Shown: positions 1 through 64,000 of the stretch, one piece after another
How positions within the stretch are numbered: position 1 is the first letter of the stretch
Layout of the letters: each line of letters begins with the position of its first letter
Assembly (NCBI GenBank): GCA_951406725.2
Contig: OX597820.1
Location: 92,380,001-92,444,000, forward strand
Length of the DNA: 64,000 nt
Direction of reading: 5' to 3'
Source of the DNA: Octopus vulgaris
Lineage: Eukaryota
Position numbers and translations under genes: made by a program
Notes under the pieces: generated by a model
What the model saw: only the letters and a program-made list of their open reading frames with translations
Told to the model about the DNA's origin: nothing
The model's database searches: none

Positions 1-119
1 AACTGCTTAACAAGACAACCACGATCGAACCTTAGATTGGTAGATTGAGGTCAAATCTCTATTATTGCATCAAAGTGCAACTCATTTAGTTTACGTAGCA
101 TAACGTAAATAACTATAAC

Positions 120-560
120 TCAGTGGCTTTGCGAGAGTGTGGTAAGAAGTTTACTTCCCAACCACATGGTTCCGGATTCAATCCCACTGCATGGCACCGT
201 TGGCCACTGTTTAACTACTACATTTTCTGGCCGACTAAAGCCTTATGGGTGGATTTGGCAGACGGAAACTGGCTGATCGAAGCCTTGTGAGTGGATTTAG
301 TAGACAGAATACATATATTTCTATATATACGCGCGTGCGTAGTGTGTGAGTGAGAGTGTTTGTCCCACGCCAGAGCATTAACGGTGCTGGTGTGTTTATA
401 TCCACGTAGTTTAGCGTTTCGGCAAAAGATATCAATTAAATAAGTACCAGACTTTAAAAAGTAAATATAGAGGTCAATTCATTCGACTATAAATTTTTTG
501 AAGGCGGCGCGCCCCAGCATGGCCGCAGGCTGATGTCTGAACCAAATAAGGGATTAAGAA
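120..560 (+). mobile_element. tRNA-derived SINE, family A (degenerate, near full length)
   Basis: Head tggtaagaag...ggttccggattcaatcccactg, core ccttgtgagtggattt, tail ggcggcgcgccccagcatggccgcag. The same modules recur at 2873, 26482, 29922, 41320 and 53661. Confidence 0.7.
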
Positions 561-1911
561 ATAAAATACAAACAAAATAGAACATTTCAGCTCGAATTCC
601 CAAATGGCCGAATTACCCTTCCGACATACTGGGGTAGCTGGCATAAAGTAACTATCATGAAATGCTAGAAACGTTGGCCTCTGCATTTAGTGAGAAAAAA
701 TATTGCACTCGACCTGTTACGAAATTTCTACCAAATTTCATACAGTCTTAAAAGCAAGATAGTATGGGTAAAATGTTCTCAGATTAGTATGTGTAGAATG
801 TTCTCAGATCATTCGATAGGAAGTTAATGACTGGAATGCTTTTAACATATATCTGCTCAGTCAAGATTCACCTGGAATTACGTAGAATGTCAAACAGATA
901 ACAATTTGGGTTTTGTATGTAAGTTGAGCATTGAAATTGCTTTGCTTAGCAAGTTAAGAATGAAAAAAAAAAACACATTTCATATGAACAAGTCAGTGTT
1001 TCCATGTTCAATACAATATGCATTAAAAGAATAATTAGAAATAATTCTACGATGAGGAAATACAATATTACTTAATTACTAACATTAGTTCTTTTATTCT
1101 AAAGGGTAGGAACATGTATCGATGTTATTAGACCGTTACATCTAGCACAGACATTACTGTTCTGCCGAAGTTGTGATAAGAGACTCACGAAGTAAATGTA
1201 CAATTGTATACACGAGTAGGCGTGAAATATTCCCATATTTCACTGAGAAAATTACTAGGAGAAATTATTCAGACAATAGACAAACTACAGACGCCAAAAT
1301 TACGTATATCACGAGCAAAACAGCTTATGATTACTTTTACCCGTATAATGTCTAACAATATATAAAAGTATAAAAGTTTTCTATAAAACAACCAAACTTC
1401 TAAACACAATTTACAAATATTCTTAGATATTTTTTTAAGAAGATTTCATTTATATTTGCACACAATTTGTTTTATTTTGTTGGTGGTGATTCTTGTTGGC
1501 TTCGTTTTTGTTCTTTATTATTTAACAGTGATTAGTTCACATGTGTGTATATGCGTGAACAGCGAATCTTTCCGACTAACAAAAGAAAGGTAATTAATTA
1601 TCATTTATGCTATGTCGGTGTTACATCGTATTTGTGAACATACAATTTCCACAAAACAGGGAAATGTTTAACAATTCACGATGTGTATTCGTGCAGAAAA
1701 ACAATCTAAAAATAAACAAGCAAAACATGAAGAAATACACACGCACATACATACACACACACATTTACATATATATACATATATACATACGTAAATATAA
1801 ATGCATACATACGTATATATATATATATATGTGTGTGTGTGTGGATACATCATTTACATTAATTGCATTATTTACATTTGACGTATATTTGTCCTCATCT
1901 TGTTTGTTGTT

Positions 1912-1957
1912 AATACAACTTTTCGGCTGATACACCCTCCACATTTCATCAGGTATC
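1912..1957 (-). ncRNA. Degenerate minimal type I hammerhead ribozyme motif
   Basis: Minus strand GAUAC-CUGAUGA-a...CAGCC-GAAA-AG-UU-GUAUU. The 5' strand of helix II is mutated. Confidence 0.5.
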
Positions 1958-2027
1958 CTGGGGAAATTTCGAACGTGGATTCTCATTCCTAAGGTATTTA
2001 TCGATGTTGGTTTTGTTGATGTTGTTG

Positions 2028-2096
<69 letters not shown>

Positions 2097-2251
2097 TCAC
2101 TGCTTGGAATCGAACTCGGACTCCTCGGGTTGGTAGCCCGCGCTCTTATCCACTACGCCACGGGCAAATGGCGTAGCGGTTAAGAGCGCGGCCTACCAAA
2201 CCCAAGCTTCCGTGTTCGATTCCCAGCATTGACCTGAAATACAACAACAGC

Positions 2252-2333
<82 letters not shown>

Positions 2334-2380
2334 TCGATAAATAACTTAGGAATGAGAATCCAGGTTCGAAATTTCCCCAA

Positions 2381-2426
2381 GACACCTGATGAAGCCTGGA
2401 AGGTTTATAAGCCGAAACGTTGTGTT
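2381..2426 (+). ncRNA. Minimal type I hammerhead ribozyme motif (helix II partly decayed)
   Basis: GACAC-CUGAUGA-AGCCUG...AAGCC-GAAA-CG-UU-GUGUU, palindromic AACGUU at helix III. The copies at 1912, 2381 and 8368 give a consensus helix II of GGCUG/CAGCC. Confidence 0.6.
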
Positions 2427-2747
2427 TACAACAAACAAGATGATTGACAAATATCCGTCAAATGTAAATTAGGTAAATAATGTAAATAACGTACATAATT
2501 CCGCATCTCTTAAATATAGAACTCTATATATATACATATAAATACATACCTATATATATACATATATTTATATACCGTACATATATATATATATATTTAC
2601 ACACACACACACACACACACTCATATATATATATATATATATATATATAACGGGAAGCTTTATGAAAATAGACAAAAGACGAAGGCAGGTGGAAAACAAA
2701 CAAACAATTGTATTAGTATGGCGCTCAGGAAATATAAATAAAACAAG

Positions 2748-2785
2748 TCTTTAACGTTTCGAGCCTACGCTCTTCAACAGAAAGA
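2748..2785 (-). ncRNA. Minimal type I HHR variant (CUGUUGA core) in a ~200-bp module (2649-2855) between (TA)n
   Basis: Minus strand UCUUU-CUGUUGA-A-GAGC-GUAG-GCUC-GAAA-CG-UU-AAAGA. Related copies at 16697 and 49305. Confidence 0.6.
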
Positions 2786-2872
2786 TACACAGAGAGAAAA
2801 AAAACACAGAAAGAAGGAGAGAAAAAAAATGCGTGCAGTAACTAACGAATCAACATATATATATATATATAT

Positions 2873-3020
2873 GCTGGCTTCTTTTAGTTTCCGTCTACCA
2901 AATCCACTCATAAGATTTTAGTCGGCTCAGGGCTATAGTAGAAGACACTTACCGAAGGTGCCACGCAGTGGTACTGAACTGGGAACCATGTAGTTGGGAA
3001 GCAAGCCTCTTACTACACAG
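2873..3020 (-). mobile_element. SINE family A, 5' half
   Basis: tttccgtctaccaaatccactca...gtgccacgcagtgg..ctgaac...ggaaccatgt is the reverse complement of the family A head and core. Confidence 0.75.
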
Positions 3021-3308
3021 ACACAGAGAGAGGGAGAGGGAGAGGCCGAGAGACAGAGAGAGAAATAAACGCATACACACGCATACACAATAATATCCAG
3101 TTAACGAAGAATGAGAGCAATGATAAGAAGTTCGCTGACCTCTTGCAGTGTCTTAGCATCTAGAGTAAAAAAAAATTTGCAGACCTAGTGGTCGATCCTG
3201 GATATTTAAGTAAAACTGTTATAACAGAATGTGTATCAAAATTTGTGAGATTTAATACACCTGTTACTGGCTGATAATATTCATATATATATATATATAT
3301 ACAGTTTG

Positions 3309-3345
3309 ATTTGAAAACCCCACTAGAATGGGAGAAAGCGCTAAT
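3309..3345 (+). ncRNA. Minimal type I HHR variant (U3-A8 core) in a 180-bp module (3301-3480) between (TA)n
   Basis: UUGAAAA-cCCCA-CUAGAA-UGGGa-GAAA-GCGC-UA with palindromic AGCGCU. Helix I is weak (2 bp). Confidence 0.5.
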
Positions 3346-3478
3346 ACATGATCTAAGTTATATGATGTATAAAAAATGTAATATACAAATAAATATCTGT
3401 AAATAGAAACCATCCGATTTCCTGAGTACCTCATTTCTTCTAATATGAAATACCTGTACATCATCTCCAAACCCTCCA

Positions 3479-3557
<79 letters not shown>

Positions 3558-3937
3558 ATGTATATATATGTACACACGCACACACACGTTTGAATACTAT
3601 GTACATATATGTGTTCTAAGAACGGATGTACGTATAATGCAAACTGGTGTGAGGCAATTCGAGCAGAGTATTTAGAATTTTTTTTATTGATACGTTTATA
3701 CGAAAATAGTGTAGGAGTTACTGAATGATTGTTTCCAACCAACGAACTAGTAAAACAAGTATTTAGCACGAAACTATATACCCTCGAGTAACTGGAGCTG
3801 TGTTGTCAGCTTGTGCAACGTTATAAATCCACAATTATATATATATATATATATATACATACATGAATATATAGAAATACATACAAACGCGCATTATATT
3901 CTCACTGTTTTATACATAGGATATATATGTATATATG

Positions 3938-4024
<87 letters not shown>

Positions 4025-4540
4025 ATATATGCATACGTGTGTCTAATTTAATGGATGGTGAAGGCGTGTGTGTTGGTCTATTTCGGTGATTTGCAGAGAA
4101 CAGTTATATTTTCTGCGACAGGGTATTAAAATTATATGTTTGGCCATTTTTTTAAACATTTACTGCTATTAGGCAATATATCTTATTGTGTAGCGTCACT
4201 TCTTTTAATTCACTGCTCATTTTTTATACCAGTTGAATTGTGAAACTATTTCCTTTATATTTTTTAATATTTTCTATTTATTTTTTTCTCCACGAAGCAG
4301 AAACGTTAGACATTTACGCTTCTGACATCTAATTTATCTAAATTTATACGAAACATTGTATTCTTCAGACGTAAAAGAAAAATAAGAAACTTTAATGGTG
4401 AAGATAGAAATAGAGTGAAAAGAACAAGAACGAGAGATAGAGACAAGCTCACAGGCTGACAGTATGACAGAAAGACACTCAGTCACATAGAAAGAGAGAG
4501 AGACAAATACATAGACAGAGACATACACGCATAACTCCAA

Positions 4541-4578
<38 letters not shown>

Positions 4579-4579
4579 G

Positions 4580-4700
4580 TAGATAGATAGATAATTAGGT
4601 GGATAGACAGATAGACTGACAAACTCATACATACAAGCAGTCATAGTGATAGACAGAGATAAGACACATATATATATCCTTTTATATATTTATAAACTCT

Positions 4701-4775
<75 letters not shown>

Positions 4776-4900
4776 AAATATATAAAAGGATATATATATG
4801 TGTGTATGTATATCTACCTATCTTTCTATCACTATGACTGCTTGTATGTATGAGTTTGTCAGTCTTTCTCTGTCTATCCACCTAATTATCTATCTATCTA
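4580..4900. repeat. Local inverted duplication (arms about 4580-4696 and 4771-4900) around (TA)n
   Basis: ataattaggtggatagacag...gactgacaaactcatacatacaagcagtcatagtgatag is mirrored as ctatcactatgactgcttgtatgtatgagtttgtcagtc...ctgtctatccacctaattat. Confidence 0.85.
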
Positions 4901-5015
4901 CCCATCTATTTCTATCTCCATCTATCTATCTATCTATCTAGATAGGTAGATATACATACACACATATATATATCTCTTTCTTGTTCTTTTACTCTAATAT
5001 ATATATATATCCATA

Positions 5016-5082
<67 letters not shown>

Positions 5083-5106
5083 TATGTACATATATATGAA
5101 TTATGC

Positions 5107-5164
<58 letters not shown>

Positions 5165-6969
5165 GCATAATTTTCCAACATATATACAAACATTTGTGTG
5201 TGTACATAGGTATGCTAGTCTTTAAATAAATGCTTAAAGAAGAGAAAATAGCCTTCAGAAAGAAAGCGAATGACAAAGATTGGCGATGGTGAATAAAGAC
5301 AATTCTATTTCTTTATATATAATAATGAGTGTTTGAAAAAAATGTCAAAACGTTCAATTTATAGTGAATCATTCCACATTCGAATTTCTTTTTTGACGCA
5401 CTTAGATTTTTAGGTCAGTATTTTGTATATTAAATGTTTTGTCAATGATTCCTTCCATTATCATGGCCAAACACATGCATACACATATATACATACAAAC
5501 TCTTCTTTCACTCTCTACTTCTCTACTCACGAATGTATGTAAATGTACGTATATACTGTATATAAACTGTAATTAGAGAGAAATTCAAAATAGTCGAATC
5601 ATTTTTTCTCCGTCTTTCTACTACATTCATTTATCTATGGTAGCCATCATTCATAACAAAAGAAAATTGTAATGCGTTCCATGTAAAGACTAAAAATTAT
5701 AAGAGTTCAACCTAAAAATAGTTTGACGCACAATAAATATGTATATTTAAATGGTGCCGGAGGCGAGAAGTGACAGACATCATAATTGTTCGTGACTAGT
5801 TTAGGAGACTCCAACCGGAAATATGCAAAATTTAATGAGTAGATGGGATGACATTCAAACATGAATTGTAATCCTATGATTTAAACACACAATTTCCATT
5901 TGAGTTGGAATATATAAATGTTTTCTTATGAAATACTCTCACGACACAAGACTAATCACTGCAATGTTATATGCGATCACGTTTTTTTTTTTGTTTTCTT
6001 TTTGTTTCTGTTTTGCTTTTTGTTGTTTAGAGACTTTTAGCAACTAGTTTGGAATCTATGCCACAATAAAATACAAATATCACATTGACACATTGAGCTA
6101 GAACCAGGGCACCAGTTGAATCGTTTAAAGTCCTGGAAATAGTAGCCAAGTCCTACTGCAACACCATCATATAATACTATGGATGACGGAACCATTGAGG
6201 AAAGTATTCTTTCTTGTAAAAACAGATGTAATGGATACGGCTGGATAAAATTGATGTAGGACTCAACAGAAATATGCTTTTGGTAGATATATATTTTTGG
6301 AGTTTAAAGTATTTAAACATTTTCAATAAAAGGATGAGTATAGCACCATTATGAATGAGTCATCTGTCTCATAGGTATGGCTTTTTAATCAATGAAATAC
6401 AAAATGCTTACTGGAAATCTGTGAGATTGAAATTACAGTAGACATTGAAATTGGTCTTGTCCTGCCGGGAATTGATAAATCACAGATATTAGTCACTCAA
6501 TTGATTCACATCTGAAAATGTTAAGGATTGACTTTTAGAATAAGGTGAACAAAACTAAACAAGAATATTTAGTCAATATGATCGATTATTGTAATAAACG
6601 AGGACAAATTCTTGCACTCCCAAAGCGCAAAACATTTGCAGCATTTCATGAAATGATGAAAGTTGTAGTATTTAATCAACCTCCATCTTTATGTTGGCTT
6701 TTATCTCTTCTCTAAACATTAAATTAAAGCAGAACATTATAACAATTCCATACTGGCTATGAGTGCTGTAATATTTATATTTACTTCTTCTGGGATGTTA
6801 GATATCTTTCAGAAAGATATGAAGAAACTAGTTATTACTTTGTTATGTTTGTGGTACTCTATAAACTTTTAAGCTCTTTATTATATTATCTAGTTGAATC
6901 AGAGTAAACCAAATTGTGATCACATCCGTCTGAGTAACATTCTTGACGTTAATATTATGATATAGATAA

Positions 6970-7385
6970 GACGGCGAGCTGACAGAATCGTTAGCTCGCC
7001 TGGCTAAATGCTTTGGGGCCTTTCGTCCGTCTTCATGTTCTCGGTTTAAATTCTGCAACGGTCGACTTTGCCTTTCATCATTTTATGGATCGACAAAATA
7101 AAGGCGAGTTGTAATCGATGATGCCCCTTCCCTCGAACTGATTGAGTTTGTGCCAAAATTAAAACCAATGCTATTGTGTATTTAAGGCAGCGAGCTGGCA
7201 GAATAGTTAGCACGCGGGACGAAATGCTTAGCGCCATTTAGTCTGTCTTTTCGTTCCCAGTTTAAATTCCCCTTTAATCTTTTCACGGTCGATGAAATAT
7301 AAGCGCTAGTTGAGTACTGGGGTCGATGTAATAGACTTATCTCCTTGCGTGAATTTGCTGGTCTTGTGCCAAAATTTGAAATCAA
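6970..7385 (+). mobile_element. Two adjacent copies of tRNA-derived SINE family B
   Basis: Both begin (a/g)cggcgagctg(g/a)cagaa..gttagc and share aaatgctt, gtcga and gtgccaaaatt motifs. Confidence 0.75.
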
Positions 7386-8073
7386 TATTATAGTATAATA
7401 AAGACTAAAGAACGAAATCTCTCTGGTTCAGTGTTTCTGGGTCCTTTCTTTAGTTTCTAATACTAGGTTCAAATCCTGGGATGGGAATTTAAATTGGATC
7501 GGAATACATGTCTCCTATTATGCCAATAAATAGTTGAAATATAAGCTGTGGTAAAGGCCCCAAAAACAGAGTACGTGATCACTCAACATGCTAGAATTAA
7601 CAAACAAATAACATTCTTCCATTCCACTTAATCGAAGCTTGCACTGGATAATGCACTCTAGGGTATATTATGACTTGAAAAGAAAGGATGTAGCCTCTTT
7701 GATCATGGGGTTCCTGAATCAGCTTTGAACTGGAAGGAAAATGCAACATCAAATTATTACAAACTATATGAGCATATACATCAGCTTCTACCATAATTCT
7801 GACTTTATAAAATCGCATTAGCTTTGAAATTTAGAATTGGAAAATGAAATCTTGGAAAACAGAATTGTAAATATTAACATGAGAAGAAATACATTAGAAA
7901 CACAAACACAGATCGTAGTAGAGAATCGTCAGGAATGGACACCGGAACCCACATGTCATGTGATTAAATTCTATTGGTAATCATCTATCTGAAGCATCCG
8001 GGCACTATATTCCAGTCAAATCTTGCTGTCATGGTACATAGAGTATCAGCATCTTTTCACGCAGCCTTGTCAC

Positions 8074-8395
<322 letters not shown>

Positions 8396-8939
8396 GGTTT
8401 ATTAAACATCAATTATTAGCGACGGAAGCAATATCCTCTTTTACTCTAGGTACAGGGCTCGAAAGTTTTGGGGAGAATTCCAGTCGATTAGATTGGCCCC
8501 AGTATGCAACTGGTGCTTAAGTTTTCGACCCCGAAAGGCTGAAAGGCAAAATCGATCTCAACGGTGACGGAAGCAATACCAATACCAAATTGTGATGCAA
8601 TCCAATTTAACATGGGTGTTTTGTTAAGTTGCATAATCCCACTCTGTGAGTATAGCCATGTATGGGATATGAAGGTAAACTTCAAATTACATACAATCAA
8701 GTGAAGAATCGTTGACAAAACTATGCCATATGAAAATGACTCACAGAGAATCAATCTATGCGTAACTGCAAGATAGTACAGTCTTTTTAGATCCAAGAAT
8801 TCTACCAAACTACTTAACCGCACATCCGAAATTTTCAGCAAATCCAAGCTCATTACCAAATTTCTGTTGTCGAACTAGAGGAGACTATAGATTAATCCAC
8901 TATAGATTAAGTAGCTGGCATGCAGACGTCGGCCCCCAC

Positions 8940-9240
8940 AAGAAATGATGAAAGACAAAGTCGACCTCGGCGGAATTTGAACTCAGAACGTAGTGGCAGA
9001 CGAAAAATCGCTAAGCCTTTCGCCTGACATGCGAACGTTTCTGCCAGCTCACCGCCTTAAACTATGTATACGTTACCTTAATATTTTCTCCTTTACAAGG
9101 CGGTGAACTGGCAGATCGCTTCTGTCACCCCCGACAAACTGCTTAGCGATATTTTGTCTTTAAATTCTCAGTTCAAATACTGCCGCGGTCGATTTTGCTT
9201 TTCATCATTTTGGGGTCGAGAAAATAAGTGCCAGTGGTGT
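8940..9240. mobile_element. Two divergent SINE family B copies (about 8940-9058 minus, 9098-9240 plus)
   Basis: tctgccagctcaccgcctt (minus head) and aaggcggtgaactggcaga (plus head), both with the family B core. Confidence 0.7.
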
Positions 9241-10045
9241 ATTTCATAAAAATTTTGAAACATTTCGAATCCACTTCTTTGTAGAAAATGAAATGTATGT
9301 GATATTTCTCTGTTCATCCATGCTGGCTGTTTTTTGCAGTTACGTAACCTTATGTTAAACGTGGTCAATTCTGTCATAGGTTTGACACACCTGTCCCTCG
9401 TTTGAGGATCCACATCATGCCCTATTTCATTTAATGTGTCTATCCTCATTCAGTGTCAATTTTGACGTCAATTTTGGTTTTATTTCAATCGGATCCTGTT
9501 CCTACGTACCGGTTACATCCAGTTTCAGTACAGGTTAATGGGATGCAAGTTAAAATTACAACCAAACCTATAGCAGTGTAGAAAATGCAGCATTTACTGT
9601 AAGAGTAACGGAAATTCTATTGATAAAAAATAACCTATAAGTTGCTAATTGCAGTTTCTCGCTGCTTAGATGAGTCAACACAGCATTTCAGTTCAGTAAG
9701 CCGGATGCAAAGTAATCAAAATGCTTTGCTTAATTTAGAAATTAAAATTAGGTGGAATAAAAACAATAAACAGAAATACTGGTATATGGTCTTTGGAAAT
9801 CGCGCAGTGATGACTCATTACATATTTCGGTTTTATTAGATATCATCAGGTCTTAAAACAGTAGTTACTTTTCAGTTCATATCTTTGCATATGGAAGGCC
9901 TCTAGTCGTTTAACACATACTACAGCATCAACTGACATAGAGCCAAGTTCTAAGACACTGTGACAGGTATCGGGATGTTTCTTGTCTAAATCTAACACTG
10001 CCTTCAACGCTTTTAACTTGAAATAATAAAATAGTTTTTCGTAAT

Positions 10046-10079
<34 letters not shown>

Positions 10080-10504
10080 AGTCACATATTAATGTTGTAT
10101 GTCTTTTATTTAGTTGTGAAATGCATAACATTGATTTGGAAAATGGGCATAAGATCACACATTATATGGAAACGGGTGTTGGCGATATTATCGACCAGGA
10201 GCTTGACTTCATAATCTTTCATCGACCTACGGAAAGATGAAAAGCAAGGCCCATCATGGTAAGATTTTGAAACAGGATAAAAAGAGACGTGACTAAACAC
10301 AGCAATGTATTTTATTCAACACTTTATTGATTTTCCTGCTCCATAATAAGAGAAGGGGCCACTACAATTTCACTGATCCTGGTTGAAATAGCAGTTAAAT
10401 CGCTCCTAAATAATCTTTTATTCTTTGAAATATATGTAGGTATCGAATGATGTTACTCTAAATGTAAATACGATATGTTTCTATTTTTTTATTGCTTAGA
10501 GTCT

Positions 10505-11100
10505 TCTAGCAACGAGTTTGGAATCTATGTGAAATGCTTCGCGTTATTTCGTCTGCCGTTACGTTCTGAGTTCAAATTTCGCCAAGGTCGACTTTGCTTT
10601 TTATCCTTTCGGGGTCGATTAAAAATGTACCACGTACGCACTGGGGTCGATATAATCGACTTAATCCGTTTGTCTGTCCTTGTTTGTCCTCTCTGTGTTC
10701 AACCCCTTGTGGGTAGTAAAGAAATAGGTATTTCGTCAGCCGTTACGTTCTGATTTCAAATTCTGCCGAGGTGGACTTTGCTTTTCATCTTTTCGGGTTC
10801 GATAAATTAAGTACCAGCTACGTACTGGGGTCGATGTAATCGACTTAATTCCTTTGTCCTTGTTTGTCCCCTCTATGTTTAGCCCATTGTGGGCAATAAA
10901 GATATAAGAAACGTTACCGTGCCAGGTAAAATTCTTACTGGCATTTCGTCCATGTTTACGCTCTGAGATCAAATTTCTTCAAGGTTGACTTTGCCTTTCA
11001 TTGTTTAGGGGTCGATAAGATAAGTACTATTTGATCAGTGGACTCAATTGTGATCGGCTTACACAACCCCAAATTTTCGTGTCTGGTGCCAAACTTTGAA
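10505..11100 (+). mobile_element. SINE family B with about three tandem internal units (~190 bp)
   Basis: Repeated atttcgtc..ccgttacgttctga.ttcaaatt...gactttgc.tttcat..tttcggg.tcgat blocks at about 10545, 10730 and 10940. Confidence 0.8.
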
Positions 11101-13162
11101 GCCAATATACATATATATTTCTCTCAGATTCCTGAATGTGGGTATTGTTTCTAATCTTGAAATGACGTGCATATACCAAAACACTAATTTTTACCATATA
11201 TATCCGAGATCGAAATGTCATTCTACTTTCTTTTCAAGCAAATCTTTCGTGTGCATCTTAATTTGCTTGTGTATTTAATGCACAAGAAACATACGAGTGA
11301 ATGTAAACGCCTGCAAACTGGATAAAGCTTTACCGATTCTTTGGAATGGTCTCACAGGGAAAAAAATAGCATGAATTAGCAAAGCAGAAATCTTTTAAAA
11401 TGTAACGTTAGAGAAGATAAACAATGTTCAGAATTAAATGAGTACAGGTAACACATTATTAAAATAGAATTGGATTGGAGCAATTTTCTTCTCGACAATC
11501 GATTTATCTAATTGATGATTAGAGTTCTCATAACCTGAAATCGACGGCCATATCTTCAAGAGTTTTGCTTACGAAAGAGAATTCTATAACTGTATAGAAT
11601 GTGTTGGCCTTACATTTTAGCGGTCTATAATCCATATATGACAAAAGCATGTATATTTACATTTTTTATGAAAGAATTGGACTCCTTTTTGATATTTTCA
11701 GCTTGAAATTTAGAACAAATGTGCTAAAAAATTAGGGAAACTAGCGTTCTTCTTCATACACTCTTCATACACGGGTCAACGATCATGTACCGTTAAACCC
11801 TCCTGTACATATACAACTTAAAATGTTTTGATGCAAGTATGTTTGAAGCCACACAAATTACATCAGAATGTTAGAAATAGTTTGTCCTGACAACATTATT
11901 TAATGTAACGCTGGTGATCTTCCAGTTGCTCAGAACTATTTGAACCATTAAACTTACAGCGTTTCAAACTGGATATAAAACAGAACTGGATCTGACAGTT
12001 AGATACCGACTATAAACGTAAACTGACAGTAGTTTAATAATCTTCCTTGCCATCTATTTAGATTTAACTCTGGGGAATTAAATTTGTAAACAAAATACAA
12101 CAAAATTTTCTACCTCAGATCTTTTTATTGTTTTTCTTTTAAATGGATTGGTATAAATATTTAAATTTTAACTGACTGTAGTTTCACTGATTCAATTGTG
12201 TGTGTAATCTCGAGAAAATAAAGATCTTTAGAAATATAAATCACAGAAAATAGGTTTTGTCTTGCATTAAAAGAATTCCTATATTTCCTCTTTGATAAAA
12301 CACAAATGTTGCTATAAGACCTCACGGCGTTCGTGATTTTTAAAACAATAAAACTATTCCCAAAATGTTCTGTCAGTTAAGTGATTTCCAGATGAGAAAG
12401 TAAATAAATGTGGGATGAAATCTTTGCTGAAACAACAGAATTTAAAGAATTATTTCAGTGTAAGTGAAGTATATAAATATGTATGGTGTGTTCAGATGGC
12501 GATAACATTTTTGATGGCAGTATCTGCAGTATTTTTCCTCGGGAATGAGTGGTGCACTTTTGGTTTCTGACTTGCACAGAATTCTTACCTGTGGCTTCCA
12601 TGAGCAAATGCATGTATAGCAGTCACACACCGGTAAACAGCTTTGATTAGGAAGATCGAACCAACTGAGAGCATATGCTACGCATGACACTCTTAATGAG
12701 TTACCGATTGAAATACGGTTTGGTAAGCGTCATGGATTATTAAAAGCACGATAGGAGAATATAGTAATATTGACCATTCACTAAATTAAAACCTCCCTCC
12801 AAGTATCTTCAACACCTCTTGCTTCACTTTAAAGGTAGACATAGAAATAAATGCTCGGACACGCTTCATGGTGGTCTCTCTAAGGATGACAAGGTGACTT
12901 ACGTTCTCTAACCCTCGGCGACAGAGTACTGGGTCACTAATGAAGATTGATTAAATCTGAAATCAGCGCCGATATGAATCCATCTCGCTTGTCGTAGGGA
13001 AGGAGCCTGTCTCCCTTGTCAGTCGTTAGAAAAGTGGTCACACGTAGCTAACGGTTGTTTTGACTCTTCTTTCTAGCAAAGCTTGTGCTTACTGTCAACC
13101 TAATCACTATAGTGACGACTGTGCTTGTTGTCTATCGGTTCTAAATTGCGAATAGGCACCTA

Positions 13163-13197
<35 letters not shown>

Positions 13198-13331
13198 CAA
13201 CTAATAAGGGTGAGAAAATCCGATACTAATTTAATAGTACCATCAATTTAACACCAAGTGGCTTAGTGCATCAAAACCAGGAATACAATAAATTTTATAC
13301 GTAAATATAAGAGAGTGATCACTATGGGGTC

Positions 13332-13367
<36 letters not shown>

Positions 13368-14949
13368 TTACAATCTGCTTACTCCCGCAGAGTCATTAAA
13401 CTGTACAATAATTAAGCGTGTTTCTGCTTGGCTAAAGTGAAATATCGTCGTTCACAACATAGGCACACGATCTACATAAGCTAAGTTGCTATGGTGACAG
13501 AAATTCTGCAATACACAATTTCTACGCATAAATGTAGTAATAAGAAATAACACTTTTAGGAAATTGTTTCATAGAAAATACTCTAACAAATCTTTACATA
13601 GCCCGCTGATAGTGATTGACTATATAGCTACAGGATATGTGTATATAAGAAATACCACAAAATATTTCGCCCGGCATGCTAATGATTCTGCCAGCTCACT
13701 GGAATGGTATCAGAAGGTTTCAAGAGGAATACAAAAGCAATTAATTAATAATAGGTGACCGAATGTATTAGTAGACCAGATCGGGCTACACAATACACAA
13801 ACGAATTTCCCACTACCCTTCTCAATACTATAGGTCATACAAACATATCTCATTCTATTAAAATTAAATGCAATCTGGTTACACAACGGTTTAATCCGTT
13901 ACCAACAAAATAAATATCATTAGAATACAACATGTACAACATTTGCGCAACTGTGCTACGCCACTACAAAACCTGCACTTTATGGTTTATACTCTTATAC
14001 TAACAACCAAAATATAGAATACATTACACTATAACCACAAGTGAAATGTCCTTAACACGAAGCGAGAAACTAGTAAAGCACAAGACAAATCATTATACAG
14101 ATTTCAGATGTAAACGCTTTGAGTTGTAATGATGGAAGCTGTTATATCGGAAACAAAAGAATGATACTTCCTCATAGGGTGGACATGCATTTAAAAGGAG
14201 CCACGCTACTCATTAAAATACAGAACACGAAACAATCCTCGCTAGAAAAACACTCGTTGACAGCAGTATTGTTCCATATCAATTCCTCACCCCGAAAACA
14301 AGAAAAAATATGTAAAACTAGTACCTTTACCAATAGCAATATACGAAACTGAATTAAACACACACATCCATTGTTGCTTGTATATGTATGCACATACATA
14401 CATACACACACGCAGCATACACATAAATACAGATAGATAGACAGTTAGATCGAGAGGGACAATCCTTCGTTTACCATATTTAACATCGAGAGGTATAGTT
14501 TGAAAGGTATTTGGTTACTATATGAGGCAAGTCAGACGACTTCTTATAATTTTGCTGGTGTTTATACAAATGTACAAATGTTCACACAATACTCATAAGC
14601 ACAGAAGAAAGATAAAATCTAAATACTCATCACTTTGTATAGCAATAAAATGAAGAATGGTTAAATAGTTGCCAGAAGAGCGTAAAAAGTACATCAGGTG
14701 TAATTCAGCTACGTACATTCCTCACACACATATATAGAGATATGCACACAGACAAATATGTATTCACTAACTCATTTACATTTACATTTATTTATAAATA
14801 TTTGAAACAAATGGAACCCAGATAGGTTTCAATCACATATTTAATCGGAGGAAACGCTTTCAACCCTGTTCTGACTCTATACGAGATTTCAGAGTTCATA
14901 TTTCGTCAAATAATTACTATCTGCCTAATGTAGTCATATTCTGTCACCT

Positions 14950-16200
14950 CAATTTCATTACTTCATACACTTATTCGACTTTTGAACAACGTTTTCGGAC
15001 CGCATGTATTTTGTTTCGATGCCGCTTTTTTCTCAAATTGAGTTCTGGGCACTTAACTCTGTCAGTATGAACTGCAGTTTATCGGATATTACTGCGATGT
15101 GCACTCATGTCATCAGCCAGTTGGAGATGCATTAGTAGCTTTCGGCTTCTGTTGACTGCACTTTACCAGTCGATGTTTCGGATGATCATTTTGAAACATA
15201 CGGTGACACCTTCGGGGAAATGATATGCCTTTTTTCATGCCCTTACCGATTGGAAGACGCACGGCTAATGACAGCAGAGTTATATTACTAGAACTTCCCG
15301 AGTTCGTCTATTGGAGGTGTTTGATGCATTGTTGCTGTGAGTCTTTGCATCCCTGGAGACTTTGGATATGACCCTATATTGCCTCTAGCGAAGGATATGC
15401 TTTATCATATATCGACACTATTGCACTCGTTCAAGAAACTATATTAGGGCGATAGTGTGTTCATTTTGTTATAGTTCTTCGGAAAGTTTGCTGACTTCAT
15501 CTGCTATATTCGTCGAGACGTTTCTCTTCTTTGATGACCGTGATCATTGTAAACATTATTCCTGTTAGCATTATGCAATTGTATCGCATCAAACAGCTTA
15601 AAGCCTTGATTTTTCATCGAAATGGGCAGCGTTCCTTTTCCTCTCTAATCTTGTTGATAATGATAATACCTGGCAGCAAGCGATATCCCTGCTTCAGTTG
15701 AAGAGCGTTAAGAGTGACACTTCCAGTTGAATGCGTCATTTTGCTTGGGGTTATCCAAGCCCTTATTTTGACATATCTTTTCCTGAATAGGCCCTCTCCG
15801 TGATAAAGTCACTATAGCCTGTGACATAGGGACTAACAATCTCTATCCCTTCTCTCAATTCAAATTTTCCACTTCCTTTTCTAACCATTTTGTTGAAAAT
15901 TCGTATCCTGGCCGTGTAAGGGGTTTTATGGTAGCATATTTCTAGTTCATCTTCCTGGGTGTTATATGTAGCAGCTTCAGTCTAAATTATCGTGAGCATG
16001 GCATTTCCTTGAAGAGGTATTTTCAACATCCCGATGCGTATGAAGGATAAATTTCAGAATACAATTTTTGCCATTTTTCTTAGTTTTCAATGAAATCTCT
16101 ACAACTTTTAGTCGCTTCATGTGTCTCTGCCAGTCACAGAAACTATGTGTATGTATATCATGTATGTATAAACACTTCCGTGCCTCATAGTAGACCAATG
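14950..16200 (-). pseudogene. Possible heavily decayed LTR-retrotransposon (Gypsy-like) pol remnant
   Basis: Minus-strand fragments HIIS../PEGV (frameshifted, ~15215) followed by TNASPTG (~15125) resemble the RT end LGHIIS.EG and RNase H start TDAS..G. No ORF remains and the boundaries are rough. Confidence 0.3.
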
Positions 16201-16494
16201 GTGACAGTGACTGCCCACTAGCTATGATGAGGTGCCTATACTGGTAGACAGAGTGAGTTACAGAAGCGTCCATATAATTAATCACCTAGATGCTGGAAGT
16301 CAGATAAACTGGGGAGTCAACTACGACCTATTCGCTCAGCCAGTAGGTGAGTGTTCTGTAAACGCTTGAACATTGGAAAAGTTGGTCTAATTGTGGAGTG
16401 AGATCCGCACGACCATACTTATATAAATATAATACACTTATATATACAAGTTTGGCCACTCGTTTATACAAGTGTATTATATGTAAACATATAA

Positions 16495-16556
<62 letters not shown>

Positions 16557-16696
16557 CTCTCTCCCCCTTCATATATATAGAGAGAGATGTATATTACATT
16601 TAATGTATTTCTGAAATCACATATGATAGTGTATCCGTATATTATATATGTTTGGTATGAATACTTGTGTGTGTGTATGTGTTTGTGTGTGTGTGC

Positions 16697-16737
16697 GTCC
16701 TTTCTGTTGAGGAGCGTAGGCTCGAAACGTAAAAGAC
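16697..16737 (+). ncRNA. Minimal type I HHR variant (CUGUUGA core); module runs to (TA)n at about 16826
   Basis: CUUU-CUGUUGA-G-GAGC-GUAG-GCUC-GAAA-CG-UA-AAAG. Confidence 0.6.
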
Positions 16738-16822
16738 TTTCTCACTTTCCCGTGTGTCAAACTAATACATCTGCTTGTTGTTCATACACCTGTCTTTGTC
16801 TTTTGGTTTTCTGTAAATTTCA

Positions 16823-16895
<73 letters not shown>

Positions 16896-17419
16896 GCGCG
16901 CACAGTGTAACAATTGTACGCAACAGAGATATACGCACATACAGAAATATATATTCATACATACATTCATGCATACGCACATATTCACTGTAAAACTAAA
17001 ACTAATTTGATCAGGACACCAAGTGTTTCCTTGCGGCAAATTGAACGGGTTGTAATTTTCATTTATACATTTTGTGTTTTTATAAAGAGCAATACAAAGC
17101 TTCATTTTTAATAACATGATGATATTGCAGTTATTATAATTGTTCTTTTGATTTTGACTATATCGAGGTCAAGAAAGAAGTGATGATACTTAAGAATGAT
17201 AAAACATTTTAGGATATATTTTTTGAAATTTTTATTCTCATGTAGTTATGTTTTTCTTTTTATATGTGTGTTTTTTTGTGTACTATAATTTTTAATGTGA
17301 ATCCGACACGTTATCAGTGTGAGTGTTATTTTGCGTGTGTTACTAGTTTTGGTTTTTGACAATATTGAATAAGCAAACACAAAGAGTTCAATAAAAAAAT
17401 CAAATAAGAAACTGTGTGC

Positions 17420-17715
17420 GTGTGTCTTAGTGGTTAGGGCATTCGGCTCACGATTGTAAGGCCGTGAGTTCAATACCCGTCTTGAACAAGAGAACTTATT
17501 TCACGTTGCTCCAGTCCACTCAGCTGGCAAAAATGAGTAATACCTCAATTTCAAAAGGCCAGCTTTGTCACACACTATGTCAGGCTGAATCTCCCTGAGA
17601 ACTACGCTAAGGGTACACGTGTCTGTGGAATGCTCAGTCACTTGCGCATTAATTTCACGAGCAAGCTGTTCTGTTGATCGTATCGGCTGACATCCTCGTT
17701 GTCGTAACCGACAGA
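17420..17715 (+). mobile_element. tRNA-derived SINE family C
   Basis: A box tagtggttagg, B box gagttcaatacc, core cacgttgctccagtccactcagctggcaaaaatgagta. Relatives at about 43860 and 58950. Confidence 0.7.
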
Positions 17716-17720
17716 GTATA

Positions 17721-17789
<69 letters not shown>

Positions 17790-18198
17790 ATTTATTTATT
17801 TATTTATTTATTTATATATACTACTAATACAGGATGAAGCTTTTTTACAGATAAGAATTACATCAGAAAATGTGGCAGCATATTAAAATACCTTTAAGGT
17901 TAAAATTATAAACAACTTATAAACAAGGGCTAAAGAAAATTATTTCTATGCCAATATGCTGATAACAGACTTTTAAATCGTCAATTTCCACATATTATTT
18001 ACTCGCTACAGAAAACACGTAGAGCTGAAATCGAGGAAAGCTGGCCAACAGATTTTTTTTTTAAGTTCGTTATTTCTATATTGAATCAATTTCGGAATCA
18101 ATCTCATAATAGATTTTTTCCTCTTCAGTATACGAAAATACATAAATGAAATACTTACAAGCGCCCATGGAAAAAAGCCAAAGAAAAAATCATGAGTA

Positions 18199-18248
<50 letters not shown>

Positions 18249-18286
18249 TACACAGATATATATATATATAAATAAATATATATACG

Positions 18287-21052
18287 CCATGAAAGATCGT
18301 TAGCTCCTACAGACAACAAAATATAGTCATATGCAATACATATTGCCCACCGGATGCCCAAATCACACAGGCAAGTTTGAAGATTGCCTCACAAAAATTA
18401 AAGAAATCCTCATGAATCTGGAACACCACGTGACCATATTTCTTATGGGTAATTTCAACTTCCCCAACGTCAAATGGCCCAAAGGTCACATACTCTCAGG
18501 AATGAATCATTGCAAGCAAGTACAGGTGGAGTCCCTACTCAACCTCACCAATGCCTTATTCATGGAGCAAGTTGTACTGAAGCCAACTAGGGCGAATAAC
18601 ATTCTGGATCTCTGCTTCACGAACAATATGGACATCATTCATGATGTGAAAGTGACACCGACATCAGTTTCGGATTACAATATAATAGAGCTGTCTATGT
18701 TTGGGCCAAAAGTAACCAGAGACATACAGCCTAATGGAAGCACCCGAAATTTCTCCAATCTGAACTTCCACAAAGCAGATTGGAAATCGATCCAAAAAGA
18801 GATCCTCAGAGAGGACTGACCGGAATGTCTCTCCACACCAGACATTGACATGAAACTAGAATGTTTCATGTCTTCTGTGCAAGCCGTATGCCAGAAATAT
18901 GTCCCAGAACACAAGGCCAAAACAAATAGGAGAAAGATTCCAAGAGACAAGAAGATCCTCATGAGACGACGGACGAAGGTTGCAAATCGTCTCAACCAAC
19001 ATCTCAAAAGTAGCGAAACGTCCCGCCTAAAAACAACACTGATGGAGATCGAAAAAAGGCTGCAACAATCCTATGTGAAGGAGAAAGCAGACAAAGAAGC
19101 CTGGGTTATAAAAAATATTAAATCAAACCGAAAGGCCTTCTTTCATTACGCGAAAGAAACAGTCTCAGTGCACTACAAGATAGGACCCCTCCTCCAAAAG
19201 GATGGCTCCCTCACAGACAGTCCAACTAAGATCAGTGAGATGCTGAATGACCAGTTCAAAAGTGTCTTTACCACCCCGTTGGAACACAGACAAGTGAACT
19301 AACCAGTGGACTTCTTTGCCGCCTCACCTATAACCAGCGAGGCGGTTACAATAGAATGTATTGACATTAGCGAAAAAGATGTCCTACTAGTCATAGATGA
19401 AGTGGACACAAACTCAGCTGCTGGTCCAGATGGTTTCCCAGCCATCCTCCTCAAAGCGTGTAAGCATGCCCTGGCAAAACCCCTCAAGATTCTCTCCCAG
19501 AGCTTTCTTGCGAATGGCAAACTGCCAAGCAAGCTGAAGGAGGGAATACTATGCCCAATACATAAAGGGGAAAGTAGAGCAGATGCCAAAAACTATAGGC
19601 CTATCTCTCTGACTTCACACATCAGCAAAGTCATGGAACGGATAGTCAGAAAAAAAACTAATCGCATTCCTTGAGGAAAATAACTTGCTGAGTGATACCC
19701 AGCATGGTTTTCGACCAGGTAGGAGCTGCCTGACCCAGCTCTTACAGCATTATGACTGGGTGTTGAGGCAGTTACTCAACAAATCAAATGTGGACGTAAT
19801 CTACCTTGATTTTGCAAAAGTTTTTGACAAGGTGGATCATGGTATGATATGCCACAAACTGCGTGACCTCGGCATAGTTGGAAAACCTGGAGTGTGGTTA
19901 CATGACTTCCTGAATGATAGGAGTCAGGTAGTAGTGGTTAATGGATCCACCTCTATGAACACACAAATAGTGAGCGGTGTTCCACAGGGCACTGTCTTGG
20001 GACCACTGCTTTTTATAGTGGCCCTCTAAGATATGCCCTCAAATGCCCGGATAGCCACTCTGGCCAGCTATGCAGACGTAACGAAAGTCTCGCAGAAAAT
20101 ACAGAACCCCAGCGATGTTGCACACCTGCTGCAGAAGTTGGACTCAATCTACAGATGGGCTGAGGATAATAATATGCAGTTTAATGCTGAAAAATTCCAG
20201 GCCCTGCGCTACCAGCATCCAAAACTGAATATTAAACATACAGGATACACCGGTCCACAGGGAATTTAAATCCCAGAGCCTAAGTCTGTGAGGGACCTGG
20301 GTATCGACATGAGTGATGATACCTCTTTCCAAATGCACATTACCAAGATGGCGACAAAGTGCAGACGACTGGCTGGGTGGATCCTAAGAACATTCAGAAC
20401 CAGAGATGAGGAAACCATGATGGTCCTCTGGCAGACATTCGTCCTCAGCCGCCTGGATTACTGTTCACAGCTATGGTCACCCACCAATGTAAAATTAACA
20501 GCTGACCTTGAAGCAATCCAGAGAAGATTCACAAAGAAGATCGTCTCTTTGCAACAGCTCAGCTACTGGGAAAGGTTGAAACAGCTAAGACTCTACTCCC
20601 TGGAGAGACAACGGGAGAGATATGCAGTAATATATGTCTGGAAGATCCTGGAAAAAATTGTGCCAAATTTTGGCATTGTAAGCTACACCAATGCTAGAAC
20701 GGGACGACACTGCATAGTGCCAAATATCCCAGCAATGCCATCACGCTTCAGGACCAGCTTCTGCAACAGCCTGAGTTTCAAGGGCCCACAGCTTTTTAAT
20801 ATTCTCCCAAAGAGTCTGAGGAACTTGCACAAAGTAGATGTAGCGGTTTTTAAATCAAAGCTGGACATCTTCCTGTCAAAAGTCCCAGAGGAACCTACCT
20901 CACGGCAAGAGGTGCAAATGAGAGTAGCTATATCAAACTCCATTCTTCACTAAGTGCCACATATTAGACGAGGTTCTTCGCAATAACAGTGCAGCACAAA
21001 ACGGCGGTGCATCAGCATGGCCGCAGCTCTGAGCTGTAACTAGAAAAAAAAA
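18287..21052 (+). mobile_element. 5'-truncated non-LTR retrotransposon (CR1/L2-group-like) with disrupted APE-RT ORF2
   Basis: APE motifs GNFNFP, NILDLCF, SDY; RT motifs YRPISLTS, QHGFRPGRSC, YLDFAKVFDKV, SGVPQGTVLGPLLF, YADV (mutated YADD); C-terminal LYSLERQRERY. Several stops and a frameshift across 18331-20953; A-rich 3' end. Confidence 0.92.
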
Positions 21053-21143
21053 GAATAAAATAAAAAAACAAACAATTAAATTGGAGAAAAATGAATTAAG
21101 TAAAATGTTTTGTAAATATTTGCCAAGTCTCTCTGTCTCTCCG

Positions 21144-21187
<44 letters not shown>

Positions 21188-21531
21188 TTTTCTATCTCTC
21201 TTCCTTTGTGAACGCTTAGTAGGTAGTTAGTACTAAATTTGAAAGAATAGTTTATGAGTAGAGAGAATTGATGGTTTAAGCAGGAGCAGCCAAGGAAGAA
21301 GAAGTAGCAGTGGTAGTGGTGGTGGTGGTGGTGGTAGTAGTATTTATTTAGATTTATATAAATTACAATGTTTTAAATCGGTGCATATTAAATTGAAGTG
21401 GGGGCATAACTCAGCCTACATCTTGTCGAGTTACATTTTTATTTTTTAAGAAATTAACTTGAAAAATTAGCCTGAACATCAGTCGATTTATCTAACTTTA
21501 TGTCGGTTTCAGCAAATACTTATGAATATCA

Positions 21532-21585
<54 letters not shown>

Positions 21586-23303
21586 TGCCTGAAATCAAAC
21601 ACTGAAATGGAAAAAAGATCAAATAAAATATATCTGAGAATATATATAAGGCATTTATTAAAACAGATATAAGCTGATAAATTCTTAAAATTTTATTTTC
21701 GTATTACGTCATGTTTAAGTTATGTCGTATGTCTTGCAACGAATTACCGACCTAAGTTGAGGTGTGCTTGTATAAATTATGTATATATGTTCATAGGCAT
21801 GCATATAAATGTCCTTTTTTTTACGTTTGCCAGTTACTTAAACTAACACTTTTTATTATATTCCCACACACACTTAATACAAAATAGAACAGCTTAGTAC
21901 ATATTCTTTAGTATACACATTGAGAAACTTTAGCCTTTTAACTTATTTTTTGCTATTACTATTCATTGATAATATTCCATAATATTCTCTAAAAGATCAG
22001 AGAACTGAATAACTCTATACACATATGTAGACCTTAATACTGTTCACTATATATAAGATCACAGAGAATTCAATAGAATTTTTACATTTTTCTTACTAAC
22101 CTCTTAGTTTTCCATCAATAATTTACAACATTATATTTTAGAATTTCTAATTTTCGTTTTTATTTCAAAGCACTATATAACAAAATTCAATTATATAGAT
22201 CATATCTTATATATTACGTATTTCAAGAACCTTTAATCGAAACCGTTATTTACAGTATTATTTCAGCCACTGATTTAATATTCTTTCATACTTTCTAGCA
22301 TTTTAAAAATTTAACAGCAAAATACTAAAAAATCACGTACATGCAAACATAGATAACTACATGGAATTTCTATTCCCTCACAACTACACACTCATACAAA
22401 CACATACCAAAACACATAAACAAAAGAAAATAAAGAACAACAAGCAATAACTACCAAATGCCATATTATAAATTGATTAACAGAGTTCATATATATATAT
22501 ATATATATTAAGAGTGTTAGACCTTTATTGAAAATCAGGTATAAAGAATGTAAGAACCTAAAATTCAAGAATTATAATAACTATATACATATATCCATAT
22601 ATAGACGAACGCACATATTCACATATACAAACTCATTCCCTCATATACACATACTCCTAGATGCATTTATACATATAAACAAAATAACATAAACATAGTA
22701 TACAAGAACTTATTAACAAATGTGTAAAAAAATTTACAGCTATATGCATATTTATTAGAATTATATAGAACATAAAATATATGTTGGTATACTTGCAACC
22801 GAAATCTGTATTTGAATATTTATTCAGTTTACTATATTGAGTTACCCCATGTTTTTTGGTAAACTCATACCAGGAAATAATTTTATAAAGAAAACACTCA
22901 CGAATGAATGCACACACGCGCATACACACACTCAATCAATGGTGCACTTGTACACACACATAAAAGGCTAAAACCCCAAACTAATAAATCCCAGAATAAA
23001 ACCAATTTCACATTCCTTAAACTTAATCACTCTCTTCCTAACCTCAAGAAATTTTACAGAAAACCACGCTAGAGATCCTATATTCAATTAAACATCGCTT
23101 ACGTTTAACTCCTTTCTTTGCCCATTCAACCTTCCATCACTAACCTTCAAACTTATTCCTCAAATTATTATCTTTTTTTTTATTACAGAACAAACGAACA
23201 ATAAATAAATAAATCTTTATGATATTTGGTAAACACCCTTGTGTTCCAAATAAATCTTCCGATTTTTCTCTGCAAAAGAATATTGTAACTACTTTTCAAA
23301 TAA

Positions 23304-23350
<47 letters not shown>

Positions 23351-23749
23351 TTCTTTCTTTCTTTGTTTCCTTCTCTCTTTATATCGTTCACTCAGAAATC
23401 TGCCTTTTTCAGACGTTGAGATAAATTGGCTCCGCTAGGTTTAAGATGATCAAGGTAAGAGATATAAAAATTCAGTGAAGGTCGATCAAAAATTTAGTGA
23501 TGCTCCCATATGTTTACATCTATGGGGTTTGTGTGTATGTGTGTGTGTGTACGTGTGTATGTATTCTGTGTGTCTGCAGGTGCGTATTTGTCTGAGTATT
23601 TCTGCGTGCCCACGTGTATCTGTAAACCACGTTTCCCTGTGTCTGTGCTTCTTGGTTCTAGCCGTTGGTTTTGCTCATATACAGTTATATATCTGTATAT
23701 ATACATAGACATTGACAGGTAGGGAGATAGATACCTAGCTAGCTAGCTA

Positions 23750-24125
<376 letters not shown>

Positions 24126-24945
24126 ATATGTGAGTGCGTCTGGGGTGGGGGCGCTCACGTGTGTGCATGCATACATATTTTAATTGTTTTTCTTTCATTA
24201 CCTCGTACAGTTTTGCGTCTGGCCGCGTGCACATATGAATGGGTAGAATACACTATTGCCCCCGTCATAGTGTTGTTGCACACGTATAAGATTTATTTAT
24301 CTTTAAATGGTATTATTGGTCGAATTGTTCCCCGTTATAGTTCGACAGAAAGATTCATGACGGAACAGTCATGCATAGACGTTTGAGCCGTTTCCGACCA
24401 CTTTAATTTAAATCGCTTCCAGTATGTTTCTTCCTTGGCATATACCATGTCGGCCATAAATGCCCCTAGCGCTTTCAAGTTAATTTTCTCTATCACATTC
24501 TCTAACATAGATTTTCCTCTTGACATTCTTGTCTATAATATATGTCATATTTCTAGAATATATAATACATCTTCCAAGGTAATAATTTCGTTTCTTTTCA
24601 ATCTTTTTTCTTTCTTCTTTCATGATCATATTTTCCCGGAGGCGCTAGATTTCCATAAAATGTTATCTCTGTTACTAGAATGAGGCCAGGTGTTATGAAT
24701 TACAACTTTCATCCAACATGTCTCTGTTTTACGATATTACAGTATTTAGAAGCTTTTAATATTTAAAAGTAATCTTAAATGTAGTTTACATAATATTTGA
24801 TTACCCGCTCTTTCAACAATTTTCAACATGTGCAAATTCTAAACGCTAAAGGTAGAGTCTCTAATTGCTCTCTCACTTTCTTTCAAGTTAAGATGTTATG
24901 TATTAAAGCGTTTGTCTATGTATGTATGTATGTATGTATGTATGT

Positions 24946-25480
24946 CAGGTCACTTTCGAGTGCTACTGGTAACATGTAACCCAGTACAACCTGTTGCATG
25001 GTCGGATCGTCGGCGACTAAACCGGCAACCCCACCAAGCTTGCTTGGTGAGGAGGGTGTTTATTGGACACCTTGCGGGGTGAAAAACAAAACCCGTCAAA
25101 GGGCAGAGGAACACTTGAGAGTCAACGGCTATTCAATAAATGTCTTAAGGCTATATCATGCGCGGGGACATAGAAATAATCGGACTGAATACCCGATCGC
25201 GCGGTTAAACCATTGGGAGTGAAGGACTCCCAGCCTTTGTTAGGGCATCCTTCTAGGAGACGGTAACTCAGGTAACTGGGATAACTCCAACATAAAACTC
25301 CGGCTCAGTGGTTACCGATGATGTTGACTTGTTCTTCTTTTCGGATTATGGCTACTGTTGCTTAGTCAGTGCACAGCCTTTCCTCACTTTAAAAAAAATA
25401 TTCTTGCACAGGCATTGCACGATAACAACATTGATTAAGCTTCGTGCAATGGCCATACTCGATAACGAGGGGCAGCCACC
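24946..25480 (+). mobile_element. GC-richer non-coding insert in (TATG)n, probably a non-autonomous retroelement (RTE 5'-UTR-like)
   Basis: Sharp compositional boundaries with (TATG)n on both sides; gggcatccttctaggagacggtaactc resembles RTE leader sequence. Family is inferred only. Confidence 0.4.
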
Positions 25481-25492
25481 ATGTATGTATGC

Positions 25493-25523
<31 letters not shown>

Positions 25524-25745
25524 CTGTTATTCTTTAACTTATTTCAGTCATTTGCCTATGGCAATGCTTGATCACTCCCTTAAATGGCTTTAGTCAAAGG
25601 AATCGATCCCAGGACTTATTCTCTGTAAGCCTAGTACTTATTCTGTCGGTCTCTATAACGGGGACAGAAACATACCAGCCTCGGTTGACAAACGCAGACA
25701 CAAAAATACACACACATAAATAAATAAATATATATATATATATAT

Positions 25746-26481
25746 AGTTGAGTACAAAAATTCGGGGTGAGTACTTGATAATTATAAGCACCTGTGTATA
25801 CTGTTTGGTGGTGTAGGTGGTGGAGTAAATTGATCAAAATAAAAACACGATGCCAAGGATTCAGCGGTACATATGTTTCGGGCCTTTATTAGACAGATTC
25901 ATAACAATGCATAATGTATGTCTGTGGCCTTCTTCAACCGCGCACAACAGCTTCCACAAGGACATGTGTTACATCAAAAATTCTTGGTTGGGGATGCAAA
26001 TCCTCTCATTCGCGTACGACATAGTGCGGCAACAGCATAGAATTGAAGCGTCCATCTCTTTCCTCTCTCAATGTAGAATGAGGAAATTTGGATGTTGAAG
26101 TAATGTAAATAAATTAATTAATAAATACATATATAGACGTGAAGGAACCTGGTAATAAGAGTAAATAGGGGTAAAGATGGAGGGGCGAGAATTCAGGACG
26201 AAGGATAAAAAATATATAAAAAAATATATAAAAAGTGTGAGTATAGAAAAATATAAAAATGTAGAGTATAAAGATATAAAGAGATATAAGGAGATATAAA
26301 GGGGATATAAAGAATATAAAAAAATATAAATGGATATAAAGGCATAAGGTTATAAAGTAAAAATAGAAATAGAAATAAAAGTAAAGAGATAAAAATAGGA
26401 ATAAAAATGATAAAAATGTAAAAAAATATAAAATATAAAGATAAGGGATGTATAGAGGTTACGGACCAAACATGGTGGTCA
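25746..26481 (-). mobile_element. Non-coding Penelope-type terminal module with HHR, ending in (TA)n
   Basis: HHR at 25864-25941, then a ~118-nt tail into (TA)n. An upstream low-complexity pyrimidine-rich tract (minus strand) parallels the 3' UTR of the PLE at 54291. The 5' limit is uncertain. Confidence 0.5.
25864..25941 (-). ncRNA. Type I HHR motif with extended helix II (U3 variant)
   Basis: Minus strand GCGG-UUGAAGA-aGGCC-ACAGA...UCUGU...GGCCc-GAAA-CAUAUG-UA-CCGC with palindromic ACAUAUGU. Confidence 0.7.
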
Positions 26482-26938
26482 GATAGAATAAGTACTGGGC
26501 TTACAAAGAATAAGTCCCGGGGTCGATTTGCTCGACTAAAGGCGGTGCTCCAGCATGGCCGCAGTCAAATGACTGAAACAAGTAAAAAGAGTAAAAAGAG
26601 ATATATGCGATAGGATTACGGGTTTCCGTCAACCAAATCCACTCACAAGGCTTTTATCGGCCCGAAGTTTTAGTAGTAAACACATGCCAAGGGTATCACG
26701 CAGTTGGTTTCAACCCTGAGCCACATTTTTTACCACACGGCTACTCCTGAGCCTGTAGCTACGCGTGCGTCTGTGTGTATATTTATATGCATGCATGCAA
26801 GCGTGGCTATGTGGTAAGAAGATTCCTTCACAACCTCATGATTTGGGGTTCAGTCCAACTGCGCGGCATCTAGATCAAGTGTCATCTACTATACCCTCGG
26901 GCCAATCAAGTCCTTGTGAAACGGAGAAAAGCCAGCCG

Positions 26939-27021
<83 letters not shown>

Positions 27022-27090
27022 AAATAAATATATATATAAATAAATATATATATATATATATAATAAATAAATATATATATATATATATAA

Positions 27091-27145
<55 letters not shown>

Positions 27146-27200
27146 AATAAATACATATATATATATATATATAAATAAATATATATATATATATATATAT

Positions 27201-29477
<2,277 letters not shown>

Positions 29478-29497
29478 TACATATACATATATATATA

Positions 29498-29562
<65 letters not shown>

Positions 29563-29921
29563 TTACGGCTGGCTTTTCTCCGTTTCCGTCTGCCAAATCC
29601 ACTCACAAGGACTTGATTGGCCCGAGGGTATAGTAGATGACACTTGATCTAGATGCCGCGCAGTTGGACTGAACCCCAAATCATGAGGTTGTGAAGGAAT
29701 CTTCTTACCACATAGCCACGCTTGCATGCATGCATATAAATATACATACAGACGCACGCGTAGCTACAGGCTCAGGAGTAGCCGTGTGGTAAAAAATGTG
29801 GCTCAGGGTTGAAACCAACTGCGTGATACCCTTGGCATGTGTTTACTACTAAAACTTCGGGCCGATAAAAGCCTTGTGAGTGGATTTGGTTGACGGAAAC
29901 CCGTAATCCTATCGCATATAT

Positions 29922-30305
29922 CTCTTTTTACTCTTTTTACTTGTTTCAGTCATTTGACTGCGGCCATGCTGGAGCACCGCCTTTAGTCGAGCAAATCGAC
30001 CCCGGGACTTATTCTTTGTAAGCCCAGTACTTATTCTATCGGTCTCTTTTTGCCGAACCGCTAAGTTACGGGGACGTAAACACACCAGCATCGGTTGTCA
30101 AGCAATGCTAGGTGGACAAACACAGACACGCAAACACACACATACATATATATATACATATATACGACAGGCTTCTTTCAGTTTCCGTCTACCAAATCCA
30201 CTCACAATGCATTGGTCGGCCCGGGGCTATAGCAGAAGACACTTGCACAAGATGCCACGCAGTGGGACTGAACCCGGAACCATGTGGTTGGTTAGCAAGC
30301 TACTT
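29922..30305 (-). mobile_element. SINE family A, full body; its extreme 5' end is displaced to 32491-32525 by an insertion
   Basis: Tail, core and head are present up to ggttagcaagctactt; the head resumes as gttagcaagctacttaccacacagccac at 32491. Confidence 0.85.
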
Positions 30306-32490
30306 TATTTCAAAACATTTGCCATAAAGGCAGTACACAGATTAAGTTAGCTTTGCGGGCTGGACGAGGACATTAATGAAGTGAATGATAATGAAAGAAA
30401 GATGATAAGGATGGGAGAAGACAAAAAGCGCCCGCCGACTTTCGCTTCTCTAAAACATTGTTCTTTTTAAGGATAAACACAAAACGAGGTATTAAACCTC
30501 TTACAATTTTTCCAAATTTTGGACTTAGCAGTCCATTATTAATTAAAATAAACACAAAACGAGGTATTAAACCTCTTACAATTTTTCAATTTTGGGACTT
30601 AGCAGTCCACTACTAATAATAACAGTTCAATAATTACATATCGTCCTCGAAGTCGCTTGTGCCCGCGCCCTCCACCATCAACCACGCCTCCCTCAGAACG
30701 TAATCAAGTTCCGAGTCAGCGTCGCCCGGGACCAAGTTATAATCTTCATTGAGCTCCTTTAGCCCAAGCGTCACGTCGAACGCCACGGCCTCCACAGCTA
30801 CCTGCGGAGGCCATTCGGGGTCCTATGTGAAGGCTAAAGGTGCTCCCTTGTGATGCTCTTCCATCACTTTTTCAATTTCTCCTCCTCTATAGAAGAGGAC
30901 CAATACGTTCAGTTCTTTCGGTGGCGGCACAGTTCCCGCCAACGGTATTCCTTCTCTTGTCGGTGGCACAACCCCAACCGACGTAGTTCCGGGACATTCC
31001 GGTGCTACACTGACAGTCGGTAATGTCCCGTTTTTCTTCCTCTTTTTCTTTTTTTTTTCCCTTTTCAACTGAGGGAGAGTGCGTCTCCTCCGTGGCTGGA
31101 AGATTCGCCTTCCTCTCCTCATCCCTATTATCATTTGGTGAGCACCCATTGTTGTTCACCTTCCTCTTTCTGCCTCTGTTTGAGGAGTCCTCTGCTTTCT
31201 CGGCCGTTATCATTCCCTCTTCTAGAGGGGTTTTACTTAACTGTTCCGGGATCCTATTTTGTTCCCGGGGACAGTTCTTCTTTATGTGGCCGGACTCCAA
31301 GCACCGATGACACTTAGGGGGGCGACCCTCAAGCATCACCGGGTACCTGCACCCGGCCATTTTCAAAAAATCTGGAAGAACCAGATTGGCTGATTGGGTT
31401 CACAGGGTCAAAATTGCTTTTGACCCAACCCAAGCAGCCGCAGGAAGAACTTTTACATTAAGGAGCTTAGTTTCGCTGCCACCCAGACCCCGGCGGATAG
31501 TCTCCTCTATCCACTCGGGTTCTATGTCGGGTGGCAGACCGCAGATCCAAGCTTTCATCAATTTCTTTTTTTTGTACGTGGGCAGGAATAAGATTTCCTT
31601 ACCCTCCAGGGGTTTGCTAGCAAATTTGCAAGCCTCTTCAGGGGTGTCAAATAGCAACCACACCGTTGCATATTTGACACCCCTGGAAATGAATTTAATT
31701 GTTGGCAAATACTCTTCCAACTCCTTTTCAATTGCCGTCTTTTCGAATAGGGCGATGGTGTCGAGTGCCTTGGAGTAGGTTCTCAACACCACCGTCCTAT
31801 CTTCACGGTCTTTTAACCACTTTTTAGGCGGTATGATCTCCCATTCCAAAAGTTTGTTATTTTTCATTGCCATGTTCTTTTTTTGTTTTTTGTTTTTTTG
31901 TTTTTTTTTTAAATGTATTCAGAATAAAACTAAAAAACGAGAGGAAAAGGAAATCCGAAGAAAGTCACAGTGAAAAAGTTAAAAAGAAAGTCAAATAAAG
32001 TTAAAGAAAGTCAATAACACAGCAAAAACCTTCTGGCCATTTGGTACTCCCGGCCTAAATTGAACCAGGAACGCACAACTTCCACAAAACTTGGTGTAAA
32101 ATTGGTAAAACTTGTTCAAACTTCGGAGGCAAAATACTCCCCTATATAGCAGTTTTCACAAAAAGTTCTTTACAGCACAATACAATTCTCACAATTACGT
32201 GAAAAAAATATTCACTCAATTTATCGAAGACGGATACGCCCCTCCACTGTTTTTTTTTTCAATAAACACAAAAACGGCAGCCGCCGAGAGCAGGCGAAAT
32301 TGTCTCAGAGTTGGAAACAACTTACTGAAATAATAATTGGCACGCAATAAATTATGCCCAACTCACAATAAACAAAATCGCTTACCTCGACAACTTTCCG
32401 TTTTTGGTCTTTTTTCTTTAATTGGACGGAGCTGGTTGACTCGCGTCCACTCTGGCTGCACAGGAAGCAACTGACGAACTGCGCATGTGT
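30306..32490 (-). mobile_element. 2185-bp ORF1-only non-LTR-type element with 15-bp TSD
   Basis: TSD GTTAGCAAGCTACTT at 30291-30305 and 32491-32505; a single gag-like reading frame; no RT or endonuclease motifs seen. Confidence 0.85.
30634..31873 (-). pseudogene. Disrupted gag-like ORF1 (~410 aa) with CCHC zinc knuckle
   Basis: ORF pieces 31873-31400, 31366-30887 and 31149-30823, continuing past a TAG as DPEWPPQ...DFEDDM-stop at 30634. AWICGLPPDI and YPVMLEGRPPK-CHRCLESGHIKKNC resemble L1/Tx1-type ORF1. Confidence 0.78.
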
Positions 32491-32870
32491 GTTAGCAAGC
32501 TACTTACCACACAGCCACTGCTGCGCATATGTGTGTATTTGTTTGTGATTGTGTCTGCGTGTATGTGTGTGTATGTGCGTTCGCACGCGTGCGTGTTTGT
32601 CCCCACCACCAATGCTTGACAACTGGTGGTGGTGTGTTTACGTCCCCGTAATTTAGTGGTTCGGTAAAAAGAACACGTTAGCTTATGTGCTGGTCTTAAA
32701 AATAGATAACTATTGGCATTGTTACATTCAACTAGAAATTCTTCAAGGCGGGTACCCCGTTATGGTCACAGACAACTAGCAGAAGCAAGAAATAGACAAA
32801 AAATTTACATATGCGCACACACTTACTCATAAATATATATATGTGTGTGTGAGTGTATGTGTCCATATAC

Positions 32871-32951
<81 letters not shown>

Positions 32952-32955
32952 CGTG

Positions 32956-32993
<38 letters not shown>

Positions 32994-33627
32994 CATACAT
33001 ACCATACATATATGTATTTATCGATTTAAAAGTTCACAATTTCAAATTCAGCCCCATCTGTAAACTGAATTTTCCACTGCGTTATTGATTTTTGTTTTAT
33101 CCTGATGCCTTGTGCTAAACATTAACCCACTTCATTGATCTACAAACAGGTTCTTTTCGCATTAGATTTAAAGATATCAAAGTGACCTAAACTATTTTAT
33201 AAACATGTAAATATATTAGTATATTAAGCTCTACATCTTGAACTATTGACTAGTTTATTAAATTATTAAATTCTTTTGTTCCTGCAACCAACAGTCTTCA
33301 TGATATGTTTTGAATCTGTCTGAGTACTTACGCTTATGTATGTACCTTATTACTGTTTTTCCTGTAAAATGTCAGCTTCTTATGTGAGTATCCAACTACT
33401 AGGTCCCTTCCAGTTGCTTCCCATTATGCAGATTGCCTACAGCTATGGTAAAATTTCCGAGTCAATTGCGTACGTTTTACTGTTGATGCTGATACCATAT
33501 TCGTTTTTCACCGCATTTATCCACCATACATTGAATCTGCCGTTCACTTTTCGTTTCCGATTTTCAATCAGAGGGATTCAAGATCTTTTGGGGAAGAGAT
33601 TTTCTTAACAGTGATATTTCACTTCCT

Positions 33628-34230
33628 CAAGGCGTTGAGCTAACAGAAACGTTAGCACGTCGGGTGAAATGCTTAGCGATATTTCGTCTGCTGCTACGTC
33701 CTGAGTTCAAATTCCCCGAGGTCGACTTTGCCTTCTATCCATTCGGGTTCGATTAAATAATTACCAGTTACGCACTGGGGTCGATATGATCGACTTAATC
33801 CATTTGTCTATCCTTGTTTGTCGCCTCTGGGTGTAGCCCCTTGTGAGTAGTAAAGAAATAAGAAACGTTAGCACGCCGTGCGAAATGCTTAGCGGTATTT
33901 CGTCTGCCGTTACGTTCTGAGTTCAAATTCCGCCGAGGTTGACTATGCCTTTCATCCTTTCGGGGTCGATAAATTAAGTACTAGTTGCGCACTGGGGTCG
34001 ATATAATCGACTTAATCCGACTGTATGTCCTTGTTTGTCTCCTCTCTTTTTAGTCCCTTGTCGGTAATAAAGAAATAGGTATTTCGTCTGTCTTTACAGT
34101 CTGAGTTCAAATTCCGCCTTTCACCCTTTCGGGCTCGATAAATTATGTACCAGCTGCGTACTGGGGTCGGTCTAATCGACTCGCCCACTCCCCAACATTT
34201 TCGGGCCTTATGCCTAGATTAGAAATGAAT
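33628..34230 (+). mobile_element. SINE family B with about three tandem units
   Basis: Same tandem architecture as 10505-11100. Confidence 0.8.
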
Positions 34231-35058
34231 ATTTCCCTTCCTCATCTCTCTATATACTCTCTTTTGTTTAAAAGCAAATTTGTTGTATATACTGACTCCT
34301 TCAATAATACGCTTGTGGTAGCGAAGATTTTCTGTCTACCTGTACGTATGTAAGTATGTATGCATGTATGTATGTATGTATGTATGTATGTATGTATGTA
34401 TGTATGTATGTATGTATGTTTGTATGCACGCATGTATGCATGTATTGGTGTGTAGGTACATTAGTAATTCATTGTGTTAGCTTTCTGGTGTGTGTTGTGT
34501 GTGTATGTGTGTGTGTGTGTGTGCATTCTTGTGTGTGTGTATGTGTATGTGTGTGCATTCTTGTGTGTGTGTCTGTCTGTATGTCTGTGTCTCTGCATAT
34601 GTACGTGTTTTGTAGCCTGTTGTTTTCACGAATAATTAAGCACCAGTGTGTAAGTCTGCGTAAGTGCGTTCTTGCACGCATCTCTATTTCCGCGTATGTG
34701 CATGTATGTGTGCAAGCATGTGTGTAAGAGTTTCTTGTAAATATGTCTGTCCATGTTCATGAATGCGTGTGTGTGTACGTGGATGTGCGTGTATTACTGT
34801 GTGTCCTAGTGTGTATGCGCTTGTGATTTTCTGTGTGCTTGCATGTGCGTGATGTGTTTTGTTATGTACTGCAAGTGTTCATTATTACATGTATTTTTCT
34901 TCATTCATTTATCCTGCAATCAGTTTAAGGCAACCCTATACATACATGCCTATACCCACTTATTCAATCGCACCCACAAGAATACACACACCCATACACT
35001 TTTTCATGTATTGCATGAGTAGTAGCAGAAGTTATGTCGTTCTATTATTTACGTTGTA

Positions 35059-36326
35059 TTGGGTTGGCAACTAAGTTCCCACCGTTATTGGTAAAATTTT
35101 AAATTTATTGCATTTTTAAATTTTGTAATCAATTTTTTTTCGAGAATTCTATGTTTGAATCATTTTGGAATCTATTTTGTTTTTTGTTTTTTTTTAGTTA
35201 ATTTTTGTTTATTTTCACATCATTAAAATGGAATGTCAAGTTTTAAAAAAACCAGCACTTCGACACCTACTTCGATTTGCTTTTAATCAAGGTTCTAAGG
35301 ACGCAAAATCTGCTCGCGACATTTGTGCTGTGTATGGAGAGGGTGGCATAGCTGAAAGAACCGCTCGTTATTGATATGCCAAGTTCAAAAATGGATATTT
35401 TGACCTCAAAGTCGAACCTCGTTCCGGTCGTCCAGTTGAGTTCGATGAAGAGCGATTAAACCAAATTCTGCACGAACATTCTCATCAAACGACAAGGAAA
35501 CTGGCAGAGAAAATGGAATGCTCCCACACTGCTATAGAGAAACATCTTCACACGATGGGAAAGGTTCAGAGTTATAGAGCATGAGTTCCGCATGCTTTAA
35601 GTAACAACAACAAAAATCAACCAGTCACAATCTCCGCTGGTTTGCTTGCTCGTCACCGCTCAACTCATGGACACAAGCAACGATTTCTTTATCGAATCGT
35701 TCCTGGCGACGAAAAATGGTGTCTGTACATCAATATGAAGCAGCTCAGGACCGGTAAACAAGCGACACCGCGCGTGAAACAAGATCTTCACCCGCTCAAA
35801 ACTATGTTGTGCGTATGGTGAGAGTAGAAAGGGATTATTCATTACGAATTGCTTGAACGGAACCAGTCAACGTGGAACTCTATGTTCAACAGATAGAACG
35901 ATTTAACACGGCTATTCAAGAGAAACAACCTCATCGGCAGCATGGAATTCTGCTGCACGACAACGCCCGCCCTCATATCGCTAATATGACCAAGGAAGCC
36001 ATTCAAACGCATGGCTGGGAAGCGCTGCCACAACCCCCGTACTCTCCTGATTTGGCACCAACGGATCTCCACCTCTTTTGGTCTCTTTCAAATGCTATGC
36101 GCGGAGTTTCCTTCAATAGTGATGCAGAATTGAGAGCTTGGTTGGATCGAGTCGAAATTGTGTGATTTCTACCAACGAGATATTGAAAATCTTGTTGAAT
36201 GTTGGTAAGAAGTTGTAAACAACAAGGGGGAATACATTATTGATCAATTAGTTGTCATTTCTAATTAAGCCTTTTTAAAAATTAAATTAAAAAAAAAAAA
36301 CGGCGAGAATTTAGTTACCAACCCAA
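35059..36326 (+). mobile_element. Full-length defective mariner transposon (D,D34D)
   Basis: TIRs ttgggttggcaactaagttccc / gagaatttagttaccaacccaa with TA on both sides. Transposase from ATG 35228 with GDEKW, HDNARPH, YSPDLAPTD; stops and frameshifts. Confidence 0.93.
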
Positions 36327-39300
36327 TATATTTTTATTGAGTGTCGGCATTCTCTCATTTATGACCCACGTATATGTCGTAATGAGGAGTCTCTCGTGCT
36401 AGTTTTCACTGTTACTTTGATTCAGTATGCCACTATGTTGATGTTTGATAGATTATCTTCTAAGTTCACACAATACTGATCTTATCAGAACAAGTGTTCT
36501 TTTAAAATGGATATGTCTTATATAAATTGTTTCCTAATGGACCGCCTTTCTTTTTCCTGCAAATTTGATGTTCAATTTAACTTCCTTCATAATATTCCCA
36601 AACCTGCTGGCTAAATCCCCATATGACATAGCCCTTGAAATATATGTTTAACCATGTATTTATTTTAATTGATTTATCACTAGTCCTCTATATTCTGTTC
36701 TACTGTATGCCTCAGTATCTAGAGCGGGTCCCATTGAAATCCTTATAATAGCATCGAAACTTTTCCTAGGTTTCCTGTACACTCTAACTCTACCTTTCTG
36801 ATTGCAGACAAAGAACTGCATGCGAGGCATAAAGTCCTGTGTAATTCTTTTTATTTCACAGGGTTTGCAGAGAATAGGCCGTTGTTCGTCGTCCAAACTA
36901 AATCCGAACTAAATACTTTAAGTATGCTTATCTTTTTATTGTGTGATAAAGCTGTGTTCTTCAAAATATTTGCAATTTATGGGTTTCGAACAAAACCTCA
37001 GACGAGTTGACTATTTTTTGCTTGTAGTTTCTCACGGAAGTTCAGTTTTAAGAAAAGGGAGTCTAATGTTAGTGTATTTAGAGGGTAGACTATCGTTAAC
37101 TATATATTCTGGTGGGTGGAGCTAGCTATGAACTTGATGTTCTCTTTTCTGTTTCTTCCACTACCAGTGATTGTCTTAACTAGGATGTTGATATCGTCTC
37201 GAACATTTACTCTATATATCATATCTAGCAACACAACTATCTCTTTGCTGCGTGCTCTCTCTCTCACTCTTTCTGTATCTATCTACTTACCTACCTTTGT
37301 CTATGTTTCTATCAATCAATCTATCGATATATGTCAATATGTGAATGCGTATGGACGTATATGTATGAATGAATGAATGTACGTATGTATGTATGTATGT
37401 ACTTACGTATGTACGTACGTATGTACGTACGTATGTACTTATGTATGTATGCATACATACATAACCTTAGTTTTTTTTTTATTTTGACCTAAATAAATAC
37501 AGGTAAAATATGCTGCTTCACTCGTGTGTTTTTATCCCCCACTCATCACCTGTCCTCATTAACTATATTTTATCATAATTCACTTACGTCTACATCGAGT
37601 CACTAACGCTAGTTTGGTAGTTATGACAAATATACAACATTGCTGCTTCTGTTCCCCCTGTAATGAGCAAGCATAATATGGACCTGCGAAAATCTATATT
37701 ACTGTAGATTGGAATTTTTTAATATTCCACTCTTTTTGTTGCTTTTAGTGTTGATATATTTATTACGTTTAAAAATGTAAATCGACGTACCAAATTACGC
37801 AGCGATGTGTCGCTAAGTGAAGAGATAAGCATAATCCTTTTACATCACTTTAAATAATTGCCATAAGCTATACCTAAGGATTTGCTTATATTTTATTGTT
37901 TTATTTTAGATAAGGCTATGTTCATCTAATTACCGATGTCTATGTATTATTTCTATTACTTCTATTTAAAATTGGATACAGTTCCTCTCAAAGTTATTTG
38001 AATATTGGCAATACTTCTTGTTAATTAATCGTCCTACGATCATTTATATCTTTCCTAGTTTCGACTTCATTTGTTCTTTGCAACCTGTTCTAACATAGTT
38101 TTCATACTAAATGAGTCAGTCCATATGGAAGTAGCATATACACCGCAAAAGCTATAATCTCATCCATCAAATTTACTCAGTTATCAAACATCCTCATGCT
38201 TCCAAGCATTTCACAGCCTTTGAATACCTTCATCCGGGTTACCCACCTGCTTCGTGGTTTTTTTTTACTAATTCTATAGTTTTTTTCTGGTCATAAACAT
38301 AATGTTTAGAAATATAGCACCGTTATGTAGTATGGAAAAATCCTCTTCCTTTGTTTACATATTAGCAACTTAAAAAGTTTCGTGTTCTACAACCTTCACA
38401 GTAGTACACGTCCTTTCATTTATGTTTAAGTCCGATTTTTTGTTCTTTTTTTGTGACACTATTCACCTAGGACAATGACATCAAGTATATTCTTTTTCGA
38501 ATACATACGGCATCATTTCATAGATCAGAATAAACATTTCGTAGCTGGTGGATCGCATCCAGTGAGTTCTCATTGGAAGGGTTTCCTAGACTTATTGATC
38601 TAAATATCAGCAAATTTTATCGATTATTAATCTTCCCAATCAAATCAATTACAATTTATAACCATGCGACAATATTAGAAATCATTAATATTTCTTACAC
38701 TTTTGCTGGTAAGGTTGATTATCATAGAAGACTGCGGCGTAATTTTCTACGAAATGTTTATTCTGATCTATAAAATTAAGATTGTCTACCAGATAATACG
38801 TAATTACTGGCGTTCCCTGAAAATTCATTTTAACAACAATTACTATTTGTAATGAGATGTAAGTGAGCTGCGTTAGTAAGATTTTAATTATGCCTGTCTA
38901 TTGTTTGGAGAAACCACAGACAATTTATTGTATATTTTAATACGTGCAATATCAAATGTTTCTATTAACTACGCTTGGAAAGGCGTAATATTCACTAAGC
39001 TGACTTCCTCTAACTGCACTACATGAAGAAAATGAGCCATAAGGGATAGTCCTGTTCCAAAATTGGTAATGAGATGCAGATCAATAACTTCAATATTAGG
39101 TTTGTGTCATACTATAATACTGATCTTTAATCCCAACCAATTCATCATGTTGATAGGCTGTCATAAACTTGTTAATTGGTATTTGGATTCGCCTTAGCTC
39201 TGTTTTCAAATATGTCTGATACCATTTGAGCCCATTTGAAAAAATTCTATTATACATTACGTTTCTTAATAATATTTTTACAATGCAATTACTAATCGTT

Positions 39301-39981
39301 TTTTTTTTTTTTGTATGAGACCATAAGCATTTTAAACTGATCAGACATAATTATTTGTATCCATATTAACGAGGCCATTTTATTGATAAAATATTTCCAC
39401 ACAAGCAGGCATACACCGACAATCCAACTGAACCTGTCTGAATGAAATAATAATCTTTCATTACTGACCTAAATGTAAGAAGGATGATATAATCTATTTA
39501 ACCCAAAATAAAAAAAATAATAATAAAATGATTCAACAGCACTAAATTTAAATTTAGTACTACCGAGATGAAAGTAAATTTGGGCAAATAGTTTCGTACC
39601 CCATACTATTTCTATCTTAAATATTGATTTCCTATGGCGGTGATTGCTACTGGGGAGTACAGTTAACTCTCTACCATATTTCCCATTGATAATGACTAAA
39701 GAGCGAGAAACGCTTCTGGGGATTCCGACACGGGACAGCACTGCACCTTTTTTTATTTTAAGAGAGAATCTGTGCTGTATGGTAACGTCAGTGAATTTGC
39801 CCTTAGAAGTTGAAATATGTCACAAACATATATTCATTTACTTAAAGTTATATATACATACATATAGACGTATGTGTATATCTTTACAAGTATATGTGTG
39901 TGATTGTGCTTACGTACGTGTGTGTATTTGTGTGTGAGTGTATGTGCATGCGTGTGTAATTATGTGTATGGGCGCGCATGG

Positions 39982-40071
<90 letters not shown>

Positions 40072-41319
40072 TAGCCAACAGGAAAATAGATGCTCAATAC
40101 CATCGCTGCAGAACAGACGATGCCGATACCTCGAGTAGAAAAATTTCCTTTCATCTAGATAAGGCTTTCATCTACTTAAGTGCAACTGGCAGAATTAAAT
40201 TATATAGATTATAGCAGTATAGTTGCCACAGAGTATTGTGAGATAATATTAAGTTAAAACATAGCCTGAAAAAAAACAAAATAAAAAGCAGTAAAATAGA
40301 AGCAAAACAAAACATTAGTGTAAAATCCCTCTGCCAAGAACAAAATTATAATAGTTTAAGAACTGGTATATTTTGGTATGGAATATATGAGGATACTGGG
40401 TCTGCCATGCACAGATGCGTGTTGTTAACACAAGCCAATCCGCTTTGTGTAATTCGTTTCACTTGTAATAATTACTATATCAATTAGAATGACCACATTA
40501 ATTCTCAAATTTCTGATATTCTATTGATAAGTGTGTTAAGGGCCAACGAACGAACATATCGGCCCTTCCTTGATTCGCCGTGTAAATTCTACCAATTATT
40601 AATATATATACTCATGTTTTGGTTTCTATTTTTCCTGTTTGCATTGCTAAACCTAATATTCCGCACAACAGATTTGTTAATGATTGCGTTTAAGGTGTGA
40701 CATTTTCTTGGCATATTTTTAACAGTACAGGCATTTGTAATTGCATGGATTTGTTGCTTAAATTCAGCCGTACATTTTACTTAAATTGCTTTCAGTGAAA
40801 TGCCCGCCACGTGTATTGAAAACCGTGCGTCAGTCACTCCCTTTTTAGCAATTCTACATAGTGCAATATTTGGTGTAGGGTTTGTAAAAAACGTAAACAA
40901 TGAGTAGCTGACCAGGGGTTAAATAAGAAACATAACATATTTTTTGATACAGAGTAAGATAAGCATTTACAAAATAAATACTTATGAAACATTATCAGTG
41001 TGATAAAATATTTATCTGCTTAATGGTATATTGGGAGACTGAAATATGCTATCAGCGAATTTAAATGATACTAAAACAAGTCTGCAGTTATCGCATATAC
41101 TTAATGCAAAAAAAAATGCTAGTGAATTACTAATACTAATGTATTTGTGATACAGCGATGGTTTGTTGTTTTTTTTTTTTAATATTCCAAGCATGGAATA
41201 GGTTTTCACTTACCTATGTTAATGGATAGGTTCTCCAACAAATTTTTAAACCCCAATCATAAGATAATACAGAAACAATGAGTTGCAAAGTAAGTTGTAA
41301 CATAATTAAAATTTGGTGG

Positions 41320-41458
41320 GCAAATGTGGTTAAAAAGTTCACTTTGCAGTCATCAGTTTTGGTTCAATCCCACTGTGCGGCATCTTAGTCAACTTTTTTT
41401 TATAGCATGGACCAATCAATGCTAAGTGAGGGAAATTTGACAGACGGAAACCAGTTAC

Positions 41459-41498
<40 letters not shown>

Positions 41499-41775
41499 TC
41501 ACATGCACACACACACACACACGCACACACACACACCACACACACACATATATATATTGAAAGAGAAAGAGAGATGTGGCATTTTTGTCTTTACATTGCC
41601 CTCCTTTGCCGGAGGACCGGTGTTGGTCTCTTTGGGTGCCCGTAACTTAGCTAATCTCAGTGACAGAATAACTACTTAGAACAAGTACTGCAGTCGATCT
41701 GTCAGACTAAACTCTTTTAAAGCGGTGCCCTAGCATGACCACAGTCGAATGACTGAAACAAGTAAAATATAAAAT
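41320..41775 (+). mobile_element. SINE family A (degenerate) with internal (CA)n
   Basis: ggttcaatcccactgtgcggcatc...gacggaaac...gcggtgccctagcatgaccacagtcgaatgactgaaacaagtaaaa. Confidence 0.75.
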
Positions 41776-44724
41776 CTCTATACAAAATAGTTTCCTAACA
41801 TTGTTTCATGTCCTGTATTTCAAGTGAAAGAGTGAAGTTGGTCAGATCCTATTTAATGACGAAATAATTCTTTACATTGTCGCAAAGCCAACAAGGAATA
41901 TTGATTAAACTCTAATATATGCATGATACATATCCGTTCAGGGATGATGAAAGATAAATCGTTTCTGGAGGGTAGACAGCAAATCGGTATTTCATCAGAA
42001 GAAAATAAATACTATATAAAGTTCTACACATTCTACCCTTCCACTACTTTTTATTTTATATAATATCATAAATATTTCTAGGTAATAAATATGAGAGTGA
42101 TGTATAAAAGCGAACGCACGCTGGTTTAATTATTCTTAAATAAAACGATTTTATTGATTGAAACTAAAATCTTTAAAGATGTGATATTCCATATATTACA
42201 TATATTATATTGAGATTTACCGGAAGCAAAACTCAATGGAATATAGGAAGTGCGATACTTTTCATCATTATACGTTTACATAAAAAGAAATTAAGTTTAA
42301 TCTGTTGCTTCAAAGTGATTTTATACTAGTTGTTAATCAAAGATCAGACGCGATGGGATTCAATTACAGGAGTAGATTTAATGATTTCTCAACATCAAAC
42401 TCTCTTTTCAAATTCCATAGCCGTGAGGTCAGCCTACTTAAATTAAATTTGCTCGAAAAATCCAAATGTATATCGAGATAGTCTAATGGTTTAAGTGTTT
42501 GTAGCATTTAACGCTAGAATATAGAGGATAGATCGCATGTATCACCTCTGTTAGATCAAGTCAACACCGATAATTATTGCAAACTGTCACTGATTTATAT
42601 ATCAATGCTGAAATTATACATCCCAGCAGATTGCATAGATGTAAATGATACTTTAACAAATAAATATATTACCCATATATTGAATTCCAGATGGGGCTGA
42701 CCAACGAATCAAATGCAAAATCTGTTTAATGTAGTTATATGTGCTCATATATGTGAAATTCGACAACTAATTACAAATACCATTACTATCAAAGATCTGA
42801 GCAGATTCTTATAAAAGGAAATGTTCCAAAACTTTGTGGTGTTTTTTGAAATGGTGAAATATCCCAGTTGTAGAGGTGCAATAAAAACATAACAGACAAA
42901 TATCAATTTGCTTAATTGTTGCCATTTATACTGTACGAAATGAATTCAAGTACGTTTTCCACCGTTTTCAATTTCTCTGGTTTAAAACCAATATATTTTC
43001 GAAATATCTATTAAAACTCTATTTCATTTAATTTCATAAAAAATAAGTATATATTATTAATATGAAATTTGAAAAAATAATCGATATACCATCGAAATAT
43101 GGAAGTTCAATATTTATTGGTATAAGAGCCGTTCGGTCGCTCTATATACTAAACCATGAACACAAGTAGAACCCCTGTATATTTTCTCTGTCGAAACAAT
43201 GAGCATTTAAAGTTTTATCTAACATATTAAAGTATGCTCGCGGTTCGGTAATCTACGTCGTTTGCAGACATTTATTTTAAGTACATAAGTAGTCTTCATT
43301 ATCAGGAAGACAGCTGTAACTTCTTACTTACGAAACAACCTGAATATTTCTTCAGAATTACTGGTATATCTGTATTCATTTAAATATTCATATATGAAAG
43401 AAAATATTGCAACTGTATTGTACTGAGTTACACCAAAGTATACTCAGTTTTTTTAAAGTGATCATCCAAACTTTGTAGGGTAGTACATTACATATATAAT
43501 TTCATATAGTACGTAACAGTATATAATTTCATAACTGTACTCTCTCGCATAGTTCTACTTTAGTAACAAGTGTATACCATGCTTCACTTTACAAAACAGT
43601 TGTTACACATTCATATCTATGTGTATACGTGTGTAGAATACATCTCCACTTTGGCACTATTTGTTAGTGAACACTACGGACTGTGTTTTAAAGTAAACAG
43701 TATTACTACGCCGTGTCTAACGATATATAGGTGTCGCTGCGCTGAAAGTAGGGCAGTTCGTGTAACATGGAAAAGTAAATAAACACGTGAAAGAATAACT
43801 ATGCTTCGTATTGAGTTGTCTATCCCAGTAGAAAGAAACTACACAAAATAACAGTGAAGGTGCGTACCCTAGTGAGTAGGTAAGAAGCTCCTGATCATAA
43901 AGTCGCGGTTTCAAATTTTGATTGGGTGACACGTTGTGTCGTTGAGTAAGGCACTTAATTTCACTTTACTCCAGTTGACTGGCGGCAGTTCACACTCCCT
44001 GTAGGATTTTTTTTTTTTGCTAGACCAAGGGTGAGGGACACGTGTCTACACAGGAACTTAAAACAATGAGCGAAGGCATGAAGCACATACCTGCTGATGT
44101 ACGACTGCAGGCTGAACAGGTTTAACATTTAAGTAGAAATAAGAAACGTAATGGTAGTAATTTTAATATTATTCGTGGGAATAGTATTAATTATGACTGT
44201 ATTACTAATGTTAGTCGTTAATTGTACGAATTCTAACACATTGCCATTGTGATAATAGGATGTCTAAACTCTGCAGAAAAAATCAGCTTCATACTGTAAA
44301 GAAGAAACAAAAAGAGCATGGATTCATTTATTTATTATAGTGTGATCAGCTTTGAGTGAGACGCTCTATGTTTAAAGGTATAGCAGCATTGAAACGACTG
44401 CATTTTGCTTTGTCATTTTATATCTAGGATTGCATTCATTATTCAGTGTGATCTTCTTTTTTCAAGACGACAAAGTGTTATTTGTTAACCAAACTGCTAT
44501 TTTAGTAAGAAGGTCAACCAAGCAGAGACTCACAGAACGTTTCTAACTCGTACAAAGTGTTAAGATATATAAGGAGAAAAAATATTAAACTTTAACAGAT
44601 CAAAATGCTAAATAATTCTTTTGATAACAGTATTGTAGAACGGCTATCGTTAATTACGAAGGTGGATTAAGAGACATTTAGTGCTAAATTCAAATTAAAA
44701 CTTGATATGTCAAGGTAATTGAGT

Positions 44725-44955
44725 GATTATATATGCTTGCGGAGAAAATCCCTGGAGAAGGACATCATGCTCGGAATGGTCAGTGGCAAGAGAGGAAGAG
44801 GCCGACCAAGAACCCGCTGGCTTGGCACCATAAAGAGTGATTCCGGAATGGACATAGCCAATCTGAAAGAAGCGGCCCAGGATAGAACTGACTGGAGGAC
44901 ACTGATCCAACGAGTAACCGAGAGTCGACTTCGACTGAGCGGATAGGAAGGAAGG
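44725..44955 (+). mobile_element. 3' end fragment of an RTE-clade (BovB-like) LINE
   Basis: SLEKDIMLGMVSGKRGRGRPRTRW...AAQDRTDWR...RL-stop, then a short (GGAA)n tail. Confidence 0.88.
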
Positions 44956-46599
44956 TGTATACACAACAATAGTAAAATGGCGTGCCGCGAACTCTCATTA
45001 GATTGCACGATTACCGGTACGTATTGATATTGGTCTCGCTGACTCACAAACTAAAGACTCTAGTGTTGCCCCAGGATATGTTTTTTTACATCAACACACC
45101 ACCTTTTGCACATCGAAGATCCATTTATCTCTAACTTGCAACAGTTCTAATTTCTATGCAGATTACTATATTCTTTGATGTTACCTAAACTTTTGCACCC
45201 AAGATGTAACATTGACAACTCACATGAAACCTACACATGTCTCTCGAACAGACACCTAAAAGGCACTCTCCAGTGATTAATTATCAGTCTTGTCACTTTT
45301 AGCAATACAATATCAAAACATCAATGTAAACATGAACAACGAGTACTTAGAATTTTTAACATTCCATAAAACAGTGGACATCACCATCATTGATGTTCTC
45401 TTCTAGCTATCCCATTTCTTCAACACAGCAAGCACTTTATTAAAAAGGGACACTACTTTCACGTCTAGGAATTACAAACACCACACAAAGCTTGAGTATG
45501 ACCCATAATCGACTATTGCCACCTACATCTGAGATGTTGTTAGTATGACATAGAAACTTCCTAAACTACATCTAAAAAAATCACCAACAGAATAATACGG
45601 AATAACTTGCCTACCAAGACACTCCTTCTGCCAGCATAAATCAATACCATCTCCTCAGGCTTTCATTTCTTTTACTAAAACATTTCTACCTGTCCCTTGA
45701 ATTTTGTTAACCTTCCACTATCTGCAGTTAGACTCTTAAGATTTGCTCGTTTCTCAATCTTTCGTTACGCATATTGTGTCCATGCCCACCCTTGATTCGT
45801 ACTAACTTCAGTTTGTATATATTCTATAATAATAGTAATTATGTTTATCTCATTAGACTAGAGGGCCTGTGGTGGTCAAGAGAATACTTTTCTCTAAATT
45901 AATCAAGTAAAAGCAATGATAGAACAAGTCCGATCCTAAATTTCTTTTATGATCATGAGAGAATATTATGTACAACAAACGGTCGATAATATCATAGACT
46001 TGTCAGTTATATCAAGAAATTTATCAAGAATTTTAAAATGTCATCTGAACAGCAATCATGATGATGCAAAGAATCATTGTGGCAATTAATTGAGAAGATT
46101 TGGTATTCTTTCGAGAGATGATATGACACAAATTTGATCATTCTGCTTCCCATAAATTCATGATAATAAAAGGAAACAAAATACGTATATGAATACAATG
46201 CGTATACAAACACTACAGGAATATTTTGATTAAATCAAGTGATAAGAAACTCTCGTGAGAGCTAAACAGCAGGAGATCTTCAAAGAAGAAATCCAACTCA
46301 TGCAAGCGATTTGGCCTTTAATTTCTTGAACTCTCAGGGATCCGGGCCTCATCCTGGTCATGATACTTGGATACCCTTCTCTTGATATTTTTACCCACTT
46401 AGATGTTGGAGACCTGTGCTCTTAAACCGCCTGGAGATTTCATTTATTTGTAACTCATCGTCATGACTCAGCTTTCAAAGTTATACTTAAATAAGAAATA
46501 ACATTGATTGTATTGCTAGCGGCGAAGTGTGAACTATCTCAGTGTCTCAATATGAGACACATATCTTGTTGTTAAAACACAAAAATAGTGTCTTAAAAA

Positions 46600-47330
46600 A
46601 CGGTATGCGAATCATTTTCGTCCCTCCTCGACCAAAACCAACTGAAAAATGTTCCTGCCGTCTTTCATATCACCTTTAGGGCTTTGTTCTACTTCTTCAC
46701 AGAGATTGAGAGTTGTTTTATTCAATCAGAAGCAGATTTCACCACACACCTTTGGCGCCAACATCTGGTTCCAATCTCTGGCTCTAACCTCTGGCTCCAA
46801 CCTCTATTGCGGGAACCTTAACACGAAAGTGTGCCTCTTTCAGGCTGCTGGCAAGACTGGTATATTTTTCAGTCTTGAACACGTGTGATCCTTCTATTCT
46901 AATTTCAAACGCATAGTGAATTCAGTCAAAATTAGTTGCTTTGGCGAACTGGAATGGAGTAGGATATCCGCTCCTACACCACTCTTCCTGATGAATTCTG
47001 GTTGTTTTGTTGATCCTAGGAGATCTACTCTTCATCATCTGCACTACCAGGAAAACTCCATTTTCGTACCCTGTATGGCATAGCTGTTCCTAGCTATGAT
47101 TTGCTGAGGAATGTTGTTGGAGATTCTGGTTTTACACGTGCCGAACTTTTCATGTGTGCGTTCTCATTAAGTACTTGACTGTGCCGCCAGGTGTATCTTC
47201 CTCTAGCTAATGCTACTCTGCAGGAATTTAATACGTGTTTTATTGTCTGTCTACCCCTATGTTTCCATAAGATACTACTCAAAAGCTTCTCTGCTTACTC
47301 TGGGTTTCCCAGATTTGAATAGTTACCTAG
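46600..47330 (-). pseudogene. Decayed C-terminus of an RLE-type non-LTR retrotransposon (R2 group, Hero/NeSL-like)
   Basis: TIKHVLNSCRVALARGRYTWRHSQVL (Zn motif + RH) and downstream PAIEVGARG (46786-46812). The remnant probably extends further 5'. Confidence 0.65.
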
Positions 47331-48671
47331 CAAATCGTAAGGGTCTCTGAGGAAAGAATCTGGTATATTTTCCCTTCTGCGTTTTCCCCCTTGTTGCCTC
47401 ACCTTGGGTGAGGACAATATGTCTCGCTTCTAGTTCTCCCCAGAACTTTTCTAATCATTGTTTCTCAAATGTTTCTCAAGGCACCTTTCATTAATTTACT
47501 CAAATCCCTTTTATTTCTCTGAATTTTATCCATCTTTCGCTTGTGTCTGGATTTCTGAATCGGTGATTTCAATATTTACTCTTTCACTCTATAGGCGTCT
47601 CATCAGATTGTATGAACAATATCTCTCAATGTGGCTAGCTTGTGTTTCAAAGTGCTTTTCCTTGTGAGCACATTCAGTTTCTGGAGTATTTCATGTCCAA
47701 TGACTTTCATTCTCCTTTCGCACTTTCAGGCGGCAAGTTAATCCTGAAGCGTCAAGTCTCAACTACCGGTATAATTTCTCTACAGCATCAACAGCATGCA
47801 GTCCTTGCTATTGTAGTTTGATTTCTGGCCTTGGTTTTCCGATGCTGCTGTTTATTCAACGAAGTATTTGAACGTCCCTTTTCGAACAGTGGATCTTTAT
47901 GTCATGCACAAGTGAGAATGTCGATTCTTTTTCGTAAGGATTATTTTACCAATGAATTCGTTATATTATGCCCCTTTTAATACACTCCACGTCAGCTGTA
48001 AACCTTGTCCTTATATTAATGACCTGGGGCATATAATAGCTTTGTGATAGCAATAGAAGAATTGATAGATGCCCTTATTGATTATGATGATAAGACAGTA
48101 AATTGACTCAATTATCAAAGATTTAACATTTCCATATAAATTGGAATGGAATACTGACAAATAAGAAGTAAACATTATTAAGCGTAAACCAATGAAGAGA
48201 GAGATATCGATATCGGATGAAAACTGCGAATGTGTAAATCAATCATGGTTTTACACATCGAAAATCTTCCACGAACTGAATTTTAAACGTAAAATAAGCA
48301 AAATGGTTTAAATGATGAAAAACATCTACAAGAAGGAAACAGAAACATGATCATACATTCAGAGACAGGACAGCTCCACTAAAGAAGTTTTAAAATATGT
48401 ACAAAATTTGGTTTAGTTGTATATTTTTTTAAAAACAAATACGCTACACTTAGACCTTACCCTCAACTAAACTAAGGAGAAGCAATAATAAAGAAAATTT
48501 GTCATCTTATGTGGCTAGAAGCTCACTTTTAGCTATTTAGATGAGCTCTGATATCTTCATAGGAACCTCCCAAGTGTCTTACAAAATAATAATGACTTCA
48601 AATTTTGGCACAAGACCAGCAATGTTATAGGAGGTATCAGTCGATTACATGAGATAAATTCGACACACACA

Positions 48672-48728
<57 letters not shown>

Positions 48729-49304
48729 GATAAAAGATGAAGTCGACGTCTACAAGCTCAACATTAGCAGAACTTGGACATATATGATCACGATACCATT
48801 TCCCCGTTAGAAGTATCAATAGTTTATTTCATATTCACATAATTCTAGACGGAGCCTGTATTGAAGAGTGACAAATGGATCGTGTGTGTAATTTAAAATG
48901 CCCAGCCATGTCACATAATGTGATAAACTTATTCTCAGCTCACGCATCTTTAGAATAGTTACCACGGATATTTCAGCCGATTGAACGATAGAATACATAC
49001 CGTAGGGACCAAGAGAAATCTATTTACTACCAAATATATATAATGATGCGCATAAATGAGGAGAAAAACAACACTGAATTATAGAGATTATGGCAATTAT
49101 GGATATCATTTATATGAGCTGGACAACATTCCAAGCTTCATTTCACATAAATTAGGTGTACGCTGAGGAAGTTTGCAATAACGAAGTGTAGAAATGTAAA
49201 CATTTTAACCGCGCAGATACAATGGTCGTTTTTCATTTTCAAATCAACAGAGTAACTACAAGAGTTATATATATATATATATTCTCTGTTTCTTTCCTCG
49301 AGTT

Positions 49305-49342
49305 GTTTTCTGCTGAAGAGCGTAGGTTCGAAATATAAAATA
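49305..49342 (+). ncRNA. Degenerate HHR variant (CUGCUGA core), same family as 2748 and 16697
   Basis: GUUUU-CUGCUGA-A-GAGC-GUAG-GUUC-GAAA-UA-UA-AAAU; the downstream tail is homologous to 16740-16826. Confidence 0.5.
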
Positions 49343-49456
49343 TTTTCTCACCTCCCCGAGCGTTAAACTAATACACTAGTTTTTGTTTATACACCTGTCT
49401 TCGTCTTCTGTTTATCTGTAACTTTTAACTATGTGTGTGTGTGTGTGTGCGTGCAC

Positions 49457-49501
<45 letters not shown>

Positions 49502-49588
49502 TATTAGAAACAAAACCACTATTTTGCAAAACAAACAAGGAAAGACTTAATCAATACATAAAATTTTAATAAATAGTCAAAAAAACCG

Positions 49589-49631
49589 CCACTACAATTG
49601 TTTCTTGTCTTGATCGACAATCTTCAGGTGG
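49589..49631 (-). ncRNA. Type I HHR, mirror copy
   Basis: Exact reverse complement of 49672-49714. Confidence 0.82.
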
Positions 49632-49671
49632 ACTTCCAATAAGTCAGTTTCAAATTTGACTTATTGGAAGT

Positions 49672-49714
49672 CCACCTGAAGATTGTCGATCAAGACAAGA
49701 AACAATTGTAGTGG
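49672..49714 (+). ncRNA. Type I hammerhead ribozyme, intact core
   Basis: CCAC-CUGAAGA-UUGUC-GAUCAA-GACAA-GAAA-CAAUUG-UA-GUGG: all three helices present, palindromic ACAAUUGU, GUA cleavage triplet. Confidence 0.85.
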
Positions 49715-49887
49715 CGGTTTTTTTGACTATTTATTAAAATTTTATGTATTGATTAAGTCTTTCCTTGTTTGTTTTGCAAAATAGTGGTTTTGTCTCTAAT
49801 AATATTTTATAATATTTTACTATAAAATTGGATTTAATCCTAAATCTGATTTTTTTCCTGTAAATTTGGATTTTTTTCCCTAATATT

Positions 49888-49927
<40 letters not shown>

Positions 49928-50218
49928 CTCGCTGCCTTTCAAATTAGCGTGTAATATTTGGAAGAATGATGTTTCTAACATGGATACAGATAATTGAAGT
50001 ATTGCTTTGGTTCAGTATTAGAACGCTTGTCTTGTGTTCAGAAGTGAGTTCTAGTCTCATGGGCCGCCTTCTACATTCATTTTACCCAAAAGAGATTTGT
50101 CCTAAAATTTACGCTCAAGTATTTATAGCATTAATGCTTCGAGTTCCGCTGTCATTAAAGAATATTCTATGTACTCGAAGTTCCAAAATGACGCCAAAAG
50201 TATGTGCGTGTATATATA

Positions 50219-51495
50219 TTGGTTTGTCAACTAAGTTCCCGCGGTTTTTTTAAATTTATTTTTTAAAGATTTTATTAAAAATAACAACTAATTAATCAAC
50301 AATGTATTCATCTTCCCAACGTTCAACGAGATTTTCAATACCTCGTTGGTAGAAATCACACAATTTCGACTCGAAAAATTTATCCAACCAAGCTCTCAAT
50401 TCTGCATTTGTATTGAACGATTCTCCGCGCATTGCATTTGAAAGAGATAGAAAGAGGTGGAAATCCATTGGTACCAAATCAGGAGAGTACAGCGGGTGCG
50501 GCAGCACTTCCCAGCCGTACGTTTGAATGACTTCCTTGGTCATGTTGGCGATATGAGGGCGGGCGTTGTCGTGCAGCAGAACTCCATGCTGCCGATTAAG
50601 TCTTTTCTCTGGAATAGTCGTGTTGAGAACATGTCTTGAATATAGAGTTCCGCGTTGACCGGGTGGTTCCGTTCAAGCAATTCGTAATGGATAATCCCTT
50701 CCCAGTCCCACCATACGCACAACATCGTTTAACGTAGATGAAGATCTTGTTTCACGCGCGGTGTCGCTTGTTTACCGGGATTAAGCCATTCCTTACGCTG
50801 CTTCATATTGATGTACAGGGACCATTTTTCGTCGCCAGTAATAATTCGGTAAATAAATCGTTGTTTGTGTGCATGAGTTGTGTGGAGACGAGCAAGCAAA
50901 CCGGTGGAGATTGTAACTCGTTGATTTTTGTTGTTGTCATTCAAAGCATGTGGAACCCATACTCCATACTTCTTGAACTTTTCCATCGAGTGATGATGCT
51001 TCTCTATAGCAGTGTGAGAGCATTCCATTTCCCCTGCCAGTTCCCTTGTCGTTTACGAGAATTTTCGTGCAAAAGTTTGTTTAATCGATCTTCATCGAAC
51101 TCAACAGGACGGCCAGAACAAGGTACGTCTTTGAGGTCCAAAATTTCCCTCTTTGAACTTGGCAAACTAATCACAAGTGGTTCTTTCAGCTATAGCATCC
51201 TCTCCATATACAGCACAAATGTCGCGAACAGCTTTTGCGGCCTTACAACCTTGATTCAAAGCAAAAAGGAGTATGTATCGAAAATGCTCGTTTTTTTATT
51301 TTAACTTGACATTCCATTTTAATGATCTGAAAATACACAAAAATTAACTAAATTTAACTAGAAAAAAAAAACAAAATACATTCCAAAATGATTCAAAAAT
51401 AGAATTCTCAAAAAAAAGATAATAGATTCCAAAATTTAAAAACGCAGTATATTCCAAAATTTAAAGAAACTGCGAGAAATTAGTTGCCAATCCAA
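50219..51495 (-). mobile_element. Second full-length defective mariner of the same family, opposite orientation
   Basis: TIRs ttggtttgtcaactaagttccc / gagaaattagttgccaatccaa with TA flanks; WVPHAL, TGDEKW, YSPDLVPMD in broken frames. Confidence 0.93.
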
Positions 51496-52233
51496 TATGT
51501 GCGTGTGTACGTGCATGTGTGTGTAAATTCGTACATGTATATATCGCTGCACATTATATGGTCGCATATGGTTCTTTATCAGTATCTGTATGTTCAAGTA
51601 ATTCCTGGCCAGCTTCTCATATCATTCATATATTCTCAGCTTTCTGAGTTTTATCCTGAGCTTGGTTGGATCGCTTGCAATAAAACTTTGATAGTTTTAG
51701 GTTGCAATAAACTTAGCAATATTATGTATTAATATGGAAGAAAATTAATTTCACTCATATATTGAGTTATGGTGTTATTGTAGCATTGCATTTAAACATC
51801 AGATTTTCAGTCAATATATCAACTATAATTATCACTGGAAATCAAAATGAGCGGCCACGTACATGTCAGTTTAAACTTCTATCTGAGCGTGTGAATATAA
51901 CCTGGACGATTCATTCATACGTGTATATGTAGATGTATTTATCTACATGTGATTGAATATGAGAATGTGTATAAACATGTAAGTTAAATTTCGCTGTGTG
52001 CATATATATGTGTATACGCGTGTTAGTTAGGGAGAGACTGTGTGTGCGCTCATTTGTAGCTGTGTATGAATATATATGTGCAATTGTGCATGTATAATTA
52101 AGTTATACATGTATATATGCATGTTTAATAAATGTGTCTGTGTGTATGTATGTATATGTGTATATATATATGTGTATGTATATATATATATATATAGATC
52201 ACTCTCTCAAACTCTCTCTCTCTATATGTATAT

Positions 52234-52278
<45 letters not shown>

Positions 52279-52660
52279 CATAATCAGTGTATGTATGCAC
52301 CTTCATGGGTTAATACTTGTGTATATTATATATTTACGTCAGTTGTTCGTATATAAGAAAGACAGTTGTAAAAAGTAATAAAACTACTTGAGACAAACAA
52401 AATCACAGAATCACTGCTGGTAAAGACCTTTAAGCAATAACAAAATAAAGAGAAAACACTTTCATATTAAATGCTGTATTATTTTATCAAGTGAGATAGA
52501 CATAGCAGGAAAAACAAAAAAACAAAACGAATATGTTTAATAGGCTTGAAAAGGAAATCACTAAATGGAACTAATAGAACAAGAAATATTTTATAAAAGT
52601 ATAAATAGCAATACTCCTCTGTAACACAAAGACATATAAATCCAGATACAAACGTATATA

Positions 52661-52723
<63 letters not shown>

Positions 52724-52797
52724 CATATATACATATATACATATATATATATACACATATATATATATGAATATGAATATATGCGTATGTGAACATT

Positions 52798-52851
<54 letters not shown>

Positions 52852-53314
52852 ATACGAACATAGTTAAACACACACATATATATATATATATATGAATACA
52901 TATGATGATATATACCTGTATACACATATGAACATACATGTATAAATATACGAACGTATTTATGAGTATGTATATGTCTGTGTGTGTGTCTATGTATAGT
53001 TCTAAGTATATATATGTATATGAGAATATTTTTGTATGTACGTATGTGTGTGTGTGTGTGTGTTTGTAGGTTGTTAGGCAGGTAGGTATTGCTCCGTTGT
53101 CATGAACATCAGTGAATTGTTTTGTTTTGTTTTTATAAACATTTCACATAAAGTCAACTAAAATTTAACCGTGAAGAATTGCAATGCATAAAAACGAAAT
53201 TAAACATCTATTAAATTACCTTACAGAAAATTGTGGATGAAAGCTAATATTACAAAAACAGATGACGAAAATAACGCTTAACGACGAACAAAAGAATATA
53301 CACACATACATGCA

Positions 53315-53351
<37 letters not shown>

Positions 53352-53552
53352 ACACACACACACACACACACATCACACAAGTGCACAGGTGAACGCACAA
53401 TCGTGTATAGAAACAAAGGAGACGACACACGTTTGTGCACACATCTTTGTGTTTTTATATTACATATATATTCATGTGTGTATGAGCTTGTGTGTCTATG
53501 TGTACATATATTATATATATATATATGTATATATATATGTATATGTATATAC

Positions 53553-53609
<57 letters not shown>

Positions 53610-53660
53610 CATGTATATATATATGTATGCGTATATATATGTACATGCATATATATATAT

Positions 53661-54002
53661 ACTCTATACTCTTTTACTCTTTTACTTGTTTCAGTCATTT
53701 GACTGCGGCTATGCTGGAGCACCGCCTTTAGTCGAGCACATCGACTCCAGAACTTATTCTTTGTAAGCCTAGTACTTATTCTATTGGTCTCTTTTGCCGA
53801 ACCGCTAAGTTACGGGGGTGTAAACACACCAGCATCGGTTGCCATGCGATGTTGGGGGGACAAACACAGACACAAACACACACACATACATATATAGGTA
53901 TATATATACATATATACGACAGGCTTCTTTCAGTTTCCGTCTACCAAATCCATTCGCAAGACTTTGGTCGGCCCGAGGCTATAGTAGAAGACACTTGCCC
54001 AA
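53661..54002 (-). mobile_element. SINE family A body and tail lacking the tRNA head
   Basis: Minus strand begins ttgggcaagtgtcttctactatagcctcgggccgacc and ends in (GTAAAAGA)n. Confidence 0.85.
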
Positions 54003-54010
54003 TGCGTTAC

Positions 54011-54128
54011 GCTTACTGCAGCTAGGTTTCCCAAGCGGTCACCCATCTAAGTACTGACAAGGCTCGACGTTGCTTAACTTCGGTGATCAGACGAGAACCG
54101 TTGATTTCAACGTGATATGGCCGTAACC
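54011..54128 (-). pseudogene. Full-length 5S rRNA-derived sequence fused to a SINE body
   Basis: Minus strand GGTTACGGCCATATCACGTTGAAATCAACGGTTCTCGTCTGATCACCGAAGTTAAGCAACGTCGAGCC...AGTACTTAGATGGGTGACCGCTTGGGAAACC...GCAGTAAGC; 118 nt with box A, IE and box C; no oligo-T terminator. Confidence 0.88.
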
Positions 54129-54175
54129 ACGTACACACACACACATGTGTATACATATATATATACGTATATATG

Positions 54176-54232
<57 letters not shown>

Positions 54233-54253
54233 GTGTGTATATATATCTTCATA

Positions 54254-54294
<41 letters not shown>

Positions 54295-54381
54295 AAGGGT
54301 GAAAAGGAACACACGAGTTGATATATATGAAAAAACAAGTCAAAAATAGAAAATGCTAAAATAATTTTATAGTGAACATTT

Positions 54382-54419
54382 CAGTACCGGTTTCGGTCAT
54401 TTTGAGACCTTTTCAACTG
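54382..54419 (-). ncRNA. Type I HHR (U3-A8 variant), mirror copy in the inverted arm
   Basis: Reverse complement of 56546-56583. Confidence 0.72.
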
Positions 54420-54735
54420 TAACGATTAAATAATTAAATTTAGAAAAATTAGAAGAAAGGAATATTAAAGGAATATTTCTATAGTAGTGTTCAGATATAA
54501 GTAGCATTCTGCCTTTCTCTGACTCCCTTGTTTGCACTTGTGTGCTGGAGGTCGTTGTGAGTTCTTGATAGGATAGTAGAGGAAGAAGGCTGATGAGGAA
54601 AGGGGGTGGGAGAATCTGGGAGTGCCCTGATGGTCGTATTTTAAATGGTCAGTGGCGGCTGGCAGTCGCAGTTCAATTCAGGAGAATATTTCTATTGAAA
54701 GGCTTGTTTATAGAATTTGCGTAGGTGTTATACTA

Positions 54736-55856
54736 GAAAGATATGGCAGCCCTTTCTCCATCTACATAGAAAACAACTGGAAGAGATATTTAGATGACTG
54801 TTTCATCCTTTGGCATAAAAATATAGAAAAACTCATAGAATTCCAGGAAATTTTAAACGGACTGGACGTAAACATCCAATTCACGATGGAATATAGCCAG
54901 CAACAACTCCCCTTCCTCGATATCCTGATTAAGAAAGCTAATAATATAATAGAAACAGACATATATTATAAGCCTACGGACTCTAAGCAATATCTTCCAT
55001 TCAATTCATGCCACCCCAGACACACTAGGATGAATATCCCCTTCAACCTAGCAAAAAGGATATGCACTATAGTCTCGAACGCAAACACCAGAGACACACG
55101 ACTACAAGAACTAAAAGATACCCTTATCACCAGGAACTATCCACCTTCACTTATTGACAAGTGCATTCAACGTGCCCTTCAACTTAACATCAAGGAACTG
55201 ATTCATCCCCAATCAAAGAAAAACTTACAACCAAAAGCCTTACCATACATCTCCACACACAACCCTCTCAATAACGAAGCCTTCGGCACCATCCTCCACA
55301 ACATACCCCTCCTAAAACAAGACCACAGAATGAACACAATCCTCCAAACACACACGATCATAAAAAGCAAGAGACAGCCTAAATCCATGAAAAGTCTCCT
55401 AACACAAGCCCGAATTCACTCTTCAACACAGAAGCCGACAGTAAAAAAATGTGGAAGACCCAATTGCGGGATATACGACTATCTAATTGAGGGATCAGAG
55501 TTCTCCTTCAAACAGGGCAACGGTTTACAGTGAAAAGCAACTTCACATGTGCTTCGGAGAACCTAATATACTCACTAACCTGCTCCGGGTGTCAAGAGCA
55601 GTACATAGGCCAAACAAAAAATAGTTTGCGTAAACGAATGGCCCTGCACAGATCCCAGATAAAAATTCCCCAAAACAGAAAAATAACTTTTAGCCAACAC
55701 ATAGATACTTGCGCCAACAAAAAAAACACCAAGCTTCAGGATTTCCCCCTCTACCAATTTAGGGACGATACAACCTCGAGACAACGAATAAGTAAAGAAA
55801 CTCTCTTTATTGCAAAATACAGGCCACTTCTAAACGGGTCTACGACAAACAATTAA
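54736..55856 (+). pseudogene. PLE RT (C-terminal part) + Cys linker + GIY-YIG endonuclease, frameshifted
   Basis: WKRYLDDCF, LPFLDILI, YYKPTDSKQYL..SCHP, CGRPNCGI, NLIYSLTCSGCQEQYIGQT...RMALH. Confidence 0.9.
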
Positions 55857-56545
55857 TATACCTCAACTTTAGAATAAAAGAAATATTCACACACAAATAT
55901 TACATTCCAAAGAATCCATTACTAATCACAGCTAAAATCACAGCTATAATCCACAACATGCCAACTTCAATTCATACTTTAACCCATTCATATTCTCCCT
56001 TCTCTGTTTTTTTCTTCTTCTTCATCATCATCATTATCATCATCATCGTCGTCATAACCATCACCACCATCACCATCATCGTCATCTTCTCCTTCTCCTT
56101 CTCCTTCTTCTTCTTCTTCTTCTTCTTCTTCTTCTTCTTCTTCTTCTTCATCATCATCATCAACATCGTCATCTTCTTCTTCTTCTACTTCTCCACCTTC
56201 TACCCCTTAACTTTGTCACTAATGTTTTTTAGTATAACACCTACGCAAATTCTATAAACAAGCCTTTCAATAGAAATATTCTCCTGAATTGAACTACGAC
56301 TGCCAGCCGCCACCGACCATTCAAAATACGACCATCAGGGCACTCCCAGATTCTCCCACCCCCTTTCCTCATCAGCCTTCTTCCTCTACTACCCTATCAA
56401 GAACTCACAACGACCTCCAACACACAAGTGCAAACAAGGGAGTCAGAGAAAGGCAGAATGCTACTTATATCTGAACACTACTATAGAAATATTCCTTTAA
56501 AAAACTTTTCTTCTAATTTTTCTAAATTTAATTATTTAATCGTTA

Positions 56546-56583
56546 CAGTTGAAAAGGTCTCAAAATGACCGAAACCGGTACTG
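56546..56583 (+). ncRNA. Minimal type I HHR with compensatory U3-A8 core
   Basis: CAG-UUGAAAA-GGUC-UCAAAAU-GACC-GAAA-CCGG-UA-CUG with palindromic ACCGGU, about 90 nt from the PLE 3' end. Confidence 0.75.
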
Positions 56584-58949
56584 AAATGTTCACTATAAAA
56601 TTATTTTAGCATTTTCTATTTTTGACTTGTTTTTTCATATATATCAACTCGTGTGTTCCTTTTCACCCTTATACATATATATATATATATATATATATAA
56701 ATATAAAAATATATAGAAGGACATTTTTTGATTCGAATGTTATGTGAACATTTGGACACTTCCTTCGAGATGGAGATAATTTTAATAAATTAAAAATATT
56801 TATTGTATGGAATTTGTTAAATATATACCTGTCTATATATGCCCTTGGCTACTCATTGTTATTTCCTTTACGTCATTTTTGTGCAACATAGAAATAACAT
56901 AGGCTGCTAAATGTGTGCTCTTCTCTTTTTATATGTCCTTGATTTTGGTGACTCCGACTGTACGATCAAGGTATTTAGTGTTGCTAGCAAAATTACTCTA
57001 GGCGATCTTGGGTATAATGTAGTGGCAGGTCAAGAAGAAGCATTAAAGGAGACATTGATTTTGATACAGGTAACCTAGTTCTTCTCGGTACAAGGAAGTG
57101 CTGAGTACAACGGTTGTATACACTTTGTGTACAACGCTTATGCTAGATGTAGATCCGCTATGGTCTTACCACTAAGATATGTTCTTAAGAAAATTTAGCA
57201 AATACCAGAACGTAAGCGAGCAAGAAAAATGAAAAATATCCTTATTTTTGTTACTATGAGTAGGGATGTATCAATGTACGTATGTGAAACAAAGTCTTGC
57301 ATCGAAATTCAGCTTTTATGAGTATTTATTTATACGTTTAAATATATTGGGTCTGGGTACATAAATGTAAATATGCATACATAATTATAATTACTGAGGT
57401 AAATTTTAGAACGAACGTGATATATGTGTTAATTTGTGCGTTTTGATATATGACTTTGCATAGACATAAATCATTTAAGAATTGCGTGTGAAGACACGTA
57501 GATATATTTTCACATTTAGAACTAATTTAATTAGCACCTATATATTGGGAGAGGCTTGATATATTAAGTTATATGCGCATGTCTACTTTTAGAAATGAAT
57601 GTACTGAGATGAAGGGATACATATTTATATATAAAACAAATGTCATTTTAGTGCTGGAACCTTAAGTTTTCATTTAAAGAAGTGTGCTTTGAAATATAAA
57701 GCTTTTCTGCATTGCCGTCTATCGAGTGACATGACATGAACTGTATTCGAACTTTCAAAATCATAAATGTTTTCGTATAATTATGTATTAATTAGTAATA
57801 TGATATAGGCTTAAAGCCAATAATGGTTAATTAACACTGACTTCATTAATTATTTTTAGAATAAATGTAAATAGATAGGTATGTCTGTATCTTTCAGAAT
57901 ATATATATATATACACACACCTACATATATATATTATATACTATGTTATGTAGATAGATTTAGCTTCAAATTAATATATCAAAATGCGTTTCTTTCTAAA
58001 TATGAACAAATAATAGTTTTAATAATTTCTGCTGTCTTAATAAATAGTAAAACAAACAACAAATATTAATTTCCTAATGAAAAGTTTTCTCCTATCTCGG
58101 TTTTAATAAAGTACAATCATATAAATATAACGATAGTTAAGTACAGATAATTAAATATTAGGATTGTTTGTTTAGATCGTTCGTTATTGCTCAAATATTT
58201 TAATTGTCAGTTGTATCATGTGACGTGCCTGATTGTGTTTTTGTTGTTTTTATTCACCATTGAATATCAGTATATCAGGTTAAAAAGAACGTACACCCAC
58301 ATTCCAAAATGAAAAAGAAATGAACGCCTCTTTGGTCTTAATTGATATATTCAATCAAGATAACATTTCGCTTCATTATTGATAAAATAATCCCATCTTT
58401 TTAGCTAATTGATCTTCAGGCGTAAAACTTTTCAGGTTTCAGAGCCGATCAAAGATAATTTTTAACCTCTTCATAATCAACAAACTGGTTTCCCTGTAAA
58501 TGATGGTGTTATCATTTTAAAGAGATGATAGTCGGATATAGCAATGACAGGAACGTAATGAAAATGAGGCAAAACTTCTATAAACTTGTCCTGAATGGTT
58601 TACTCAATGTGGTGTTGCATTATCGTTCCAAAGTCACATGTCTTCACGACTGATCAATGATCAGCACTTTTTCTGCAAATTGTTTTCAATGCTTTCAACA
58701 TACGACAGTACATTTTTGCATCGTTCATATCCCACATCCTTCATAGCCTATGAAACACAGTATGTAATATTTTTCAGCTATAGTGCCACCTGGTGAATAG
58801 ATACCCTTGTTTCATTCGTTGCGAAACATTGTCAGTTTCGTTAGGTATAATAAAAAAGAAAGCACTTTTCCACAATATACTTAGCATGACCGGACACAAA
58901 ACGTTTTATTTCCAAAGTTACTATAATATTACTGAAAAACTTCTATGTG

Positions 58950-59180
58950 AAGTGGGGTGACTCAATGTTTACGGTGCTGGATTCATGATCGTAAGATTGT
59001 GGTTTCGATTCCTGGAAAAGGCTACACGATGTGTAGCAAAACACTTCATTCTACATTGCTCCAGTTCATTCAGCTGGCAAAAATGAATAATCCTGTGACG
59101 AAAGGGCATCTCGTTCGGCTGGGATATTCATTTGACATGGAAACCTGGAAACCAGCCCTAATGCGTCAGCATGACTTGAG
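58950..59180 (+). mobile_element. SINE family C (degenerate)
   Basis: ggtttcgattcc B box; cacttcattctacattgctccagttcattcagctggcaaaaatgaata core. Confidence 0.6.
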
Positions 59181-59899
59181 AAAGCAAATTTACTTTTGCC
59201 TTTACATACAGCATATGGTGTCTGATATGTGCCTAACCTAAACTCAATTTAAAAGTGTAAAAATCAATATGAATTTGTGGACTATGGCATAAAGTAATCT
59301 GCAAAATGAGAAAAAAATAATATTACTAGATAAATATCAAAGCTTATTTTACCGTAAGTGTTGGAAATGTACCACGATATGAAAAATGCAACAGAACTTT
59401 CTTTCCAACCTAATGTAACGTCCCTTTATAAATAGATATTGTGTAACGATTACAAATAGATGCTGCAGATATTTCCAAAAAAAATTACATCTTTGTATAC
59501 CATAATTTTTCTTTTTCCATAAGCTGATCTCATGAATATCGTTTAATATTATGTAATATAAAATAGGAACTTTGAAATAACTTGAGCAATTTTTAAATGT
59601 GCCTTGCTAATATAGAATCCATATTCATATAAAACTATATACTCTGTGTTTTAAATATATATTAAGACTCTTCTTCTGCGTACTGCTCTTAAGTATATCG
59701 TTAGGATTTTCTGATATATGTATATGCGTAAGGACATATTAGCAGAGATATCCGGCGTTGCTCTGTATTAAACGAGCATAGCTGTTTTATTGTTTTACTT
59801 GTTTCGGTCGTGTGGCTGCTGCCAGGCTGGAGCACCGTCTTTAGTCCAAGAAATATACCACAGTTTATATTCCTTGTAAGTCTAGTACTTATTTGATAT

Positions 59900-60145
59900 C
59901 ACCGTGATCACCGTGAACGACCAGGCCATCAGATGTTGTTACACATTGTTTTAGCCTTCAGGCCAACAGAAGAAAGAGTGAGAGAAAGTTGTGGCGAAAG
60001 AGTACAGCAGGATCGCCACCACCTAGTGGAGCTTTAGGTGTTTTCGCTTAATAAACACTCACAACACCCGGTCTGAGAATCGAAACCGCGATCCTACGAC
60101 CACGAGTCCGCTGCCCAAACCACTAGGCCATTGCGCCTCCACACT
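59900..60145 (-). mobile_element. tRNA-derived SINE (family C-related head)
   Basis: Minus strand ggaggcgcaatggcctagtggtt...gcggtttcgattctcagaccggg. Confidence 0.65.
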
Positions 60146-60168
60146 TATTCGATATACATATATATATG

Positions 60169-60216
<48 letters not shown>

Positions 60217-60238
60217 CATATACATACATATATACATG

Positions 60239-60271
<33 letters not shown>

Positions 60272-60392
60272 ATATATATACATATACATACATATATACA
60301 TGTATATATATATATGTGTGTGTATATATACATATACAAACATATATACATGTATATATATATATATATACATACATTTTATATATGCATAC

Positions 60393-60439
<47 letters not shown>

Positions 60440-60814
60440 GTAATATAATATATATACTAATATACTAGCAGAAGTACCCGGCGTTGCCAGGGAGAAAGAA
60501 ACCTTGAAATTTTAAAACGCCGTCTAGATTACGCGGGTCTCAGCATCTAGTAGGTGAGATACTATCTTTCTATGTAAGTCTGCAATTCATGCCAACAGAG
60601 AACATAGTTGTTAAGTGAAATGTGAAACGAATGTTTTCTACTCATTTATCTATAGGAAGTAAATACACGTTTGTCTAACTTCTTTCATAGTCAAGAAACA
60701 GGTATAGATTATAAACAATAAAAAGCCATGCATAGAGTACACACACACACATACGCATACACAAAGAAACAGACAGCGAGTATATCACGTTATTGTTTCA
60801 CTTTTATAAACAGA

Positions 60815-61248
60815 CTAGCTTAAGGTGACCCGCTCTACACGCGGGTAAGAGTGGGTTGTTACTTTCTGTTGCTTCCTTTCTGACAGTATGCAACTACTCT
60901 ATCGCTCTACCACCGCTCATGTCTCTTTGAGGCATTTAGAAATTCAATATTTCTAATTATGGTGACCAGTGAATAGATTTCAGTTTAAATATGTATATTT
61001 GCGAAGGCTTGGCAAGTATCTCAACTAGCAGGACTTGCTACCCTGGACTGATGACGGGTAAGACCCAGAAACATGCATGTCTTCAGGTTGCTAGTCTTAG
61101 CTGGTGGGGGTGCTTGCCTCGCCTTCGCAAATATAAGGACACAGGAAATGTGTCAAAGCCGACAGGAAGCGTCGATGCTTCCTTGGGCTAAATAGCGGTG
61201 GTGTAATTCCCTTTACGGGACTGTCACGTTATGTTGACAGTATACAAC

Positions 61249-61307
<59 letters not shown>

Positions 61308-61410
61308 GGAGTAAACACATAAATGTGAAACAAGGTGGAAAAAAAGAGTACTCAAATACCAGTGGTAGAGTAATATGCTTTATTTAAAGCAGCAGCTGCT
61401 TTAAATAAAG

Positions 61411-61442
<32 letters not shown>

Positions 61443-61950
61443 CATTATATATACATATTTATATATAGAACACACATATATATATATATATTAATCCAAT
61501 AAATATCTGATTCATAACATTTGTTCTCATGATTATGTGGTTGTGGTAGCGATAATAATTCTCTCTATGAATGCAGACAGACGTAGAGAGAGAAAGAGAG
61601 AGGATGTAGGAGAAAGAGTGACAGCGCTGGCGAAGGCAGCGATGTAAAGATAGTAGACACTGTCAAGCGTCGTAATAGAGAGAAACTGAAGGGAAGGGAG
61701 GAAAGAGAGAGACGGAGGAAGACAGGCAGATAAGAAAATGAGAGAAGCGAGAAAAACTTGTCAAAGTGTGGATTTTTTTGCCCTAGTAACCACAGCTTTT
61801 AAGATAACCTAGCCCACTCACATGCTCACCTCATTTTACATTTCCGTGTAAATTTTGGAGCGAATCCGACGGTATCTTGTGCCCTTTAACCTGTTCCAAT
61901 GCCAAAACCAGACAAACAAACTTTTCGCAGTTCAGATTTATAGATATTGA
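60815..61950 (-). mobile_element. Second (nested) non-autonomous Helitron
   Basis: 3' CTAG|T at 60815 with hairpin acccgc-tctacac-gcgggt (60828-60846); candidate 5' A|TCAATATCTATAAATCTG at about 61950. Confidence 0.5.
61042..61087 (+). ncRNA. Type I hammerhead ribozyme (CUGAUGA, GUC site) at the tip of a long rod (60994-61135)
   Basis: CCUGGA-CUGAUGA-cGGGU-AAG-ACCCa-GAAA-CAUGCAUG-UC-UUCAGG; outer 15-bp stem uauauuugcgaaggc/gccuucgcaaauaua. Confidence 0.85.
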
Positions 61951-62049
61951 TATATATTCACACATGTCAGTCTAATTAGTGAAATTTCAATAGTAATACT
62001 TTAACACTCAGTGGTTTTACACTTCTGTATATAACATGGACCTACTATT

Positions 62050-62600
62050 CATGAAGTGCTTCTTCATATATTGTTTTCTTTCGTGCCATGTTTATCACTG
62101 AGAGTGTAGAGGTTCTTTTCATCTCCAACTCTGGAACATCCAACATACAGCTGACCATTTGAGAAGCAAGGTTGAACGAGATTAAGTGCCACCACCTTTA
62201 GGCATTGACCTTGTTATTTGTTGATAGGCATTGGAAAGCTGAGTTTGACAGGAAACTGCAGTCTCTTGTCCTGAAAGGGAGATCATTTGAGATGAGAGGT
62301 ATCCTTCGAATGAAGACATTCTCACCCATTATGTTACCATGATGCATAGAAGACTTGCTCATTGCTGCCTCTGTCAGAGTGGCGTCCCAGTGTGCATCAT
62401 CTTCTAGAAGATCTGTGAGATGGCAAGCATTGTGATATGTTTGACATACAGTGTTATCAACCGTATGTAAGCCCGTAAAAGTTGTGGGTCCCTTGATATG
62501 GTGTAAGAGAAGCCTTAGATAGTAGCACCCTGAGTAGCTGGAATGGACAACATGAACTCTACCAAGTGTGTATGAATTAATGGTTCTCGGATGATGTGTG
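62050..62600 (-). pseudogene. Helitron RepHel remnant (inter-domain region fused to PIF1 helicase C-terminus)
   Basis: YYLRLLLHHIKGPTTF..L.TV...CQTYHNAC...LLEDDAHWD, then RIPLIS.DLPF..LQFPVKLSF.M.INK.QGQ.L...CFSNGQLYVGCSRVG. Confidence 0.85.
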
Positions 62601-62998
62601 GGTGCTCCACATATATAATTCAATTGTTATTATTTTTATTGTTAAAGTGAAAGTATCTGACGTAAAATAGAGAAATGTTTTTTTTTCACTTTTAACACGT
62701 AATACTGAAATAGTGGAGAAGATATGATATTACTATGGGCTAGCTCTAGGCAAGATGTTGAACTACATGGACCCTAAGTAAGGCATGTGTAAAATTTGAA
62801 CGAAATTGGTTGTGTATTTCTCAAGTTTTAGGGAGTCGTAGTGGAGAAGATATGATATTGCTGTGGGCTCGCCCTATGCAAAAAGTTAAAAACAAATTTT
62901 GCCGATGACACTCCCCGGACCCTAAGTAAGGCATGTGTAAAATTTGAATGAAATTGGTTGTGTAGTTCTCAAGTTTTAGGGAAACACACAGACAGACA

Positions 62999-63047
<49 letters not shown>

Positions 63048-63073
63048 TCTCAGTTTTATATATATAAAGATAA

Positions 63074-63105
<32 letters not shown>

Positions 63106-64000
63106 TTATATAAATATATATATGTAAATATATATATACTTATATATATATTTATATTTATATTTATATATACATACATGCAGCACGGTGCTGATGTATG
63201 CAACCTGAGGCAGATAATATCTGTAGTAAAATTCGTTCTTAGGCGACAATTATATTCAAATCTAACAAGAGATCCTTAAGCAAGCATTAGTAGATAGCAC
63301 ATTCCTTAAGAATTAAGCAGAAAACGACATAGAGAAATGAAAGAAGAAATTCTTCCCACCGTGATGAATGAGATGAGCCACTCAAAAGTTTCCCAAACCA
63401 CACTTAATATTTACTATTAGACTCGAGTGAAAACTTGTTATAAATTTGATGAATAATATAAAGGTAGTGGGGTATTTAATGGAAAACATATATATTTTCA
63501 CAGAGCACATGTACGTATACACACATTTACATATTTTCAAGTATATATATATATATATATATGTATATATACGTGTGTCTGTGTATGTGTGTCTGAGTCT
63601 GAGTGCGTCTGTGTATATGTGTATGTGTGTCTACCTGTATGTGTGTGTGTGCGTGTGTGTGCATGTGTATGCGTGCGTGTATATGCGCGTGTAAAACGAA
63701 AATTTGCTTGCCTTTTATCAACGTCATATTTTCCGTTGAACCTTTGCCTTGTTTGGCACGGAGCTCCGGATGCGTGCATTCAAATCCGCTCTTTAAAAGA
63801 GTATGGCCTTTTGCTAAATATTGGAAACTTTTTGAAATGGCAGCAATAGTGGAACGCCGGACTAAGTAATGGTTATTCTGAAATCTTCGGAAGTACAATT
63901 GAATTTCTCTAGTTCAGTGCTCTTACGACATGAGATCAAGTGCTACTGTTTTCATTTTTGATTTTCTTTCCATCGCTGTCCGTAAAATATAGGCCGCTTC

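Follow-up and report, generated by a model that had tools for sequence, protein, structure and literature searches.

A full-length 5S rRNA copy joined to a headless tRNA-type SINE, probably a single chimeric retrocopy

Chimeric retrocopies and SINEs are reportedly the subject of work by Buzdin, by Kapitonov and Jurka, and by Nishihara (2006), and the OR1/OR2/OK group of octopus SINEs is said to have been treated by Ohshima and Okada in 1994. Both small-RNA chimeras and the exchange of a tRNA head for a 5S rRNA head are already in print (PMC11838501, PMC3272025, PMC5804259). Each U6/L1 chimera is unique and non-propagating, and the human 5S/L1 chimeras are often antisense and truncated (PMC11838501). 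In the case of the SINE family HaSE3, template switching has been proposed as the origin (PMC3272025). In two octopus genomes, 27–31% of annotated elements are tRNA-Core SINEs (PMC8967140 Table S2). There were no octopus SINE entries in the available parts of the supplements of PMC4758252 and PMC4824008, and no curated 5S-headed SINE for octopus was found in the literature outside subscription papers and Repbase.

The window, by which is meant the whole stretch of 64,000 nucleotides that was analysed, is animal-like DNA rich in repeats. At 53661–54128 on its minus strand there is a genuine structure of 468 nt, in which a full-length mutated copy of 5S rRNA is fused to a SINE body that has no head of its own and that ends in a LINE-like tail. 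The 5S sequence (54128–54010, minus strand) matches Rfam RF00001 over model positions 1–120 with 88.1 bits (E 1.6e-17). Nothing else in the window reaches an Rfam gathering score, and no second 5S copy was found there. The preliminary description had called the 5S complete, which is true of its length but not of its sequence, since 5 of the 34 Rfam base pairs are non-standard. The parts of the element, followed by two features used for comparison, are:

54011–54128, minus strand: full-length (118 nt) mutated 5S rRNA copy, without upstream spacer (Rfam)
54003–54010, minus strand: 8-nt junction linker (alignment to the 5S end and the ordinary head)
53917–54002, minus strand: 5' SINE body, from the head/body boundary on, a CORE-like motif at its start (alignment)
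53860–53916, minus strand: internal TA/TG simple-repeat tract, common to ordinary copies (alignment)
53733–53859, minus strand: 3' SINE body (alignment to the copy at 30 kb)
53680–53732, minus strand: LINE-like tail with stem-loop (alignment to the LINE 3' end, folding)
53661–53679, minus strand: terminal short A/G-rich repeats passing into TA microsatellite (sequence)
29915–30310, minus strand: ordinary tRNA-headed copy of the same SINE, the comparison reference (alignment)
18304–21060, plus strand: broken APE+RT LINE, whose 3' end is homologous to the SINE tail (Pfam, tail alignment)

The element is thus shorter than 1 kb and has its body and tail in common with a tRNA-headed SINE. SINEBase recognises a SINE3 by at least 60% identity to 5S rRNA over at least 60 nt at the 5' end, together with a length below 1 kb, a body and tail, and interspersion, and the window element has all of these.

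Four runs, each in the form of contigs, were aligned to the window at 80% likeness. Three were taken for the best-matching organism (organism A), these being the DNA runs X1 and X2 from two separate studies and X15, which is possibly an RNA run; the fourth, X4, is from organism B. Aligned over 333 columns, the body and tail (54002–53672) have 89% identity with the ordinary copy at 30250–29926. The 5' body agrees with that copy at 78 of 86 positions and differs from the majority letters in organism A at 3 of 86, and the 3' body and tail give 184 matches and 15 mismatches against the same copy. The 9-nt motif that opens the SINE body is also present in the CORE-SINE consensuses Pami and Ante; of the CORE domain of about 60 nt that follows the tRNA-related head of a CORE-SINE, this comparison covers the 9-nt motif. 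A search of published papers for the SINE body motif found no match. The parent SINE may resemble the octopus tRNA-CORE SINEs of the OR1/OR2/OK group, a resemblance with which the shared 9-nt motif and the large share of tRNA-Core SINEs in two octopus genomes agree.

That the tail is LINE-like, as first described, is borne out by an alignment of 53732–53680 to the LINE 3' end at about 20996–21048, with a score of 41 that was reached in 0 of 2000 shuffles. All of the other equally scoring places for the tail in the window are SINE copies. A similar stem-loop is present in both ends (z -3.0 in the SINE tail, -2.9 in the LINE end). The LINE at 18304–21060 (plus strand) has Pfam matches to Exo_endo_phos_2 (E 3e-6) and RVT_1 (E 7.6e-14), and its family is, on the tail homology, a candidate mobiliser of the SINE. 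A search with the protein of this LINE gave 322 relatives. Elsewhere in the window, 26482–27030 and 29472–30040 are an inverted duplicate (95%) that includes a SINE tail plus two SINE fragments with heads, and two open frames at 30887–31918 (minus strand, 170–172 aa) that have no Pfam match look like the remnant of a LINE ORF1.

In minus-strand order the 5S ends at 54011, the linker gtaacgca occupies 54010–54003 and the SINE body starts at 54002, and both the linker and the start of the body where the ordinary tRNA head ends agree with the preliminary description. In all five of the ordinary copies in the window that were examined, the body starts 13–14 nt past a B-box-like motif, and in standard tRNA numbering 13–14 nt past the B box is the 3' end of the tRNA, within 1–3 nt. 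The commonest loose SINE end in the runs is 54002, from which 1789 contigs in X1 and 1854 in X2 continue as ordinary head. The "tRNA head" is recognised by promoter-box-like motifs only; ARAGORN, run on the window, and Rfam, at E of 10 or less over 29400–30500, gave it no tRNA identity.

Aligned column by column to the final 8 nt of the ordinary head, the linker matches at 4 of 8 positions (chance 11%), and a GC just before is shared. Since the linker shares columns with the end of the ordinary head, the point of the switch can be placed to within about 10 nt. The earlier wording of a "promoter-module swap" describes the anatomy, not a promoter shown to work. The start of the linker is within one edit of the terminal hexamer of the 5S (chance 0.9%, post hoc), and the linker resembles that hexamer re-copied with one extra base, which suggests a false start and then a restart on a new template. 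Plain mutation of the ordinary head is disfavoured as a source of the linker, as half of its 8 nt would have to have changed (P at most 0.007 at 3.5–11% divergence). A third possibility is that the linker may derive from target DNA. It has 5 nt in common with the downstream microsatellite, and 4 of the 16 longest 5S pieces listed for X1 and X2 extend 2–6 nt into it, which fits a target-derived linker. In X15, a 110-nt contig over 54000–54088 (record 13) crosses the linker, covers no more than 3 nt of the SINE body and then continues with 20 letters that do not fit.

The reading that we prefer, at a probability of roughly two in three, is that a single LINE-driven switch of template from SINE RNA to 5S rRNA, within one insertion, generated a chimeric retrocopy. 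The architecture is that of such retrocopies, with a full-length small RNA at the 5' side, free of the flanks of its gene, and in the same sense a 5'-truncated retroelement at the 3' side. The LINE enzyme would likely have bound the SINE RNA through the stem-loop that the homologous 3' ends share, and primed at a TA-rich site. Tail and body would then have been copied, with a likely halt at the boundary where the structured tRNA-like head begins. From there the enzyme is likely to have jumped to the 3' end of 5S rRNA, adding 8 extra nucleotides by slippage or untemplated addition, and to have copied the 5S, which is full-length, same-sense and spacer-free, through to its 5' end. In the R2 reverse transcriptase, template jumping requires nontemplated addition (PMC8857657). 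Afterwards the locus likely decayed neutrally, without spreading.

It is very unlikely that the joint was made outside reverse transcription, whether a cleaved SINE RNA without its head was ligated to 5S, or a 5S copy and a SINE were joined by DNA recombination or repair at the GC microhomology. RNA ligation is one route proposed for the U6/L1 chimeras (PMC11838501), cleavage at a tRNA-like 3' boundary would account for the precise start of the body, and the changes are clustered around the joint. A clean ligation would not, however, leave eight extra nucleotides, and the ordinary heads, as single strands, have no significant fold (z +0.45, -0.92 and +0.36), which lends no support to tRNA-type processing.

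Two of the non-standard pairs of the 5S copy are in the terminal helix, and the helix breaks are uncompensated. At 54056, 54059, 54068 and 54101 its letters are not those of the 5S majority in organism A; at 54089 the same is true of X2 and X15 but not of X1. The letters at 54068 and 54089 are common to sizeable 5S minorities and look like 5S variants. From the pairing and the loose ends in organism B, further 5S changes can be inferred at 54127 and within 54017–54027. The window letter at 54101 is found in at most 0.38% of the 5S depth in X1 and 0.24% in X2, equal to at most 21–26 single-locus equivalents. Both window letters, at 54101 and at 54059, are thus rare, with ceilings that range over 0.2–0.9% of 5S depth, that at 54059 being equal to at most 23–52 single-locus equivalents. 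Diagnostic head substitutions common to many copies but absent from the 5S gene, by which a SINE3 family would be recognised, were thus not seen at 54101 or 54059.

The 5S homology stops at the ends of the mature RNA. Depth in X1 falls about 100-fold, from 198,573 (54117–54124) to 1,766 (54133–54140), and the 5S pieces of organism A end at or near 54011. This collapse of depth past the mature 5S ends fits an RNA-derived copy.

By standard 5S numbering, which we assume to apply here, the box A region would be at 54079–54065, the intermediate element (IE) at 54062–54057 and the box C region at 54049–54032. The box C region has no difference from the majority letters of organism A, and the 5S internal promoter is, as far as its letters go, largely kept. 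The absence of a terminator claimed at the outset is confirmed, as the first run of four T on the minus strand comes at 53293, at a distance of 836 nt from where the 5S begins. The 5S part contains a putative promoter and has no upstream spacer; type-1 promoters depend more on upstream signals, and retroposed ones that lack these are considered weak (PMC3272025). A functional 5S gene was considered and rejected, given the broken helices, the 836 nt without four T, the missing upstream spacer and the single copy in the window.

Over 54005–54126, X1 and X2 contain numerous full-length copies that resemble 5S, dispersed, each at single-locus depth and with 13–22 differences from the window copy, and organism A appears to be rich in 5S pseudogenes or in a simple 5S-derived repeat. 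In X4, over 54028–54100, 5S-like pieces lie head-to-tail with a period of about 50–68 nt at very high depth, which suggests a 5S-derived tandem repeat in organism B.

The number of copies of the junction bears on the choice between a single event and a spreading family. Single-locus depth was taken as the median of the 8 long pieces listed for each DNA run, which is 56.8 in X1 and 17.4 in X2; 32 of 232,552 pieces and 15 of 54 joints were listed. Among those 15 joints there is only one between 5S and SINE body, from 54009 or below to 54022 or above. It is represented by one joining contig in each DNA run, with a depth of 56.7 in X1 (shorter side 33) and 20.9 in X2 (shorter side 29), or 1.0 and 1.2 times the single-locus median. 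In both runs the joining contig keeps the linker, and it skips or replaces 12 nt relative to the window. It may be an allele or orthologue of the window locus. An assembly artefact is unlikely, the 5S-to-SINE join being at the same place in two separate studies. The 16 longest pieces listed for X1 and X2 (110–120 nt) are dispersed full-length 5S copies, and in none of them does the sequence run on into SINE body. Members of a family with as much divergence as the window copy would yield longer bridging pieces that would top the list, so that the 0 of 16 counts against a family.

Of 19 sampled words of the element, no run contained more than 11; X2 had 10, and X3, a run from the same sample as X2 that was left out of the alignments, had 6. 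None of the runs listed with words of the element was identified as an RNA run. Patterns for the junction and for the SINE body gave 0 matches in metagenome and viral contigs, where even the abundant body has no match, so that this result is uninformative. X15 had no joint among those listed and no contig with the window letter at 54101, and as a possibly-RNA run it is given no evidential weight.

It is quite unlikely that the element belongs to an amplified 5S-headed (SINE3) subfamily, whose body and tail would be those of a tRNA SINE and whose transcription would start from the 5S promoter, and in which the substitutions of the window copy would be private. This would be an undescribed octopod SINE3 family, doubtful to the same degree, in which 5S took the place of the tRNA head at the module boundary and the same LINE produced hundreds of copies. 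The switch point is at the head boundary, box C has no majority difference, the element has no run of four T, and the intact tail could be mobilised. There are also precedents, among them HaSE3 and the mollusc 5S+CORE SINE Ante. In a RepeatModeler-derived table, SINE/5S-Core-RTE has a share of 0.021% of elements for O. bimaculoides but 0 for O. vulgaris, and SINE/5S one of 0.03–0.04% for both species (PMC8967140 Table S2). The former label, which may have picked up such a 5S-headed family, is automatic, and this counts on the other side. In the main text of the papers, as available, "5S-Core-RTE" was not found. The X1 depth at 54013–54020 is 103,027, which taken alone is compatible with several hundred bridging copies, and a family that was young and collapsed in assembly would be expected to give short bridging contigs, outside the 32 pieces listed.

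Against such a subfamily are the one joining contig at single-locus depth per DNA run among the joints listed, the lack of bridging in the 16 longest listed pieces, and the ceiling of 21–26 single-locus equivalents for the window letter at 54101. The window itself contains one junction, as compared with several ordinary heads, on the copies near 0.2, 3.0, 26.7, 29.7, 30.3 and 41.4 kb. With respect to the 100 copies required of a SINE3 family, the evidence leans strongly against. The preliminary description had left the choice between a SINE3 subfamily and a one-off switch. The single-locus depth of the joining contigs, the 0 of 16 bridging pieces and the presence of the two substitutions in less than 1% of 5S depth favour the one-off, and the copy-number evidence does not support the amplified SINE3. 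The chimera is probably unique and not a spreading element.

Both flanks of the chimera are TA-rich microsatellite, in which the best suffix/prefix match is 2 nt and the shared strings are simple repeat. No target-site duplication around both parts is definable in these flanks, so that a single insertion event is probable rather than demonstrated, and independent adjacent insertion, the refuting case of the preliminary description, keeps some probability.

Two independent insertions are nonetheless considered unlikely. A 5'-truncated SINE would have inserted behind a dispersed 5S pseudogene, the linker being old target DNA, or, as part of the same estimate and in the reverse order, a 5S retrocopy would have been primed into a SINE at the GC/GCGT microhomology, with loss of the head. 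In organism A, 5S pieces that are dispersed and single-copy are frequent (all 8 listed for each DNA run), and the SINE depth, at about 1e6 single-locus equivalents (a summed overcount), is such that chance neighbours are expected. The 4 of 16 listed 5S pieces that reach the first linker bases, the 5 linker nucleotides in the downstream microsatellite and the missing duplication point the same way. The 5S is also somewhat more diverged, at 4–5 of 118 positions shown and up to about 10 with the inferred positions, than the 5' body (3 of 86). Two insertions would, however, need the same orientation, a spacing of at most 8 nt and a cut no more than about 2 nt away from the head boundary (about 1% if random). 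The 5S part lacks a separate tail, and no displaced SINE head was found upstream of the 5S or past the neighbouring Penelope-like element.

This Penelope-like element, at 54260–56705, begins 130 nt upstream of the 5S. It has an RT-like frame (no Pfam hit) and a GIY-YIG frame, both flanked by 480-nt inverted repeats with 97.7% identity to each other. Other inverted structures in the window are a 1.3-kb repeat pair (35057–36331 and 50214–51497, 82%), within which 50292–50672 looks like a mariner-like transposase remnant, with no Pfam hit, and palindromic stretches at 49487–49815 and 1763–2592, 97% and 75% identical to their own reverse complements.

If the chimera is the product of a single template switch, as we prefer, it is a snapshot of a head exchange, the step that is thought to found 5S-headed SINE families. 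It would be such a step outside mammals and without amplification, with a candidate partner LINE in the same window. If a family were true instead, the gain would be a cephalopod SINE3 in a class that is already known, and a comparison of type-1 with type-2 Pol III promoters on one and the same body and tail would become possible.

Among known systems, the octopus tRNA-CORE SINEs (OR1/OR2/OK) may be like the parent SINE, a very abundant tRNA-headed SINE with a CORE-like start to the body. The chimera itself is like the U6-L1, 5S-L1 and snRNA-Alu chimeras of the Buzdin type in having a full-length Pol III RNA at its 5' side, in the same sense, and in being apparently unique (PMC11838501, PMC4494074). 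It is unlike the small-RNA/L1 chimeras in that its 3' partner is an invertebrate tRNA-type SINE, cut at the head boundary, with no demonstrable target-site duplication, and its same-sense, full-length 5S sets it apart from the human 5S/L1 chimeras, which are often the reverse in both respects (PMC11838501). The scaphopod Antalis entalis has in Ante a 5S-derived head followed by a CORE with the same 9-nt motif (PMC5804259). Ante differs in being a consensus, drawn from 43 reads, in which a V domain is added and the end is poly(A); judged by eye, the 5S in its head is incomplete and the rest of its body is unlike the window SINE (PMC5804259). In HaSE3 of Helicoverpa armigera, as here, a 5S head replaces a tRNA head, and the body and LINE-like tail are those of HaSE1. 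HaSE3 is, however, a multi-copy family in several moths (PMC3272025), whereas the evidence for the window chimera is that of a single locus.

What the first reader, a model, noticed from the sequence alone, without database searches (positions are those of the whole stretch)
60881..61255. Highly structured ~350-nt hammerhead RNA cassette inside a Helitron
Seen: a CUGAUGA/GAAA/GUC hammerhead whose helix I extends into a ~140-nt interrupted rod rich in G-U pairs (tatatttgcgaaggc/gccttcgcaaatata, ggcaagta/tgcttgcc, actagc/gctggt, aggact/agtctt). Hairpins gacac/gtgtc and aggaagc/gcttcct follow. An imperfect ~20-nt direct repeat (tgacagtat.caac.act.ta at 60881 and 61235, 354 bp apart) bounds it. 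It is unlike the minimal PLE HHRs and is sized like an animal retrozyme or viroid-like monomer. Inference: either a retrozyme inserted with a TSD, or a ribozyme captured and spread by a rolling-circle DNA transposon, which I do not know to be described.
Basis: partly seen in the sequence, partly recalled or inferred. Interest (0 to 1): 0.85.

Follow-up and report, generated by a model that had tools for sequence, protein, structure and literature searches.

The report
Penelope-mobilised hammerhead retrozyme, not Helitron cargo
This is one copy of a 354-base repeat family carrying a hammerhead ribozyme motif; it sits inside a Helitron only at this one place among the copies examined, the ends of its other copies suggest that Penelope-type retrotransposon enzymes likely spread it, probably from a circular RNA, and a separate protein-coding element is found again and again just upstream of its ribozyme motif.

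Summary
The hammerhead, the rod and the 354-bp spacing are real (fold z -8.6; compensatory changes across 51 copies). The unit belongs to a dispersed family (214 exact core matches) of the animal non-LTR retrozyme kind. The '20-nt direct repeat' is the start of a second head-to-tail unit, not a TSD. The C·A pair under helix II is the commonest family state, not a lesion. The copy does lie inside a non-autonomous Helitron, itself nested in another. But 0 of 24 other copies of that Helitron carry it, and the junction occurs once in the genome, so capture and spread by a Helitron is not supported. Family insertions carry Penelope signatures: two fixed 3' ends about 58 nt apart, inverted 5' arms pairing one end of each type (18 of 25), 11-16-bp TSDs, microsatellite targets, and no ends at the cleavage site. 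Unexpected extra: ORF1-only LINE-like elements sit 19-38 nt upstream of the hammerhead core in several divergent retrozyme families (29 of 46 3' ends; control 0.9%). Self-cleavage, circular RNA and both autonomous partners are not shown.

The parts
60881..61252 (+). Retrozyme copy: 1.05 units of a 354-bp repeat, 5'-truncated, ending at the family's fixed 3' end A; one hammerhead only
   Evidence: 15 differences from the majority of 30 copies
61042..61087 (+). Type I hammerhead motif: helix I 6 bp (61042-47/61082-87), core 61048-54 and 61068-71, helix II 3 bp on a C61055·A61067 pair, helix III 3 bp with a palindromic loop, predicted cut after C61081
   Evidence: sequence; compensatory changes in 3 of 6 helix I pairs and 1 of 4 helix II pairs
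60994..61135 (+). Interrupted rod extending helix I
   Evidence: about 91% of cells paired, 10 of 41 pairs with two-sided change
61138..61188 (+). Two hairpins 3' of the rod
61235..61252 (+).
60899..60959 (+). Segment between the family's two fixed 3' ends A and B (optional Penelope-type 'tail', ~58 nt, two predicted hairpins)
   Evidence: 56 arms end at A and 41 at B, of 116
61018..61050 (+). Site at which ORF1-only elements sit in other copies of the family; empty in this copy
60815..60882 (-). 3' end of non-autonomous Helitron B (CTAG at 60815-18, hairpin 60828-46); shares TG with the retrozyme 5' junction
61411..61950 (-). 5' part of Helitron B (TC end at 61950, A|T target); roughly 0.8-0.9 kb of its interior is missing where the retrozyme sits
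61253..61305 (.). (TA)n tract, matching the position of Helitron B's internal microsatellite; likely target of the insertion
61306..61412 (-). Separate short repeat: 3' tail of another hammerhead-bearing Penelope-type family with a small inversion
60465..60813 (-). 3' part of non-autonomous Helitron A, interrupted by Helitron B
61951..62609 (-). Continuation of Helitron A beyond Helitron B (far end not mapped)

Best explanation
The 372 bases at 60881-61252 are one truncated copy of a dispersed 354-bp hammerhead-bearing repeat family, a non-coding animal retrozyme that is likely copied by the enzymes of a Penelope-like element and that likely landed once in the internal (TA)n tract of a resident Helitron. 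Proposed cycle: (1) rare genomic copies with two hammerheads (shown, 4 of 84 insertions) are transcribed (inferred); (2) double self-cleavage and ligation give a 354-nt circle (inferred from coral, mussel and axolotl retrozymes); (3) a Penelope GIY-YIG nuclease makes a staggered cut in AT-rich or microsatellite DNA (11-16-bp duplications shown, enzyme inferred); (4) reverse transcription starts at two fixed internal sites, A and B, often one from each DNA end (end pattern shown, mechanism inferred from the anole Poseidon element in vitro); (5) copying passes through the cleavage site and stops at variable places, up to 1.8 units (shown). This copy has one hammerhead, so it would not release a monomer and is probably a dead end.
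For: Family size: 2395 first-look candidates, the 40 scored 89-100% identical; 214 exact core matches and 504 exact 3'-motif matches, reversed-pattern controls 0. Ends: 97 of 116 arms end at A or B; among 30 arms chosen only by the core, 24 do, against 7% expected. 18 of 25 inverted insertions have one A and one B end; 9 of 25 have non-simple 11-16-nt duplications, against a mean of 1.1 in 83 for mismatched flanks; 46 of 97 A/B ends run into microsatellites. These match published Penelope features (PMC11167929; PMC8557442; PMC3846280). Of 28 arms ending at A/B, 11 cross the cleavage site and 0 stop at it. Structure is conserved by two-sided changes: 59 cells against 17.5 shuffled, 91% paired against 28-43% when slid. 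Intact Penelope-type RT + GIY-YIG frames exist in the genome. No Helitron linkage elsewhere.
Against: No sequence match between the unit and 36 GIY-YIG loci, so no autonomous partner is identified. No arm reaches two full units (longest 645 nt), whereas published retrozymes include long arrays. The tail is ~58 nt, longer than the 30-40 nt described. This copy has no TSD. The core lacks the G10.1-C11.1 pair and may cut slowly or only as a dimer; in the 2026 preprint 8 of 9 tested frog elements did not cleave, and the anole hammerhead was dispensable for insertion in vitro. Covariation counts are inflated by subfamily structure. The loci came from three searches, two of which favour end A.
Confidence: 0.82

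Rival explanations
1. A Helitron captured the ribozyme cassette and spreads it by rolling-circle DNA transposition.
For: The copy lies between the two ends of Helitron B, both ends are intact, and it replaces ~0.85 kb of the interior, so this one composite could in principle move as a Helitron.
Against: 0 of 24 other Helitron B copies carry it; the junction occurs once; other unit copies have unrelated flanks and Penelope-type ends.
Confidence: 0.03
2. The unit is a non-autonomous Penelope derivative copied from linear, uncleaved read-through RNA; the hammerhead is weak or vestigial and no circle is involved.
For: Non-canonical 10.1-11.1 pair in most copies; no ends at the cleavage site; Penelope insertion needed no hammerhead cleavage in vitro; only 4 of 84 insertions hold two cores.
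Against: Core letters and helices I-III are conserved, with two-sided changes. Without a circle, 5' truncation would shrink copies each generation, yet 37 of 116 arms exceed one unit and no long source array was seen. A mismatch at the base of helix II still allowed cleavage in an axolotl retrozyme.
Confidence: 0.2
3. The unit is simply the terminal repeat of the ~2-kb ORF1-bearing element, and short copies are its deletion products.
For: A ~2.05-kb form with unit sequence on both sides of an ORF exists at many loci, and it can be moved whole in Penelope fashion (both arms of L229 and L167 carry the ORF element's 3' end).
Against: The ORF element sits in several divergent retrozyme families with 10-25-nt duplications, forms tandem stacks separated by the short target, and 96%-identical copies sit in hosts only 74-78% alike. 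At least three ORF1 families use the same site. This fits repeated insertion into the retrozyme.
Confidence: 0.08

Closest known systems
Animal non-LTR retrozymes (Cervera & de la Pena 2020, PMC7229834; Li, Clavereau & Pollet 2026, 10.64898/2026.07.22.740005)
   Same: Type I hammerhead in a 150-450-bp head-to-tail non-coding repeat (mussel 350-390 bp, axolotl 330/350 bp); highly self-paired predicted circle; TSDs longer than 4 bp; coexistence with Penelope elements; a mismatch under helix II as in axolotl HHR_Amex2.
   Different: Mostly sub-unit to 1.8-unit insertions, no long arrays among 116 arms; C·A or U-A under helix II; the two fixed 3' ends and paired inverted arms are not described for retrozymes in the parts of these papers that I read; no sequence link to a Penelope pLTR found; cleavage and circles not shown.
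Endonuclease-bearing Penelope-like elements: tail, inverted pLTR, two RT start sites (PMC11167929, PMC3846280, PMC8557442)
   Same: Two fixed 3' ends with an optional tail on one arm, head-to-head inversion, 5' truncation, AT-rich and microsatellite targets, TSDs around 10 bp, hammerhead in the repeat.
   Different: No RT or nuclease frame; tail ~58 nt rather than 30-40; hammerhead with 3-bp helix III and a long rod, unlike minimal pLTR hammerheads (PMC4209133).
Target-specific Tx1-clade LINEs and 'half-L1' (HAL1) ORF1-only elements (PMC4494074 passages; HAL1 seen as a reference title only)
   Same: The passenger element encodes one CCHC-knuckle ORF1-like protein and inserts with TSD-like duplications at one site of another mobile element, as Tx1L does in Tx1D.
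   Different: The target is a hammerhead retrozyme, held by position across families only ~65-80% alike; no ORF2 partner found; Tx1 membership is inferred, not tested.
Non-autonomous Helitrons
   Same: Host elements show 5' TC, 3' CTAG, a subterminal hairpin, A|T insertion and no TSD.
   Different: They are only the landing site here; no sign that they carry the ribozyme.

Membership tests
Animal non-LTR retrozyme | Type I hammerhead motif in each unit | tested here: met
   Rfam models did not score it
Animal non-LTR retrozyme | Head-to-tail repeat of 150-450 bp, no coding frame | tested here: met
   354 bp; 37 of 116 arms exceed one unit; no frame of 150 aa over the unit
Animal non-LTR retrozyme | [quoted passage not shown] | tested here: inconclusive
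   Not met by this copy; 4 of 84 insertions hold two cores one unit apart; none holds two full units
Animal non-LTR retrozyme | TSD longer than 4 bp when present | tested here: met
   9-18 nt in 15 of 83 insertions, control mean 1.1; absent at this copy
Animal non-LTR retrozyme | Highly self-paired circular fold | tested here: met
   predicted only: 68% paired, z -10.5
Animal non-LTR retrozyme | Self-cleavage in vitro | not testable with these tools
   needs transcription assay
Animal non-LTR retrozyme | Accumulates as circular RNA | not testable with these tools
   no run on record as RNA, contigs only
Animal non-LTR retrozyme | No PBS or PPT; GC under 50% | not tested
   not examined directly
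Penelope-mobilised element | Two fixed 3' ends with optional tail | tested here: met
   97 of 116 arms; 24 of 30 core-selected arms
Penelope-mobilised element | Inverted 5' arm, tail on one arm only | tested here: met
   25 of 83 insertions inverted, 18 of them A+B
Penelope-mobilised element | Sequence shared with the pLTR of an autonomous Penelope element | tested here: not met
   no match in 36 GIY-YIG loci out of 6136 candidates; small sample, dominated by one family
Non-autonomous Helitron (host element B) | 5' TC, 3' CTAG, subterminal hairpin, A|T target, no TSD | tested here: met
   empty site seen in Helitron A copies
Helitron-captured cargo | Same fragment and junction in several Helitron copies | tested here: not met
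   0 of 24; single junction match
Target-specific Tx1-type element (passenger) | One target type in over 20% of flanks | tested here: met
   29 of 46 3' ends from cargo-selected loci are followed by a hammerhead core; control 0.9%
Target-specific Tx1-type element (passenger) | ORF2 with APE nuclease and RT of the Tx1 clade | tested here: inconclusive
   none in the copies read; autonomous partner not found

The most novel reading that the evidence does not exclude
A three-tier parasite system. Hammerhead retrozyme circles are copied by Penelope enzymes from two fixed internal start sites, and are themselves the dedicated landing site of ORF1-only LINE-like elements that find a spot 19-38 nt upstream of the hammerhead core in families too divergent for simple sequence recognition. 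The loaded form is cut by its two hammerheads into a ~2-kb circular RNA that encodes a zinc-knuckle RNA-binding protein and is spread by the Penelope machinery: a protein-coding retrozyme.
Probability: 0.3. Interest if true: 0.8.

Novelty: new member of a known kind. Interest (0 to 1): 0.5.

Why it matters
Which enzymes move animal retrozymes, and whether a circle is the template, is stated as open in the papers read (PMC7229834, PMC7761336; the 2026 preprint offers co-occurrence and a tree). This family gives junction-level evidence for Penelope machinery and names two start sites that can be tested directly in the existing in vitro Penelope assay. The ORF1-only passengers would add hammerhead retrozymes to the known targets of site-specific LINEs. 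The Helitron capture idea that made the finding look exceptional does not hold.

Tried and rejected
Helitron capture: rejected. TSD reading of the 20-nt repeat: rejected. C·A as decay of this copy: rejected. Rfam: no hammerhead hit. Autonomous Penelope partner: none among 36 GIY-YIG loci; a pattern from a loose contig end had 0 matches. Expression: no RNA holder listed; contigs of three runs guessed to be RNA and one unlabelled run cover 27-29 of 29 bins at 85% likeness, but they are not shown to be RNA and cannot show circles, strand or level, so I use them neither for nor against. Passenger protein: no homologue at E<=0.001 among the 8000 candidates scored, no solved relative, Pfam zf-CCHC below cut-off, Atlas neighbours 0.86-0.89, leads only; a structure job never returned. 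ORF2 partner of the passenger: three candidates read; one was a further ORF1-only copy in a retrozyme, none showed an RT frame. One search folded the antisense strand of a second family and is uninformative. One search's de-duplication failed and was replaced. In one search two rows (L229, L232) gave artefactual identities; I rely on neither. The supplement of PMC7229834 could not be read and those of the preprint were not seen; either may list related mollusc retrozymes.

Full report
OBSERVATION. The window is G000:C7:92380001-92444000 of a 2.8-Gb genome. It is an animal, likely a mollusc: Atlas neighbours of one of its repeat proteins are mostly molluscan, and octopus is my recalled guess, not established. 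The hammerhead is there as described: helix I 61042-47/61082-87, CTGATGA 61048-54, helix II of three G-C pairs on C61055·A61067, GAAA 61068-71, a 3-bp helix III inside the palindrome 61071-80, predicted cut after C61081. All quoted helix arms are present. The region folds at z -8.6, and at z -10.5 as a 354-nt circle against -8.4 for the other strand. The hammerhead-competent fold lies 5.3 kcal/mol above the minimum. Rfam does not detect it.

THE FAMILY. A genome search gave 2395 candidates; the 40 scored are 89-100% identical and many continue head to tail. Exact patterns give 214 cores and 504 3' motifs, with reversed controls at 0. In the first 100 listed cores the base under helix II is C in 58, T in 38, A in 4 and never G, and its partner is A in 93 (counted by hand); in 51 aligned copies 43 are unpaired there and 8 are U-A. 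So C·A is a family state. Across those 51 copies 91% of cells pair, 15 of 72 pairs change on both sides, and 59 cells do so against 17.5 in shuffles; slid controls pair 28-43%. Relatedness inflates these counts, but the changes include helices I and II.

THE HELITRONS. Two non-autonomous Helitron-like elements are nested here on the minus strand. Element A (60465-60813, resuming at 61951) is interrupted at an A|T site by element B (60815-61950), which has TC and CTAG ends and a subterminal hairpin. Full B copies are about 1.5 kb with an internal TA-rich tract 770-900 bp from the CTAG end. In the window that interior is missing: the retrozyme joins B's first 68 bp through a shared TG and ends against the (TA)n tract, followed by a short tail of another Penelope-type repeat. 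None of 24 other B copies holds the unit; 21 run on into the Helitron body and 3 into another repeat. None of 29 best-matching or 30 core-selected unit loci has B joined to it; one has B about 1 kb away. The junction pattern matches once in the genome. This is a nested insertion, not capture. A search for 'hammerhead ribozyme' with 'helitron' gave 4 papers, none describing capture by listing or abstract.

HOW IT MOVES. I mapped 116 arms in 84 insertions from 93 loci. 3' ends fall at site A (unit position about 19; 56 arms) or site B (about 77; 41 arms); 4 fall at a minor site and 15 elsewhere, while 5' ends are scattered. Two of my three searches favour A, but among 30 arms chosen by the core alone 24 end at A or B, against 7% expected. 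25 of 83 insertions have an inverted head-to-head arm, and 18 of these carry A on one arm and B on the other. 9 of the 25 show non-simple duplications of 11-16 nt, as do 6 of 58 single-arm insertions (9-18 nt); mismatched flanks give 1.1 on average. 46 of 97 A/B ends run into microsatellites. This is the pattern published for Penelope-like elements: two RT start sites bounding an optional tail and extension of both DNA strands (PMC11167929, main text read), inverted arms with a tail at one end and microsatellite bias (PMC8557442, passages), TSDs of 8-10 bp (PMC3846280, passages). The genome holds intact Penelope-type RT + GIY-YIG frames of 781 aa, but none of 36 such loci shares sequence with the unit.

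TEMPLATE. Only 1 3' end and 2 5' ends of 116 lie near the cleavage site; of 28 A/B arms chosen by the 3' motif, 11 cross it and none stops there. A cleaved linear monomer is thus not the main template. 37 arms exceed one unit, the longest is 645 nt, and none reaches two units. Four insertions hold two cores one unit apart and could release a monomer. A circle explains more-than-unit copies without long source arrays; uncleaved read-through RNA remains possible. The window copy has one core and 15 changes from the majority, none in the catalytic letters.

UNEXPECTED PASSENGER. Some copies are interrupted just upstream of the hammerhead by a 1.65-kb element with one frame of up to 458 aa and a CCHC knuckle, no RT. 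It is abundant (19,800 candidates, 92 scored, many open frames). Of 55 distinct 3' ends, 38 are followed by a hammerhead core 19-38 nt away; leaving out 9 ends from loci picked with the retrozyme in mind, it is 29 of 46, against 0.9% for random positions. Most of the rest are followed by a short piece of the target and another copy. The hosts are several divergent retrozyme families, with core variants including U3-A8 and a G-C pair under helix II. Duplications of roughly 10-25 nt flank the element. Copies 96% alike sit in hosts 74-78% alike, and overall correlation is weak (0.34, rough identities), which favours repeated site-specific insertion. Two further ORF1 families, about 27-30% identical in protein, use the same site and share the 3' end. 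In L229 and L167 both inverted arms include the passenger's 3' end, so the composite was also copied in Penelope fashion. No ORF2 partner was found. Tx1-clade LINEs that target other transposons are known (PMC4494074, passages), and ORF1-only 'half-L1' elements exist (reference title and listing only). A search for 'retrozyme' with 'Tx1' gave 0 papers and one search listed none on this. An unchecked scan note describes a Tx1 element targeting Penelope tails in another genome.

COMPARISON. The unit meets the sequence-level definition of animal non-LTR retrozymes (PMC7229834, results and discussion read; review PMC7761336, passages). The 2026 preprint (main text read) argues from co-occurrence and a tree that they are non-autonomous Penelope derivatives, and found cleavage in 1 of 9 elements. 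It differs from minimal pLTR hammerheads (PMC4209133, results and discussion read) by its rod and helix III. Searches with 'octopus' found no description of such a family by listing or abstract; supplements that I could not see may hold one.

VERDICT. A real, structured retrozyme family, a new member of a known kind. The Helitron link is incidental. What raises it above routine is junction evidence for Penelope mobilisation with two named start sites, and a site-specific ORF1-only passenger. Cleavage, circles and both enzyme donors are inferred, not shown. Interest 0.5.

Noticed in passing
L166:2356-4001, L200:1087-2460, L205-L264: Abundant ORF1-only (CCHC) LINE-like family inserted 19-38 nt upstream of hammerhead cores in several retrozyme families, often stacked in tandem
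   Followed up: partly
L265-L269, L167:2241-2940: Two further ORF1-only families (about 27-30% protein identity to the first) with a shared 3' end at the same retrozyme site
   Followed up: partly
L220, L221, L225, L232, L233, L245, L247-L249, L251, L258, L259: Other retrozyme families in this genome with core variants (U3-A8, U3·G8, U4C) and G-C, A-U, G·U or C·A under helix II
   Followed up: partly
L214, upstream junction of the ORF1 element: The element's 5' end is preceded by a stretch resembling the 5' end of U1 snRNA (recalled motif, not tested)
   Followed up: no
window 61306-61412: Tail of another Penelope-type family with its own two fixed ends and a CCGA-type minimal hammerhead in longer copies (L090-L096, L133)
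   Followed up: partly
L159:906-4587, L160:581-4281: Young Penelope-type family with many intact 781-aa RT + GIY-YIG frames, preceded by a separate 360-480-aa upstream frame of no known family; no hammerhead motif found by my pattern
   Followed up: partly
window 54010-54128 (-): 5S rRNA match, 88 bits, apparently a dispersed copy
   Followed up: no
L037: A different Helitron-like element inserted at the same site of Helitron A as Helitron B in the window, suggesting a hot spot
   Followed up: no
L073, L074, L084: Three Helitron B copies break at almost the same place as the window copy (after about 66 bp) and continue into another repeat, so this point may be prone to rearrangement
   Followed up: no
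L173 and L188: Two retrozyme arms share the same non-unit 5' flank at unit position 272, possibly another composite form
   Followed up: no
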